DNA from: an uncultured candidatus Porisulfidus sp.
GTDB taxonomy: Bacteria > Pseudomonadota > Gammaproteobacteria > Poriferisulfidales > Oxydemutatoraceae
Assembly: GCA_965215125.1 (NCBI GenBank)
Contig: OZ244052.1
Span: 1,568,001 to 1,632,000, forward strand
Length of the DNA stretch: 64,000 nt
Reading direction: 5' to 3'
In this document: positions 1 to 64,000 of the stretch, in pieces
Layout: every line of letters starts with the position of its first letter
Position numbering within the stretch: position 1 is the first letter of the stretch
Notes under the pieces: generated by a model
What the model saw: only the letters and a program-made list of their open reading frames with translations
The model's database searches: none
Told to the model about the DNA's origin: nothing
Position numbers and translations under genes: made by a program

Positions 1-538
1 GTTGTTTGACCTTAGTTGCTACTTTAAGTAGCCACGATTTTTGGTTATATGTTTTGCGCTTAAATCCTCCTCTACCTTCGTGATACGCTAGATAGAGCGA
101 GTAGGCATCGTTGGGCGACAGCCCGAGTTCTCGAACGCTTTTGTTGTTATACCAGCCGATGAAATCGGTAGAATGTTTGAAACTATTGCGGCGAGCGTAC
201 CAACGACCGGTTTCTTTTTTATATTCGCCCCAACTTGCGTCTAAAGCCTGAGAATAACCAGAGGCCGAAGACACTCTGCCGAACCACGGAATAAATCCGA
301 GTAGTTTTTTTCTAGGCGGTTTTGCATTGCCTTTGAAAGACGACTCTTGGTGCACGAACGCCAAGGTGACTTCCATAGGAATCTTCCAACGTTCCTGAGA
401 GGAGATGGCAGCTTTACGCCACGACTCCCTTTCTTCAAATATCTCGCAAGCGTTGTTGATATTTCTCGGTTGGGGTGTGGCACAAGCCGATAACAGTGTT
501 ACGACAATTATCAAATAGCTATATTTATAATAAGTCAT
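1..538 (-). CDS. Lytic transglycosylase (SLT-domain) lipoprotein, 3' end outside window
   Basis: Not in ORF track because it runs off the edge. Manual translation from ATG 538: MTYYKYSYLIIVVTLLSACATPQPRNINNACEIFE...FVHQESSF...SSASGYSQALD..W..Y...DFIGWY...LYLAYHEGRGG; lipobox LSAC and SLT catalytic QES motif. Confidence 0.85.
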   Translation of the reverse strand, partial: MTYYKYSYLIIVVTLLSACATPQPRNINNACEIFEERESWRKAAISSQERWKIPMEVTLAFVHQESSFKGNAKPPRKKLLGFIPWFGRVSSASGYSQALDASWGEYKKETGRWYARRNSFKHSTDFIGWYNNKSVRELGLSPNDAYSLYLAYHEGRGGFKRKTYNQKSWLLKVATKVKQ

Positions 539-540
539 TT

Positions 541-738
541 GAGGCTGTTGAAAAATAAGCACGATTAAAATATTTATCCATCTAATTGACGATAACAACA
601 CGTCGGACTATCATGTCCGCCCTCAAGTTTAGTACTTGCACAAATCCAAACGCCGTGCACCACAGAACTCCGTAAACCATCCCCCACATGTCGGTTACAT
701 TGCGGTTATATAACCATTGTATATTTTTCAGCAGCCTC
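541..738. mobile_element. MITE with IS1182/IS5-like ends
   Basis: 17-bp terminal inverted repeats GAGGCTGTTGAAAAATA (541-557) and TATTTTTCAGCAGCCTC (722-738), 1 mismatch; 4-bp direct repeat ATTT at 537-540 and 739-742; no ORF inside. Confidence 0.8.
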
Positions 739-751
739 ATTTTAGTAATTT

Positions 752-1585
752 TTACTGCTTCGCTTTCAGCAAAATACGGTCAAACATACGATCGCTTAGC
801 CATTTTTTCATATGCCAAAGTACGATTACCGGAAATGTGATGCGATAACGCGTACGAGGATGCTTGCTTTCAAGTGCATGTATCAGCTTTTTGACTACGG
901 CTTCGGGTGGAAGCGTGAACGAAACCGCCGGACCTATTACTTCCAACCGTTCAATCATTTTGCTATAACGATCAATATGAGAACTCTCTTGCTTGTTAAT
1001 AATACTCTCTAAGGTTCTCAAGCTATTTTGTCTAAAGCGTGTATCTATAGGACCTGGTTCCAAAATCGATATTTTGATATTGGTGTCGGCCATTTCCAAA
1101 CGTAGCGTATCGGTCCATCCTTCTAATGCATGCTTGCTGGCGGTATAAGCCCCGCGTAATGGTAGTGCGAATACACCTAGACCCGACCCGTTTTGTATTA
1201 TACGTCCGTGTTTTTGTCGACGCATTACGGAGATTGCAAGACATGTTAATTCGTGCCAACCGAAAAGATTGGTTTCAAACTGTAGCCGTAATTGTTCACG
1301 ACTCAAATCTTCAATGGCTCCGACTTGACCGTAACCACCGTTGTTGAACAGTGCATCAAGAGTACCGTCATTTTTTTGCATTACCCAATCAAAGCACTCC
1401 CGAATACTGTCCGATGAGTTCAAGTCAAGTTTTGCCACTTCAAAACCTTGTTCGCGAAGACGCGCTAGATCACTGTCTTTTCGTGCAGTTGCAAAAACCC
1501 TGTAGCCTCGTTTTTTTAATTCAACGGCAGCACTATAACCTATGCCGGTAGAACATCCGGTTATTAAAATAGTAGGTGCAGGCAT
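752..1585 (-). CDS. Short-chain dehydrogenase/reductase (YbbO-like)
   Basis: ITGCSTGIG Rossmann motif, NNGG, catalytic YTASK. Confidence 0.9.
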   Translation of the reverse strand: MPAPTILITGCSTGIGYSAAVELKKRGYRVFATARKDSDLARLREQGFEVAKLDLNSSDSIRECFDWVMQKNDGTLDALFNNGGYGQVGAIEDLSREQLRLQFETNLFGWHELTCLAISVMRRQKHGRIIQNGSGLGVFALPLRGAYTASKHALEGWTDTLRLEMADTNIKISILEPGPIDTRFRQNSLRTLESIINKQESSHIDRYSKMIERLEVIGPAVSFTLPPEAVVKKLIHALESKHPRTRYRITFPVIVLWHMKKWLSDRMFDRILLKAKQ

Positions 1586-1603
1586 TTACTCGGAGTTTCG
1601 TCT

Positions 1604-1936
1604 TTAGTTGTCAAAAAGAGGACAATTATAAATCTTGAAAGATTGTTTGCCCTCTTCAAGAGCCCCGGCAGGCAATATCATATTACCGCCGATTCTTGCT
1701 GCGAAGTTACGCGCCTCTATAGTTAATTGCTTTTTGATTCGCTCTTCTTTCATCCATTTAATACGTGTCGGTGAAAGCGATAGACGCGTACTTCCTAATA
1801 TTTGGCACTGTTTGAGATCGGATTCTTCGCCTACATTAACTTTGCTTCCTTGTAGCGTAAGCTCGGTCGAGGCGCAGCCGGTTATAACAACTAGCGATAC
1901 GAGTAAAAAAACAATATTTTTTATAGTATTCATCAC
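1604..1936 (-). CDS. Small lipoprotein (DUF4156-like)
   Basis: Signal peptide with lipobox ITGC; C..LG and ARNFAARIGGN...IYNCP pattern; abuts proS. Confidence 0.7.
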   Translation of the reverse strand: MMNTIKNIVFLLVSLVVITGCASTELTLQGSKVNVGEESDLKQCQILGSTRLSLSPTRIKWMKEERIKKQLTIEARNFAARIGGNMILPAGALEEGKQSFKIYNCPLFDN

Positions 1937-1937
1937 A

Positions 1938-3656
1938 TTAGTTCGGTTGAATTTTTTCTATTATAGATTGCGCGGTTGTTTTTGCATCGGTATATTTTAA
2001 TACGTTTTCTGCTCGGTTTCGGCGTTCAATCAATTCAATTTCATTTTGTGCGAGCCTGCGTTTGCTTATTACCACGCGCCACGGCAAGCCCAATAGTTCG
2101 CTATCGGAGAACATCACCCCGGCGCGCACATCTCGATCGTCTAAAAGGACTTCGATCCCCATATCGCGTAAGGCGTTGTATAGATTTTCACTTTCCTGCT
2201 TCACTTTCGGGTCACGGTGATATTGTATAGGAGTGAGAGATAGCATAAAAGGTGCCATTGCCGATGGCCAAATAATTCCCGCTTCGTCGTGGTTTTGTTC
2301 TATTGCAGCGGCGACGATACGCGATACACCGATTCCATAGCATCCCATAAGCATCGTCATAGGTCGGTCGTTTTCATCCAGTACAGTTGCATTCATCGCT
2401 TCGCTATATTTAGTACCGAGCTTGAAGATATGTCCGACCTCTATGCCGCGTCGTATGCGTATGTGTCCGTGCCCACTCGGACTAGGGTCGCCTTCCTCTA
2501 TATTCCGCAAATCGTATGTTTGCGGTTCCGGTAGATCGCGTCCCCAATTCATACCGCTGTAGTGATAACCCTGTTCGTTGGCACCGGCGACGAAATCAAC
2601 CATTTTAGCTGCCGCATAATCGGCAATGATCGGGATGTCCATTCCTAGAGGACCGAGTGAACCGGGAGGACATTTTATATGTTCCACAATTTCTGCATGT
2701 TCGGCAAACTCTATAGGATCCTTGATAGCGGGATGTTTTACGGCTTTGCTAACATTCAGTGTATGATCGCCGCGCAAGAAAAGTGCCGTCAAAGTGCTTT
2801 CGGTGCCTTTAAGAATCAGTGTTTTTAGGCATTTTTTTTCGTCAACTTTCATAAATTGCGCAAGCTCGGCGATACTCTCAATGTCCGGTGTTGCAATTTT
2901 GTTCAAATGCTCTCTTGCCGTATGCCGTTCTCCTTCATTCGGTGTCGGTGCAAGCTCTACATTAGCCGCATAGTCGTCGTCGTCCGAGAATGCGATAGCG
3001 TCTTCTCCCGAATTTGCAAGCACATGAAATTCGTGCGAGGCATTACCGCCGATGCTACCGGTATCCGCCAATACCGATCGACAATCTAATCCGAGCCGTC
3101 TAAATATAGCATGATACGCACGATACATCGTTTGATAACACTCGTCCAACGATTTCTCGTCGGCGTGAAACGAATAAGCATCCTTCATAATGAATTCCCG
3201 GGCGCGCATTACTCCGAAACGCGGTCGGATTTCATCGCGAAATTTGGTTTGAATCTGATAGTAATTAACGGGTAGTTGACGATAGCTACGTAATTCGCGC
3301 CGAGCGAGATCGGTGATCACCTCCTCGTGCGTAGGCGCGAAGACAAAATCGTTTTGATGGCGGTCGGTGATGCGCAACAGTTCGGCTCCGTAGTGTTCCC
3401 AGCGCGCCGATTCTTGCCATAGTTCCGCAGGCTGTATCGCCGGCATTAACAACTCAACGGCACCTGCGGTGTTCATCTCTTTGCGAACAATGTCGGCAAC
3501 TTTATGCAATACGCGCAACCCCATCGGCAACCATGTATAAAGCCCGGACGAGAGCTTGCGTATCATTCCTGCTCGTAGCATTAGTCGGTGGCTGATTATT
3601 TCTGCATCGGCAGGTGTTTCTTTTAGCGTGTTTAGAGGGAATAGAGAGATGCGCAT
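1938..3656 (-). CDS. proS: Proline--tRNA ligase
   Basis: [63 protein letters not shown]. Confidence 0.98.
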
Positions 3657-3783
3657 AGACTATATTTTGGGTGATTTTTCTATATTTTTACTCGGTATCC
3701 GCATATCATACATCATTCTTGCATATCTTTATATGAGGCTTCTATTATATCGTGTATGATATGTATTTTTATTGAATGGCTCT

Positions 3784-4851
3784 ATGGCTTCCTTAGTAAC
3801 ACAATGGTTTAATAAAGTTCTCTCGAACGCACAGTTGGTGGTACTGATTGTATTGCTGGTGGCAGTTGTAATCGTACTGAATGTAGCGAGCGATATATTA
3901 ACGCCGCTAATCATCGCCTTAGTTTTGGCTTATATCCTCGACGGTGCGGTTGATTTGCTAAAGCAGTGGAATCTTTCGTCGACGTTGGCACTGACTGCCG
4001 TTTATCTTTTGTTTATCGGCATCGTGCTATTTATTTTAGTGGTGCTGTTACCGTTGATGACGGTAGAGATCACCGACTTCTTGCGCGACCTGCCGGCGAT
4101 TGCCAGCCGAGGTCAGCAATTACTATTGCAACTGCCTCAAATCTATCCCGAGTTTATAGAGGAGCGACAAATCACTAATTTTATTGCCAGTCTACGCGAA
4201 GAAATTGCCGATATAGGACAAAGCGTATTGAGCACTTTGCTTGTTTCGATTCAAGGCTTTATCACGGTTTTGGTTTATTTGGTGTTGGTGCCTTTGCTGG
4301 TCTTTTTCTTTTTGAAAGACAAAGATTTATTGCTCGGCTGGGCTGCCAAACTTTTGCCGCGTGAGGAAAACCGTGCATTGACCACGCAAGTGTGGCAAGA
4401 AGCCAATCAGAAGGTTTCAAACTATATACGCGGCAAGCTCCTGGAGATATTGATAGTTTGGGTGGTTTCGTGGATAGTCTTTGCGGCACTGGGCTTGAAC
4501 TATGCCCCGTTGCTGTCCTTTTTGGTCGGCATTTCGGTCATCGTTCCTTTCTTGGGAGCCGCAGTTATGACGCTACCGGTGGCAATGGTTGCTTATGCAC
4601 AATGGGGTCTTTCCGCAGAGTTCGTTTATCTGATGATTGCCTATGCCGTTATTCAATTTCTCGACGGCAACTTGCTTGTTCCTTTTCTGTTTTCGGAGGT
4701 AGTCAACCTGCATCCGGTGGCAATTATTTCGGCAATACTGATCTTCGGTGGCATCTGGGGGGTATGGGGTGTCTTCTTTGCTATTCCTCTGGCGACGGTA
4801 GTCAACGCAGTATTGAAAGCCTGGCCGCGTGAACCCCAGCCGATATCTTAA
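3784..4851 (+). CDS. AI-2E family transporter (PerM-like)
   Basis: Multi-TM protein with IQFLDGNLLVPFLFSEVVNLHPVAII and GVFFAIPLA motifs; ATG 3784 preferred to TTG 3772. Confidence 0.88.
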   Translation: MASLVTQWFNKVLSNAQLVVLIVLLVAVVIVLNVASDILTPLIIALVLAYILDGAVDLLKQWNLSSTLALTAVYLLFIGIVLFILVVLLPLMTVEITDFLRDLPAIASRGQQLLLQLPQIYPEFIEERQITNFIASLREEIADIGQSVLSTLLVSIQGFITVLVYLVLVPLLVFFFLKDKDLLLGWAAKLLPREENRALTTQVWQEANQKVSNYIRGKLLEILIVWVVSWIVFAALGLNYAPLLSFLVGISVIVPFLGAAVMTLPVAMVAYAQWGLSAEFVYLMIAYAVIQFLDGNLLVPFLFSEVVNLHPVAIISAILIFGGIWGVWGVFFAIPLATVVNAVLKAWPREPQPIS

Positions 4852-4874
4852 ATGTACTCAGTATTTTGTAAAAG

Positions 4875-5741
4875 ATGAATGATTACGAAGAATTTAAGAA
4901 GCGGTTTAAATTATTGGCTAGCAAAAACAAGCATCTAATTATAAATACCTTGTCTAATATTTTTACAATGCGCTTAATCGGGAATAAAACCCATGGTGAC
5001 TTAGCAGAAATTGGTATAGTAGAGTTTATTAACCAATTTATGTACGATTTTACAAGCGAACATGTTGGTAAAGATAGATTTAGAGCGAAAGATTATGAAG
5101 AGGATATAGTAATTATTAATGAGATAACAAAAACGGAATTTTCTGTTAGTCTAAAAGCATATGGTTATGGGCCTTTACAATTGTCAACAGATAAAAATCA
5201 AAAACTTTTTTCTTTCCTTAATCAAAAAAAACGAGAAAAAAGCATTACCAATAAAACACATATTAATGACATTTTTAATTCCGTAGAGTTTAAAGATTAT
5301 GGCATGATTAATATCATGCCCCTGATTTATAAAGAAAAGGAGAAAAAGTGCAATATCATGGTTTTCAATTATCCTAAGGCTATAAAAGAAACTAAATGTA
5401 TCAGCTTTATTCAGAAAAATGAAACATTTTCTAAAGGGAAGATTATAAAACGAAAAGGTAGAAAGCATCCTTTATTTTTATTTACCGACTCTAATGGAAA
5501 TTATATATGCGAAGTAAGGTACGGAGATGCTTCTTCAAATGCATTACAGCGAGGTCTCTGGACAAATACTAAACATGCCGCCTCTTATTTTGACTCGCTG
5601 ACGAATGGTTGGATAGATTATTCTCATAATGAAACCCTAGTGAAGTTGTTCCGCCTTGCATTGAATAGTACTAGACAGGCTCATGAATTAGTCAATAAAT
5701 CTTTGCAAGAAGATATTGAATCCTTAAAGGAGGCAAGATGA
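4875..5741 (+). CDS. Putative type II restriction endonuclease
   Basis: AT-rich ORF overlapping (ATGA) a DNA methyltransferase; GDLAE...EEDIVI...VSLKAY fits a divergent PD-(D/E)XK core. Call rests mainly on context. Confidence 0.6.
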   Translation: MNDYEEFKKRFKLLASKNKHLIINTLSNIFTMRLIGNKTHGDLAEIGIVEFINQFMYDFTSEHVGKDRFRAKDYEEDIVIINEITKTEFSVSLKAYGYGPLQLSTDKNQKLFSFLNQKKREKSITNKTHINDIFNSVEFKDYGMINIMPLIYKEKEKKCNIMVFNYPKAIKETKCISFIQKNETFSKGKIIKRKGRKHPLFLFTDSNGNYICEVRYGDASSNALQRGLWTNTKHAASYFDSLTNGWIDYSHNETLVKLFRLALNSTRQAHELVNKSLQEDIESLKEAR

Positions 5742-6871
5742 TTGCTCGGCAGCTAGATCTCCTCAACGCTTCTCCTGTGTCCATACCGCGTACCGAGGGA
5801 ATAAAGTATGTAGGTTCAAAGTTAAAAATCCTCCCTTATATACTCAACCTAAGTTCTAAGTTGACCGGAGTTAATAAAGTTTTGGATGGTTTTAGCGGGT
5901 CAACTAGAGTTTCCCAAGCGTTTGCACAACTGGGCTATCAAGTAACCGCAAACGATATCGCAGTATGGTCGGAAGTCTTTGCCGTTTGCTATCTTCAATC
6001 GAAGAAAGACGATGCTTTTTATCAAGAGATATTAGACCATTTGAATAACTTAAAAGGCTATGCCGGCTGGTATACCGAGAGATACGGGGGTGAGTCGATC
6101 GGCGGTAAAAAACCTTTTCAGGCAAAAAACACCCGAAAGTTAGATGCCGTCCGTGATGAAATTGAAAAGCTAAACTTGGCATGGGAAGACAAGTGTGTGA
6201 TTTTGACGAGTTTAATTTATGCGCTCGATACCGTCGACAGTACCTTGGGGCATTATGTGTCGTACTTATCGAAATGGTCGCCGCGCTCGTATCGGGATTT
6301 GTTTCTAAGGTTGCCTAAAAGATTTAAGCATCGCGGCGAACACCAAGTAATGCGCGGTGATATTTTCGATGTTGTAAAAAGCCATAAGTTTGATTTTGCG
6401 TATTTTGATCCGCCTTATGGTTCGAATAATGAGAAAATGCCTCCGAGTCGAGTTAGATATGCCGCTTACTATCATATATGGACGACGATTATCAAACACG
6501 ATAAGCCCGATGTCTTCGGCAAAGTCAATCGGAGAACCGATAGTAGAGATTTGCAATGTGCATCGGTATTCGAGGAATTCAGAAAAGATAAAGACGGGGA
6601 GTATATAGCGATGAAAGCATTAAACGAACTCATCCAAAGAACGAAGGCTCGCTATATTCTATTGTCTTACAGCTCCGGCGGCAGAACCACAAAAAAAGAA
6701 CTCGGTAATATAATCGACGGGATAGGTACCCTACTAGAGTTTGTTGAAGTGAACTACAAAAGAAACGTGATGGCGGATATGTGTTGGTCTAAAGAGTGGG
6801 TGAACGATAACGCCGAACATAGAGAGTACTTATTTTTAATCGAGCATAGAACCGCTAGGTCAATCGGCTAA
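5738..6871 (+). CDS. N6-adenine DNA methyltransferase, D12 (Dam/alpha) class
   Basis: GIKYVGSK (motif X), VLDGFSGS (SAM-binding), ANDI, YFDPPY (catalytic). Confidence 0.92.
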   Translation: MIARQLDLLNASPVSIPRTEGIKYVGSKLKILPYILNLSSKLTGVNKVLDGFSGSTRVSQAFAQLGYQVTANDIAVWSEVFAVCYLQSKKDDAFYQEILDHLNNLKGYAGWYTERYGGESIGGKKPFQAKNTRKLDAVRDEIEKLNLAWEDKCVILTSLIYALDTVDSTLGHYVSYLSKWSPRSYRDLFLRLPKRFKHRGEHQVMRGDIFDVVKSHKFDFAYFDPPYGSNNEKMPPSRVRYAAYYHIWTTIIKHDKPDVFGKVNRRTDSRDLQCASVFEEFRKDKDGEYIAMKALNELIQRTKARYILLSYSSGGRTTKKELGNIIDGIGTLLEFVEVNYKRNVMADMCWSKEWVNDNAEHREYLFLIEHRTARSIG

Positions 6872-7013
6872 CATCGGCAACTCTATTTGTCGGGTAGCCT
6901 TCCCGTGACTGTGTCGGTACAAATAGCAGTATAATAGGCACTAACGGTTGCCTCAACGGGTGATAAACTTATAAGGCAAATTCCTATTTAGAAACTGATA
7001 TATTAAGGAAGCA

Positions 7014-7892
7014 ATGACGGTAAAATTTCAAGGCAGTATGGTTGCGATTGTAAGCCCGATGGTGGAAGGCGACATAGATTATAAGTCGTTTAGGAATTTA
7101 ATAGAGTTTCATATACAAAACGGAACCGATGCGATCGTGGTGGCCGGCACTACCGGTGAATCGGCTACAATGAATTATAAAGATCACTGCAAAGTCATAC
7201 GTGTTGCGGTTAAGCAAGCACGAAATCGTGTGCCGATAATCGCCGGCACCGGTTCCAATTCCTCTGCCGAAGCTACGGCACTCACCTTATCCGCCGAGCA
7301 AGACGGTGCCGATGCCTGTCTCTTGGTAACACCCTATTACAACAAACCGACTCAAGAGGGACTTTATCAACACTTTGAGATGATCGCCTGCACGGTTCAA
7401 ATCCCTCTGATACTCTATAATATTCCCGGTAGGACCGCATGCGACATGCTCCCCGAAACCGTCAAGCGTTTGGCGGAAATCGACGGTATTGTCGGCATCA
7501 AAGAGACCGTATCGCTGGACCGTATGCAAGAGATTCGCGATTTATGCGGCAACGAGTTTGCGATTTATAGCGGTGAGGACGCGCTTGCGGCGGAGGCGAT
7601 ATTGCAAGGTGCCGAAGGCGTCATTTCGGTGACCGCCAATGTAGCACCGGCGTTGATGCACCGATTATGCGAAGCTGCCTTAGCGGGTGATCGCAAGCGT
7701 GCCGAGGAGATAGACCGAGCTTTACAGCCTCTGCACAAAGCACTATTTCTTGAATCAAACCCTATTCCCGTTAAGTGGGCATTGACACAAATGGGTTTAA
7801 TCTCCGAGAGGATACGTCTACCGCTGACTACTTTATCCGAGGTGCACCATAAGGCATTAAGCGATGCGATGAAACACGCAGGTATTGAATAA
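7014..7892 (+). CDS. dapA: 4-hydroxy-tetrahydrodipicolinate synthase
   Basis: GTTGESAT, PYYNKPTQEGLY, LYNIPGRT, GIKE, ESNPIPVKWA. Confidence 0.97.
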   Translation: MTVKFQGSMVAIVSPMVEGDIDYKSFRNLIEFHIQNGTDAIVVAGTTGESATMNYKDHCKVIRVAVKQARNRVPIIAGTGSNSSAEATALTLSAEQDGADACLLVTPYYNKPTQEGLYQHFEMIACTVQIPLILYNIPGRTACDMLPETVKRLAEIDGIVGIKETVSLDRMQEIRDLCGNEFAIYSGEDALAAEAILQGAEGVISVTANVAPALMHRLCEAALAGDRKRAEEIDRALQPLHKALFLESNPIPVKWALTQMGLISERIRLPLTTLSEVHHKALSDAMKHAGIE

Positions 7893-8935
7893 TGGGAATC
7901 AAGAACCGCGTATTGACCGTTTGTTGTTGTCTGCTGTTGAGCGGTTGTTCATCCGATGGTTTTTCTTTTATGGATGATATAGAGTTTGGTTTGCCGGGCC
8001 TAGGTGAGGGGGTTTATATGGGTGAGGATAACGATTCTTTGGAAGTGCCGCCCGATTTGGCTTCGTTGGATGCTTCAAGGAACTTAGGTGTGCCGGGCAG
8101 CGACAATATCAGCATGTCCGATATGGCTTTTGACAGCTATGTGTTGCCCGAACGCTTGGATTTACGCATCCAGCGCGAAGGCGATGTAGTATGGCTCTCG
8201 GTAGATGTAGACCCGGTGACCTTATGGCCCGAATTACGGAATTTTTTGCAACGCGGTGGATTTGAGATAAGTGCGAGTGATCCTAGTGCCGGTAATATGG
8301 AAACCGCCTGGCGAGAACGTCAATTAAATGTAGACCATAAACGCAGTGGTTCAATCAGAGTGCGTAATCAACTACGAGTTAATCTGGAGCGCGAACCCAA
8401 TGCAATCACCAATGTTTTTTTCTCGGTACGCGAAGCAGGCTATGTAGGCAGCGCGTGGCGGATGTTGCCGCCCGATCCGTATTTGGAGAGACTGCTTTTG
8501 TTTAAGTTCAAGGATCATCTTGCACGCAACAGAGAAATAGCCAATCCTCAAATGGCATCTTTGGATGATATCAAAACACTGCTTCGTATTCGTAATGCGC
8601 AGGGGGTGGCAATCCTTGAAATAGGACAATCGTTCAGCAAAGTATGGCGCCGCCTAAATGCGTCGCTAAGACGCTCGGGGATGAATGTGCGCGCAAGCGA
8701 TCGTAGCCGCGGTGTTTATTTGATTGAATATCAGGAAACTTCCGACGACCGTAACGGTGCAATAGATAATATCGACATCAATAGAGCTTTAGTACAGTTG
8801 CATGTTCTAGGTAGCGACGACCGCACTATTGTTACCGTACATCCGAATCGAGATCAACAAAAAATACCTTATGCCCTCGCTCAACGCGTACTGCAACGGG
8901 TTGTGATGGCATATCAACCGACTTTGGGGTCTTGA
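7892..8935 (+). CDS. bamC: Outer membrane assembly lipoprotein BamC
   Basis: Lipobox LSGC, LEVPPDL motif, conserved position after dapA. Confidence 0.8.
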   Translation: MGIKNRVLTVCCCLLLSGCSSDGFSFMDDIEFGLPGLGEGVYMGEDNDSLEVPPDLASLDASRNLGVPGSDNISMSDMAFDSYVLPERLDLRIQREGDVVWLSVDVDPVTLWPELRNFLQRGGFEISASDPSAGNMETAWRERQLNVDHKRSGSIRVRNQLRVNLEREPNAITNVFFSVREAGYVGSAWRMLPPDPYLERLLLFKFKDHLARNREIANPQMASLDDIKTLLRIRNAQGVAILEIGQSFSKVWRRLNASLRRSGMNVRASDRSRGVYLIEYQETSDDRNGAIDNIDINRALVQLHVLGSDDRTIVTVHPNRDQQKIPYALAQRVLQRVVMAYQPTLGS

Positions 8936-9336
8936 TGGAAGAGCATAGATGCCCTTTTCAGGCACCTCAAATCAAGAAAGATTTTGCTTGCACATTGGGA
9001 GTTGAAGTGACACGACGCGACGGTGCGGCGATTGCCTGCCAATCGGACTCTGCCAGTCGGCATTGTTGCGAACTCTACGAGCACCTGAAGCAAGCGGGTT
9101 TAGAGGCTTTCGGTGTGAAAGACGATTTGGCAAAGGTGCCACAAAGTCTCTATATTAAGGTACAATACGGAGGTCTTTTAGGTTTACAAAGGCTACTCGG
9201 CGATAGACGGCAGGATATTGTAGACATTTCATCGTTGCTTACGCAGTTGCATGCACAATACGGTAGGATTGAAGACATACCTTGCGAGCAGGTAAAAACC
9301 GACATTGAGTCGCACAAAGTGCGGTGCAAAAAATAA
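8932..9336 (+). CDS. Cys-containing hypothetical protein
   Basis: 134 aa, overlaps the bamC stop; CPF..C...C...CC and KVQYGGLLGLQ. Confidence 0.7.
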   Translation: MMEEHRCPFQAPQIKKDFACTLGVEVTRRDGAAIACQSDSASRHCCELYEHLKQAGLEAFGVKDDLAKVPQSLYIKVQYGGLLGLQRLLGDRRQDIVDISSLLTQLHAQYGRIEDIPCEQVKTDIESHKVRCKK

Positions 9337-9395
9337 ACTGCGCCGAACGGATGTATAAATTTGAATAGAAGCAATAAAGATAACGGAGTATAAAA

Positions 9396-9578
9396 ATGGA
9401 GGATACCTTACATCATAAAAATGACGAACCCGGTTTCGTGATAGGCTGGAGATATAAATACAAATTTGAATCCGGCTATTACGACGAAGAGATGACCTTC
9501 GGCGAGGCCAAGAAGCGCGCAGAAGAACTACACCAAAAACATCCCGATATGACTTTTTGGCCTAAGAAAAATCAATAA
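9396..9578 (+). CDS. Small hypothetical protein
   Basis: 60 aa with a GGAG RBS; protein-like composition (GFVIGWRYKYKFE...MTFGEAKKRAEEL...FWP). Confidence 0.7.
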   Translation: MEDTLHHKNDEPGFVIGWRYKYKFESGYYDEEMTFGEAKKRAEELHQKHPDMTFWPKKNQ

Positions 9579-9695
9579 AAGCAGCTTTTTATAATCCTGA
9601 TGCGCATTGAAAACGAGTGTACTATCCCAATGTGCTGAACTTCAGGCTCAATCGGCAGACTTTTCTTTATTTTTAAGATATAATGATTATTAACT

Positions 9696-9914
9696 TTGAC
9701 TTATTCAGAATACTTGATGCAAATGAATATAAAATTGATGGCTAAAGGAGCAAAGTCTCTGATAATACCGAGAGCATATCCTCGCCCCAAGAGAGCCGAG
9801 GAAATACATTATTTAGTATGGAATTCCGTAGGGCGTGCACTCCACGATGCGATAGGGGACTATGAGCAGCAAGAGCAAAAAGAAAAAGAACATAGCGCAA
9901 GTTCACGACAATAA
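9696..9914 (+). CDS. Small hypothetical protein upstream of DUF2335 gene
   Basis: 72-aa ORF (start uncertain) ending WNSVGRALHDAIGDYEQQ..., overlapping the start of the DUF2335 gene. Confidence 0.5.
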   Translation: MTYSEYLMQMNIKLMAKGAKSLIIPRAYPRPKRAEEIHYLVWNSVGRALHDAIGDYEQQEQKEKEHSASSRQ

Positions 9915-10297
9915 AAGCGTATCTTCTTCCTCTCAACTAATTAGGCAGATTCATCAGGGGCCGCTACCGTCTCCTGATCAGCTAGCTAAATATGAGGAGT
10001 ATATACCCCGGTTCCGCAGAACGCATTATAAAAATGGCTGAAAACGCGCACAACCACGCATACGAAATAGACAAAGAGACCTTAAAAGTTGTTAGTAAAG
10101 AGAGATGTCACGGTCAGTATATGGCATTTTTCATAGGGGTACTCGGTATATTGGTTGCCGGTTATCTCGCATTAGAAGGACACAGCTATTCGAGCATAGG
10201 CATTGGGCTGGCAGGTATTATACTAATTACGACACAAGCCATTATGGATCGGGCTAAAAATACACCACAAGCTATTATGGATCAGGCTAAAAATTAG
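9862..10297 (+). pseudogene. DUF2335-family membrane protein, frameshifted
   Basis: ATG 9862 gives MSSKSKKKKN...HQGPLPSPDQLAKYE; after one extra base near 9997 it continues IYPGSAERIIKMAE...RCHGQ plus two TM helices. GPLP.P..L..YE.I.PG.A.RI..MAE is the DUF2335 signature. Confidence 0.75.
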
Positions 10298-10358
10298 CCA
10301 TTAGCTGTATAATTTATTGTGGTGCGCATGCACACCCTCTCCCATAAAGATTGACACG

Positions 10359-11771
10359 ATGGCAGGAATAACGCTTTACGACAAACTATGGCAGGCCCAC
10401 TTGGTTTTTGAAGATGCCGCCGGCGATGCCTTGATCTATATAGACAGACATCTGGTGCATGAGGTGACATCGCCTCAAGCGTTCGAAGGTTTGGCACTGT
10501 CTAATCGCAATTTATGGCGCAAGGATGCAATCATTGCAGTGCCGGATCATAATGTACCGACCCGCAACCAACACGCCGCAATCGCAGACCCGATTTCTCG
10601 TTTACAGTTGGAGACGCTCGCACAAAATTGCACCAAGCACGGTCTCAAGTATTATCCACTCGGCGATATGCGCCAAGGCATCGTCCATGTAATCGGTCCC
10701 GAGCAGGGTGCCACGCTACCGGGAATGACAGTCGTTTGCGGTGATTCGCATACTTCAACGCACGGGGCTTTTGCGACTTTGGCAATGGGTATAGGTACCT
10801 CCGATGTTGAACATGTATTCGCAACCCAGTGCTTAAAGACTGCTAAGCTGAAGAATATGCGTATCCATATAGAGGGTGCTTTAGCTATAGGCATTAATGC
10901 CAAAGACTTGATATTGGCTATTATCGGTCGCATCGGCACCGCCGGCGGTATTGGTTATGCAATCGAATACAGTGGTGATGTGATTGACAACTTATCGATG
11001 GAAGGTCGTATGACGATTTGTAATATGACGATAGAAGCCGGTGCGCGCGCCGGCTTGATTGCATTCGACGGTTGCACCGAGGCTTATCTCAAAGATCGCC
11101 CGTTTGCACCGCAAGGCGCATTATGGGAACAAGCACTCGATAGCTGGGAAGCACTGCACTCCGACAAAGATGCGATGTTTGATACCGAACACACGATAGA
11201 CGCGAGCACCGTGCCGCCGCAGGTGACTTGGGGAACATCGCCGGAAATGGTGGTCTCGGTCAACGATGAAGTCCCGGATCCGAGTGAGCAAAGTGACCCG
11301 AATAAAGCGAAGAATTGGCAACAAGCATTGGCTTATATGGATCTGCACCCCGGCATGGCGATGCAAGACATCAAGCTGGATAAGATATTTATAGGTTCGT
11401 GTACGAATTCCAGAATTGAGGATTTGCGCATCGCTGCGCAAGTTGTCAACGGTAAGAAACTTGCAAGCAATATCAAACAAGCAATTGTCGTTCCGGGATC
11501 GGGTCTGGTCAAACACCAAGCCGAGGAGGAAGGTCTGGACGCTATTTTCGCACGCGCCGGCTTTGAGTGGCGCGAGCCGGGCTGTTCGATGTGTTTAGGC
11601 ATGAACGACGACCGCCTCGATCGTGGAGAGCGGTGCGCCTCTACTTCCAACCGTAACTTTGAAGGCCGTCAAGGTCAAGGAGGTCGCACCCACTTGGTCA
11701 GCCCGGCGATGGCGGCGGCGGCGGCTATCAAAGGGCATTTTACCGACATACGCGATTGGGATATAGACTAA
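10359..11771 (+). CDS. leuC: 3-isopropylmalate dehydratase large subunit
   Basis: [63 protein letters not shown]. Confidence 0.98.
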
Positions 11772-12409
11772 TGCAGAAATTCGAGCGTATTGAAAGCATC
11801 GTGATACCGCTGGACCGAACCAATGTAGATACCGATGTCATCATTCCCAAACAATACTTAAAATCGGTCAAACGCACCGGTTTGGGTCCCTACCTATTTG
11901 ACGATTGGCGGTACCTAGACCCCGGCGATCTAACACTAGACAATTCAACAAGACGCCTCAACCCCGACTGCATATTCAACGATCCTCACTATAAGCAAGC
12001 TCAAGTCCTATTGACCGGTGCCAACTTCGGTTGTGGTTCCTCACGCGAACACGCAGTTTGGGCAATGATGGACTACGGGCTAAAAGTAGCCGTTGCTCCC
12101 GGTTTCGCCGATATTTTCTATAACAACGCAATCAAAAACGGCTTTCTGCCCGTAGTATTAGATACCGACGCAATCACAACCTTGTTCCAAAATACAACAA
12201 GCGATCCCAATTATCGTCTCACGATAAATCTCTACGACCAAACCGTCAACGACGCACAATCGCAATGGCACTTTGACATTGCCGACTTTGACAAACACTG
12301 CTTGTTGGAAGGATTAGACCAAATAGCTTTAACCTTAAAGCACGCCGACAAAATCCGCACCTTTGAAGCAAAACGCCGGGAAAGCGCACCTTGGTTATTT
12401 CTGAAATGA
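11771..12409 (+). CDS. leuD: 3-isopropylmalate dehydratase small subunit
   Basis: NVDTDVIIPKQYL, NFGCGSSREHAVWA; TAATG overlap with leuC. Confidence 0.98.
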   Translation: MQKFERIESIVIPLDRTNVDTDVIIPKQYLKSVKRTGLGPYLFDDWRYLDPGDLTLDNSTRRLNPDCIFNDPHYKQAQVLLTGANFGCGSSREHAVWAMMDYGLKVAVAPGFADIFYNNAIKNGFLPVVLDTDAITTLFQNTTSDPNYRLTINLYDQTVNDAQSQWHFDIADFDKHCLLEGLDQIALTLKHADKIRTFEAKRRESAPWLFLK

Positions 12410-12427
12410 TAGAACCGCCCGTAGAGA

Positions 12428-12499
12428 GTGGTTAATTCTCCTCCTGTGGAGGGGTGGCAGGCGTAGCCTGACGGAGTGGTTAATTCCCCTCCACAGGAG
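12428..12499. repeat. Repeat family A (CCCCTCC...GGAGGGG palindrome + GGCAGGCGTAGCCTGAC)
   Basis: Near-identical to copies at 35147-35222 and 41728-41760, and inverted at 19405-19460. Confidence 0.85.
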
Positions 12500-12546
12500 T
12501 GTAACATCTTGTATAATGAATAAATTCTGGCTAATATTTATCTAAT

Positions 12547-13812
12547 ATGAGAGAAGCACATCAATTTTTATCCGAGTCGGCGATATTGCTTAGTACTAAT
12601 TTCGGAAGAGAGCGCAAAGATAATCGGCACTTGGAAGAATTTTGTGAGCTTGTTGCCTCTGCCGGAATTCATGCACAGCTCGTATTGAAGGTTCGTCGGC
12701 ATCGTCCGGACTCTAAATATCTAATTGGTTCGGGCAAGGCTTCCGAACTTCGTGAGCAAGCACAAGCACATAATATAAGGTTGACCATAATAGATCGGGA
12801 TTTAAGTCCCGGTCAGATACGTAATCTAGAGCAACATACCTGCACCCGAGTTATTACTTATACGGGGTTGATACTCGATATATTTGCGCAAAGAGCGCAG
12901 TCGTACGAGGGCAAATTGCAGGTTGAGTTGGCACAGTTGGAATACCTTGCTACACATTTGGTGCGTGGTTGGACGCACTTGGAGCGTCAAAAGGGAGGTA
13001 TCGGGTTGCGTGGTCCCGGTGAGAAACAGCTGGAGACCGACCGCCGCTTATTAAGACGGCGCGTTGCAACTATTAAAAAAGAACTCAAAAGTATCAGCCA
13101 TCAACACGAGCAACGCCGCCGCAATCGCCGGAAAAATGCTTTGCCGCTTATAGCCTTAGTCGGTTATACCAATACCGGCAAATCTACTTTGTTCAATGCC
13201 CTGACCTCGGCCGATGTAGACTCCGCCGACATGCTCTTTGCGACCTTAGACCTTGTCACTCGGCGTTTGGAATTGGAGGATTGCACGGTGTTGGTCTCGG
13301 ACACCGTAGGCTTTATACGAAACCTGCCCCATGAATTGATAGACGCATTTAATGCAACTTTGGTTGAAGTTCGCGATGCCGATTTAATTTTATGTGTGGA
13401 AGATGCCTCCGACCCGCAACGGCTGGAGAAACGTCGCTGCGTAGAGCAAGTTCTGGATAAAATCGGAGCGGGCGATATTAAACGCATCAGAATAATGAAC
13501 AAAATAGATCGCTTAAACGACGCAAAGGCGGCGATAGATTTCAACGGGGGTGCCTTTGCTAGGACCGTCTACATCAGCGCGCTAAAAGGTACGGGAATAG
13601 ATCTTTTATGTCATGCGTTGCAATCCGAAATCGCCGCAAAGAAAAGGATATATAGGCTGTGTTTGCCACCCGCTGCCGGTGCCATACGCGCGTCTTTGTA
13701 CGACAATAAAAGGGTGGTTAATGATCGTTATATACCCGGGCAAGGGTGGTTGTTGGAACTGAGTCTAGAGCAAACCGATGTGTGCCGATTACGATCTATG
13801 GAGGCAGAGTAG
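12547..13812 (+). CDS. hflX: Ribosome rescue GTPase HflX
   Basis: LILDIFAQRA, EGKLQVELAQL, GPGEKQLETDRR, GYTNTGKST, DTVGF, NKID. Confidence 0.97.
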   Translation: MREAHQFLSESAILLSTNFGRERKDNRHLEEFCELVASAGIHAQLVLKVRRHRPDSKYLIGSGKASELREQAQAHNIRLTIIDRDLSPGQIRNLEQHTCTRVITYTGLILDIFAQRAQSYEGKLQVELAQLEYLATHLVRGWTHLERQKGGIGLRGPGEKQLETDRRLLRRRVATIKKELKSISHQHEQRRRNRRKNALPLIALVGYTNTGKSTLFNALTSADVDSADMLFATLDLVTRRLELEDCTVLVSDTVGFIRNLPHELIDAFNATLVEVRDADLILCVEDASDPQRLEKRRCVEQVLDKIGAGDIKRIRIMNKIDRLNDAKAAIDFNGGAFARTVYISALKGTGIDLLCHALQSEIAAKKRIYRLCLPPAAGAIRASLYDNKRVVNDRYIPGQGWLLELSLEQTDVCRLRSMEAE

Positions 13813-13836
13813 AACTTCAATGTAACCGACATGCGT

Positions 13837-13879
13837 GGGGCGGACCATTCCCCTCCGAAGGAGGGGAATGGTCCGCCCC
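13837..13879. repeat. Perfect 20-bp hairpin (family A core inside a GGGGCGGAC REP-like stem)
   Basis: GGGGCGGACCATTCCCCTCC-GAA-GGAGGGGAATGGTCCGCCCC. Confidence 0.9.
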
Positions 13880-14045
13880 TATAGTTCGTAGATACTTTTT
13901 CAACAGTCCCACATTACTATTTTGTGCTTACAAGGAAAATATGGGTTCTTTCATTATGATTATAGGGATGATATAATCATCTTTTATTAATTTGACGGCT
14001 TTGCGAAGCAACCCTAAATACACAATTTTAATTTAACCATAAAAC

Positions 14046-15256
14046 ATGCCTTGGAGCGAAGATAAAGACAGGACGAATAGATCCGACAAAAGAAGTGGGT
14101 CGTCGGGAGAACCACCCGACTTAATGGATTTATTGGGTGTTCTATTTGGTTTTAAGAAGAACAAGTCCCAAAGATCCGGTTCGTCGTCGGATGAACCCCC
14201 GCAAAGAAAAAGACCGAGTTTCGGTTCCGGGTTCGGCAAGTCCAACTCGTTTAATTTCTCGTTAATACTAGGTGTAATTGTCACCGTTTGGATACTTTCC
14301 GGTATTTATATCGTTAGCGAAGGTCAGCGAGGCGTTATTCTGCGCTTCGGTGAATATCACGATATGACCTTGCCGGGTCCGCATTGGCATATTCCGTATC
14401 CGATTGAAACGGTTGAGAAGGTGGATGTAGGCAAAGTGCGGTCGGCACAAAATAAGGTTTCCATGCTAACCCAAGACGAAAACATCGTTGAAGTAGAGTT
14501 GGCCGTGCAGTACCGTGTTAAAGATGCTGCCGATTATCTCTTTAATGTACGCTTGCCCGATATAGACAACGACAGAGCGGATCAATCTCGAGGGACACTT
14601 TTTCAGGTAATGGAAAGTGCGTTGCGCGAAGTAATCGGCAAGAACAGTATGGATTTTATTCTCGGTGAAGGACGCGCCGATATCGCCGCCAAGACGAAGG
14701 TTTTGATGCAGTCCATATTGGACGACTATGCCTCGGGTTTAATCGTTCTTAATGTTAATTTACAGCAATCGCAACCGCCCGCTGCGGTGCAAGGTTCTTT
14801 TGCCGATGCGATCAAGGCACGCGAAGACGAGATTCGGTTTATCAACGAGGCGGAGGCGTATTCCAACGGCATAATCCCGCAAGCGCGCGGTGAAGCGGCG
14901 CGCATGATGGCGGAAGCCAATGCCTATAGGGAAAGAGTCGTTGAGAATTCCATCGGTGAAGCCGACCGCTTTAACAAGCTATACGAGGAATATCGTAAGG
15001 CACCCGAAGTGACACGCGAACGTCTTTATCTGCAAGCAATACAGTCGGTGTTATCGAGATCCAATAAAGTCATGATCAATGTTGACGAGGCAACAATGTA
15101 TTTTATTTGCCGTTGGATAGAATGATGCGAGATGTGACAGCGAAGGATTCCGGGGGGCAGGGTTCAACATCCCAGTCTGCCGGTTCAGGCAACGACAACA
15201 TTAGAAATATGAGCGATCGAATTCGCTCGGGTGTGGAACGGATAAGAGGGAGATGA
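14046..15256 (+). CDS. hflK: FtsH modulator HflK, with apparent 1-nt frameshift near 15089
   Basis: MPW..., PPDL, SPFH domain (MLTQDENIV, APEVTRERLY). The conserved tail NNVFYLPLDRMM continues in another frame to TGA 15254-15256, overlapping the hflC ATG. Confidence 0.93.
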
Positions 15257-16110
15257 AGAGATTTTTACCATTCATTATAGTACTCGTGCTGCTTATCGGT
15301 TATACCGCAACTTATGTAGTAGATCAACGCGAGAAAGCCTTGTTATTTAGATTGGGCGAAATCATTAAAGAAGATATTCCACCGGGGTTGCACTTCAAAT
15401 TCCCACTGATCAACAATGCGAGATTTTTTGATGCGCGTATCCTCACGCTCGACGCACAACCCGAGAGTTTTTTGACGGTGGAAAAGAAAAATGTGACCGT
15501 AGATTTCTTCGTGAAGTGGCGCATTTTGAATGTCGGACAGTATTATCGTTCCACGCGAGGCGACGAGCGCAACGCGCTAAGTCGTTTATCGCAAATCATG
15601 AAAGATCAACTGCGCAACGAGTTCGGCAAGCGGACGATACAGGAGGCGGTCTCCGGAGAGCGTAGCCAGATTATGGATATATTAAGGGTCAAATCAAACG
15701 AGACGGCTAAGGAACTTGGTATAGAGATTGTCGATGTGCGTATCAGCCGTATAGATTTACCCGACGATGTTAGCAATGCCGTTTATGAAAGAATGCGTGC
15801 CGAGCGTAGTCGTGTTGCAAGAGACTTCAGGGCTCGAGGCATGGAACAGGCAGAGCGCATCCGAGCCGAAGCCGATCGCGAGCGTATTGCGATCCTTGCC
15901 GAAGCGTATCGCGAATCGGAAAAAATTCGTGGTGAAGGGGATGCAGAGTCGGCTAGGATATATGCCGATGCCTACAATAAGGATCCCGAGTTTTACTCGT
16001 TTACGCGCAGTATAAGAGCATACGAAGATGCATTCGGAGGATCCGACACTCTAATCTTGGAACCGGAATCCGATTTCTTCCATTACTTTAATCAAAAAAG
16101 TAGAGAATAG
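15253..16110 (+). CDS. hflC: FtsH modulator HflC
   Basis: PGLHFKFP, LRNEFGKRT, VYERMRAER, DPEFYSFTRS. Confidence 0.97.
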   Translation: MKRFLPFIIVLVLLIGYTATYVVDQREKALLFRLGEIIKEDIPPGLHFKFPLINNARFFDARILTLDAQPESFLTVEKKNVTVDFFVKWRILNVGQYYRSTRGDERNALSRLSQIMKDQLRNEFGKRTIQEAVSGERSQIMDILRVKSNETAKELGIEIVDVRISRIDLPDDVSNAVYERMRAERSRVARDFRARGMEQAERIRAEADRERIAILAEAYRESEKIRGEGDAESARIYADAYNKDPEFYSFTRSIRAYEDAFGGSDTLILEPESDFFHYFNQKSRE

Positions 16111-16194
16111 GAAAGCGATGCACGGTGATGCATGATGTATATTCCTGTACAAGGATATACATTTGTATGAATACGGCATGTATAAAAATTTAAG

Positions 16195-16392
16195 ATGGAT
16201 TGGACCGATTTTGTTACCGCACTCGGACTGATGCTTGTCTTTGAAGGCATCGTCCCGTTTCTCAAACCTGCAAAATGGAAGCAAGTACTTATTGGAATAA
16301 GCGAATTTAGCGATTATCGTCTTAGGATGGGGAGCCTGATCCTTATGATAATCGGGTTGCTAATCGTATATGTCGCTAGAAGTTGGGCATAG
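16195..16392 (+). CDS. DUF2065 (YjeT-like) membrane protein
   Basis: ALGLMLVFEGIVPFL.P..W...LR..; conserved position after hflC. Confidence 0.9.
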   Translation: MDWTDFVTALGLMLVFEGIVPFLKPAKWKQVLIGISEFSDYRLRMGSLILMIIGLLIVYVARSWA

Positions 16393-16394
16393 CC

Positions 16395-17573
16395 GTGAAC
16401 CAAAAGTGGATTTTGCCCGAGAATATAGACGACATATTGCCTGCCGAGGCGAGACGACTGGAGGCGATGCGTCGGCGGATCATAGACCTATTCGACGGTT
16501 GGGGTTATGAATTAGTCAATCCTCCGCTCGTTGAGTTTTTAGAATCTTTGGTTGCACCCGAGGAAGACGAGCTTTTATTGCAGACTTTTAAGTTGACCGA
16601 TCAGTTGAGCGGTAAAACCTTAGGTGTGCGTGCCGATATGACCCCCCAAATCGCTCGCATAGATGTACATGCTTTGAGTGGTAATAAAATCAACCGTCTA
16701 TGTTATTGCGACACGGTACTAAAAACTAAACCTGAAAGCGTCGGGGCTTCGCGATCTCCGATACAGTTTGGTGCCGAGGTCTACGGACACGACGGCATTG
16801 AAAGTACGCTTGAGATCATACGGCTCATGTTGGGGACACTGAAGTTGGCAGGTGCAACACAGAATCTCCTGTCTTTAGGGCATGTAGGTATTTATTTGGA
16901 ACTAGTCAAAGCGGCAAAATTAAAGCCGGCACAAAATGCCGACTTGATCCCTCTGTTACACTCCAAGGCCAAGCACGAAATTTACACCTATCTAAAGGCA
17001 ACCGGAATTCCTAAGCAACAGATAATGTGGTTCACCGATCTTAGTGATTTTCATGGCGACACAAGCGTGCTAAAAGACGCGCGTCGTTGTTATAGTGCTA
17101 TATCGGATAACATGACGGCACTGCTCGATGAACTGCAAGTCGTTGCCGACAGGTCGTCGGAGTACGCCGACAAAATATTGTTTGATCTATCCGAACTACC
17201 CTCGTATCACTATGAGGCAGGCATTGTTTTCTCGGCTTTTGTTCTGGATATTAGGCAGGAAGTTGCAAGAGGAGGTTGCTATGACGGTGTAGGCGAACCT
17301 TTCGGGCACGCACGCCCCGCCGTCGGTTTTAGCGGCGATATGAAATTGTTTTTGGATATCAATCAGGATCGTGCGTCGGGCACATTGCGGGATAAAAAAC
17401 TTATATTTGCGCCGCGAGATCAAGATGAGGCATTGCAAGAGATGATAGAGTCTGCACGCGCAGATGGTGATAGAGTCGTCGTCCAACTAGGAGACGAACA
17501 GCCCGAAGACTATGGGTGTGATGCTTGTTTTGTCAAGATAGATAGACAATGGACGATAGAGATTATTAAATGA
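16395..17573 (+). CDS. hisZ: ATP phosphoribosyltransferase regulatory subunit
   Basis: WILPENIDDILP, LGVRADMTPQIARID, ARGGCYD, RPAVGFS; immediately before purA. Confidence 0.93.
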   Translation: MNQKWILPENIDDILPAEARRLEAMRRRIIDLFDGWGYELVNPPLVEFLESLVAPEEDELLLQTFKLTDQLSGKTLGVRADMTPQIARIDVHALSGNKINRLCYCDTVLKTKPESVGASRSPIQFGAEVYGHDGIESTLEIIRLMLGTLKLAGATQNLLSLGHVGIYLELVKAAKLKPAQNADLIPLLHSKAKHEIYTYLKATGIPKQQIMWFTDLSDFHGDTSVLKDARRCYSAISDNMTALLDELQVVADRSSEYADKILFDLSELPSYHYEAGIVFSAFVLDIRQEVARGGCYDGVGEPFGHARPAVGFSGDMKLFLDINQDRASGTLRDKKLIFAPRDQDEALQEMIESARADGDRVVVQLGDEQPEDYGCDACFVKIDRQWTIEIIK

Positions 17574-18826
17574 CTTGTGTCGTAGTCGTCGGCTTGCAAT
17601 GGGGAGATGAGGGCAAAGGTAAAATAGTGGACCACCTCACCGGACATTCCGATGCCGTTGTTCGTTTTCAAGGTGGACATAATGCCGGACATACGATTTA
17701 TGTCGACGGTAAACCACATATACTACATTTGTTACCGTCGGGTGCATTGCACGAAAATATAGAATGTCTTATTTGCAATGGTGTGGTCGTATCTCTACGA
17801 GCCTTGCTCGAGGAGATACGGGAGTTAAGTGCTATCGGTATAGAGGTTGGTTCGCGTCTTCGTGTTTCCGATGCTTGCCCGCTGGTGTTGGAATGTCATC
17901 GTTTACTCGATGCAGCGCGTGAGCGACGACGCGGGAAATCTGCCATAGGCACCACCGCCAAGGGCATAGGTCCGGCTTACGAGGATCGGGCGGCAAGACG
18001 AGCGGTGCGATTGGGAGACCTCCGAGATTGGGACGCTTTTGTGAAGCAAACCGAGGAATTATTCGAATACCACAATTTCGTATTGAAGCACTATTATCAA
18101 TCGCCGACCGCGGATTGTGCAGAGGAACTTGATTTTATACACCAGCACAAGGACAAATTTCTATCGTGGACGGTTTCGATTTCCGATTATCTGCACCGTT
18201 TGATTGGACGAGAAGCGAATGTATTATTTGAGGGTGCACAGGGAACATTGCTTGATATAGATCATGGCACTTATCCCTATGTGACTTCTTCTAATACGAT
18301 TGCCGCCAACGCAAGTTGTAGTGCAGGCATGGCGGCGCAAGACATAGACTATGTATTAGGTATTAGTAAGGCTTATACGACTCGTGTCGGCAACGGCCCC
18401 TTTCCTACCGAATTGGACAACGAGATAGGCGAACATCTATCTACGCACGGTAAAGAAAAAGGAGCGACTACCGGCAGGGATCGGCGTTGTGGATGGCTGG
18501 ATGCCGTCGCCTTAAAACGAGCGATTAAAATAAATGGCGTAAATTATTTATGCTTGACTAAAATAGATGTGCTAACAGGGCTACAAAAGTTGCGGATTTG
18601 TGATAACTATGACCCGATGAGCAACGATTTGTCGAAGTGTAAACCCCATTACATAGAATTGGAAGGTTGGACGGAAACGATACGCGGTATTACTCGTTAT
18701 CGGGATCTCCCCAATCAAGCCCGGCACTATGTAGAATGTATAGAACAGCTGATCGGCATTCCCGTTGATATGGTTTCAACCGGTCCGGGACGGGAAGAGA
18801 ACATCTTGCGCAAAAACATTTTTTAA
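17570..18826 (+). CDS. purA: Adenylosuccinate synthetase
   Basis: QWGDEGKGKIVD, GGHNAGHT, EGAQGTLLDIDHGTYPYVTSS, TTGRDRRCGWLD. Confidence 0.98.
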   Translation: MTCVVVVGLQWGDEGKGKIVDHLTGHSDAVVRFQGGHNAGHTIYVDGKPHILHLLPSGALHENIECLICNGVVVSLRALLEEIRELSAIGIEVGSRLRVSDACPLVLECHRLLDAARERRRGKSAIGTTAKGIGPAYEDRAARRAVRLGDLRDWDAFVKQTEELFEYHNFVLKHYYQSPTADCAEELDFIHQHKDKFLSWTVSISDYLHRLIGREANVLFEGAQGTLLDIDHGTYPYVTSSNTIAANASCSAGMAAQDIDYVLGISKAYTTRVGNGPFPTELDNEIGEHLSTHGKEKGATTGRDRRCGWLDAVALKRAIKINGVNYLCLTKIDVLTGLQKLRICDNYDPMSNDLSKCKPHYIELEGWTETIRGITRYRDLPNQARHYVECIEQLIGIPVDMVSTGPGREENILRKNIF

Positions 18827-18939
18827 CTCATTCCCTTCCCAATTTGTCGTATCTGCACATTACGTTCTCCCTGAATTTAGCACCAATGTTAAAGTTAGTT
18901 TTTCCGATAAACTAGAGAAATTAAAAATATTGCAGGTGG

Positions 18940-19403
18940 CTCTAAAAATGGGGTAACGTCAGTTATATTCTAAACATGCCGTGCGGTCAACGAAGTATTA
19001 CGATATCAAGAAAGCGCATTGTAAGAGTTGTCAATGGCGAGGGAGTTGTTATTTGGGTGGTGGGAATCATATGTATACCGCCCGAAACAAGTATAAAGAG
19101 GCGATTGAGCGAGTGAGATGTCGACAAAGTAGTGAGGTATTTCAGCAACGGATGACGGAGCGAAGTTGGAAGGTAGAGGGATTATTTGGTGAGGCAAAGG
19201 AACAGCATGGATTGAGGCGGGCAAAACTATAGAGGTTTGGAGAAGGTGCAGATACAAGCCTACTTGATTGGGATAGCTCAGAACCTAAAGAGACTAGCGG
19301 TTTCTTTAGATTTTTATTTCCGCTGGATCAGATTTCAGTTTATCCAAAGATTTTTGTTATTACGGTATAGCTTTCAAGGATGAGGCGGCTTTTTCAACAG
19401 CCT
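18940..19403 (+). mobile_element. IS1182-family transposase 3' remnant with right end
   Basis: CKSCQWRGSC...RSWKVEGLFGEAKEQHGLRRAK, then after a frameshift RGLEKVQIQAYLIGIAQNLKRL; ends in TTTTTCAACAGCCT (19390-19403), matching the MITE TIR. Left limit approximate. Confidence 0.8.
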
Positions 19404-19404
19404 T

Positions 19405-19460
19405 ACGACACAACCATCCCGTCGGGCATAGCCTGCCACCCCTCCGAAGGAGGGGAATGG
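19405..19460. repeat. Repeat family A (inverted copy)
   Basis: ACCATCCCGTCGGGCATAGCCTGCCACCCCTCCGAAGGAGGGGAATGG. Confidence 0.85.
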
Positions 19461-19590
19461 GTACCTCTACGGTGTGGGTTTTCGAGTTTGTTATATCAAA
19501 AAAATAATATCGTTTACCAAATGCGATTTGCTATAATATCTCATTTTGAACTAATAGTTTTACAGAACCTATTTAATTATTTCTCAAGCA

Positions 19591-20505
19591 ATGCGTCCTC
19601 AATCGGTCATCATTCCTAAATCTGCCACGCACAGTCTTTTCCTGACATTCACTGTTAAGGATAAAAGCAGAAAGTTTGCGTCAACTATTGTTGATATAGA
19701 TAAATATGTAGCCAAGCTAAAAAAAATTGCCCGAGTGAATAACGCGCTGAGTTTCGGTGAGGCATATTGGAAGGCCATTGCTCCTACGCCTGAAGCAATA
19801 CCCAAAGGAATTCGGACTTTCGGTGCTATAGATGGAGATTATCCCGCCCCGGCAACCGGTGGTGATTTATTTTTGCATTTGAATAGCAGATTTACCGATT
19901 TGAACTACGAAGTAGCGCATAATTGGTTGGAACCTCTTAAAAATGAACTACAAATTATCCACGAGCAAGCATGTACACGCTATTTGGATGAAAGGGACTT
20001 GATCGGTTTCATAGACGGTACCGAAAACCCGGAGGATGCAAAAACACGCCGGGAAGTTGCCCTATTAAGTATTTCCGATAGCAATCGGGTACTAGCTGGA
20101 AGTAGCTTCGTTTTTGTTCAAGGTTACAAGCATAAACTTAATAAATGGAAGACACTGACGGTACTACAGCAAGAATATATAATAGGGCGTACCAAAGAAG
20201 CGAGCTTGGAGCTGAGCGAAGACAGAAAGCCGCGTAGTGCGCATATTAGTCGCGTGGTCATAAAAGAAGATGGCGAGGAACTTGAGATTGTGCGTCATAG
20301 CATGCCGTATTTTAGTGTCAAAGGTGCAAAAGGATTGATATTTATCGCATACACGAAGGATTTAGACATCATAGAAAAAATGTTGGCGCGCATGTACGGC
20401 AAAGCGGATAAGCTACATGACCATCTAATGGATTATACCGCGCCTACGACCGGTGCGATGTTTTTCACACCTTCCAAAGAGTTGCTTGACTCACTTAAAA
20501 TTTGA
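19591..20505 (+). CDS. Dyp-type peroxidase
   Basis: APATGGDLFLH, RDLIGFIDGTENP (GxxDG), IIGRTK, proximal His in SAHISRV, IVRHSMPY. Confidence 0.93.
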   Translation: MRPQSVIIPKSATHSLFLTFTVKDKSRKFASTIVDIDKYVAKLKKIARVNNALSFGEAYWKAIAPTPEAIPKGIRTFGAIDGDYPAPATGGDLFLHLNSRFTDLNYEVAHNWLEPLKNELQIIHEQACTRYLDERDLIGFIDGTENPEDAKTRREVALLSISDSNRVLAGSSFVFVQGYKHKLNKWKTLTVLQQEYIIGRTKEASLELSEDRKPRSAHISRVVIKEDGEELEIVRHSMPYFSVKGAKGLIFIAYTKDLDIIEKMLARMYGKADKLHDHLMDYTAPTTGAMFFTPSKELLDSLKI

Positions 20506-20517
20506 AAAGGATAAACA

Positions 20518-21795
20518 TTGCCCGATAAAAAGCAAGGATTTGCGACACGAGCGATACACGCCGGAGCTAAACCCGACTCTGCAACCGGTGCGCGTATCAC
20601 GCCGATACATCAATCGACTGCGTTTGTATTTGAAAACGTAGATCACGCAGCAAAACTATTCAACTTGGAGGCCGAAGGATTTATTTATTCTCGGTTAACG
20701 AACCCTACGGTTGATGTCTTGCAGAAGAGACTTGCCGATTTAGAGGGTGGAGTGGCTTCGGTATGCACCGCCTCGGGACATTCGGCTCAGTTATTGGCAT
20801 TGTTTGCATTGATGGAGGCCGGTGATAATTTCGTTGCGTCTAAAAAACTCTACGGTGGTTCAATCAACCAATTCGGCTATTCGTTCCGGCGTTTCGGGTG
20901 GCAAGTCAAATTTGTAGATCCCGACGATCCCGAAAATTTTCGTAAAGAGATAGACCAACACACCAAGGCTATTTTCACCGAAACAATCGCCAATCCCGGA
21001 GGTGTCGTATGCGATATAGAGGCAATTAGCAAGGTTGCCCACGAAGCCGGTATCCCGTGCATTACCGACAATACGCTTGCAACACCTGCGTTGATGCGAC
21101 CTATAGAATACGGTGCCGATATTGTCGTACATTCAACGACGAAGTTTTTATCCGGTCATGGCAATGCGATGGGGGGTGGGGTAATCGACGGCGGTAATTT
21201 TGATTGGAAGCAAAACGATAAATTCCACGCCCTTAGTAAACCCTGTGCCGCTTATCACGGTGTATGTTTTACGGAAAACTTCGGTAATGCTGCCTATGCG
21301 ATATATACCTTAGCGGTGAGCTTGAGGGACTTAGGTCCGACGATGGCACCGTTGAATGCGTATCTGACGATTACCGGTATTGAAACCTTACCGTTGCGCA
21401 TGGCAAAACACAGTGCTAACGCTTTAGAAGTTGCACAGTGGCTAGAAAATAATCCTGCTGTCGTAGCAGTTTCTTATGCCGGTTTACCGTCCAGTCCTTA
21501 TTATGAATTAGCGCAAAAATATTGTCCTGCGGGCAGTGGTTCGGTTTTTACTTTTAGCCTCAAAGGAGGTTATCAGGCTGGAGTTAAACTGGTGGAGCAG
21601 AGTACGCTATTCTCTCATTTGGCGAATATAGGCGACACACGCTCTTTGATAACACATCCTGCGTCTACCACCCACCGTCAACTGTCCGAAGAACATAAAA
21701 TATCGGCAGGTGCCGGACCCGAAGTCGTAAGACTGTCTATAGGACTGGAAGACCCCTCGGATATCATTGCGGATTTAGAGCAGGCTTTTAGATAG
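20518..21795 (+). CDS. metY: O-acetylhomoserine aminocarboxypropyltransferase
   Basis: GFATRAIHAG, IYSRLTNPT, VVHSTTKFLSGHG (PLP Lys), HLANIGDTRSLITHPASTTH; TTG start. Confidence 0.92.
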   Translation: MPDKKQGFATRAIHAGAKPDSATGARITPIHQSTAFVFENVDHAAKLFNLEAEGFIYSRLTNPTVDVLQKRLADLEGGVASVCTASGHSAQLLALFALMEAGDNFVASKKLYGGSINQFGYSFRRFGWQVKFVDPDDPENFRKEIDQHTKAIFTETIANPGGVVCDIEAISKVAHEAGIPCITDNTLATPALMRPIEYGADIVVHSTTKFLSGHGNAMGGGVIDGGNFDWKQNDKFHALSKPCAAYHGVCFTENFGNAAYAIYTLAVSLRDLGPTMAPLNAYLTITGIETLPLRMAKHSANALEVAQWLENNPAVVAVSYAGLPSSPYYELAQKYCPAGSGSVFTFSLKGGYQAGVKLVEQSTLFSHLANIGDTRSLITHPASTTHRQLSEEHKISAGAGPEVVRLSIGLEDPSDIIADLEQAFR

Positions 21796-22097
21796 GCTAC
21801 TGTATTTATTCCTCTCCTGTGAAATCCGCACAAGGTCACGTCATTTGTTTTTGACATACACATTGTTTTTAACGAACGCAGTATTTAGATTTTGTACGAG
21901 GCGCACCACTCTGCCTCTGATATTCGTATTATTTCTAACAGCTATAAATAGTTGAATCTTGCATAACTTGACATTCCTTGTGCTACTGCAACGAGGAACG
22001 GTTATTTGGAGCAAGTGGCGATTCTATTTTCGTGTAATATAATAAAAGACAATAATTCGTAAAGAAATGATTGAACCAACCCTCTTTTCACAAGGCA

Positions 22098-23462
22098 ATG
22101 CGTAAATACAGAAGAGAAAAAGATAGCTTGGGCGAGGTCGAAGTACCCGAGGATAAGTTATACGGAGCTCAAACCCAACGAGCGGTAGATAATTTTCCGA
22201 TTAGTGGTTTGTCTATGCCGTCTGCTTTTATACGCGCGTTGGGATTAATTAAATATAGCTGTGCCGAAAGTAATGCGCATTTAGGATTGTTGGATAGCAA
22301 GATTGCGGAGGCAATCGCACAAGCTGCCACAGAGGTCGCTGCGAATAAACACGATACACATTTTCCCGTAGATGTATTTCAGACCGGGTCCGGTACCAGT
22401 TCGAATATGAACGCCAACGAGGTCATCGCCAAGCTCGCTTCCGAGCTCTCCGGTTCGGCCATACACCCCAACGACCATGTCAATATGAGTCAAAGTTCTA
22501 ACGATGTGATACCGACGGCGATACACCTGAGTGCCGGTTTGTTGATTGAGGAGGAATTAAAACCGGCGTTGCAACATTTAGCAGATTGTATCGCTAACAA
22601 AGCGAATGAAGTCTCGGATAAGCTAACGACCGGGCGTACCCATTTGATGGATGCGATGCCGATCGGCTTAAAGCAGGAATTGAGCGGCTGGGAAGCGCAA
22701 GTACGCTATGCGATTGAACGCGTCGACTCAGCAATGCAAAGGCTTTGTGAATTGGCTCAAGGTGGTACTGCGGTCGGCACCGGTGTAAATTGTCCCGACG
22801 GGTTTGCCGATTCATTCTGTAGTATTTTATCCGAGCAAACCGGAATAGCTTTTGTTTCCAAGCCGAATAAGTTTGAAGCACTCGGCACTCAAGATGCGGC
22901 AGTGGAATGTAGCGGACAACTGAAGACTGCCGCCGTCGGTCTTACGAAGATTGCCAATGACCTGCGTTGGATGAACTCCGGCCCGCTGGCAGGCTTAGGC
23001 GAGATTACTCTGCCCGTATTGCAACCCGGTAGTAGCATTATGCCGGGTAAAGTGAATCCGGTTATTCCCGAGGCGGTTGCGATGGTTTGCGCTCAAGTCA
23101 TAGGCAACGATGCTACGATTACGATTGCCGGGCAAGCAGGCAATTTTCAACTCAACGTGATGTTGCCGGTTATTGCATATAACCTGTTGCAAAGTATCGA
23201 TTTGTTGAGCAATGCCGCGCACGTATTAGCCGACAAGGCGATTGCCGATTTTGTGGTCAACGAAGATACCTTGAAGTCCGCCTTAGAGAGAAATCCGATA
23301 TTGGTTACCGCCCTCAATAGAGTAATAGGCTATGAGAAAGGTGCAGCGATTGCCAAGCAGGCGTATCGCGAACGTCGTCCGATCCTTGATGTCGTTTTAG
23401 AGCAAACCGATCTGAGCAGAGAAGAAGCACAGACGCTGTTGGATCCTGCCAAACTTATCTAA
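22098..23462 (+). CDS. fumC: Class II fumarate hydratase
   Basis: EKDSLG, YGAQTQRA, FQTGSGTSSNMNANEV, GRTHLMDA, PGSSIMPGKVNPVIPE. Confidence 0.97.
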   Translation: MRKYRREKDSLGEVEVPEDKLYGAQTQRAVDNFPISGLSMPSAFIRALGLIKYSCAESNAHLGLLDSKIAEAIAQAATEVAANKHDTHFPVDVFQTGSGTSSNMNANEVIAKLASELSGSAIHPNDHVNMSQSSNDVIPTAIHLSAGLLIEEELKPALQHLADCIANKANEVSDKLTTGRTHLMDAMPIGLKQELSGWEAQVRYAIERVDSAMQRLCELAQGGTAVGTGVNCPDGFADSFCSILSEQTGIAFVSKPNKFEALGTQDAAVECSGQLKTAAVGLTKIANDLRWMNSGPLAGLGEITLPVLQPGSSIMPGKVNPVIPEAVAMVCAQVIGNDATITIAGQAGNFQLNVMLPVIAYNLLQSIDLLSNAAHVLADKAIADFVVNEDTLKSALERNPILVTALNRVIGYEKGAAIAKQAYRERRPILDVVLEQTDLSREEAQTLLDPAKLI

Positions 23463-23474
23463 AAAGCCTTTCCA

Positions 23475-23552
23475 TTGGGTGGTTGTGTCGTATCTGAAAA
23501 AGTTAATTCCCTTCCTTCGGAGAGGCGGACTTATCTGTCCGCCCGCCCCTAC
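23475..23552. repeat. Degenerate family A plus GTAG-type REP between convergent fumC and acnA
   Basis: TTAATTCCCTTCCTTCGGAGAGG followed by GCGGACTTATCTGTCCGCCCGCCCCTAC. Confidence 0.65.
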
Positions 23553-23582
23553 AGTGAGTGTCGTAATTCGGTGCGTGAACTG

Positions 23583-26204
23583 CTAAGCGGCGAGCCGGCG
23601 TAGCACATAGTGCAGAATCCCGCCGTTGTCGTAATAATCTTGCTCTTGCGGGGTATCTATGCGGATGCGTACCTTAAAGGTTCTGCTTTGCCGATTTTCG
23701 TCCTCCACACCGACATCGGCGGTGCCGTCTTTATTGGTGCGAATTGTATAAATTTCATTTCCCTCCAGACCTAGAGATTGGGCACTGTCGCCTTCTAAAA
23801 ATTGTAGAGGCAATATGCCCATCCCGATCAAGTTGGTTCTGTGTATGCGTTCGAAACTTTCGGCGATGACCGCCCGAACACCTTGCAGTCTAGGTCCCTT
23901 TGCCGCCCAGTCGCGCGACGAACCGCTACCGTATTCTTTGCCGGCGATGACGATAGTCGGTACCGACTCTTGCAGATAGCGCATCGCCGCATCGTAAATA
24001 GTCATCTGTTCTTTAGACGGGAAATGAAGCGTATAACCTCCCTCTACATTCGGCACTAATCGGTTGCGTAGGCGGATATTGGCAAATGTGCCTCTAACCA
24101 TCACTTCGTGGTTGCCTCGCCTTGAACCGTAGGAATTAAAGTCTTGCACTTGAACGCCTTGAGATTGCAAGTATGATCCCGCCGGGCTATCGGGTGCAAT
24201 TGCACCGGCCGGCGAGATATGGTCGGTGGTTACCGAGTCGCCCAAGATAGCAAGCACCCTTGCGTTCTCAATCGGTGCCGGTTGTTGCACCTCTAAAGAG
24301 AGATTTTCAAAATACGGCGGGTGCGCAACATAAGTAGAGTCCGCCCAATCGTAAAGCGTATCGGCAGTGCTTTCTAATTCACGCCAATCTTCGGTGCCGT
24401 CGAATATCCCGGAATAAATAGCCCTGAATTGGTCCGCCGACAATGCTTGTTTGAGTAGTGTATCGAGTTCTAGGCGGTTCGGCCAAATATCTTTTAGAAA
24501 GACCGGTTGTCCTTGTTCGTTGATAGCTAAAGGTTCTTTATATAAATCTATATCCATCGTGCCGGCGAGTGCATAGGCAATTACCAACGGCGGAGAAGCG
24601 AGGTAATTCAGTTGCACTTGTGCGTGTATACGTCCCTCAAAGTTTCTATTTCCGGACAACACTGCACTTGCCGTTAGCTTGTGTTCTTTGACCGCATTGG
24701 CAATCACTTCGGGCAAGGGACCCGAGTTTCCTATGCATGTGGTGCAACCATAGCCTACGTTATAAAAGCCGAGTGCTTGCAATGCATCCATCAGTTTTGC
24801 GCTTTGCAGATAATCGGTGACGACACGCGAACCGGGAGCAAGCGATGTCTTAACCCACGGCTTGACCTTAAGTCCGAGTGCGGCAGCTTTTTTAGCGAGC
24901 AGTCCCGCCGACAGCATCACCGAAGGGTTTGAAGTGTTGGTGCATGAGGTAATCGCAGCGATGGCAACGAAACCGTCGCGCAAAGTTACTTGCTCGCCGG
25001 CTATCTCAATATCGGCATGCTTGGACGCAGGGTTGATTTTTTTAAGGGCTTCGCGACATTTTTCCTGTGCAAGGTTTAACGGTATGCGATCTTGCGGACG
25101 CTTCGGTCCGGCAAGGCTCGGCACGACTTCGTTTAGGTCAAGGCTGATCGTCTTATCGTATTGCAACTTATTTTCATCGTTGCGCCATAAACCGCATTGC
25201 TTGGCATAGGCTTCTATCAAGGCGATCTCGTCGGTGGTGCGACCGCTCAAAGATAGGTAGTCTAAGGTCTCTTGGTCTATAGGAAAGATGCCGCAGGTTG
25301 CACCGTATTCCGGTGCCATGTTGGCGATGGTTGCGCGGTCTCCCAGCGACAATTCATTCAAGCCGTCGCCGTAGAACTCTACAAACTTGCCTACTACGCC
25401 TAGTTTGCGCAACATTTCTACGACCGTCAACACTAGGTCGGTTGCGGTTGAACCTTCGGGTAATTTCCCGTGTAGCTCAAAGCCTACGACCTCGGGGATT
25501 AGCATAGAGATGGGCTGCCCCAACATAGAGGCTTCGGCTTCTATGCCGCCCACACCCCACCCCAACACGCCGATGCCGTTTATCATCGTAGTATGCGAAT
25601 CGGTTCCTACTAACGTATCGGGGTACGCTAATTTTTCACTTCGATCTTCGTTCACGAAGATAACCCGCGCCAGATATTCCAGATTGACCTGATGTACGAT
25701 GCCGGAACCGGGCGGTACGACCTTGAAGTTGGAGAATGCTTTTTGTCCCCACTTCAGAAAATTATAACGTTCGCGGTTACGCTGAAATTCTATTTTTGTA
25801 TTGAGGTCTAGAGCTTTGTCGTTGCCGAATTTATCTACCTGAACCGAGTGATCTATGACGAGTTCGGTAGGCTGCAAAGGGTTGATTTTATCGGGGTCTA
25901 GTCCCAAACGATGCATTGCCGCTCGCATCGCTGCAAGGTCTACCACCGCCGGCACACCGGTAAAATCTTGCATCAATACCCGTGCCGGGCGATAGGCGAT
26001 TTCTTTGTTCTCGCCTTTTCTATCGAGCAAAGCCTGTATATCCGTTTTATTCACGGTGTTTCCGTCTTCGTAGCGCAATAAATTTTCTAATAAAATTTTC
26101 AAGCAGAACGGCAAACTGTGCGCCTGCTCGAGCCGCGATATATCAAAGATAGTATAAGAATCGTTGCCCACCTCAAGAGTCGTTTTAGTATCAAAGCTGT
26201 TCAT
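23583..26204 (-). CDS. acnA: Aconitate hydratase A
   Basis: [63 protein letters not shown]; ATG 26204 (MNSFDT) preferred. Confidence 0.98.
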
Positions 26205-26373
26205 AGTCCGATTGATTGTTGTAATGTATGGATTTTTAATATTCCTGTATGATTGTTTTTGCAAACAATGGAAATAATAACGGTTATTATGCCCTATTTG
26301 CCGAGTTGTGACAATGCCGTCCGGCATTCTCCCCTCAAAGAGGGGCAGGTGACCGTGTCGTGTCCAATTTTAG

Positions 26374-29300
26374 TTATCGTACAGGACCTTCTAAAAACAG
26401 TCTGGTACGGACGAGTAGCGATTTGACTTTGGATCTGTTTAGCGTGATAGTGTATTCTCTTGTTCCGCGCATACTTGAACGGGAATGTGGTTCTACTTTA
26501 ATCACGATAGTTGCACTATCCTCGTCGCTCATGAGTGTGTGAATGAAAGAGGTACTGCTTGTCAATTCTTGGAAGTTTTGGGTGCCTATTTTGTAGCTGA
26601 TAGTATGGCTTGTGTTATTTGCGACGGGGGTTAATCTAATCCGAATGGTTCCTACATTAAATTCCGCCTCGTATTCTAAAACTTCGGGATCAAATCTCCG
26701 GTTCAATTCTATCTGTCTATATATTATGACATCGCCGCTGTTGCTACTTTCCTCAAGTTCCAATGCCACCAGAGTAGGTTGCTGACCGCCCAATATCGGT
26801 CCACAATCGGGTAATTCGGTATTAGGATTTGTATCGCATTGAGGGTCACCTGTGGGGGCGAAGCCTTTTCCGTATCCGAGTATAGGATATTCATTGTTCG
26901 TGCCGAAGTCCCAATCTTCGGTAGACCACTCACTATATATCCCGGTTGTCGTTGTGGGTGCTTTAAGTTGTGTGGCCGACCGTCCCACCGAGCCGTTTAA
27001 TTTGTATCTATCTTCAATGGTTATATTTCCTCGTCCTACATCAGGAAGTTCGCTGCCGTCGTTTTGCCAATAACTTGCATTTGCAGTAGCTGAACCGCTA
27101 TCGTAGTTGCCGATTAGACCCCCTAAGACGGAGGTTGTAGAAGTTCCTATAACCAGACTCGTTGTATAGCTGTTACGCAGTATGTCATCATTTCCCATAG
27201 TGCCGATTAAACCGCCCAAGTTTGTATGTCCCGATACGACACCGCTGGAATAAGTGTTTGCGATAGCACTTCTTAGTCCTGTATGACGACCTATCAACCC
27301 GCCTAGGTTTTGACTATTGTCCCCGCCACCTTGAACATTGCCGGTTGCAAAACTGTTGGAAATTCTAGGAGTTGGATCTCCGGAATCAGGGTTATCATTT
27401 GATCCGACCAGTCCCCCTACATTGAGGATACCGGAGACATTGCCGGCTGCGAAACTATTGTAAATATGGTTTCTGTTAGTGCCGACCAATCCGCCTACAT
27501 CGGTGATATTTTCTCCTACAATGTCGCCGGTTGCATAACTACCGTTAATTGTTCCTTGGTTGACACCGACCAGCCCGCCTAATCCACCTAAATAAGGTTC
27601 GACCGTTAACCTTAACCTTCTTACTAAATCTCCGCTACCGACTATCGCAACATATGCATGGCTATTGATAATACGTCCTCTGCTAAGATTAATACCGACG
27701 AGGCCGCCTATCTGATTATCTTCCGAAATCCGATCTGGTATGCGGAGCCCGGTTATTGAACCGCGCGCATAACTATTAAGAATCAAACCGGCATTGCTTG
27801 CCACCAATCCACCTATCGCAGCGAGTCCTTGTATATTTGCATCTAATAGCCCCAGGTTCTGAATTTTGCCGTCCTCCGTCAGGTGATTAAATAGAGCTAC
27901 GAATAATGAAGTTGGAGAATTTATAAACAGGTTGGATATTGTCAAGTCGTTTCCTTCAAAGGTCGTGCTAAGACCACCGTCCAGCCCACCAATCGGTTGC
28001 CAACCTGTATTAGTACGCCATGTATTCATGTTCGTGCTGTCGCTGTAATGTTCGGGTTCGCCGAAGTTTAAGTCTCTGTCTAATTCGTAGCCGCTGCAAC
28101 GATTTTCTATACAACCGAAGGTGACTTTAGTAGTCAAACTGTTGCTGGTGTTATAAGCACTGCCGTCTAATTGATAGCGAATCGCATCTAAATCCTCCAA
28201 GTAGTAAATCTCTATCAGATTGTCGCCGTCATCGTCGGCTTTTATCCTAAACGGGCCTATTCGTGTTGTCACCGTATGGTTTTGGGCATCGGTGTGTGTT
28301 ATTAGCACGCGATAGCGAGTACTGCCTGGAGTATTATTCGGTATGACGAAGGTGTTGGTGCTAACATCACTAAGATCTATCCAGTCAATGCCCAATTTTC
28401 TTTCTTGCCATTGATATGTGAAATCTCGGTCTCCGTCGCCGTCCGGATCGGTTTTTACTCGGACGGTGATGGTGGTGGTACTTATTTCTGTTTCTATATC
28501 GGGAGGCCCGTTATCTGTGCGATTGACTCTCAATACCGTACTACGGCTGGTTGAGGAACCGTCACCGTCGTCAACTCTCAGTATGAATGTGATGTCACGA
28601 TTGTCACCGGTTCCTACGAAATTTTCGGGTATCTTAAAACTTAAGGTAGGGGCGTTTAGTTCTGACACGCTTGTCGGGTCATCTAGAGAGTGTGTCCACG
28701 CATGGTCATAGGGTTCGGTGCCGCCGGTGACTACGGGTGTCAAAGTAATCGTGCTTCCCTCGTTGACCGTGCCATCTTCGTTCGCAGGTTCAATGCTGAA
28801 TGTTTCGGATATTGAAAGGTTGGGACCGGGGACTATGAGTGTATAAAGTGTACTAATATCTTCATCTATAACTTCAATGGTTAAAATTCTTACTGTATCT
28901 CTTAATACAATTTCTTCGCTTGCGTCCCCGCTACTTCTATTGCTGAAATAATTGATGTCTTCTCCTCGTTCGGTAATGGTAATCGTTGCGTTGTCACCGT
29001 TGACTGCGAACGGCAGGATTTGAAATTTATCCGAGTCTAGGTCGGGGATAATATAATCGTAGATCAAAGACGAGAAAGACCGGTTGCGAAATCTCAAATC
29101 TTTATTGCTTATCTCGCCGTTTTCCAGTAAAAATAAAGCACTCAGCCCGCTGTTACGTTGATTGGGTAACAGGGTGCCGCATTGCGGCAACGAGGTTTGA
29201 GGGTCGGTATCGCATGTGTCTGCCGTCGCAGAACCAAAGATTGTGACGGCACTAAAAGGAAAGTTTTCATAATTGATAGGACCTGCGTGGCGGAGGGCAG

Positions 29301-32300
29301 GATAAATTGTACTGTTTCCGAAATCCCAATCGGTAGTACTCCATTGCCCGTATATACCGCTTGCATCGGTCGGTGATTTAAGGCTTTCGGCAGTTAGTCC
29401 CGCCGTATAAAAGCTGTATCTGGAGAGTCCTATATCATTGAACAAGGAGTCCGGTTTTCTTGCCCAATAGCTTCGGTTCAGGCCGGTAACTATTCTGGCA
29501 TCACCGGGTATATTCCTGCCCACTAATCCGCCCACAAAGTAGTTGATTCTGCTTTCGGAGCCTATCACACAGCCTGTTGTATAGCTATTGGTAATCGAAC
29601 CACCCGCACTCGTTGTGCCGGCTATGCCACCGATGAAATTATCACCCATGACACAACCGCTCGCATAACTGTTGCTAATTCCGAATGAGCTACCTCTTCT
29701 GCCGATGAATGTCCCTACCAATCCGCCTACGCGCATTGCTCCACGAACATTACCGCTCGCATAGCTATTGGTGATGTTGATAAAATTACCACGACCGACT
29801 AACCCGCCTATTCTTTCTTCTTTTCCGGTGGCATTGACTATCGCGTGGCTGTTGGCAATAGTCGTTAGTCGGGCATCACCGACTAACCCGCCTACGTTTC
29901 CATCTCCGACAATAGTGCCGGTGGCATAGCTGTTAGCGATCAAACCTACATCACTACTAGCAGCTAATCCGCCCACATTGAGCTTTCCTCTGATGTTGAT
30001 ATCAAGCAAGCCGAGATTGACTATCTTGGCGTGTCGGAAAGTGCCGCCGCTAGTTTGTTGTCCTGCCTGACCGAATAGCCCCACATTATCCGAAGTATCG
30101 GGGTTAGTTCTGTTAATTTGCAGATTGGAAATCGTATAGCCGTTGCCTTCGAAGGTATTGTGAAAAGACTGATTTATGCCCCCGATCGGCAACCAGCCTT
30201 CATCGCTGTTATCCTCGTAATCGTCAACCGTCCATCGTTTTTTATTGGATATTGAGAAATAGCTCGCGTCACTATCAAAATCCAAATCTCTAGCCAACTC
30301 GTAACCGACACAGCCGGTGTTCGGGCAGCCGTTGGTGATTGTTTTAGCAGTTGTGCTTGCTCTATAGCCTTTTCCGTCCGGTTGATAACGGATTGCATCT
30401 AAATCTTCCAAGTAGTAAATCTCTATGAGTCCGTCGTTGTCTGCGTCTATATCTACTCGGAGCGGTCCTATAGTTTCGTTGGGTACATTCCTAACGATTA
30501 AGGTTTTACTTAAAGTGATGCTATCGGAAGCGTCGGATACGGTTAGCGTGAATGTGAGGCTACGAGTTGACGCAATCTCACCGTCCACAAAGTCTAGAGG
30601 TATAAAAACGCTTATTGAGGGGGTACTTCCATGTAACTGTGAGTAATCCAATGTGGGAGACTGTTCCCACCTAAAGTCATAATTTCCACCGGCGACAACC
30701 AATAGCATGATTTCACTATTCTCATCTACCGTGCCGTCTGCGTTTATGCCGATATTATTTCCGGCTCGGAGTTCAATTTCTTCCCTTATCGCGATAGACC
30801 GCTTCTCAAAGCGCAGATTATAAATAGAATTGCTATCGCTCACCGTAACAGTTATTGCAGTATTTTCCGATAACGAGATTGTGGTTTCGGTACTGCCGAT
30901 TGCCGTGCCTATATCGCCGATTGTGATATTTGCCGTAGAATTGTACGCATTCAGCAGCAGGCTAATGTTCTGCACGCTATCGTCAACCAATACGGTGTAG
31001 TCGGTTTCGTCGGAACTAAAGTACGGTATCCATGCTACACCCTTAATATCTATATCTCTCAAACCGGTGCCCTGATTGGGCAATAACGAACCACATTCGG
31101 GTGGGTCTATATCCTTACGGCGCGGCCGGTTACTACATGTTGACGGGTCTTCATCCACCGTATACTTGAGAACCGGGTATTGATTAGGCGTGCCGAAATT
31201 CCAATCGGCAACATGCCAACCGCTATATATTCCGGTCGCGTCATCGGGGAATTTAAGGTCGGAAGCCGATTGCCCTGCGGTATACGAAAGTGTTGATCTT
31301 CCACTGCCCACTCTGCCTATATCGGAGAGTGAGGAATCATCATTTTGCCAATAACTTGCAGTGATTGTCGGTGCAGGCAAATTACGGGTCGATAGGATTC
31401 CTTCTTGACTATGTCCATTGATAGCGGCTAAACCCCCGAAATCATCATCTTCAGGCTTATCGTTTAGAGTATGGGTAATACGTGTAATAACGGGGTTTGC
31501 ATAACTATTGGTAATCCTATGTCTGTTGGCACCGACCAGCCCACCGCCATCCGCTAAGCTAGAGACTGTACCGCGCGCATAGCTGTTAATAATTTCCCCG
31601 GCACTATTCGCCGGACATCCTATATGGAAACTAAGGCAGTTTTCGCCGACCAACCCACCTACGGTGAATTTTCCGGTGACATTGGCGGCTGCATAACTAT
31701 TAACAATCTTATTGAGATTAGTACCGACCAACCCACCTACTTTATCTCTTCCTTGCCGGTTGTTTGCTTCCAAAGTGCTATCGAAGGTTCCTCCGTTTAC
31801 GCTCCCGGAAACATAGCTGTTTATCACTTTTCCGCCGTTTATGCCCACTAGACCACCTACACCTTTGAGGTAATAGATATCGTTGCGCCGCGCATCGGGC
31901 CTCGCCTGTGGCGAATCGTTTTTCTCAATCCTTAGATTTAATAAACCGATATTTCTAATTACGGCAGTCTGTGTGGTAAAACCGAATAAACCTACCCCTC
32001 TTAGTCCCCATCCGGTCGCATCCTTATTTTCGATATTTTCCATGTTGATAAACAGGTTGGAGATGGTATAGCCGTTGCCTTCAAATATGCCTCTGAATCC
32101 ATTTTGTACCTCTTTTCCCGAACCGCTAATATTAATGCTACCTATCGGTTGCCATCCTCCGTTGTTCCATTTTATTTTGTTTTCAACATTATTTCTGTAA
32201 TCGGATTCTTTTTTGAAGTCTAGGTTTCTTGTCAACTCGTAACCTATACAAACATTTCCTGGGCAACCTCTTGTTATTTTTCTTCTTCCCTCCCCCCTTC

Positions 32301-32496
32301 TATATGCCGTGCCATCCAACTGATAACGGATTCCATTTAATTGATTTAAGTTACAGATTTCAATCAAGCCGTCGTCATCTTGATCAATATCACTTAACTT
32401 ACATTGTGTCGTCTGTTCGGTCTGTGCTACTGCAGGCGCGCATAACACGGTTGCGAGCAAAAAGAACTTTATTAGGTAGAAAGGGTTAGTTCTCAT
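26374..32496 (-). CDS. 2040-aa secreted/surface protein with three GLUG-repeat modules and cadherin/Ig-like spacers
   Basis: Signal peptide; three modules starting D.D.DGLIEI..L..L..IRYQ.DG...GC...C.GYEL.R.L.F (near 32370, 30430, 28220), many VGGLVG repeats, each ending LK.P...GIY..W...DW.FG....YP.L. Confidence 0.9.
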   Translation of the reverse strand: MRTNPFYLIKFFLLATVLCAPAVAQTEQTTQCKLSDIDQDDDGLIEICNLNQLNGIRYQLDGTAYRRGEGRRKITRGCPGNVCIGYELTRNLDFKKESDYRNNVENKIKWNNGGWQPIGSINISGSGKEVQNGFRGIFEGNGYTISNLFINMENIENKDATGWGLRGVGLFGFTTQTAVIRNIGLLNLRIEKNDSPQARPDARRNDIYYLKGVGGLVGINGGKVINSYVSGSVNGGTFDSTLEANNRQGRDKVGGLVGTNLNKIVNSYAAANVTGKFTVGGLVGENCLSFHIGCPANSAGEIINSYARGTVSSLADGGGLVGANRHRITNSYANPVITRITHTLNDKPEDDDFGGLAAINGHSQEGILSTRNLPAPTITASYWQNDDSSLSDIGRVGSGRSTLSYTAGQSASDLKFPDDATGIYSGWHVADWNFGTPNQYPVLKYTVDEDPSTCSNRPRRKDIDPPECGSLLPNQGTGLRDIDIKGVAWIPYFSSDETDYTVLVDDSVQNISLLLNAYNSTANITIGDIGTAIGSTETTISLSENTAITVTVSDSNSIYNLRFEKRSIAIREEIELRAGNNIGINADGTVDENSEIMLLVVAGGNYDFRWEQSPTLDYSQLHGSTPSISVFIPLDFVDGEIASTRSLTFTLTVSDASDSITLSKTLIVRNVPNETIGPLRVDIDADNDGLIEIYYLEDLDAIRYQPDGKGYRASTTAKTITNGCPNTGCVGYELARDLDFDSDASYFSISNKKRWTVDDYEDNSDEGWLPIGGINQSFHNTFEGNGYTISNLQINRTNPDTSDNVGLFGQAGQQTSGGTFRHAKIVNLGLLDINIRGKLNVGGLAASSDVGLIANSYATGTIVGDGNVGGLVGDARLTTIANSHAIVNATGKEERIGGLVGRGNFINITNSYASGNVRGAMRVGGLVGTFIGRRGSSFGISNSYASGCVMGDNFIGGIAGTTSAGGSITNSYTTGCVIGSESRINYFVGGLVGRNIPGDARIVTGLNRSYWARKPDSLFNDIGLSRYSFYTAGLTAESLKSPTDASGIYGQWSTTDWDFGNSTIYPALRHAGPINYENFPFSAVTIFGSATADTCDTDPQTSLPQCGTLLPNQRNSGLSALFLLENGEISNKDLRFRNRSFSSLIYDYIIPDLDSDKFQILPFAVNGDNATITITERGEDINYFSNRSSGDASEEIVLRDTVRILTIEVIDEDISTLYTLIVPGPNLSISETFSIEPANEDGTVNEGSTITLTPVVTGGTEPYDHAWTHSLDDPTSVSELNAPTLSFKIPENFVGTGDNRDITFILRVDDGDGSSTSRSTVLRVNRTDNGPPDIETEISTTTITVRVKTDPDGDGDRDFTYQWQERKLGIDWIDLSDVSTNTFVIPNNTPGSTRYRVLITHTDAQNHTVTTRIGPFRIKADDDGDNLIEIYYLEDLDAIRYQLDGSAYNTSNSLTTKVTFGCIENRCSGYELDRDLNFGEPEHYSDSTNMNTWRTNTGWQPIGGLDGGLSTTFEGNDLTISNLFINSPTSLFVALFNHLTEDGKIQNLGLLDANIQGLAAIGGLVASNAGLILNSYARGSITGLRIPDRISEDNQIGGLVGINLSRGRIINSHAYVAIVGSGDLVRRLRLTVEPYLGGLGGLVGVNQGTINGSYATGDIVGENITDVGGLVGTNRNHIYNSFAAGNVSGILNVGGLVGSNDNPDSGDPTPRISNSFATGNVQGGGDNSQNLGGLIGRHTGLRSAIANTYSSGVVSGHTNLGGLIGTMGNDDILRNSYTTSLVIGTSTTSVLGGLIGNYDSGSATANASYWQNDGSELPDVGRGNITIEDRYKLNGSVGRSATQLKAPTTTTGIYSEWSTEDWDFGTNNEYPILGYGKGFAPTGDPQCDTNPNTELPDCGPILGGQQPTLVALELEESSNSGDVIIYRQIELNRRFDPEVLEYEAEFNVGTIRIRLTPVANNTSHTISYKIGTQNFQELTSSTSFIHTLMSDEDSATIVIKVEPHSRSSMRGTREYTITLNRSKVKSLLVRTRLFLEGPVR

Positions 32497-32661
32497 ACTT
32501 TTAGCGTTTTTTACGATCTCTTCAAATATAGGACTTAATATATATCTTTAGCAAATTTCTATACTTATTATACTTGAAATCTGATTTATATACATGAATT
32601 TATGGCTCCCTAATTCCTGCTATATATTAAAAATTTTTGGTATAACAAAGTCAATATATGG

Positions 32662-33022
32662 GGTTGTCGCTCTTTTGAAAAGGCTGTAAATTACCCGGTC
32701 ATGGTTTATGTAAAGTATCGGATTCGCACGCCCCCAAGGTTTTGCACTTGTGAGGACAAGCCCTAGCTTGTCCGCCCCATATGCCCATATTAAGGTTCTT
32801 GCACAGCGTCACGCCGATTGACCTACCGGTTCAATCGGCGGTTGTCGCTTTTGTGAAAGGACTGTAAATTACCTGATCATGGTTTATGTAAAGTATTGGA
32901 TTTGCACACCCCCGAGGTTTTGCACTTGTGAGGACAAGCCTTAGCTTGTCCGCCCCACATACCCATGTTAAGGTTCTGCATAGCGTCACGCCGGTTGACC
33001 TACCGGTTCAATCGGCGGTTTT
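32662..33022. repeat. Two tandem ~178-bp composite units (REP + family B)
   Basis: Each unit contains GGACAAGCCCTAGCTTGTCCGCCC and GGTTCTGCACAGCGTCACGCCGATTGACCTACCGGTTCAATCGGCGGTT (small variations); homologous to 62353-62757. Confidence 0.9.
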
Positions 33023-33122
33023 TATGGATGCCATGTTAAAATCGCATACAGGATATCATTAAATAACAGACGATTTGTTTCGTAGTAAACCATAGATTTT
33101 CAATCATTCATTATAAAAACCA

Positions 33123-34625
33123 ATGTCACAGTCTAATAGCGGTTCAGAGATTGATAGAGTAATACACCGCATGGGTTTGGCAAACGATTGGAACAACGAA
33201 GTGGATGTGGAGTTAAATCAATGTATGAAGCAGGCTACCGACATTGGTGCCGAGACGGATAGAACGGATCTAAGGAAATTACCTTTTGTTACCATAGACG
33301 GTTCGGATGCCAAAGATTTTGACGACGCAATTTGTTGCGAAGAGAGCGATGAAGGCGTAATCTTATGGGTTGCGATTGCCGATGTTGCAAGTTATGTACG
33401 GGTTGGTTCTATGCTTGATCAAGAAGCATTCAAACGAGGCAATTCAACCTACTTGCCGGATCGTGTGTTGCCGATGTTGCCGCCGCTGTTGTCAAATGAT
33501 TTGTGTTCTTTGCTGCCTAAGCAAGATCGTCCGGTGATAGCTTGTCGTATGGTTTTTGACGCACAAATGCAAATAGCGGATTATCGTTTTAGCAAGGCTG
33601 TGATCCATTCACACTGTCGACTGACTTATCAACAGGTACAAACTTTTTTTGAGGATGACTCGCCTATAGTGTGTTGTCCTAACGAGGTACCGGCAATGTT
33701 ACGAGTAGCCGAAAAGCTCTATAAATTACTTAGGAAGTCGCGTGAAACACGGGGGGCATTGGATTTGGATATTCCGAAAAGGTATTTATGTTTTGACAAA
33801 GATCGGCGGATTAGGTCGGTAATGCTAATAAAAAGAAACGATGCGCACCGTATGATAGAGGAATTCATGATTTGTGCGAATGTTTCCGCAGCGCGTTATT
33901 TGTCGTCGCAAAACCTATGTTTCTTGAGCCGAGTGCACGAAGGCATCAAGCGCGAAGCCTTGCCTGCGTTGGATGATTTTTTGCGCGCTTCGGGCCTCTA
34001 TTTGAAAGGCACAAAAGTAGCCGACTTTGCGCGTTTAATCGAACAAACTACTGGACACCAAAACAAACAAATTATACATACGATGATTTTATCTTCGTTG
34101 CAACGCGCGATCTATGCACCTTCAAAGCAAGGACACTTCGGACTGGCTTTGAAGTATTACACGCATTTCACATCACCGATACGACGTTACCCGGATTTAT
34201 CGGTACACCGCGCAATACACACGACACTAGGGTCAACGAGCGGTCATTGTTACGATAAAGGCGAACTCAGGTCTCAAGGGCAGCATTGCTCGATGACCGA
34301 ACGACGCTCGGATGAGGTGGTGTGGGATATAGAGCAGTATTTTTTATGCAAACTGGCGCAAACTAAAGTGGGTCAAGTATGTCGCGGTGTTGTTACAACG
34401 GTTACGGCTTTCGGCTTATTTATTGAATTAACCGATTTACAAACCAGCGGTTTGTTACATGTAAAATATTTGGGAGGCGATTATTATCGATTCAACGACA
34501 TACGTCGCTATCTAAAAGGTGTGCGCAGCGGCAATACCTATAAAATAGGGGATGTGCTAGATGTTTCAATTAAATCCGTTCGGGCGGATGAACGCAAAAT
34601 AGATTTGGTTCCTGCCAATTCCTGA
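33123..34625 (+). CDS. rnr: RNase R/RNB-family exoribonuclease, N-terminally short
   Basis: DLRKLPFVTIDGSDAKDFDDA, VAIADV, GHFGLAL..YTHFTSPIRRYPDL, C-terminal S1 domain. Confidence 0.88.
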   Translation: MSQSNSGSEIDRVIHRMGLANDWNNEVDVELNQCMKQATDIGAETDRTDLRKLPFVTIDGSDAKDFDDAICCEESDEGVILWVAIADVASYVRVGSMLDQEAFKRGNSTYLPDRVLPMLPPLLSNDLCSLLPKQDRPVIACRMVFDAQMQIADYRFSKAVIHSHCRLTYQQVQTFFEDDSPIVCCPNEVPAMLRVAEKLYKLLRKSRETRGALDLDIPKRYLCFDKDRRIRSVMLIKRNDAHRMIEEFMICANVSAARYLSSQNLCFLSRVHEGIKREALPALDDFLRASGLYLKGTKVADFARLIEQTTGHQNKQIIHTMILSSLQRAIYAPSKQGHFGLALKYYTHFTSPIRRYPDLSVHRAIHTTLGSTSGHCYDKGELRSQGQHCSMTERRSDEVVWDIEQYFLCKLAQTKVGQVCRGVVTTVTAFGLFIELTDLQTSGLLHVKYLGGDYYRFNDIRRYLKGVRSGNTYKIGDVLDVSIKSVRADERKIDLVPANS

Positions 34626-34653
34626 ACTCGTAGTCTAAAGGCGAGCGTATAAA

Positions 34654-35142
34654 ATGTCCGCATGCGATGAAGTTGATATTGCTTTTATGGAGCTTGCTTT
34701 AGAACAAGCCGGTATTGCGCAAAGCAAAGGCGAAGTTCCCGTCGGTGCGGTGTTGATTCGAGGCGGCGAAGTACTAGCGAGATGCCACAACAGTCCGATT
34801 GCAATGAACGACCCGTCGGCGCATGCGGAAATGCTCGCATTGCGTGCAGCTGCCTTGCATTTATCGAATTATCGCCTGCCCAATACGACACTTTATGTGA
34901 CGCTGGAACCCTGTGCGATGTGTTTTACGGCAATGGTTCATGCTCGCATAGAACGATTGGTGTTCGGTGCGAGCGACCCTAAACAAGGTTCTGTAGGCGG
35001 TGCCGTAGACCTTAGAAAAATCTTTACTTTTAATCATTGCTTTGGAGTTACAAGCGGCGTGCTGGAGGATCGTTGCAGTGTATTATTGGTTGACTTCTTT
35101 AAGCGTAGACGTGGTACTGAAACTGATCATCGGAATGCATGA
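34654..35142 (+). CDS. tadA: tRNA adenosine(34) deaminase
   Basis: GEVPVGAV, DPSAHAEM, NYRL, TLEPCAMC, FFKRRR. Confidence 0.96.
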   Translation: MSACDEVDIAFMELALEQAGIAQSKGEVPVGAVLIRGGEVLARCHNSPIAMNDPSAHAEMLALRAAALHLSNYRLPNTTLYVTLEPCAMCFTAMVHARIERLVFGASDPKQGSVGGAVDLRKIFTFNHCFGVTSGVLEDRCSVLLVDFFKRRRGTETDHRNA

Positions 35143-35146
35143 TATT

Positions 35147-35222
35147 GGTCCATTCCCCTCCTTTGGAGGGGTGGCAGGCGTAGCCTGACGGGGTGGTCTT
35201 CCCCTCCTTCGAAGGGGAATGG
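35147..35222. repeat. Repeat family A between convergent tadA and mltF
   Basis: CCATTCCCCTCCTTTGGAGGGGTGGCAGGCGTAGCCTGACGGGGTGGTCTTCCCCTCCTTCGAAGGGGAATGG. Confidence 0.88.
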
Positions 35223-35229
35223 CTTGTTT

Positions 35230-36723
35230 CTACGATGGTTCGCGTATTACCATAGGCGTTATGTTTTCGGGTTGGTAGGTAGGGGGTATTTCGGTGGAAA
35301 TCGCATCTTCTAATAGGCTTAGCAAAAATTGGTAATTACGAATGTTGTTGATATAAATTACGACATTATCGTTTGGTTTGCCATACCTTGAGTTTTGGTA
35401 CCACTCCGGTTTTTGCAGGAGCTTCAACGAGTGGCTTACTTCTATCCACGAGTTTATAGTGGTTCCTCTTTTAAGTGTTAATCTAAAAGCGTCTTCCAAG
35501 TGACCGTAGCCTGCGAGGTAAGCAACCAGTGCCATCCATACGCGATCCGGGGTGGGTATCTCGGAGGGTATTCTGTTTATTAATTGGTTTAGGTGTTTGC
35601 TCCCTCCCATGATGCTTTGATAAGCATCCGAGCGATCGTGCACTTCGTACTGTTTCGCAATTTCTTGGGTTAGCATCATAAGACCTTTTACTCCGGTAGG
35701 AGATACTGCCAGTGGATTCCAATGCGATTCCTGATATGCGACAGCGGCTAGAAGTTTCCAATCTAAATAATATCTATCGGCAGCCATTTGAAAATATCTC
35801 TTATGTTTGGAGAGTTTTCTGTAAGCCGATTCTATGAATGTCAATTTATCGGCATAAGGGAGTAGTTCTAAATGTCCCGGGTGAGCCTTCGTAATACGAT
35901 CGAGTTCTCCGCTTTCTTGCATCTCCGAAAACAAGTCATCGGCGAGATGGACTAGATGTAGTGAGCTTGCCTGTGTGGGTTTGCGATTGAATAGCCAGAC
36001 AATAGGGACTTCTTCGGATATCCTAAAAGCAATTTTGACATAAGGATATAAAAATTGGGTCGACGAGAGTTCGTGTGCATCGGCTAGGGTGTAGCGTATC
36101 AAACCGTGGTTAACCATTTCTATTAATTTATAAGAAGGTGTGTCGGGATGTAAGTACCAAGGGTTATTTTTGATGTCATTCGGCTTAACGCTTAAGTTCG
36201 TATGTATAGGTTCTTCGCTATGTCCACCGGACAGTTTTTCCAGTAACGCTATATGGTTAGGATTCGCACTAATATCTATATCGGACAATGATATCTCTTC
36301 GAAACGGCGAGGCTTAGTGTCGGGATAACGATAAATCATATATTGCTTGCTTCGGTAATAGGGTTTTGATACTTCAAAGTGCTCCTCGTACATCTGTGTT
36401 GTGCCTAAAGCACCCGCAGCCATGTCTACTTTTCCCTCTTTTAGTAAGTCAATCGCTTTTGCAGCGGTTGAAACGGAGGTGATTTCAATTTTTGTTTGTA
36501 TGCGGTTTGCAAAAGATTGCAAAAGTTTATAATCAAAGCCGGTTGCTTGGTTGTCCTGCCAGTAGTAACTTGTAGGATTTACTCTAAGCGCGACTTGGAT
36601 AGTAGCGGCAGAATTTTCTACGACATCGGGATGCCAAGGCGGCATATCGGTTTTATTGGCATCCTCGCAAGCTACCAACGTGAATAAAAGAGCAATATAT
36701 GCTAAAAGTCTAATTGAGGGCAT
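35230..36723 (-). CDS. mltF: Membrane-bound lytic murein transglycosylase F
   Basis: SBP-like N-terminus (GFDYKLLQSFA), LLAAVAYQESHWNPLAVSPTGVKGLMMLT; next to tadA. Confidence 0.92.
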   Translation of the reverse strand: MPSIRLLAYIALLFTLVACEDANKTDMPPWHPDVVENSAATIQVALRVNPTSYYWQDNQATGFDYKLLQSFANRIQTKIEITSVSTAAKAIDLLKEGKVDMAAGALGTTQMYEEHFEVSKPYYRSKQYMIYRYPDTKPRRFEEISLSDIDISANPNHIALLEKLSGGHSEEPIHTNLSVKPNDIKNNPWYLHPDTPSYKLIEMVNHGLIRYTLADAHELSSTQFLYPYVKIAFRISEEVPIVWLFNRKPTQASSLHLVHLADDLFSEMQESGELDRITKAHPGHLELLPYADKLTFIESAYRKLSKHKRYFQMAADRYYLDWKLLAAVAYQESHWNPLAVSPTGVKGLMMLTQEIAKQYEVHDRSDAYQSIMGGSKHLNQLINRIPSEIPTPDRVWMALVAYLAGYGHLEDAFRLTLKRGTTINSWIEVSHSLKLLQKPEWYQNSRYGKPNDNVVIYINNIRNYQFLLSLLEDAISTEIPPTYQPENITPMVIREPS

Positions 36724-36862
36724 AGCTATTACTATCAACGACAAATTTTAGGTATTATTATATGATATAGATAGAACCTAAATATATAAGAAATACCATA
36801 GGCAGTGTCAATTTATTCTAGGAATTTTAGAACTAAAACTTGCTTTAGTTTCAATTTTTTGT

Positions 36863-38725
36863 ATGATAAGCAGTTTATCGGATAATAATTTTAACGCTTT
36901 ACGAGATATGGAAACTTTCCCCCAATTACTAATGCACCGAGCCGATATGCATGCAAGTTTGCCGGCACTACGCGTCAAACGGCTTGGTTTGTGGAATACT
37001 TACACATGGAGTGATTTTGCACGACATGTGCAAAGTATTGCAAGCGGTTTGTCAGCTATGGGTGTGCGGAAGGGAGACAAAGTTATCGTAGTCAGCGACA
37101 ACACGCCCGAAGTTATGTTCATGACTTCCGCTCTTCAAGTGTGCGGAGCTATTCCGGTACCGCTCAATGCAAACGCATCGGTGAGACTTTTGGTGCATGT
37201 AATCACAAACCTAAATATCCAATATGCTTATGCGCACGATCAGCAACAAGTCGACACCTTGCTTGACGCTCAAGAACAATCACTCAAATTAAAGTATATT
37301 TTCTATATTCATCCTCGTGGTTTGGCATCTTACGACCAAAACTTATTGCAAGATATAGAAAAAGTTCGGGCGCACGGTGACGAATATGCGGCTTCGCATC
37401 CGGATGCGTTCAAGGCTGCGGTCAATGCCACTGCGCCAAACGGCACTGCCTTTATTTTCTTGTCTTCCGGGACCGGCACCAAGCCTAAATTGGTGCCGCT
37501 GAGTTATGCCAATATGCTACACATCGCCCGCTATATTGCCGAGGTAGAACAAATCACCGAACACGACGAATTGTTGTCGTTTATGCCGATTGCAATGCCG
37601 GCTAGTTTTATATACGGACAGGCGGTTTCTTTTCTACGTGGTTTTTGTGTGAGTTATCCCGAAAGTAGCGAGACGGTTTTAGAGAACCTGCGCGAAATCG
37701 GTCCTACATTATTTTTTGCTTCCGCACATGTCTACAAATATATAGCGACTTTAATTCATAACAGAGTTACATTCGCCGGCAAACTAACATACAAGCTATA
37801 CGATCGCTATTATGAAAGTGCACGAGTAGGGGAGTCTTCTATAATCGGTAATTTGTTAATCACCGCACCGATTAAAAATGTCTACGGTTTTAGTCATCTG
37901 AGAATAGCGGCAACGAGCGGCGATGCAATTAGTGAGAAAACTTTCAACTCATTTCGTAAATTGGGGATCGATATAAAACAAATCTACGGTTGTGCAGAAA
38001 CCGGCGGTGTTATTGCGATGCAGACCGCAGAGGAGAAAGAGGCACATTCGGTAGGACATTCTATAGGCGGAAGCCAAATTAAAATGAGTGCCGACGGCGA
38101 GATTTTGTGTAAGGGACCTAATGTTTTCAACTCGTATACCGATGGAACATCCGCGACCCTAGACGAGGACGGTTGGTTTCATACCGGCGACTTAGGAGTG
38201 ATGGAAGACAAGGAATTGTATGTGAAGGATAGAAAAGAACTGGTTGTAGATTTAGGAGACGGCAAAAAATTAATGCCTAAGATTTTGGAAAATGCAGTTA
38301 AATCGTCTCCGTATATTCAAGACGCTTATGTGTGGGCTACCGGCGACGCAACTGTCTGTGCATTGATTGTTGCCGATGAGCACACGGTCGGGTATTGGGC
38401 CGAGTACCACGATGTACGTTATACGGGCTATCAGGATTTGGTATCTAAAAAAGAAGTAGAGGAATTAATTGCCTCGCAAATTAAAGAGGCCAATGCATCT
38501 TTCACCACCGATAAGAAAAAGGTTAAATTACAATGTTTCGTATTACTAGCGAGGGAATTTTCGAGTGGTCTGGGCGAATTGACATGGACGAACAAATTAT
38601 GCAGACACGTCATAAAGGAAAATTTTTCAACGATATTGAATAGCTTGGAAAGTGGAGAATCTATGGTCAAATATGATGACCCGACGATGGGTACCGAAGT
38701 TGAATACAAAGTCTGTAGCCTATAA
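36863..38725 (+). CDS. Long-chain acyl-CoA synthetase-like AMP-binding protein
   Basis: K.LGLW...TW, SSGTGTKPK, QIYGCAETGG, DGWFHTGDLG, GELT.T.K. Confidence 0.88.
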   Translation: MISSLSDNNFNALRDMETFPQLLMHRADMHASLPALRVKRLGLWNTYTWSDFARHVQSIASGLSAMGVRKGDKVIVVSDNTPEVMFMTSALQVCGAIPVPLNANASVRLLVHVITNLNIQYAYAHDQQQVDTLLDAQEQSLKLKYIFYIHPRGLASYDQNLLQDIEKVRAHGDEYAASHPDAFKAAVNATAPNGTAFIFLSSGTGTKPKLVPLSYANMLHIARYIAEVEQITEHDELLSFMPIAMPASFIYGQAVSFLRGFCVSYPESSETVLENLREIGPTLFFASAHVYKYIATLIHNRVTFAGKLTYKLYDRYYESARVGESSIIGNLLITAPIKNVYGFSHLRIAATSGDAISEKTFNSFRKLGIDIKQIYGCAETGGVIAMQTAEEKEAHSVGHSIGGSQIKMSADGEILCKGPNVFNSYTDGTSATLDEDGWFHTGDLGVMEDKELYVKDRKELVVDLGDGKKLMPKILENAVKSSPYIQDAYVWATGDATVCALIVADEHTVGYWAEYHDVRYTGYQDLVSKKEVEELIASQIKEANASFTTDKKKVKLQCFVLLAREFSSGLGELTWTNKLCRHVIKENFSTILNSLESGESMVKYDDPTMGTEVEYKVCSL

Positions 38726-38752
38726 AACTTTTTGCGGCCCAGAGATATTATT

Positions 38753-39544
38753 ATGGTGAACACAATGAATAAAGAAGTTTTTATGAGCGTTGAGAACGTA
38801 GACTTGTCCTTTAAGGGCGTTCAAGCAATCGCCGATATTAGTTTCAATGTATATAAAGGAGAGGTATGCGCACTTATAGGTCCTAACGGTGCCGGTAAAA
38901 GTTCTATGCTCAACATTATCAACGGGGTATATACACCTCAGAAAGGACGCATTGTGTTTGACAACAAAGTCTATATGCGCATGAAACCTCGTCAAATGGC
39001 AATAGACGGCATAGCGAGAACCTTTCAGAACATTGCGTTGTTTCAAGGCATGACGGTACTCGACAATATCATGACCGGGCGCAACCTCAAAATGAAATCG
39101 ACTTTTTGGGAGCAGGCTATATTCTACGGTCGCTCGAGACGAGAAGAAATTGAACACCGCCACAGAGTGGAGGAGATTATTACTTTCTTACAAATAGAAG
39201 CGATACGCAACACGCCGGTTAACAAACTCGCATACGGATTACAAAAGCGTGTGGAATTAGGACGCGCGCTGGCAATGGAACCCAAACTACTGTTGCTTGA
39301 CGAGCCTATGGCAGGCATGAATCTCGAAGAAAAGAAAGACATGTCCTGTTTTATCGGTGAAATTAATCGTGAACTCGGTACGACTATTGTTTTAATAGAA
39401 CACGATATGAGCGTTGTAATGGATATATCGGATCATGTAGTCGTCATGGATTACGGCAAAAAAATCGGCGATGGCACGCCCGAGGAAGTACGCAATAACA
39501 AAGCAGTCATTGAAGCCTATTTAGGAGTAAGCCACAATGGCTAG
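38753..39544 (+). CDS. ABC transporter ATP-binding protein (LivG-like)
   Basis: GPNGAGKSS, GIARTFQN, LAYGLQKRVELGRALA, LLLDEPMAGMN, VIEAYLG. Confidence 0.95.
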   Translation: MVNTMNKEVFMSVENVDLSFKGVQAIADISFNVYKGEVCALIGPNGAGKSSMLNIINGVYTPQKGRIVFDNKVYMRMKPRQMAIDGIARTFQNIALFQGMTVLDNIMTGRNLKMKSTFWEQAIFYGRSRREEIEHRHRVEEIITFLQIEAIRNTPVNKLAYGLQKRVELGRALAMEPKLLLLDEPMAGMNLEEKKDMSCFIGEINRELGTTIVLIEHDMSVVMDISDHVVVMDYGKKIGDGTPEEVRNNKAVIEAYLGVSHNG

Positions 39545-39575
39545 AGCGGTGTGAGATGACATAGAGGATAGAGAG

Positions 39576-40574
39576 ATGCTGTATTTTACCGAAGTAGTTA
39601 TTAGCGGCTTGTTGACCGGCGTGATGTATTCTTTAGTCGCTATCGGCTTTGTCTTGATCTATAAATCTTCCGGGGTGTTCAACTTTGCGCAAGGCACGAT
39701 GTTGTTGTTCGCCGGTTTGACTTTCGTTAAATTGACCCAACAGGGAGTATCCTTTTGGTATGCTTTTGTGCTGACTATGGGTGCGATGATAATGATGGGC
39801 ATACTGATAGAAAGATTTATTATGCGACCTTTGGCGAATCAGTCTTTGCTTTCCTTGTTTATGGCAACCGTAGGCTTGAGTATATTTTTAGAAGGTGCAT
39901 CGCAAGGTATTTGGGATTCCGCAGTTCACGGTCTTAAACTCGGCGAGTTTCTCGGTGAAGAAATAGATGCCGAACTTGCGTGCCAGAGCGGTTTTTTTGC
40001 ATGCACTTATGCCAAGTTTATCAATCTATTGGCATTGTTGTTATCGCCTAACCCTATCTTTTTGAGCGATTATATAGAAGGCTTTGATGTTCTCATCGGT
40101 GCATTCGATATCTTCGCTGCGATTGTTGCCGGCACGATGATTATAGGTTTATCTATTTTCTTCCAAAAAACCAAAACCGGCATGTCGTTGCGAGCGGTTT
40201 CCGACGATCACTTGGCGGCGATGGCGGTTGGTGTGCCTTTGTCTCGTATTTGGGCGGTGGTTTGGGCGGTGACCGGCGTGATCGGTTTGATCGCAGGCTT
40301 GTTGTGGGCCGATCGTATCAGTGTATCGTTCACCTTGACGCAAGTCGTGTTAAAAGGTTTGCCGGTGATATTGGTCGGTGGTCTGACATCTATTCCCGGT
40401 GCGATTATAGGCGGCTTTATTATCGGGGTTTCGGAGAAGTTGGGCGAGGTCTATGTTGCCGATTGGTTCGGCGGTCAAGGTATAGAGAACTGGTTCGGTT
40501 ATACGATTGCGATGTTGTTTATCTTGATGCGTCCGGCGGGTCTGTTCGGCGAAAAAGAAATTGAAAGAGTTTAA
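39576..40574 (+). CDS. Branched-chain amino acid-type ABC permease (LivH-like)
   Basis: YSLVAIGFVLIYKSSGVFNFAQG, RPAGLFGEKEIERV. Confidence 0.93.
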   Translation: MLYFTEVVISGLLTGVMYSLVAIGFVLIYKSSGVFNFAQGTMLLFAGLTFVKLTQQGVSFWYAFVLTMGAMIMMGILIERFIMRPLANQSLLSLFMATVGLSIFLEGASQGIWDSAVHGLKLGEFLGEEIDAELACQSGFFACTYAKFINLLALLLSPNPIFLSDYIEGFDVLIGAFDIFAAIVAGTMIIGLSIFFQKTKTGMSLRAVSDDHLAAMAVGVPLSRIWAVVWAVTGVIGLIAGLLWADRISVSFTLTQVVLKGLPVILVGGLTSIPGAIIGGFIIGVSEKLGEVYVADWFGGQGIENWFGYTIAMLFILMRPAGLFGEKEIERV

Positions 40575-40589
40575 TAACTAGATATCGCA

Positions 40590-41726
40590 ATGTTTTATAG
40601 AGAAACAAGTCATATAGTATCCAATTATATGCAAGATCGTAGCATGATACCGCTACGCCAGGATCGTTGGTTTTTGTACGCATTTTTGTTGTTCATACTG
40701 TTTGTAGTGCCTTATATCGCCGACGATTATTGGATGGGGGCTATTCTAATTCCGTTGCTGGTTTTCTCTCTTGCGTCGTTGGGTTTGAATCTATTAACAG
40801 GGTATACCGGGCAGCTGTCTCTGGGTACGGGTGGTTTTATGCTACTCGGCGCGGTCGCAACTTTCAACTTTCTATATCGCTTTGACGGAGAGATTATTCC
40901 TTTCAACATGCCGTTACCTATGGCACTATTCTTTGCCGGTGTCGTAACCGGTCTCGTCGGTGTCGTATTCGGTTTACCCAGCATCAGAATCAAAGGTTTT
41001 TATTTGCTTGTGTCTACCCTGGCAGCGCACTTTTTCATATTATGGTTTTTTAATTCTTATCGCTACTTCGTTAATTACGATCACGCCGGTGTTGTGTTGT
41101 TATCCTCCAGATATTACGAGATTACTTGGCTTCATTTTAATCCGAATAATTTTTATTTACCTGAATTGACAACACTCAATCTAAATACCTATGTAGGGAA
41201 ATACTATTTGGTGTTGGTTACCGTAATCATTCTTACGATCGCTGCCAAAAATATAGTCCGAAGTTCATTGGGACGTAACATGATGGCGGTCAGAGACATG
41301 GATATCGCTGCGAGTGTGATAGGTATCCGTGTCGGAGTGACTAAACTCATTGCGTTTTTTATCAGCACCTTTTATATCGGGGTTTCGGGTGCTTTGTTTT
41401 CTTTTTCGTACACGACCGACATCAATTTGAGGACGCACGAACTAGATCGAGCGTTTCAGGTATTATTTATGATTATTATCGGTGGCTTGGGGTCTATAGC
41501 AGGATCGTTTATGGGTGCCGCTTTTGTTTATTTGTTTGATATAGTCATCAGTCTTGTAGGCGATAAGATGCTGGGAGGCGCATTTAATTCGGCATTCGTA
41601 GAGAATTTAGGCAAGGTGATAACCGGGGTTGTGATTATCATATTGCTGATTAAAGAACCGGGTGGTTTCGCTGCGCTGTGGGGGCGTTATAAAGAAAAAC
41701 TGCGCACCTGGCCTTTTCCACATTAA
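40590..41726 (+). CDS. Branched-chain amino acid-type ABC permease (LivM-like)
   Basis: MFYRE, GLNLLTGYTGQLSLG, GLPSIRIKGFYL, AVRDMDIAA, LRTWPFPH. Confidence 0.93.
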   Translation: MFYRETSHIVSNYMQDRSMIPLRQDRWFLYAFLLFILFVVPYIADDYWMGAILIPLLVFSLASLGLNLLTGYTGQLSLGTGGFMLLGAVATFNFLYRFDGEIIPFNMPLPMALFFAGVVTGLVGVVFGLPSIRIKGFYLLVSTLAAHFFILWFFNSYRYFVNYDHAGVVLLSSRYYEITWLHFNPNNFYLPELTTLNLNTYVGKYYLVLVTVIILTIAAKNIVRSSLGRNMMAVRDMDIAASVIGIRVGVTKLIAFFISTFYIGVSGALFSFSYTTDINLRTHELDRAFQVLFMIIIGGLGSIAGSFMGAAFVYLFDIVISLVGDKMLGGAFNSAFVENLGKVITGVVIIILLIKEPGGFAALWGRYKEKLRTWPFPH

Positions 41727-41727
41727 T

Positions 41728-41812
41728 ACCATTTCCCTCCTGTGGAGGGGTGGCAGGCGCAATAGAACCGCCGATTGAGCCAGTAGGTCAATCGGCGTAA
41801 CATTGTGCAAAA
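41728..41812. repeat. Fused family A half and inverted family B repeat
   Basis: CCATTTCCCTCCTGTGGAGGGGTGGCAGGCG then TAGAACCGCCGATTGAGCCAGTAGGTCAATCGGCGTAACATTGTGCA. Confidence 0.88.
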
Positions 41813-41959
41813 TCTTAGTACATAGTACAAAATGTAAAGCCTTTCCATGGGGTGGTCGTTTTCATGTCCGAACAAACCCGAAAGTTCCCCCCCCCTCCCA
41901 CTTAGCTGTATAGAAATCTCCGATTTATATGTATAATAGGCTGGAACATAGGAGGACTT

Positions 41960-42901
41960 ATGCTAATTAAATCTAAACTTTATTCCACCCCTCGGTCGTC
42001 CGAAATTACCGCCGAGTCGGTTTATCTAAATCGCCGCAACTTTATCAAACGCAGCGGTACCGTCGCCGTCGGCTTGTCGCTAGGGACTTATGCGCATGCC
42101 ATATTAGGTCCGCTTGACAATCTTCCCGATAGTCTGTACAGCACCGACGAAGAACTTACCAGCGAGGTCTCGATTACCACCTATAATAATTTCTACGAAC
42201 TGGGCTACGGTAAATCCGATCCACATAAAAATGCAAAATATCTGAAAACGCAGCCATGGAGTATTACGGTCGGCGGCGAATGTGAAAACCCGGGCACTTA
42301 CATGCTCGAGGATTTTGTCAAACCGCATCAACTGGAAGATAGAATTTATCGTCTGCGCTGTGTAGAAGCCTGGTCTATGGTGATACCGTGGATAGGCTTC
42401 GAGGTCAACCGTATCATCGAAAAAAGCAAGCCGACTTCAAATGCCAAATATGTTGCTTTTCGTTCTATCTTGGATCGTGAGAATCTGCCCGGTCAGCGTC
42501 GTAATGTATTGGATTGGCCCTATAAAGAAGGCTTGCGTATAGACGAGGCAATGCATCCGTTGACCATCTTCTCGGTAGGTCTTTACGGCAAGGTATTACC
42601 CAATCAAAACGGTGCGCCTTTGCGGTTGGTCGTGCCGTGGAAATACGGTTTCAAAAGCATTAAGTCCATCGTCGCAATGGATTTCACCGAACAAGAACCG
42701 CCTACCGCATGGAACCGATCCGCACCTCACGAATACGGGTTTTATTCAAATGTTAATCCCGAGGTCAGTCACCCTAGATGGTCGCAGCGGCGCGAACGAC
42801 GTATCGGCGAGTTCGGCAAACGAGACACTTTGAAATTCAACGGTTATGAAGAGGAAGTTGCAAGTTTATACAGTGGAATGGATTTGAGTAAATACTTCTA
42901 A
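41960..42901 (+). CDS. msrP: Protein-methionine-sulfoxide reductase catalytic subunit
   Basis: Tat motif [47 protein letters not shown]. Confidence 0.97.
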
Positions 42902-42911
42902 AATAGTAGAA

Positions 42912-43517
42912 ATGACCTTGCCTGCGCCACCTTTATTGCCGAGCAGGATAACCGTACACGGCGCGTGTTTGTTGCCCTTTTTATATTTGCTCTATGCGGG
43001 TTTCAATAACGACCTCGGTGCCAACCCTATTGAATATATCACCAGATTCACCGGCGATTGGACCTTGCGCATGTTACTGATAGTGCTTGCGTTCAGACCT
43101 TGGGTGCATTTAACGAATATGCGTTGGCTGTTGCGTCATCGTCGCGCAGTAGGCTTGTATAGCTTTTTTTACGCATCCTGCCATTTCACGACCTATATAT
43201 GGCTGGATCAGTTTTTTGATTGGCAGTCCATCGTTATTGATATTCTGGATCGTCCTTTTATTTTTGCAGGGTTTGCCGCTTTCGTACTACTCGTTCCATT
43301 GGCAATAACCTCCAATAATCGCGCAGTCCGCTATTTGCAACATCGCTGGACTATATTACATCGCTTGGTTTATGTTATCGCCGCCGTCGGTTTGGTTCAC
43401 TACTGGTGGTTGATACGAGCCGATTACTTAAAGGCGTGGATTTATCTGAGTATACTGACTTTATTGCTGGGTTATCGCTTCGCACTCTATCTGCGACAAG
43501 TACACCAATATCGCTAA
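42912..43517 (+). CDS. msrQ: MsrPQ heme-binding membrane subunit
   Basis: LGANPIE...TGDW, RRAVGL, W..LHRLVY, HYWW. Confidence 0.95.
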   Translation: MTLPAPPLLPSRITVHGACLLPFLYLLYAGFNNDLGANPIEYITRFTGDWTLRMLLIVLAFRPWVHLTNMRWLLRHRRAVGLYSFFYASCHFTTYIWLDQFFDWQSIVIDILDRPFIFAGFAAFVLLVPLAITSNNRAVRYLQHRWTILHRLVYVIAAVGLVHYWWLIRADYLKAWIYLSILTLLLGYRFALYLRQVHQYR

Positions 43518-43587
43518 CATTCCTCACGGGGACATGTGGCACCAGTCGGCTATAATGAACTTTTGCAATTCAAATAGACGAAGGAAA

Positions 43588-44457
43588 ATGAAGGTATACA
43601 TTTCAAAGAAAATTATGCAGTTAAATAGCAAGCGGGCAGTGACCGGCATTGCTGCCGTGTTGTTTTTATTATTGTTATCCGCGCTAACATCTGCCAGCGC
43701 GTATCAGGTGGGAGAAACTTTTCGCGATTGTGCGACATGTCCGGAGATGGTCGTGTTGCCGGCAGGAGAGTTCACGATGGGTTTTCCCGCAGGGGAGAGA
43801 GGAATAGGCGATAAAGAAGCACCACAACGTCGGGTCACTATTCCCAAACCTTTTGCGGTGGGCAAATACGAAGTGACCGTAGGGCAATATGAAGAGTTTG
43901 TTCAGGAGACAAAACATAACACCGAAAATTGTAATTTTCTGAGAGGTAAATCTTGGGATGATCCGGGTTTTAATCAAACCAGTGATCATCCGATAGTATG
44001 TGTTTCTTGGTATGATGTTTCAGCATACGCCTCTTGGTTATCAACGAAAACCGGACATAAATACAGGTTACTGACCGAGGCGGAATGGGAATATGCGGCT
44101 CGTGCCGGAACAACGACGGCGTATCATTTCGGCAGAATGATTTCTTCTAATCAGGCCCGGTATGATAGCAACGGACCTGTAGCAGTAGGCGGTTTTTCCG
44201 CAAATGCATTCGGGTTACACGACATGCACGGCAATGTATGGGAATGGGTAGAGGATTGCTGGCACATTAAACACAAAGATGCACCAACCGACGGTAGTGC
44301 GTGGCTTAACAGATGTGAAGGAAAAAGAATGGTACGCGGCGGTGCTTGGGACACTATAAACCCGGACTTAGTGAAATCCGCATATCGCTATAGGGAAAGC
44401 GAGAATTATCGCAGATTCAGCCTCGGGTTTCGAATTGCCCGCGACCTTACTTCATAA
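43588..44457 (+). CDS. Exported FGE-sulfatase (SUMF1/CLec-fold) domain protein
   Basis: Signal peptide, FRDCATCPEMV, KYEVT, RLLTEAEWEYAARAG, NAFGLHDMHGNVWEW, RGGAW...GFRIAR. Confidence 0.92.
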   Translation: MKVYISKKIMQLNSKRAVTGIAAVLFLLLLSALTSASAYQVGETFRDCATCPEMVVLPAGEFTMGFPAGERGIGDKEAPQRRVTIPKPFAVGKYEVTVGQYEEFVQETKHNTENCNFLRGKSWDDPGFNQTSDHPIVCVSWYDVSAYASWLSTKTGHKYRLLTEAEWEYAARAGTTTAYHFGRMISSNQARYDSNGPVAVGGFSANAFGLHDMHGNVWEWVEDCWHIKHKDAPTDGSAWLNRCEGKRMVRGGAWDTINPDLVKSAYRYRESENYRRFSLGFRIARDLTS

Positions 44458-44593
44458 GTCCTTAAATCTTCACCTCTTCAAAAGCCCTACTTGAGTTTTG
44501 GGCTTATGCACGATTATCGCCTATAATAGGAACCTTATCCATTAAAGCAAGTGTGCTTTTATCAATTATTCATAAACAATATAGGAATGACCG

Positions 44594-45844
44594 ATGTTCA
44601 AAAAAGATATGACCATAGCTTCGTTTGACCCCGAGTTGGCCGAAGCACTCGCCGCCGAGCGTGAGCGGCAAGAAGATCATGTAGAATTGATTGCTTCCGA
44701 GAATTATGCAAGTCCTCGCGTATTGGAAGCGCAAGGTTCTATCATGACCAACAAATATGCCGAGGGCTATCCCAATAAGCGATATTACGGTGGGTGTGAG
44801 CATGTAGATGTCGCCGAGCAGCTTGCAATAGATCGTTTGAAGGAACTGTACGGTGCGGATTATGCGAATGTGCAGCCCCATTCCGGTTCGCAAGCCAACG
44901 CTGCAGTTTATTTGGCACTGTGCGACCCCGGCGACACTATACTCGGTATGAGCTTGGCTCACGGTGGTCATTTGACGCACGGGGCTAAAGTAAATTTTTC
45001 GGGTCAAGTTTTTAATGCGGTACAGTACGGCATAGACGATAACGGCTTGCTCGATTACGACGAGATAGAGAGCCTAGCCTTGGAACATAAACCGAAAATG
45101 GTGATTGCCGGCTTTTCCGCTTATTCGCAGATTGTGGATTGGGCGCGGATGAGGCAAATAGCCGATCAAGTCGGGGCTTACCTGGTGGTTGATATGGCGC
45201 ATGTATCGGGTTTGGTGGCAGCGGATGCATACCCCAATCCGGTACCTCATGCCGATGTGGTTACTTCAACCACTCATAAGACTTTAAGAGGTCCGCGTAG
45301 CGGCTTTATTATCTGCAGACACAACGAGGAGATCGAGAAAAAAATAAATTCTATGGTCTTTCCGGGTATGCAAGGCGGTCCCTTGATGCATGTAATCGCC
45401 GCCAAAGCCGTTGCCTTTAAGGAAGCGTTGCAGCCCGACTTCAAAGAGTATATCGCCGAAGTTAAAAGTAATGCCAAGCTGATGGCGAACACTTTGATTG
45501 ACAGAGGCTACGAAGTCGTATCGGGCGGTACCGAGAACCATCTGATGTTGGTCAGTTTGATCTCTAAAGAGATAACCGGTAAGGATGCCGATGCCGCGCT
45601 CGGAAGAGCCAATATCACCGTCAATAAGAATAGCGTGCCTAAAGACCCTAAGTCGCCTTTTGTTACCAGCGGTTTGCGCTTCGGCACCCCGGCGATCACC
45701 ACGCGTGGCTTTGACGGCGAGGCTGTGGAGCAGTTGACCCATCTAGTCTGCGATGTATTGGACGATATCGGAGATGAGGATAAAATCAAAGCGGTCAAGG
45801 AGCAAGCCTTGAGTTTATGCAGACGTCATCCGGTCTATAACTGA
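44594..45844 (+). CDS. glyA: Serine hydroxymethyltransferase
   Basis: [46 protein letters not shown]. Confidence 0.98.
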
Positions 45845-45923
45845 TCGGAACAGTCCGACAACGGTTTGAGTGAAAACCGCAATGTGTCGTACATATATAG
45901 GGGAGGTTGTCGGATAAGCGAAG

Positions 45924-47057
45924 ATGCAGCAATTCAGTGAGCGCGACCAATACTACATGTCCAAGGCATTGGCTTTGGCGGAACTCGGACGGTATACGGT
46001 CGGTATCAATCCTATGGTTGCTTGCATCATTGTCCGAGACGATAAGGTTATCGCCGAAGCCTATCATCGCCGCACCGGTGAGGCACACGCCGAACCTTTG
46101 GCACTTGCACAAGCGGGAGATAATGCCGGAGATGCCACGGTCTATGTGACTCTGGAACCGTGTGTACATCAAGGGCGCACCCCGCCGTGCGTACCGGCAC
46201 TGATAGCGGCGAAAGTCAAACGCGTTGTGATTGCAATGCAAGACCCTAACCCCCGAGTGCACGGGCAAGGCATCTCCGAATTAAAAACCGCCGGCATACA
46301 AGTTGAATATGGTTTATTTTCCGACCGAGCGCGAGAATTGAATCGTGGTTTTGTGTCGCGTATCGAACGAAGACGACCTTGGCTGCGGCTTAAATCGGCA
46401 ATCAGCCTAGACGGACATATAGCATTGGGCTCCGGTAAAAGTGCATGGATTAGCGGCGAGGAAGCAAGACGCGATGTGCAATTCTGGCGCGCCCGAAGCA
46501 GTGCGCTATTGACCAGCAGTCGTACGGTGCAGGCGGATGATCCGCAGTTGACCGTACGCATTGCCGCCGAAGATTTAGGTATAGAAGGTACCGTCAGACA
46601 ACCGCTACGCATCGTATTGGATAGCCGGTTGCTCACTTCGCCCGAAGCGAAAATCTATAATCCCGATGCCGAAACCGTTGTTGTTTGTTGCGATGATGTT
46701 GCGACCGAAGCGCGGCAAAGTGAATTTGAGCGATGTGGTGTCAAGATATTATCGATGCCGACCACAAAACCGCGTATCCCCTTATTAGAGCTACTGGAAA
46801 CCTTAGCCGACCGATACGAGCTCAACGAAATACAAGTGGAGGCCGGTGGCGTGTTATTCGGTGCTATCATAGAAGCCGGCTTGTGCGACGAATTGCTGTT
46901 GTATATAGCACCTTGTTTGTTGGGCGCAGAGAGTAAAAAGCTGGCGGAGTTCGACGATATTATACAAACGATGGAAGAGCGTATTAATTTTAGTTACAAA
47001 GAAGTGATGAATATCGGCAAAGATATTCGCGTATTGTTGGAACCGTGTCCACGATAG
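45924..47057 (+). CDS. ribD: Riboflavin biosynthesis deaminase/reductase
   Basis: HAE, TLEPCVHQGRTPPC, SLDG, DDPQLTVR, VEAGG. Confidence 0.96.
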   Translation: MQQFSERDQYYMSKALALAELGRYTVGINPMVACIIVRDDKVIAEAYHRRTGEAHAEPLALAQAGDNAGDATVYVTLEPCVHQGRTPPCVPALIAAKVKRVVIAMQDPNPRVHGQGISELKTAGIQVEYGLFSDRARELNRGFVSRIERRRPWLRLKSAISLDGHIALGSGKSAWISGEEARRDVQFWRARSSALLTSSRTVQADDPQLTVRIAAEDLGIEGTVRQPLRIVLDSRLLTSPEAKIYNPDAETVVVCCDDVATEARQSEFERCGVKILSMPTTKPRIPLLELLETLADRYELNEIQVEAGGVLFGAIIEAGLCDELLLYIAPCLLGAESKKLAEFDDIIQTMEERINFSYKEVMNIGKDIRVLLEPCPR

Positions 47058-47632
47058 TCGTAGTACGCAAGCACGATCGGGCGTGTATCGCTGCCGACAC
47101 ATTGGCTACGATGGGTGATCTAAAGCAAAGTAGTAGCTATGATTTGGCGCATGAAAAAATTTTGTGTTATCAATCGAATTATATAGGCATCACCGGTAGC
47201 AGTGCGCACGATGTAGTACTCAGAAGCCTGCTCGCGGAAGACAATGCCCGATACGATTTCAGTTCGCGGATGGCGATTTTTGAATCCTTCCGCACGATAC
47301 ACGAGATATTAAAAGAACGTTATTATCTGAACACCAAAGAAGAGGGCGACGGAGAACCGCAAGCACCGTACGAATCTAGCCGTATTGATGCGTTGATTGT
47401 CAACCCTTACGGCATCTTCGGTGTATTTGCGCTTAGAGAGGTCTGCGTTTATTCAAAATACTGGGCTATAGGTTCCGGTGCCGAGATTGCACTCGGTGCC
47501 ATGTATGCCTGTTATGACGAACAGCAAGATGTAGAGACTATTGCGCGCATTGCCATCGAAGCAAGTGCCGAGTTCAATACTGCCACCGCTTTGCCGATAA
47601 CGAGCTATACACTACCTCTAGAAACACCATAA
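47045..47632 (+). CDS. Proteasome beta-subunit-like Ntn protease (BPH/HslV-like)
   Basis: N-terminus STIVVVRK...CIAADTL, WAIGSGAEIALGAM. Confidence 0.75.
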   Translation: MSTIVVVRKHDRACIAADTLATMGDLKQSSSYDLAHEKILCYQSNYIGITGSSAHDVVLRSLLAEDNARYDFSSRMAIFESFRTIHEILKERYYLNTKEEGDGEPQAPYESSRIDALIVNPYGIFGVFALREVCVYSKYWAIGSGAEIALGAMYACYDEQQDVETIARIAIEASAEFNTATALPITSYTLPLETP

Positions 47633-47760
47633 ACGACAACCCAAGTGGTGGTTATGCCGTTCGTCGGAAAGATAGGTCGGTTTATCGGGATGCCAAAAAT
47701 TCGGGTTTTTGTGGGTTGTAAAATGGCAATTTTCATATAATATACGGAGGTGAATTGATT

Positions 47761-48126
47761 ATGGTTCATAAAGCGATTATACATAAAACACCGGCAAAAA
47801 TTCCCGGTGTAAGTAAAGAGGAAGCACATATGACAACAGATAGTTTGGTTTATGCCAACGATATAACTATCAAGGAAGCCATCAAGGATATGGCAACTAA
47901 AGCCGATATCAAGGATATGGCAACTAAAGCCGATATCAAAGATATGGCAACCAAAGCCGATATCAAAGACATAGAATCGCGCATGGCTACTAAAAGGGAT
48001 ATTGATGGCCTTAGAGTAGAAATTGCAAAACTGGAAACTCGAATGACGAGACAGCAAATAGTTCATACAGGGGTTGTCATCGCCTCGATTAGTTTCATAA
48101 TGCTGCTGATGGAATTCTTTACATAG
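47761..48126 (+). CDS. DUF1640/CCDC90-like coiled-coil protein with C-terminal TM
   Basis: GGAGG RBS; repeated KDMATKADI nonamers, LRVEIAKLETR coil, hydrophobic C-terminus. Confidence 0.75.
   Translation: MVHKAIIHKTPAKIPGVSKEEAHMTTDSLVYANDITIKEAIKDMATKADIKDMATKADIKDMATKADIKDIESRMATKRDIDGLRVEIAKLETRMTRQQIVHTGVVIASISFIMLLMEFFT
47881..47969 (+). repeat. In-frame 27-bp tandem repeat (about 3.3 copies)
   Basis: ATCAAGGATATGGCAACTAAAGCCGAT x2, ATCAAAGATATGGCAACCAAAGCCGAT, ATCAAAGA. Confidence 0.95.
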
Positions 48127-48194
48127 ATTCTAATCTCATCCACATGATAGACTCCTGCCGAATCAAGAAAATGTATATTTCTATATTTATGGGT

Positions 48195-48200
48195 TATAAT
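48195..48200 (+). promoter_or_regulatory. Sigma70 -10 box upstream of the leuA leader
   Basis: Perfect TATAAT ending 6 nt before the leader ATG. Confidence 0.5.
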
Positions 48201-48206
48201 GCCCGC

Positions 48207-48293
48207 ATGAATTATTCAATCACAAATTCTAATAACCGATACGGGCAACATAAGGCATTGCTGCGATGCCTACTTCCGCGATTGCCGCACTGA
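48207..48293 (+). promoter_or_regulatory. Leucine-rich leader peptide / attenuator of leuA
   Basis: MNYSITNSNNRYGQHKALLRCLLPRLPH*: five Leu codons clustered before TGA; the stop lies in the hairpin TGCCGC-ACTGAC-GCGGCA. Confidence 0.7.
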
Positions 48294-48369
48294 CGCGGCA
48301 GAACAATAGCTGGCGAGCTTAGAGACGCACAATCACTTTATATTCTGATTTTTAACAACGGAGAGACTT

Positions 48370-49917
48370 ATGTCGGCTAAAGAAAAGCTAATTATATTTG
48401 ATACTACTTTAAGAGACGGCGAACAAAGCCCGGGAGCATCTATGACCCGAGATGAAAAGTTAAGGATTGCAAAAGCCCTCGAGAAGTTGCGAGTAGATGT
48501 CATAGAAGCAGGCTTCCCGATTGCCAGCCCGGGAGATTTTCAAGCGGTGCAAGAAATTGCCCGAACGATCAAACAGAGCACGGTTTGCGGGCTTGCGCGT
48601 GCATTGGAGAAAGACATAAAAAAGGCTGCCGAAGCATTGAAAGGTGCTGCCTCCGGGCGTATACACACCTTCATTGCATCGTCGCCCATACATATAAAAA
48701 ACAAGCTGCGTATGACACCCGATCAGGTACTGGAGCAGGCGGTAGCGGCTGTCCGGCTTGCGCGACAATACACCGATGATGTGGAGTTTTCTCCCGAAGA
48801 TGCCGGGCGTTCCGAAATTGATTTTTTATGCCGTCTGGTCGAAAGCACGATCGCAGCAGGTGCCAAAACCATCAATATCCCGGACACGGTAGGCTACAGC
48901 ATGCCCGAGCAATTCGGCAATCTAATCGGCACCCTATTGGATAAAGTGCCGAACGCCGACAAAGCGGTTTTCTCTACCCATTGCCATAACGACTTGGGTT
49001 TGGCGGTCGCGAATTCATTGAGTGCGGTCAGACAAGGTGCAAGGCAAGTAGAATGTACCATCAACGGTTTGGGTGAGCGCGCCGGCAATGCAGCACTTGA
49101 GGAGATTGTGATGACAGTCCATACTCGTTCCGATATATTTGATTGCACCACAAATATAGATACGCATCAAATCGTGCCGATATCACGGCTGGTTGCCGGC
49201 ATCACCGGTTTTCCGGTTCAACCTAATAAAGCGATCGTCGGTGCGAACGCCTTTGCTCACGAATCCGGCATACACCAAGACGGTGTGCTCAAGTATAGAG
49301 AGACCTACGAAATCATGCGCTCCGAAGATGTGGGTTGGAGCTCCAACCGTATCGTATTGGGCAAACATTCCGGGCGTAATGCATTCAAGACGCGTTTGCA
49401 AGAATTGGGTGTTACATTTTCTAACACCAATGATTTGAACGATGCGTTTGAACGTTTCAAATTATTGGCGGATAAAAAGGAAGAGATTTACGATGAAGAC
49501 CTGCAGGCGTTGGTATCCGATAGTGCGTCGGTAAATGCAGAAGAGTACTACCGCTTGGATTGGCTCAGTGTTACTTCCGAAAGCGGCACGCGACCTTGCG
49601 CAAAGATCACCCTACGCGTGGAAGATACCGAGCACCGAGCCGAGGCACAGGGTAGTGGTCCGGTTGATGCCGCGTTCAAGGCGATAGAGTCCGTAGCTCA
49701 AAGTGGCGGTGAGTTAATGTTATATTCGGTGAATAATATCACCACCGGCACCGACTCTCAGGGCGAGGTTACCGTGCGTCTGTCCAAAGGCGGGCGCGTG
49801 GTCAACGGTCTGGGCGTGGATACCGACATCGTCATTGCGTCGGCTAAAGCTTATGTGAACGCGCTGAATAAATTATCCGTCGGAGGCAAGGCGCATCCTC
49901 AACTCGGACATATCTGA
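48370..49917 (+). CDS. leuA: 2-isopropylmalate synthase
   Basis: [42 protein letters not shown], regulatory domain GSGPVDA. Confidence 0.98.
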
Positions 49918-49926
49918 AGTTATTGA

Positions 49927-50673
49927 ATGTCGGTCCAAAAGTCACTTTATCTGCAATACATGGGTATAGAACCCTGTGTGCTTCGTTCGTCCTTACAAGC
50001 CCCTGAACAAGCTTTGCCCTCGACCGAAGGCCAAGCCGAGGTAACGGTGCAAGCGAACCCCGATATCGGGCAACCTGCTACTCAACCGTCCCAACCGGAC
50101 GATGGACTTACAACGCCGCAATGGCAGAGTTTGGAACTAGAAGTTGTGAACTGCAAAAAATGTATTTTGTATCAAACCCGCACGCAAACCGTATTCGGTG
50201 TAGGCGACAAAAAAGCTCAATGGATGTTTATCGGCGAGGCACCGGGATTCGAAGAAGATAAAAAAGGTGAACCTTTTGTCGGTCGTGCCGGACAGTTATT
50301 GACCAAAATGCTCAAAGCGATCGGTTTTGATCGGCACGAAGTTTATATCGCCAATATCATTAAATGCAGACCGCCCGATAATCGCAACCCGCGTCTCGAA
50401 GAGATAGTGCAATGCCTCTCCTATTTGTATAGTCAAATTGCACTGGTGCAACCCGAGATTATCGTCTTATTAGGCGGGGTTGCGGCAAACGCTTTATTAA
50501 AAGGGCAAACACCGGTGTCGCGTTTGCGCGGCCGGATACACCGTATAGAAAATACCCGAGCACCGGTTATCGTAACCTACCATCCCGCTTATTTGCTTAG
50601 GTCTCCGAACCAAAAAGCGGCAGCATGGGAAGATTTACAGTTTGCCTGTAAAACAATAGGACGGAAGTTATAA
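49927..50673 (+). CDS. Uracil-DNA glycosylase family 4
   Basis: CKKC.L...R..VFG.G, IGEAPG..ED..GEPFVGRAG, KCRPP.NR.P, TYHPAYLLR. Confidence 0.95.
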   Translation: MSVQKSLYLQYMGIEPCVLRSSLQAPEQALPSTEGQAEVTVQANPDIGQPATQPSQPDDGLTTPQWQSLELEVVNCKKCILYQTRTQTVFGVGDKKAQWMFIGEAPGFEEDKKGEPFVGRAGQLLTKMLKAIGFDRHEVYIANIIKCRPPDNRNPRLEEIVQCLSYLYSQIALVQPEIIVLLGGVAANALLKGQTPVSRLRGRIHRIENTRAPVIVTYHPAYLLRSPNQKAAAWEDLQFACKTIGRKL

Positions 50674-50674
50674 G

Positions 50675-51205
50675 ATGAGCGCACTGGTCAAAGAAGCTCT
50701 ACCGGAGGCGTACGGTACCGACACCTTAGATAAAGAGGGTAAGCATGATTATATCGGACCGACTAAAATTTTAATGTCCAGAATGAGCGATGCAGATATC
50801 GCAGAGGTTCATGCCTTGGAAAGCCGCTCGTATTCGTTCCCATGGTCGCAACTGATATTTTCGGACTGCATCAATTCCCAATACGAGTGCTGGATGATGA
50901 GGAAATCGGGCAAAGTAATTGCATACGGCATTATGGCAGTCGCTATAGACGAAAGTCATTTATTGAATCTTTGTGTAGATTCCGACTTTAGAAGACAAGG
51001 CTATGCTTACTATATGGTTCGATTTTTATCCGATATTTCTATAGTTCGAAATGCCAAGCGCATGTTGCTTGAGGTTAGAGCAAGCAATTATCAAGCATTC
51101 AATCTTTATCGTAAATTAGGTTTTCAACAAATCGGTTTACGGAACAACTATTATCCTGCCGAGACCGATAGGGAAGACGCGCGAGTACTTGCTAAATTAC
51201 TCTAA
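50675..51205 (+). CDS. rimI: Ribosomal protein S18 alanine acetyltransferase
   Basis: FPWS, ESHLLNLCV, LEVRASN..A..LY..LGF..IG.R.NYYP...REDA. Confidence 0.93.
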   Translation: MSALVKEALPEAYGTDTLDKEGKHDYIGPTKILMSRMSDADIAEVHALESRSYSFPWSQLIFSDCINSQYECWMMRKSGKVIAYGIMAVAIDESHLLNLCVDSDFRRQGYAYYMVRFLSDISIVRNAKRMLLEVRASNYQAFNLYRKLGFQQIGLRNNYYPAETDREDARVLAKLL

Positions 51206-51212
51206 ACAGACC

Positions 51213-52598
51213 ATGCGATATGTGCCGTTTTTCCTGGAACTGAGAGGGAAGCAAGGTTTAGTAGTCGGCGGTGGTGAAATCGCAGCGCGTAAGGCGCACA
51301 GATTGCTTGAGGGAGGTATGAAACTAAAAATAGTCGCTCCTGAAATTTCCGAAGCGATGCGTAAACTAGGATCGCAGTCATCGTGTGAGATAGAGAAGCG
51401 CCCCTTTGACGATGACGATGTCAAAGGAGCATACATAGTTGTCTCGGCAACCGACCGTAGAGTAGTCAATCATCGCGTCGCCGAATTGGCTAAGGCACAG
51501 GGCAGCTTGGTGAATGTCGCCGACGATGCCGATGAGGCGAATCTGTTATTTCCGTCTTTGGTAGACCGTAGCCCCATACAAATTGCAATTTCGGCAGGCG
51601 GGGCTTCGCCCTCGTTGTCGCGTCTACTACGATCTTATTTAGAAGGTTTCATACCTTCTGGTTATGCCGAACTTGCCGAGCTGTTGGAACGATACCGAAA
51701 CCGCGTCAAAGAGAAATATCAAACATTGGATCAACGTCGTTCTTTTTGGGATATTGTTTTGAGAGGGAGAGTTGCCGATGCGATTTTTGCCGGACGATAC
51801 AAGGAAGCCGAAGCGAGCCTGCTTGCATTGCTAAACGACGAGCAGAAAATTGAGGATCACACCGGAGAGATTTATCTGGTCGGTGCCGGCCCCGGCGACC
51901 CCGATTTATTGACGATAAAAGCCTTGCGTTTGATGCAGCAAGCCGATGTGGTTGTCTACGACCGATTGGTTTCGGACAGCATACATCAATTGTTAAAACC
52001 CGGCATCGAGAAAATCTATGCCGGCAAGCAACCTTCGCAGCATGTAATGTCGCAAGAAGAAATTAATCGGTTGTTGGTTAAATTGGCAAGACAAGGGAAA
52101 AAAGTGTTACGCCTTAAAGGCGGCGATCCCTTCATCTTCGGTAGAGGTGGTGAAGAGATAGAAACCCTATTGGAAGAAGGCATTCCTTTTCAGATTGTAC
52201 CCGGTATCACTGCGGCACTAGGTTGCGCCGCCTATAGTGGCATTCCTCTGACACACAGAGACTATGCTCAATCGTGTGTTTTTGTAACCGGGCACCGTCG
52301 AGACGGAACCGTTAATCTAAACTGGGATTTCTTGACACAAGAAAATCAAACCTTGATTTTCTATATGGGTTTGCTCGGATTGGAACACATTTGTGCATCC
52401 TTAATCGAACATAGCATGCCACCCGAAACTCCTATCGCATTAATAATGCACGGCACTTTGGCAGACCAAAAAGTTATAGTTTCCGATCTGAGAAATATCA
52501 TAACAAAGGTGCGTAGTGAAGAGATCAAACCACCCACTTTAGTTATCGTCGGCAAGGTTGTAGAATTGTATAACAAACTGCAATGGTATCGATTGTAG
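51213..52598 (+). CDS. cysG: Siroheme synthase
   Basis: VVGGGEIAARK, VDRSPIQIAIS.GG.SP, LVGAGPGDPDLLT, RLKGGDPFIFGRGGEE. Confidence 0.97.
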   Translation: MRYVPFFLELRGKQGLVVGGGEIAARKAHRLLEGGMKLKIVAPEISEAMRKLGSQSSCEIEKRPFDDDDVKGAYIVVSATDRRVVNHRVAELAKAQGSLVNVADDADEANLLFPSLVDRSPIQIAISAGGASPSLSRLLRSYLEGFIPSGYAELAELLERYRNRVKEKYQTLDQRRSFWDIVLRGRVADAIFAGRYKEAEASLLALLNDEQKIEDHTGEIYLVGAGPGDPDLLTIKALRLMQQADVVVYDRLVSDSIHQLLKPGIEKIYAGKQPSQHVMSQEEINRLLVKLARQGKKVLRLKGGDPFIFGRGGEEIETLLEEGIPFQIVPGITAALGCAAYSGIPLTHRDYAQSCVFVTGHRRDGTVNLNWDFLTQENQTLIFYMGLLGLEHICASLIEHSMPPETPIALIMHGTLADQKVIVSDLRNIITKVRSEEIKPPTLVIVGKVVELYNKLQWYRL

Positions 52599-52628
52599 TT
52601 TGGTATAATAGACATTGGAGGAACAATT

Positions 52629-53189
52629 ATGAATATTTCTTATTTGATCAAAATCCCGGCTCTATGTTTGTACGCAGCGATTATTTTTGTCGGCACGATG
52701 CCGCCTTCCCTATCAATCTCGCCGTTCAACCCACCCGATGTATTGCCGCAATTCCATACTCAAGCGGCGGAAGATTGGATTAATTCTTCTCCGTTGCGAG
52801 TGGAGGACTTAAAAGGCAAAGTTGTATTGGTTGATTTTTGGACTTACGGTTGTTGGAATTGTTATCGTTCTTTTCCGTGGTTGAATGCTATGGAGGCTCG
52901 CTTGAAGGATGAAGATTTTATCGTAATCGGTGTTCACACACCGGAGTTTGATCACGAACGAGACCGACGTAAAGTAGCGGAGAAAGTCGAGGAATTCGAT
53001 CTGCACCACCCCGTTGTTATAGATAACGATAGTCTTTACTGGCGGGCTATGCGTAATCGCTATTGGCCGGCATTTTATGTGGTGGATAAGCAAGGGCGCA
53101 TACGGCATCGGTTTGTCGGCGAAACACACGAAGGTACCCGGCGCGCTGCAACTATAGAACAAGCAATAGTTAAACTGCTAGCAGAGTGA
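52629..53189 (+). CDS. Exported thioredoxin-like redoxin (DipZ-type domain)
   Basis: WINSSPL...LKGKVVLVDFWTYGCWNC, IGVHTPEF, NRYWPA. Confidence 0.88.
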   Translation: MNISYLIKIPALCLYAAIIFVGTMPPSLSISPFNPPDVLPQFHTQAAEDWINSSPLRVEDLKGKVVLVDFWTYGCWNCYRSFPWLNAMEARLKDEDFIVIGVHTPEFDHERDRRKVAEKVEEFDLHHPVVIDNDSLYWRAMRNRYWPAFYVVDKQGRIRHRFVGETHEGTRRAATIEQAIVKLLAE

Positions 53190-53218
53190 ACCACCACTTG
53201 TTGCAGTGGCACAAGTGG

Positions 53219-53345
53219 TGTAACGTTGTGCAGAAATAGAATCGCCGATTGAGCCGGTAGTTCAATCGGCGTGACGTTGTGCAGATACTGAGCATAGGTA
53301 TGTAGGTCGGATAAACTAAGGTTTATCCTCATAAGTGGTTCTGCA
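53219..53345. repeat. Inverted family B repeat plus GTAG REP variant
   Basis: TAGAATCGCCGATTGAGCCGGTAGTTCAATCGGCGTGACGTTGTGCAGA and GTAGGTCGGATAAACTAAGGTTTATCC. Confidence 0.88.
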
Positions 53346-53457
53346 CGAACTCAACCGCTACGCGCCATTTGGTTTTGGTTTCTATGATATTAATCGGATC
53401 GATACATTGCGAGGCTATGTATAATAATCGTGTTTAGAATATCCAATACTATAAACC

Positions 53458-54540
53458 ATGTCTAAATCCAAGCGTATTTTGTTGTTAGCCGGCGACGGTA
53501 TAGGTCCCGAGGTCATTGCCGAGGCGGTCAAGCTAATTAAGTGTATGCAAGCCGAAGGCCATGCGATTGAATATCGGGAGGCTTTAATAGGTGGAGCTGC
53601 ATACGATGTTCACGGCAGACCGTTGCCCGACGAGACACTAGAGGCTGCCGAGGAATGCGATGCGTTGTTGATGGGCGCGGTGGGGGGGGGGCAATACGAA
53701 AGGCTTGATCGGGAATTGCGTCCGGAGAGAGGATTGTTAGCCATCCGTAAAAAGCTGGGCTTGTTTGCCAATTTGCGACCGGCGTTATTATTCAAACCGT
53801 TGGCTACTCGTTCCAGTTTGCGTGCCGAGTTGATAGAAGGGCTTGATGTTTTGATAGTCAGAGAGTTGACAAGTGGGATTTATTTCGGTGAGCCGCGAGG
53901 TTTGCGGGTTGGTTCCGAAGGGCATCGCGAGGCCTACAATACGATGGTATATAGCGAGGATGAGATAGCGCGTATTGCGCGCATTGCGTATGAGGTGGCA
54001 CAGTTGCGCAGCGGTCGCCTATGCTCGGTTGACAAGGCGAATGTATTGGAGGTATCCGAGTTGTGGCGCGATGTTGTGGAGGGTTTGGCATCCGACTATC
54101 CCGATGTAACACTTAGCCATCTTTATGTGGACAATGCGGCGATGCAGTTGGTGCGTGCACCCAAGCAGTTTGATGTGATAGTTACTTCTAATTTGTTCGG
54201 TGACATATTGTCGGATTTAGCGGCGATGTTGACCGGATCTATCGGCATGTTGCCATCGGCATCTTTGAATCAATCGGGCAAGGGGTTGTATGAACCGGTG
54301 CACGGTTCCGCACCCGATATAGCAGGGCAGGGACGTGCTAATCCGCTGGCTGCAATGCTATCGTTGGCAATGCTACTGCGCTATTCTTTGGACATGCCAC
54401 AGTTGGCGAAGCGCACTGAACAGGCGGTCGCACATGCCGTAGAGACCTATCGTACACCCGATATCGCCGGTGCGGATAAAGCCGTATCAACTGCCGAGTT
54501 GGGTGATGCCGTAGTGCGATATTACGATGAACTCGGATAA
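53458..54540 (+). CDS. leuB: 3-isopropylmalate dehydrogenase
   Basis: [49 protein letters not shown]. Confidence 0.98.
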
Positions 54541-54596
54541 AATGATACGCTCGGTTAATACACAAAACGTACCGGTAGAATTAAAAGAGATATAAG

Positions 54597-55625
54597 ATGG
54601 AAAAGATAAATATAGCGGTGGTAGGTGCAACCGGAGCGGTCGGGGAGATGATGCTTAAGGTTTTAGAGCAGCGTAGTTTTCCGGTGAATTGTTTATATCC
54701 TCTTGCGAGCAAACGTTCCGCAGGTAGTGTAATTCAATTCGGAGGTCAAGCCTGCGAGGTCGGTCTACTGGATGATTTTGATTTCACGCGTACGACGCTC
54801 GCGCTATTTTCGGCAGGTGCTTCGGTCTCGGATATCTATGCGCCGCGTGCAGCAAAAGCCGGTAATATCGTAATAGATAATACTTCTCGTTTTCGTAACG
54901 AGGCGGATATTCCGCTCGTGGTGCCGGAGGTCAACCCGCATGCCGCTGCACACTATAAAAAGCATCGCATCATAGCCAACCCTAATTGCTCTACGATACA
55001 AATGGTTATGGTCCTAAAACCGTTGCATGATTTGTTTCAAATAAGCCGCGTCAATGTTGCAACGTATCAGGCTGTATCGGGTGCCGGCAGACGCGCCGTG
55101 GAAGAGATGTTGTTACAAACCCGAACGAAGCTTAATAACGAGACGGTACAACCCGAGATTTATCCTAAGCAGATTGCGTTTAATGCCTTACCGCAGATAG
55201 ATTGCTTCATGGAGAACGGCTATACTAGAGAAGAAATGAAAATGGTATGGGAAACACAAAAGATTTTGGAAGACAAACACATTAAGGTTAACCCAACGGC
55301 GGTGCGCATACCGGTTGTCAATGGACATTCGGAGGCTATACACATAGAGTTCAAGCAGGAAATTGACGAAAGTGCCGCCCGCAAGGTACTGGAGAAAGCA
55401 CCCGGCGTTATCGTATTGGACGAACGCGTGGAAGGTGCTTATCCGACGGCTGTAACCGAAGCCGATAATCAAGACGCAGTTTGGGTTGGGCGCATACGCA
55501 AGGATATTTCATATCCTTGCGGGCTCAATGTGTGGGTGGTTGCCGACAATTTGCGCAAGGGGGCTGCCACCAATAGCGTACAGATAGCAGAATTGATGAT
55601 GCGCGAATACCTGAACGATGTCTAA
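54597..55625 (+). CDS. asd: Aspartate-semialdehyde dehydrogenase
   Basis: VVGATGAVG, IIANPNCSTIQM, YQAVSGAG, DNLRKGAATN. Confidence 0.97.
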   Translation: MEKINIAVVGATGAVGEMMLKVLEQRSFPVNCLYPLASKRSAGSVIQFGGQACEVGLLDDFDFTRTTLALFSAGASVSDIYAPRAAKAGNIVIDNTSRFRNEADIPLVVPEVNPHAAAHYKKHRIIANPNCSTIQMVMVLKPLHDLFQISRVNVATYQAVSGAGRRAVEEMLLQTRTKLNNETVQPEIYPKQIAFNALPQIDCFMENGYTREEMKMVWETQKILEDKHIKVNPTAVRIPVVNGHSEAIHIEFKQEIDESAARKVLEKAPGVIVLDERVEGAYPTAVTEADNQDAVWVGRIRKDISYPCGLNVWVVADNLRKGAATNSVQIAELMMREYLNDV

Positions 55626-56991
55626 ATATCGGTTATTTTTATGTTTTGTGTTCGGATGTTCGTTGCTCAGTCCGGCAACGGCACTGGAATTGGGTGAAAT
55701 TAAGGTCGGTAGCGAGGAGAAACAAATACTCGATGCCGAGGTTGCGTTGAGCGACATAGGTTCGGATAACTTAAGCGATTGGTATATAATCTCGGTCGAT
55801 CAAGACGAATATCAAGCACAAGGTATTCAATATATTAATGGCTTGCACGATCGCCTCGTAATGGAAATCGTAGCATCCGCACCCGCACCTTATATTGCCG
55901 TCAGTAGTATTGTATCGGTCAACCAGCGTAACTTTGATTTGATTATTCGTATCGGCAACGGCGAGAAAAATCTGCAAAAGATTTATCAAGTCGTATTGAA
56001 AGAACCGCCTGCCCCGATTGTGGAGGTGATCAGGGCGATGACACCTGCCGAAATACTAAATTATTTAACGAATACACTTGCTACCTCGCAAAAGATATCG
56101 GGGGCAGAGGCGTGGAGTCAATTACGATCTTTGGTCACCGAGACAACCCAAGGTGGTGAACAAAAATTAATTGCGAGTATTAACTCTGCCGAACTCAGTC
56201 TAAGTTTTATCATAGGTATCGGCGCGTTGTTCAACGAACGGCAAAAGGCATTCTTCAACCGCATCAAGGCAGAGTCCGGCACTGCGCGTGCAGTTGCCGC
56301 TGCGTTATTCGGTCAGCGGGATTTTTTGATATTAAAAGCACTATTTAAGCAGGCAACCGAACATACTTTGGAGGAAGGAACCACTAAAAGCAGCCAACTG
56401 GATTTTGAGAAAGAACGTGCGGCGATACTCGAGAATAAACTCTACGACCTTGAATATGCAAAGATGCAAGAGGATTTGGCAGCACGACAGCGTGCCGAAG
56501 AATCACGGATAGAATCCGAACAGGTCGAAACAATACAGTTCGAAACAATAGATTGGTTGGATTATCGGAGTTGGCTTATTTATCTGGAGTGGGGCAAGAA
56601 ACCGTTATTGTCTAATGCTAAAGTTTGGGTTGCGGTCTCGATATTGTTAGGCATTTTGCTATTGCTGTTGAGCATACGACTATTTCTAGGACAAAAAACA
56701 CAAGCTGTAGGACGACCTGCCGAAGCAAGTCGCGTTAAGATGTCTTTACCGGGACAAAACGAATTAGAAAAATTACGCGCCCCACAAGTGTATATCAATC
56801 CTGCGGATAAAGAGGATAAAGGTCAAAAAAGCGATAAAGATCGTATCATCGCCAAGCTCAATCGCGCCGAGGCTTATATAGAAATGGGAGAACACGAGGC
56901 GGCGCGTCGTTTGCTCGAAGAGATAGAGCAACAAAGCCAAAATCCGCAACAACTAGCGCATATACGCGATTTGCGAGATAAGATGAGGTAA
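55618..56991 (+). CDS. FimV-like protein
   Basis: ALELGEIKV.S N-terminus, TM segment, C-terminal KLNRAEAYIEMGEHEAARRLLEEI; lies between asd and truA. Confidence 0.75.
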   Translation: MSKYRLFLCFVFGCSLLSPATALELGEIKVGSEEKQILDAEVALSDIGSDNLSDWYIISVDQDEYQAQGIQYINGLHDRLVMEIVASAPAPYIAVSSIVSVNQRNFDLIIRIGNGEKNLQKIYQVVLKEPPAPIVEVIRAMTPAEILNYLTNTLATSQKISGAEAWSQLRSLVTETTQGGEQKLIASINSAELSLSFIIGIGALFNERQKAFFNRIKAESGTARAVAAALFGQRDFLILKALFKQATEHTLEEGTTKSSQLDFEKERAAILENKLYDLEYAKMQEDLAARQRAEESRIESEQVETIQFETIDWLDYRSWLIYLEWGKKPLLSNAKVWVAVSILLGILLLLLSIRLFLGQKTQAVGRPAEASRVKMSLPGQNELEKLRAPQVYINPADKEDKGQKSDKDRIIAKLNRAEAYIEMGEHEAARRLLEEIEQQSQNPQQLAHIRDLRDKMR

Positions 56992-57767
56992 TGAAGTTTG
57001 CCGCCGGCATTGAATATAAAGGTACTGCTTTTGACGGTTGGCAAAGCCAATCGCATGCACCCAATGTACAAGATTGCCTAGAGCGAGCATTAACAAAAGT
57101 CGCGGACAGTCCGGTGCGTACCGTTTGTGCGGGGCGTACCGATAGCGGCGTTCATGCTACCGGTCAAGTCGTTCATTTTGAGACCGCCGCAGTGCGTCTG
57201 GAAAACGAATGGTTGCGCGGTTGCAATGCAAACATGAGTAAAGATATCCGTATGCAGTGGATACAATCGGTGAATTCCGACTTTGACGCACGTAAAAGTG
57301 CGATCAAACGTTGCTACCGATATATTATTTTGAATACACCCCAATCTTCGGCTTTGTTGAACGATCTGACCGCACATATATATAGGCCTTTGGATGCAAA
57401 AGCTATGCACCGGGCGGCGCAAACTTTAGTCGGCGAACATGATTTTAGTAGCTTTCGCAGTGCCGGCTGTCAGTCTAAAACACCGATCAGACGCGTCTAC
57501 ACGATTGATGTGTGTCGAGACCGGCGCTTGATCTATATAGACATTTGTGCAAATGCATTTGTGCAATATATGGTGCGTAATATCGTAGGTGTTTTGATTG
57601 AGGTCGGTGACGGTACTCGCCACGTACAATGGGTTGCCGAGGTATTGACAAAACGGGATCGCACACAAGGCGGGGTGACTGCACCGAGTGATGGTTTATA
57701 CCTAGTTGGGGTAGAATACGACACTTGTTATAGTTTGCCCGATGAGGTGGTGTATCCGAGCTTTTAA
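56991..57767 (+). CDS. truA: tRNA pseudouridine(38-40) synthase
   Basis: EYKGTAFDGWQ, CAGRTDSGVHA, HDFSSFR, MVRNIVG. Confidence 0.97.
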   Translation: MKFAAGIEYKGTAFDGWQSQSHAPNVQDCLERALTKVADSPVRTVCAGRTDSGVHATGQVVHFETAAVRLENEWLRGCNANMSKDIRMQWIQSVNSDFDARKSAIKRCYRYIILNTPQSSALLNDLTAHIYRPLDAKAMHRAAQTLVGEHDFSSFRSAGCQSKTPIRRVYTIDVCRDRRLIYIDICANAFVQYMVRNIVGVLIEVGDGTRHVQWVAEVLTKRDRTQGGVTAPSDGLYLVGVEYDTCYSLPDEVVYPSF

Positions 57768-57792
57768 TGAATAATTATCAAAACCTAGTTTA

Positions 57793-59022
57793 ATGTCCGT
57801 AATAGTCCAGAAATTCGGCGGTACATCGGTTGCCTCCGTTGAATTGATAGAGCATGTTGCGACGATAGTCCATAATACCCAACGGCAGGGGCATCAAATC
57901 ATCGTTGTCGTGTCGGCAATGAGTGGCGAGACCGACCGCTTGATAGGATTGGCTCAAAAAGTGGATGCACATTATAGCGGTAGAGAACTCGATGCACTAT
58001 TGGCAACCGGCGAGCAAAGCAGTGCCGCGTTATTGGCAATCGCTTTGAACAAGCGGGGCGTTGAGGCAATATCCATGACCGGCTGGCAAGCCGGCATGAT
58101 GACCGATCAAAGCTGTAATAAGGCGCGTATTCGATCTATAGAGGAGGATAAGATCAAACATCGCTTGGAACAAGGAAAAGTTGTGGTCATCGCCGGCTTT
58201 CAAGGTATAGACGAACACGGCAATATTACTACGCTGGGGCGAGGCGGCTCGGATACCACTGCGGTCGCGGTTGCGGCAAAACTCAAGTGTGAAGAGTGTA
58301 GGATCTATACCGATGTAGACGGTATTTATACCACCGACCCGCGTATAGAACCTAAAGCTCGTCGCCTTGTCTCCATTACCTTTGAAGAAATGTTGGAAAT
58401 GGCAAGTTTAGGTTCAAAGATACTACAAATCCGCTCGGTAGAATTGGCAGGCAAGTATAATGTACCGGTTAGGGTGCTGTCTACTTTCAAAGAAGGTCAA
58501 GGCACGCTGATTAGCTATGAGGAAAATTCAATGGAAGAACTAAGAATTTCGGGTGTCGCTTGCAATCAAGACGAAGCACAGCTCACCGTGCGCGGTGTGC
58601 CGGATAGACCCGGCATTGCCGCGAGTATATTGGAGCCTATCGCAGAGACAAACATAGAAATAGATATGATTGTCCAAAATGTAGGCTCGCGCGACGGTAT
58701 TGCCGATTTCACGTTCACCGTACACCGTAGAGATTATCGCAAAGCAATGAAAATTCTCGAAACAACGGTTGAAAAGTTAGGTTCGGGACGAGTTATAGGT
58801 ACCGACAACATCGTCAAAGTTTCTCTAGTCGGTGTCGGCATGCGCTCACATGCCGGTATCGCCTCTAAAATGTTTAGTGCACTTGCCGAATCCGGCATAG
58901 ATATACGCATGATATCCACCTCGGAGATAAAAATCTCCATTGTTATAAAAGAAGAAATGATGCAAAAAGCCGTGCAGACCCTACATCGCGCTTTTGAGCT
59001 TGCTAACGCTAAGCACCCGTAA
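57793..59022 (+). CDS. lysC: Aspartate kinase
   Basis: VQKFGGTSV, TTLGRGGSDTTA, YTDVDG, ACT domains, ISTSEIKIS. Confidence 0.96.
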   Translation: MSVIVQKFGGTSVASVELIEHVATIVHNTQRQGHQIIVVVSAMSGETDRLIGLAQKVDAHYSGRELDALLATGEQSSAALLAIALNKRGVEAISMTGWQAGMMTDQSCNKARIRSIEEDKIKHRLEQGKVVVIAGFQGIDEHGNITTLGRGGSDTTAVAVAAKLKCEECRIYTDVDGIYTTDPRIEPKARRLVSITFEEMLEMASLGSKILQIRSVELAGKYNVPVRVLSTFKEGQGTLISYEENSMEELRISGVACNQDEAQLTVRGVPDRPGIAASILEPIAETNIEIDMIVQNVGSRDGIADFTFTVHRRDYRKAMKILETTVEKLGSGRVIGTDNIVKVSLVGVGMRSHAGIASKMFSALAESGIDIRMISTSEIKISIVIKEEMMQKAVQTLHRAFELANAKHP

Positions 59023-59103
59023 AAGCGGTAATTCCTCTTAAGGGAAGGCATGTCGGCCCTCCTTTACAGAGCGCGTGGTAGGCGTAAAAGAAATAAACTA
59101 ATA

Positions 59104-59691
59104 GGAAATTATATAGTTAACTTGACAAAGAAATGTTAAATTATATCAATGCAAACCCATAGAACAATTAGATACCATTTATATCCGGCGACACAGAAAA
59201 AACACCGGCAATTACATGGCACAGCAGGCGCATGCCGCTATGTCTGGAATCACTTTGTAGCTAAGTTGAAGGACGAATACGAGTATTACGGCGAAAGCCG
59301 GTTTAAATTCTTCACCCTAGGCAAGCAATTTACGACATTAAGAAAGTATTGCGACAAGTGGTTGCAAGTTTATTCCGCTTATATCGTCAAATCATCATTA
59401 CAACCGATAGAGATAGCATACAAAGGATTTTTCAAGGGCAACAACGTATTGCCGAAGTTTCACGGCAAATATACGCATAGCCCGTCATTCCCGATCAATT
59501 TTCAAGTGTCGGCATTGCGGACACGAGGACAATGCGGATGTAAATGCTGCATTAAACATTTTGGCGGCCGGGAGTACCGCAACCGGATGTGGAGACGGCG
59601 ACAGTGGCAACACAAGTCGGTCAATGAAGCGTCAAAAAGATAGGGTGGCAAGGCAGGCTAAAAAGTCTGCCAAGTTAACTATATAATTCCC
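59104..59691 (+). mobile_element. Non-autonomous TIR element carrying a deleted tnpB
   Basis: TIRs GGAAATTATATAGTTAACTTG (59104-59124) and CAAGTTAACTATATAATTCCC (59671-59691), 20/21 match; 8-bp direct repeat AACTAATA at 59096-59103 and 59692-59699. Confidence 0.88.
59149..59686 (+). pseudogene. tnpB: TnpB RNA-guided nuclease, internally deleted
   Basis: N-terminal HTH/REC (YHLYP...GACRYVWN...WL...AYKGFFK...PKF) joined out of frame near 59500 to FKCRHCGHEDNADVNAALNILA (end of Zn finger + RuvC-III); RuvC-I/II missing; TAA at 59684-59686. Confidence 0.88.
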
Positions 59692-59748
59692 AACTAATAT
59701 CAACACTTTAGTAGTGTTATATAATATGCCGACAGGAGGAATATTATT

Positions 59749-59967
59749 ATGTTAATTTTGACGAGAAGGATAGGAGAAACATTCAAAGTAGGAGATGACG
59801 TTAGTGTTACCGTTTTGGGAGTAAGAGGAAGTCAAATAAGAATTGGCATTTCCGCGCCTAGGGGTATAGATGTTTATCGTGAGGAGATTTACGATAAAAG
59901 GAAAAATGCCGTTAAGCAATCTGCCGAGAACGAAAAGAAAGCATCTGATGTTGTCGCCTCGCATTGA
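59749..59967 (+). CDS. csrA: Carbon storage regulator
   Basis: [31 protein letters not shown]....REEIY. Confidence 0.97.
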
Positions 59968-59988
59968 AAAGGTTTATTTCCCGATTAC

Positions 59989-60081
59989 GGAGAGATGGCC
60001 GAGCGGCTGAAGGCGCTCCCCTGCTAAGGGAGTATGGGGTTTGTAGCTCCATCGAGGGTTCGAATCCCTCTCTCTCCGCCA
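59989..60081 (+). tRNA. tRNA-Ser(GCT)
   Basis: GGAGAGA/TCTCTCC acceptor stem, anticodon arm CTCCC-CTGCTAA-GGGAG, long variable arm, GGTTCGAATCC, encoded CCA. Confidence 0.97.
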
Positions 60082-60199
60082 CAGACTTTTGATGGCTAAG
60101 CGCAAGTTGTAGCAATCCCTGTGGCATGATCAAGCAGATAAAGCAGGTCAACATTTTTGTTCGTTGCATACGTCTTAAAATAAAACGATTTTAAGTGAA

Positions 60200-60631
60200 A
60201 TGAAAAAACTTTATCTCTACCTGACGTATGCCGGCGCGTTGCCGTTTATTATTTGTGCTTTTTGTCTAGCATTCGAAATAAGATTCATACCACTACTAGG
60301 CGCAACAGAACAAGTCTTGAGTGTGTATACGCTTATCATTGCAACCTTTATAGCCGGCAACCACTGGGGACAGCATCTTTATATGAAAAATAAATGGCAA
60401 TATTATTTGCCGATATCGAGTAATGTCATTGTTATTACGCTTTGGTTTGGTTTCTTGGTATTGTCCCTCAAACCGTTAATTACAGCCTTCGTAGTAGCGT
60501 TCCTAGTTTTGTTGGTCATAGATCAAAGACTTTGCCGACTTAATCTCATTACCCGTCAATATTTTCAAATGCGTTGTTTTGCAACGGCAATTGTTATTTC
60601 AACACTTGTCATTTCAAGAATTGTTACATGA
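60200..60631 (+). CDS. DUF3429-like membrane protein
   Basis: LTYAGALPF, Y..II.TFIAG.HWG, Y..MR...T; multi-TM. Confidence 0.8.
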   Translation: MKKLYLYLTYAGALPFIICAFCLAFEIRFIPLLGATEQVLSVYTLIIATFIAGNHWGQHLYMKNKWQYYLPISSNVIVITLWFGFLVLSLKPLITAFVVAFLVLLVIDQRLCRLNLITRQYFQMRCFATAIVISTLVISRIVT

Positions 60632-60685
60632 CAGGTATTGTCTTTGAAGCCACTGCGGATAACCTACAGACCACAAAAGCACTCC

Positions 60686-62209
60686 ATGACGACACTTCGT
60701 TTGATATTGGGTGATCAGCTTTCGCACTCAATTACAAGTCTTGAAGGCTACGACTCGGCTAAGGACATCGTTCTGATGTGTGAAGTATGGGACGAGGCGA
60801 GCTATGTCAGGCATCACAAAAAGAAAATTGCTTTTCTTTTTTCCGCCATGCGTCATTTTGCAAAGTCGTTGGAAGCAAATGGGTACACGATTGAATATAC
60901 AAAACTTGATGATCCGAATAATGGGGGATCATTCGGCAATGAAGTTAAGCGTGCGCTCAAGCGGCATGATATTGAACGTATCGTAGTAACGCATCCGGGC
61001 GAATACCGTGTTCTGTCCGATATCAAACAGTGGGAGAACCGCTTTTCCGTTCCCGTTGAAATCAGGTCCGATTACCGATTTCTTTGCACTCCGGAAGATT
61101 TTTCCGAATGGGCAACGGGTCGTAATCAACTACGGATGGAGTATTTTTATCGGGAGATGAGAAAAAAATATCTTATTTTGATGGATAGCGATGAACCCAT
61201 CGGTGGAAAGTGGAATTATGATGCAGAAAACAGAAAACCTCCGAGAGAAGGACTGGATATTCCCCAGCCCTATACCGAAGATATAGACGACATAACCCGT
61301 GATGTGATGGCACTCATTGCAGAACGATTTTCCGACCATTTCGGTGATATTGAGCCTTTTTATCACGCCGTTACGCGTGATCAAGCTCTGCAAGCACTTG
61401 ACTTGTTTATTGAACAAAGGCTCGGTTATTTCGGTGATTATCAAGACGCAATGCTTGAAGGCGAACCGTGGATGTATCATTCGCATATCAGCTTCTATCT
61501 GAATTGTGGTTTGCTTTTAGCTCTTGAGTGTGTCAGAGCTGCGGAGGATGCTTACCATCAAGGAAAAGCACCACTCAATGCAGTAGAAGGGTTTATTCGC
61601 CAAATAGTCGGCTGGCGAGAATATGTACGCGGGGTTTATTGGCTGAAAATGCCCGATTATGCATTGCAAAACTTTTTTGAAGCCGAGCGTAATCTTCCCG
61701 ATTTTTACTGGACAGCCGACACTAAAATGAACTGTTTGGCTCAGTGTGTTTCGGGAACCAAAAAAAATGCTTATGCCCACCATATTCAGCGTTTAATGGT
61801 ATTGGGCAATTTTGCGCTACTTGCAGGGGTTGATCCTAAACAGGTCAATGAATGGTTCTTGATTGTCTACGCCGATGCCTATGAATGGGTTGAGCTACCT
61901 AATGTTTCAGGCATGATATTATTTGCCGACGGAGGTTACTTGGCCAGCAAGCCTTATGCTGCCGGCGGTTCTTACATAAATAAAATGTCCGATTACTGTA
62001 AAAATTGCAACTACAAAGTCACAAAGAAAAACGGACCCGATGCGTGTCCGTTTAATTATCTTTATTGGGATTTCTTGGCTCGTAATCGTGACAAACTTCA
62101 ATTTAATCATCGCATAGCCATGATGTACAAAACCTACGACCGAATGAATGAAGAGAAGAAAAAAGCCATCACCGATGAGAGCAGACAATTTCTGGATAGT
62201 CTTACATGA
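60686..62209 (+). CDS. FeS-BCP cryptochrome/(6-4) photolyase family protein
   Basis: LILGDQL, HHKKKI..FSAMRHFA, RMEYFYR.MR, EGFIRQIVGWREY, YAHHIQRLM, INKMSDYCKNC, ACPFN.LYW. Confidence 0.94.
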   Translation: MTTLRLILGDQLSHSITSLEGYDSAKDIVLMCEVWDEASYVRHHKKKIAFLFSAMRHFAKSLEANGYTIEYTKLDDPNNGGSFGNEVKRALKRHDIERIVVTHPGEYRVLSDIKQWENRFSVPVEIRSDYRFLCTPEDFSEWATGRNQLRMEYFYREMRKKYLILMDSDEPIGGKWNYDAENRKPPREGLDIPQPYTEDIDDITRDVMALIAERFSDHFGDIEPFYHAVTRDQALQALDLFIEQRLGYFGDYQDAMLEGEPWMYHSHISFYLNCGLLLALECVRAAEDAYHQGKAPLNAVEGFIRQIVGWREYVRGVYWLKMPDYALQNFFEAERNLPDFYWTADTKMNCLAQCVSGTKKNAYAHHIQRLMVLGNFALLAGVDPKQVNEWFLIVYADAYEWVELPNVSGMILFADGGYLASKPYAAGGSYINKMSDYCKNCNYKVTKKNGPDACPFNYLYWDFLARNRDKLQFNHRIAMMYKTYDRMNEEKKKAITDESRQFLDSLT

Positions 62210-62379
62210 AAAAAAAGTTTGATCTACCGACAAAAACATGCCCGGTATGTCGTCAACCTTTTAGATGGCGTAAGAAGTGGGAGAGGGTATGGCATGAAGT
62301 TAAGTATTGTTCAAAATCATGCGCTTCCCAAGCAAAAACACGGGACTATCGTGGTTCTGCACAACGTCACGCCGATTGA
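62206..62379 (+). CDS. DUF2256 small Cys-rich protein
   Basis: Not in ORF track. MKKKFDLPTKTCPVCRQPFRWRKKWERVWHEVKYCSKSC...RHAD*; ATGA overlap with the photolyase gene. Confidence 0.9.
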   Translation: MKKKFDLPTKTCPVCRQPFRWRKKWERVWHEVKYCSKSCASQAKTRDYRGSAQRHAD

Positions 62380-62757
62380 CCTACCGGCTCAATCGGCGGT
62401 TTTAGTGATATGAAAAGATTGGAGGTTATACTCATTCTGTTATAAAAAAATATCGGGTTTGCACGGCTCAATCGCTTTATACTTGTAAGGACAAGCCCTA
62501 GCTTGTCCGCCCTACACACTCATGTTAAGGTTCTGCACAACGTCACGCCGATTGACCTACCGGCTCAATCGGCGGTTTTACTGATATGAAAAGATTGGAG
62601 GTTATACTCATTCTGTTATAAAAAAATATCGGGTTTGCACGGCTCAATCGCTTTATACTTGTAAGGACAAGCCCTAGCTTGTCCGCCCTACACACTCATG
62701 TTAAGGTTCTGCACAACGTCACGCCGATTGACCTACCGGCTCAATCGGCGGTTTTAC
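62353..62757. repeat. Tandem array of 176-bp composite units (2.3 copies)
   Basis: GGTTCTGCACAACGTCACGCCGATTGACCTACCGGCTCAATCGGCGGTTTTA starts at 62353, 62529 and 62705; intervening DNA essentially identical. Confidence 0.97.
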
Positions 62758-64000
62758 TATGTACTACACTACTGATTGCACGAGTGAGTTGCGATAATTC
62801 ATCGGCGGTAATGATATAAGGTGGCATGATATAGACCAGATTTCTGAACGGTCTAATCCATACACCTTGTGCCACGAATGCCTTGCATAACATGGCTACA
62901 TCAACAGGCTTATGCAATTCAACGATACCGATTGCACCCATGACGCGCACCTCGTGTACCGAATCGTATTGCTTACAAGCATCAAGTTCGGATAAAAGTT
63001 GTTGCTCTATTGCCGAGATTTGTTGTTGCCATCTATTTTGCTTCAATAACTCTATATTAGCCGATGCAACCGCGCACGCAAGCGGGTTTGCCATATAAGT
63101 GGGTCCGTGCATAAAAGCTCCGGCTTCTCCCGAGTCTATGGTGTGGCTGATTGTTTCGGTTGTTATTGTGGATGCAATAGTAAGATAACCGGCACCTAGG
63201 GCTTTGCCGACGCAGATAATGTCCGGCACCACATCGGCATGTTGCAAAGCGAACATAGCCCCCGTTCTGCCGAACCCCGTCGCGATTTCATCAAAAATCA
63301 GCAGTACATCGTATTGACTGCAGAGTTCTCGGGCATGGCGCAAATAACTCGGATGGTATATATGCATTCCACCGGCACCTTGTACTATGGGCTCCAGTAT
63401 CATTGCAGCGATACTATCTGCGTGTTTTTCTAAAGTTTGTTCAAGTTCATCAACGGCATCTTTATCTTCGTATTCCCTATAGCGCGGTGCGGATACAAAA
63501 AATTGTCTGGGCAGGATATCCGAAAACAATCGGTGCATTCCGTTTTCCGGATCGCAAACCGACATTGCTGCAAAAGTGTCGCCGTGATAACCACCGCGAA
63601 TAGTCAACAATCGGGTTTTATTTTTCACTCCTTTGGCTTGCTGATATTGAAGAGCCATTTTAATCGCAGCTTCCACGGAGACCGAGCCTGAATCACAAAA
63701 AAAAATGCAGTCCAGAGATGAGGGCAGTAGTTCACACAGAACCTGTCCTAATTCGACCGCCACCGGATGCGTTAGACCACCGAACATCACATGCGCCATC
63801 TTGTCTAGCTGTGTTTGCAATGCCGTATTCAATCGGGGATGATTATAACCGTGGATTGCAGCCCACCATGACGACATGCCGTCTATGATTTGCCGCCCGT
63901 CGGCGAGCTTCAAATAAACACCATGTGCTTCTACCACCGGCCAAACTTCTGCTTCGCTGTGCAAAGCACTATACGGATGGCGTAGATGACGGCGATCAAA
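62741..64000 (-). CDS. bioA: Adenosylmethionine-8-amino-7-oxononanoate transaminase, start outside window
   Basis: FDRRHLRHPY at the edge, DGMSSWW, HVMFGG, DSGSVSVE, YHGDT, DEIATGFGRTG, MHGPTYMANP. Confidence 0.97.
   Translation of the reverse strand, partial: FDRRHLRHPYSALHSEAEVWPVVEAHGVYLKLADGRQIIDGMSSWWAAIHGYNHPRLNTALQTQLDKMAHVMFGGLTHPVAVELGQVLCELLPSSLDCIFFCDSGSVSVEAAIKMALQYQQAKGVKNKTRLLTIRGGYHGDTFAAMSVCDPENGMHRLFSDILPRQFFVSAPRYREYEDKDAVDELEQTLEKHADSIAAMILEPIVQGAGGMHIYHPSYLRHARELCSQYDVLLIFDEIATGFGRTGAMFALQHADVVPDIICVGKALGAGYLTIASTITTETISHTIDSGEAGAFMHGPTYMANPLACAVASANIELLKQNRWQQQISAIEQQLLSELDACKQYDSVHEVRVMGAIGIVELHKPVDVAMLCKAFVAQGVWIRPFRNLVYIMPPYIITADELSQLTRAISSVVHSKTAD

Follow-up and report, generated by a model that had tools for sequence, protein, structure and literature searches.

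A dead tnpB element with IS1595-type ends and a predicted omega-RNA scaffold, very probably one of a family of non-autonomous cassettes, in an uncultured Candidatus Porisulfidus genome

The stretch of DNA analysed here (the window, 64 kb) contains a short tnpB element that is very probably a dead, non-autonomous member of an IS1595-family lineage, with tnpB and a predicted omega-RNA as its sole cargo. A reading of the sequence alone had placed a 588-bp tnpB element between lysC and csrA, bounded by 21-bp terminal inverted repeats (TIRs) that match at 20/21 positions and by a perfect target duplication, with the tnpB start codon 45 bp inside the left end and the stop codon within the right TIR. 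Coordinates and letters agree with that description (ATG at 59149; TAA at 59684-59686). The left end, GGAAATTATATAGTTAACTTG, and the right end, whose reverse complement is GGGAATTATATAGTTAACTTG, both start with GG, and the repeat can be extended to 24 nt with two mismatches (22/24). A count of the end motif over the 64-kb window gave exactly two occurrences, where shuffles predict 0.15. The features of the element and its flanks are collected in the table.

Table. Features of the window element and its flanks (positions are those of the window).
Feature	Position	Strand	Description or basis
Aspartokinase gene lysC	57793-59022		AA_kinase and ACT domains; flank of the element
Target-site duplication, left copy, AACTAATA	59096..59103	.	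read from the sequence; single copy at empty sites
Whole element	59104..59691	+	588 bp; internally deleted copy of a ~1.26-kb non-autonomous tnpB cassette (very probable assignment), IS1595-type ends
Left terminal inverted repeat, GGAAATTATATAGTTAACTTGACA	59104..59127	+	same end on 7/7 genome copies and on IS1595 element L057
tnpB N-terminal remnant, ~residues 1-117	59149..59499	+	Pfam HTH_OrfB_IS605, E=5e-9, over the first 45 residues
Deletion junction, imperfect direct repeats CCCGATCAATT(A/T)TCAA	59490..59505 (about)	.	two overlapping BLAST segments
tnpB C-terminal remnant, different frame	59500..59686	+	Cas12f1-like_TNB, E=2.8e-7
Omega-RNA-like scaffold, predicted	59532..59691	+	intact in the dead copy; covariation in a 20-element alignment
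Scaffold helix	59532-59552	+	predicted
Helix 3	GGGAGU 59570-59575 with terminal AUUCCC 59686-59691	+	predicted pairing
Nested stem	59586-59602 with 59616-59633	+	compensatory changes
Terminal hairpin	~59640-59682	+	3' arm is the inner right TIR
Right terminal inverted repeat, reverse complement GGGAATTATATAGTTAACTTGGCA	59668..59691	-	sequence comparison with the left end
Target-site duplication, right copy, AACTAATA	59692..59699	.	read from the sequence; perfect match to the left copy
csrA	59749-59967		CsrA; other flank of the element
tRNA-Ser(GCU)	59989-60081		after csrA

The uninserted allele was found twice, each time with one copy of the 8-mer, as expected for an empty lysC-csrA site. In G008, a genome of the same genus, the lysC-csrA junction (locus L084) reads ...GTAAAAGAAATA-ACCTAATA-TCAATG..., with the element absent and the 8-mer in single copy. 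A co-occurring strain, present in three public DNA runs that hold the organism, yielded a 528-nt contig with the empty site ...GAAATAAG-CTAATA-TCAAC..., which joins 59055 to 59694 via 28 other letters and contains one 8-mer copy; its depth was 13.5, 25.2 and 4.6 in the three runs, versus ~140-460 for the main strain. The window element is likewise absent from G006 and G009, further genomes of the genus. The perfect duplication together with absence from three same-genus genomes indicates that the window insertion is younger than the same-genus split.

The window copy of tnpB is dead. BLAST alignment against the closest sibling gave two 96% segments that overlap at window positions 59482-59514, and 680 bp are missing between the imperfect direct repeats, with a shift of frame. 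The open frame that begins at the ATG therefore runs past the N-terminal remnant and continues out of frame to 59643. Measured on the 405-aa sibling protein, the deletion takes out residues ~118-344 and with them the RuvC-I aspartate, the RuvC-II glutamate and the leading half of the zinc finger, which bears out the earlier statement that RuvC-I and RuvC-II are deleted. Of the zinc ribbon, the C-terminal remnant retains the second half; it also has the RuvC-III motif NADVNAALNI and the tail. The full TnpB domain set (RuvC D-E-D plus zinc ribbon) is not present in this copy.

Intact siblings, which had been named as the real target of study, exist in the same genome. In this genome (G000; a single 2.22-Mb contig), seven copies bear these ends: the window copy and six siblings. 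Five of the six are full length (1,256-1,269 bp) with tnpB as the sole gene, and four of these five keep an intact 405-aa frame. Besides a deletion, the remaining copy (G000:965778-967676) has another IS nested within it. The window element is 96% identical to two full-length siblings, G000:1725104-1726371 and G000:1291209-1292477. The protein is a canonical TnpB. The intact sibling at L002:1546-2763 has OrfB_IS605 and TNB domains, the RuvC D-E-D triad and a zinc ribbon; it scores 199 bits with NCBIfam NF040570 (guided_TnpB) and falls below the NCBIfam cut-offs of both IS200_TnpB and IS607_TnpB. Aligned over its whole length with ISDra2-type TnpB structures, the sibling TnpB has the catalytic residues in VGLD (D), YMEGLN (E) and NADVNAALNI (D).

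The same ends accompany the protein far beyond this genome. A scan of a genome collection recovered 31 related loci at 39-92% identity, all in uncultured Gammaproteobacteria (Ca. Oxydemutatoraceae, Ca. Porisulfidus and Thiotrichales), and the cassette TnpB protein was found in 12/31 relatives surveyed. Pairs of GGGAATTATATA-type ends flanked 33 of the 38 loci of this first set (the 31 loci plus the seven copies of G000), with 15 perfect 8-bp duplications and six at 7/8. A second set added 32 loci; end pairs were recognized at 24, with perfect duplications at 11 of these and 7/8 at five. Pooled, and with two duplicate loci removed, the sets comprise 55 distinct elements with GGGAATTATATA-type ends, of which 25 have perfect 8-bp duplications and 11 match at 7/8; all seven copies in G000 have the TIRs, in keeping with the expectation that other copies would retain TIRs and duplications. 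Such ends are found throughout the TnpB clade down to ~50% identity, and on one relative at 39%. The architecture is constant over the 55 elements and at least 10 end subtypes. Most of the loci missed by the motif search have ends that are decayed or variant; L032 and L123 have no ends, and L038 is interrupted by its contig end. The most distant paralogues, L127-L129 in G035 (39-40% identity), have no inverted ends; they are presumably conventional TnpBs and were excluded from the clade counts. A metagenome scan gave only four matches, distant or truncated, which were left out of the results.

The 3' end of the cassette appears to encode more than protein. Conservation at the nucleotide level goes beyond the RuvC-III codons, even where the protein differs, and it ends precisely with the final C of the element. 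RNAalifold, applied to the last 200 nt plus 20 nt of flank of 20 elements, predicted 34 base pairs. Cells of the alignment were paired in 96% of cases versus 30-44% when the partners were slid; 13 pairs had double changes (2-5 when slid), and 58 cells carried double changes (3-11 when slid). On four of five measures, 0/500 shuffles reached the observed values. The nested stem contributes four covarying pairs. Base pairing also joins the inner right repeat, CTATA or GTATA, to GATAG or GATAC further upstream, and pair 188:232 is C-G in nine sequences and G-C in eight. The terminal AUUCCC can pair with an internal GGGAAU ~115-135 nt upstream (helix 3); this pairing is invariant on both sides and therefore has no covariation support. 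Every end subtype has its own long terminal hairpin with the inner repeat as its 3' arm. The right end folds more stably than the left end of the same element, which bears that repeat too, in 19 of 24 cases (Wilcoxon p=3e-4), and the terminal hairpin also exceeds the ends of DDE-only elements in stability (p=0.004); a control with shuffled upstream sequence did not discriminate, so the left-end and DDE-end controls were used. The scaffold matched no Rfam family at E up to 1. On this modelling, a structured omega-RNA overlaps the tnpB 3' end and reaches the end of the element, and since conservation stops at the last C, the predicted guide would begin with the duplicated 8 bp.

We looked for a transposase that could act on these ends. 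Domain searches found no Y1_Tnp in G000, G008, G010, G012 or G035, and G006 has one weak partial match far from any tnpB. The resolvase (serine recombinase) domain was found in 0/5 genomes, while the control search was positive in 12/14 reference genomes. Thus, neither a Y1 nor a serine TnpA was seen beside the copies, as the sequence-only reading required. IS1595-type DDE genes were detected in only 1/14 control genomes but are present in G000, as two identical copies, and in all five genomes first tested. Among the relatives, the IS1595 transposase occurs in 12/12 tnpB-positive and in 9/19 tnpB-negative genomes (Fisher p=0.002, a value that is overstated because the relatives are non-independent); G003 and G004 have it too. 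The partner transposase scores 186 bits with NF033547 and 134 bits with PF12762.

Elements that encode this transposase carry the ends of the cassettes. For five end subtypes, DDE elements and cassettes match at no less than 22/24, and in three of the five the partners share a genome: (i) L057 (G006) with the left end of a sibling in G000 and with L025 (G006), at 26/26 on one end; (ii) L051 (G006) with cassettes L024, L026 and L036 of the same genome, at 22/24; (iii) L150 (G010) with L098, L120 and L134 of the same genome, at 24/26; (iv) L151 (G015) with L136, at 25/26; and (v) L152 (G031) with L125 and L030, at 24-25/26. The IS1595 transposase is encoded by L016, L051, L057 and L150-L152 among the partners. 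A DDE transposase sharing these TIRs, which had been anticipated, is thus found in IS1595-family elements. L057 is the sole partner seen with exactly the end subtype of the window; its frame is only 275 aa and its flanks match at only 3/8, so it may itself be decayed. Neither G000 nor G008 has an autonomous element with exactly this subtype. The IS1595 element that G000 itself carries (1,294 bp, duplication TCATTTTT) has ends GGGA(C/A)(T/C)TATAGCGATTAGTTGACAAA, which match the window type at 21/27 without gaps.

The cargo of the DDE elements bears on how the cassettes move. Perfect 8-bp duplications flank 10 of 13 complete DDE-bearing elements, and none of the 13 contains tnpB. Those with a transposase only are 1.28-1.35 kb long; others have passengers, namely an N6_N4 methyltransferase fused to HNH (L054 and L058), a PvuII-like endonuclease with a Mom-like protein (L049) or an orphan methyltransferase (L150-L152). 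From this survey, the cassette looks like an additional passenger type of a passenger-carrying IS1595 lineage, one that always travels without the transposase. Its own link to the family consists of shared TIRs and the 8-bp duplication, tnpB being its only gene. Since no DDE-bearing element seen carries tnpB, mobilization would have to be in trans, and the shared ends point to the IS1595 transposase as the probable agent. The proposal of a non-autonomous tnpB cassette with IS1595-type ends is therefore supported, with the trans step inferred from end sharing. Trees of 25 TnpBs and nine transposases, which have few matched taxa, showed no clear congruence. In G010, which has one intact partner, 8/13 copies have a perfect duplication; in G035, which has DDE fragments only, perfect duplications were found in 0/7 TIR-type copies, as expected if cassettes decay once the transposase is gone.

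Cassettes appear to exchange their ends. In the TnpB tree, close relatives within one genome carry different end subtypes. L039 and L040 are ~100% identical over long interior stretches and diverge within ~35-45 nt of each end, and the 3' break falls right after ...CGTCAAACGG. The position of this break indicates that the repeat and the complementary RNA arm were replaced together.

The flanks show one consistent bias. A purine lies directly 5' of the duplication, on the tnpB-upstream side, at 20/20 sites and then at 14/15 independent sites (34/35), with no mirror pyrimidine on the opposite side; a T at -2 (13/20 sites) was not replicated (5/15). The purine was considered as a TnpB TAM and set aside, since DDE-only elements have the same purine at 8/10 sites. 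It gives no specific support for TnpB targeting, and a transposase preference explains it at least as well as a TAM. A homing role would need a TAM in the variable left flank.

These observations can be assembled into a mechanism. Insertion of the cassette between lysC and csrA duplicated 8 bp, and an IS1595 transposase that recognizes these ends would move cassettes in trans. The omega-RNA would be transcribed through the tnpB 3' end and read out into the flank, with the right inverted repeat supplying the last omega-RNA stem and one strand of the pseudoknot. On this scheme the duplicated 8 bp would form the start of the guide, which would match the empty site. If the nuclease acts as TnpB of IS605 and IS607 does, it would cut uninserted or excised alleles and so help the element to persist. 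An encounter with a different resident IS1595 would lead to replacement of the ~40-nt end module of a cassette (the inverted repeat and the complementary RNA arm). Because G000 has no exactly cognate transposase and its resident IS1595 matches at 21/27, the G000 copies would be either cross-mobilized or now stranded. A tentative proposal, one we regard as possible and somewhat doubtful, is that the tnpB/omega-RNA cassette is a hyperparasite of IS1595: never carrying a transposase, it would follow any resident IS1595 by swapping a ~40-nt end module whose inverted repeat also serves the guide RNA as last stem and as a pseudoknot strand, and with a guide that begins in the duplicated 8 bp, its TnpB would cut the uninserted allele.

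We weighed three other explanations for these elements. The cassettes could be fossils, once mobilized by IS1595 and now immobile here, with TnpB and omega-RNA as a pure passenger or in a host function. The lack of an exactly cognate transposase in G000 fits this idea, as do several G000 copies whose duplications match at 7/8 or worse. So does the insertion at G000:1278982, which is common to G008 with identical flanks and hence predates the split of G000 and G008 (L019 is its orthologue, with a perfect duplication). Against this, the duplication at the window insertion is perfect and three same-genus genomes lack the insertion; in addition, three G000 copies are 94-96% identical. The cassette TnpB is moreover under purifying selection (dN/dS 0.06-0.18 between cassette TnpBs in 8/10 pairs, with dS calculable and unsaturated), and there are more cassettes than autonomous elements (13 to 1 in G010, for example). 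We therefore consider this explanation improbable.

It is less probable still, and in our view very unlikely, that a tnpB with its own IS605 or IS607 ends landed in a MITE derived from IS1595, so that the association is an accident of nesting. MITEs derived from IS families are common, and one G000 copy does hold a nested insertion of another IS, the deleted copy described above. Accidental nesting is nevertheless hard to reconcile with the way cargo and ends fit together. Only 45 bp precede the ATG, and the stop lies within the right inverted repeat. The inner right repeat pairs with upstream RNA through compensatory changes (pair 188:232, C-G in 9 and G-C in 8), and the complementary arm is swapped along with the repeat. 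The cargo survey that had been suggested found tnpB within 7/7 end pairs of G000 and no pair without cargo, with one weak solo end match otherwise, and the architecture is the same in all 55 elements, which span at least 10 end subtypes. A nested IS605 or IS607 element would have no space, since the covarying scaffold that includes the right inverted repeat runs into the end of tnpB; the earlier remark that there was little such room thus stands.

Finally, an ordinary IS200/IS605 (IS1341-type) or IS607 tnpB-only element, with its Y1 or serine TnpA elsewhere and with ends and duplication arising by coincidence, is scarcely credible and already contradicted: the protein is a typical ISDra2-like TnpB and IS1341-group solo tnpB elements are common, but, in the account of the review PMC13565253, those families lack duplications and inverted ends, whereas here 25/55 elements have perfect 8-bp duplications, the empty site holds a single 8-mer copy, Y1_Tnp is absent from G000, G008, G010, G012 and G035, resolvase was found in 0/5 genomes, and the protein scores under the IS200_TnpB and IS607_TnpB cut-offs.

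An IS1595-lineage cassette can be set beside several known systems. IS1341-type elements are similar in being ~1.3 kb long, tnpB-only and multicopy per genome; their asymmetric hairpin ends, lack of inverted repeats and duplications, and dependence on a Y1 TnpA were each looked for here and are absent. The GG-start ends of the cassettes resemble what we take to be the consensus of the ISNwi1 subgroup. Siguier, Gagnevin and Chandler reportedly included in the IS1595 family, in 2009, "transporter" IS with passenger genes; tnpB is, to our knowledge, not a listed passenger. The cassettes share with this family inverted ends, 8-bp duplications and the passenger habit, and the partner transposases pass curated IS1595 models; they differ in that the cassette itself has no transposase. 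Target duplications of 8 bp are given for the IS1595 family in PMC10045372.

The nearest precedent is the set of six DDE-associated TnpB branches, DDE-1 to DDE-6, of Altae-Tran et al. 2023 (PNAS, PMC10691335). According to the main text of that paper, all six have inverted terminal repeats, the tnpB 3' end lies at most 250 bp from the element end, and solo TnpBs share ends with transposase-bearing elements, implying mobilization in trans. The present elements resemble these branches in that tnpB lies between inverted ends and solo copies share ends with DDE elements. They differ in that co-encoded DDE genes define DDE-1 to DDE-6, whereas here tnpB and transposase occur together in 0/13 elements. 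The main text of PMC10691335 names only IS630 among DDE families, and a 2026 review, in its text (PMC13565253), lists ISL2, IS630 and IS1031; neither text names IS1595. A literature search for an association of IS1595 with TnpB returned none, judging by titles and abstract openings.

In eukaryotes and viruses, Fanzor1 and Fanzor2* lie in TIR/TSD transposons, as stated in the text of Yoon et al. 2023 (NAR, PMC10711439). The cassettes are comparable in that a TnpB-family nuclease is the sole gene of a non-autonomous TIR/TSD element, and distinct in that the window lineage is bacterial and has a canonical 405-aa TnpB with a canonical RuvC. Because the 8-bp duplication is variable, it is unlikely to be part of the scaffold, unlike in the Fanzor comparison. 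For the RNAs of IS607 TnpB, the same text describes a -130/-3 pseudoknot, that is, from ~-130 to the last scaffold bases, and the predicted helix 3 has this geometry. The sequence-only reading had offered a bacterial parallel to Fanzor capture as potentially new; for other DDE families that idea was already published in 2023, going by the main text of PMC10691335. Hence the general design, a DDE-linked TnpB whose solo copies are moved in trans, is published, and the window lineage is a well-supported further example of it. The aspects for which we have seen no earlier description are the matching of end subtypes, the incorporation of the repeat into the scaffold and the modular replacement of ends.

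For annotation, the IS200/IS605 label is inappropriate for these elements. IS1595, the prokaryotic relative of the eukaryotic Merlin, joins the list of TnpB-carrying DDE families. The text of PMC13565253 discusses the part that TnpB plays for a transposon whose excision involves double-strand breaks and whose insertion duplicates the target. The lineage is a compact natural system in which to study this question, with many intact cassettes, candidate transposases whose ends match, empty sites that are defined, and a predicted RNA scaffold that takes in the end to which the transposase would bind. The cassettes suggest that the recognition sequence of a transposase and a predicted guide-RNA scaffold can be the same DNA and can be exchanged together. 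If the hyperparasite proposal were true, TnpB would provide a homing drive for a non-autonomous DDE element, which would explain why the cassettes outnumber their autonomous partners.

The GGGAATTATATA ends found on the cassettes (transposase-less tnpB elements with IS1595-type ends) are also present, together with perfect 8-bp duplications, on six IS1595-family "transporter" elements, whose passengers are DNA-modification or restriction genes. The orphan methyltransferases among them are 389-523 aa long.

IS1595-family "transporter" elements in related genomes and their passengers
Element	Coordinates	Length	Passenger
L054	L054:1052-3434		N6_N4 methyltransferase-HNH fusion, frameshifted
L058			N6_N4 methyltransferase-HNH fusion
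L049	L049:17-2414		PvuII-like endonuclease and Mom-like protein
L150		2,616 bp	Orphan methyltransferase
L151		2,534 bp	Orphan methyltransferase
L152		3,055 bp	Orphan methyltransferase

The genomes with cassettes also hold numerous copies of a second, much smaller IS1595-family group (~750 bp, ends GGTACTTGACTAGTTTAGGG). Its members are L060, L062, L063 and about 15 more DDE hits with open frames of 215-226 aa (G001/G008 and G002/G006), and its ends are unrelated to those of the cassettes.

At 34 of 35 cassette insertion sites, a purine directly precedes the duplication (on its 5' side) at the end that lies upstream of tnpB; in the window this base is position 59095. On the opposite side of these 35 sites, the complementary signal was absent. 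DDE-only elements, which encode their own transposase and lack tnpB, share the purine bias (8/10 sites), so a transposase that works on almost symmetrical ends does not readily account for the one-sided purine.

One cassette occupies the same site in two genomes of the genus (G000:1278982-1280240, in the window's own genome, and L019:3456-4714), with the AATGAGTG duplication and the flanks common to both. This insertion is therefore older than the split of the two genomes; the window insertion is younger than it. A further sibling outside the window, G000:965778-967676, carries an internal deletion and is also split by a different insertion sequence, which encodes a 295-aa ORF on the reverse strand and by eye looked IS3-like. 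In the related genome G035, only fragments of the IS1595 transposase gene are present, and in all seven cassettes (L097, L109, L119 and L123-L126) the ends are degraded or the duplication is no longer exact, a picture resembling elements left stranded once the transposase was lost.

Despite its destroyed nuclease gene, the window copy keeps the whole predicted RNA scaffold (59532-59691), in which a G-C replaces a G-U pair of the terminal hairpin. Because the scaffold is whole and its hairpin carries this replacement, the window copy could, judging from its sequence, still supply guide RNA to TnpB from 96%-identical siblings.
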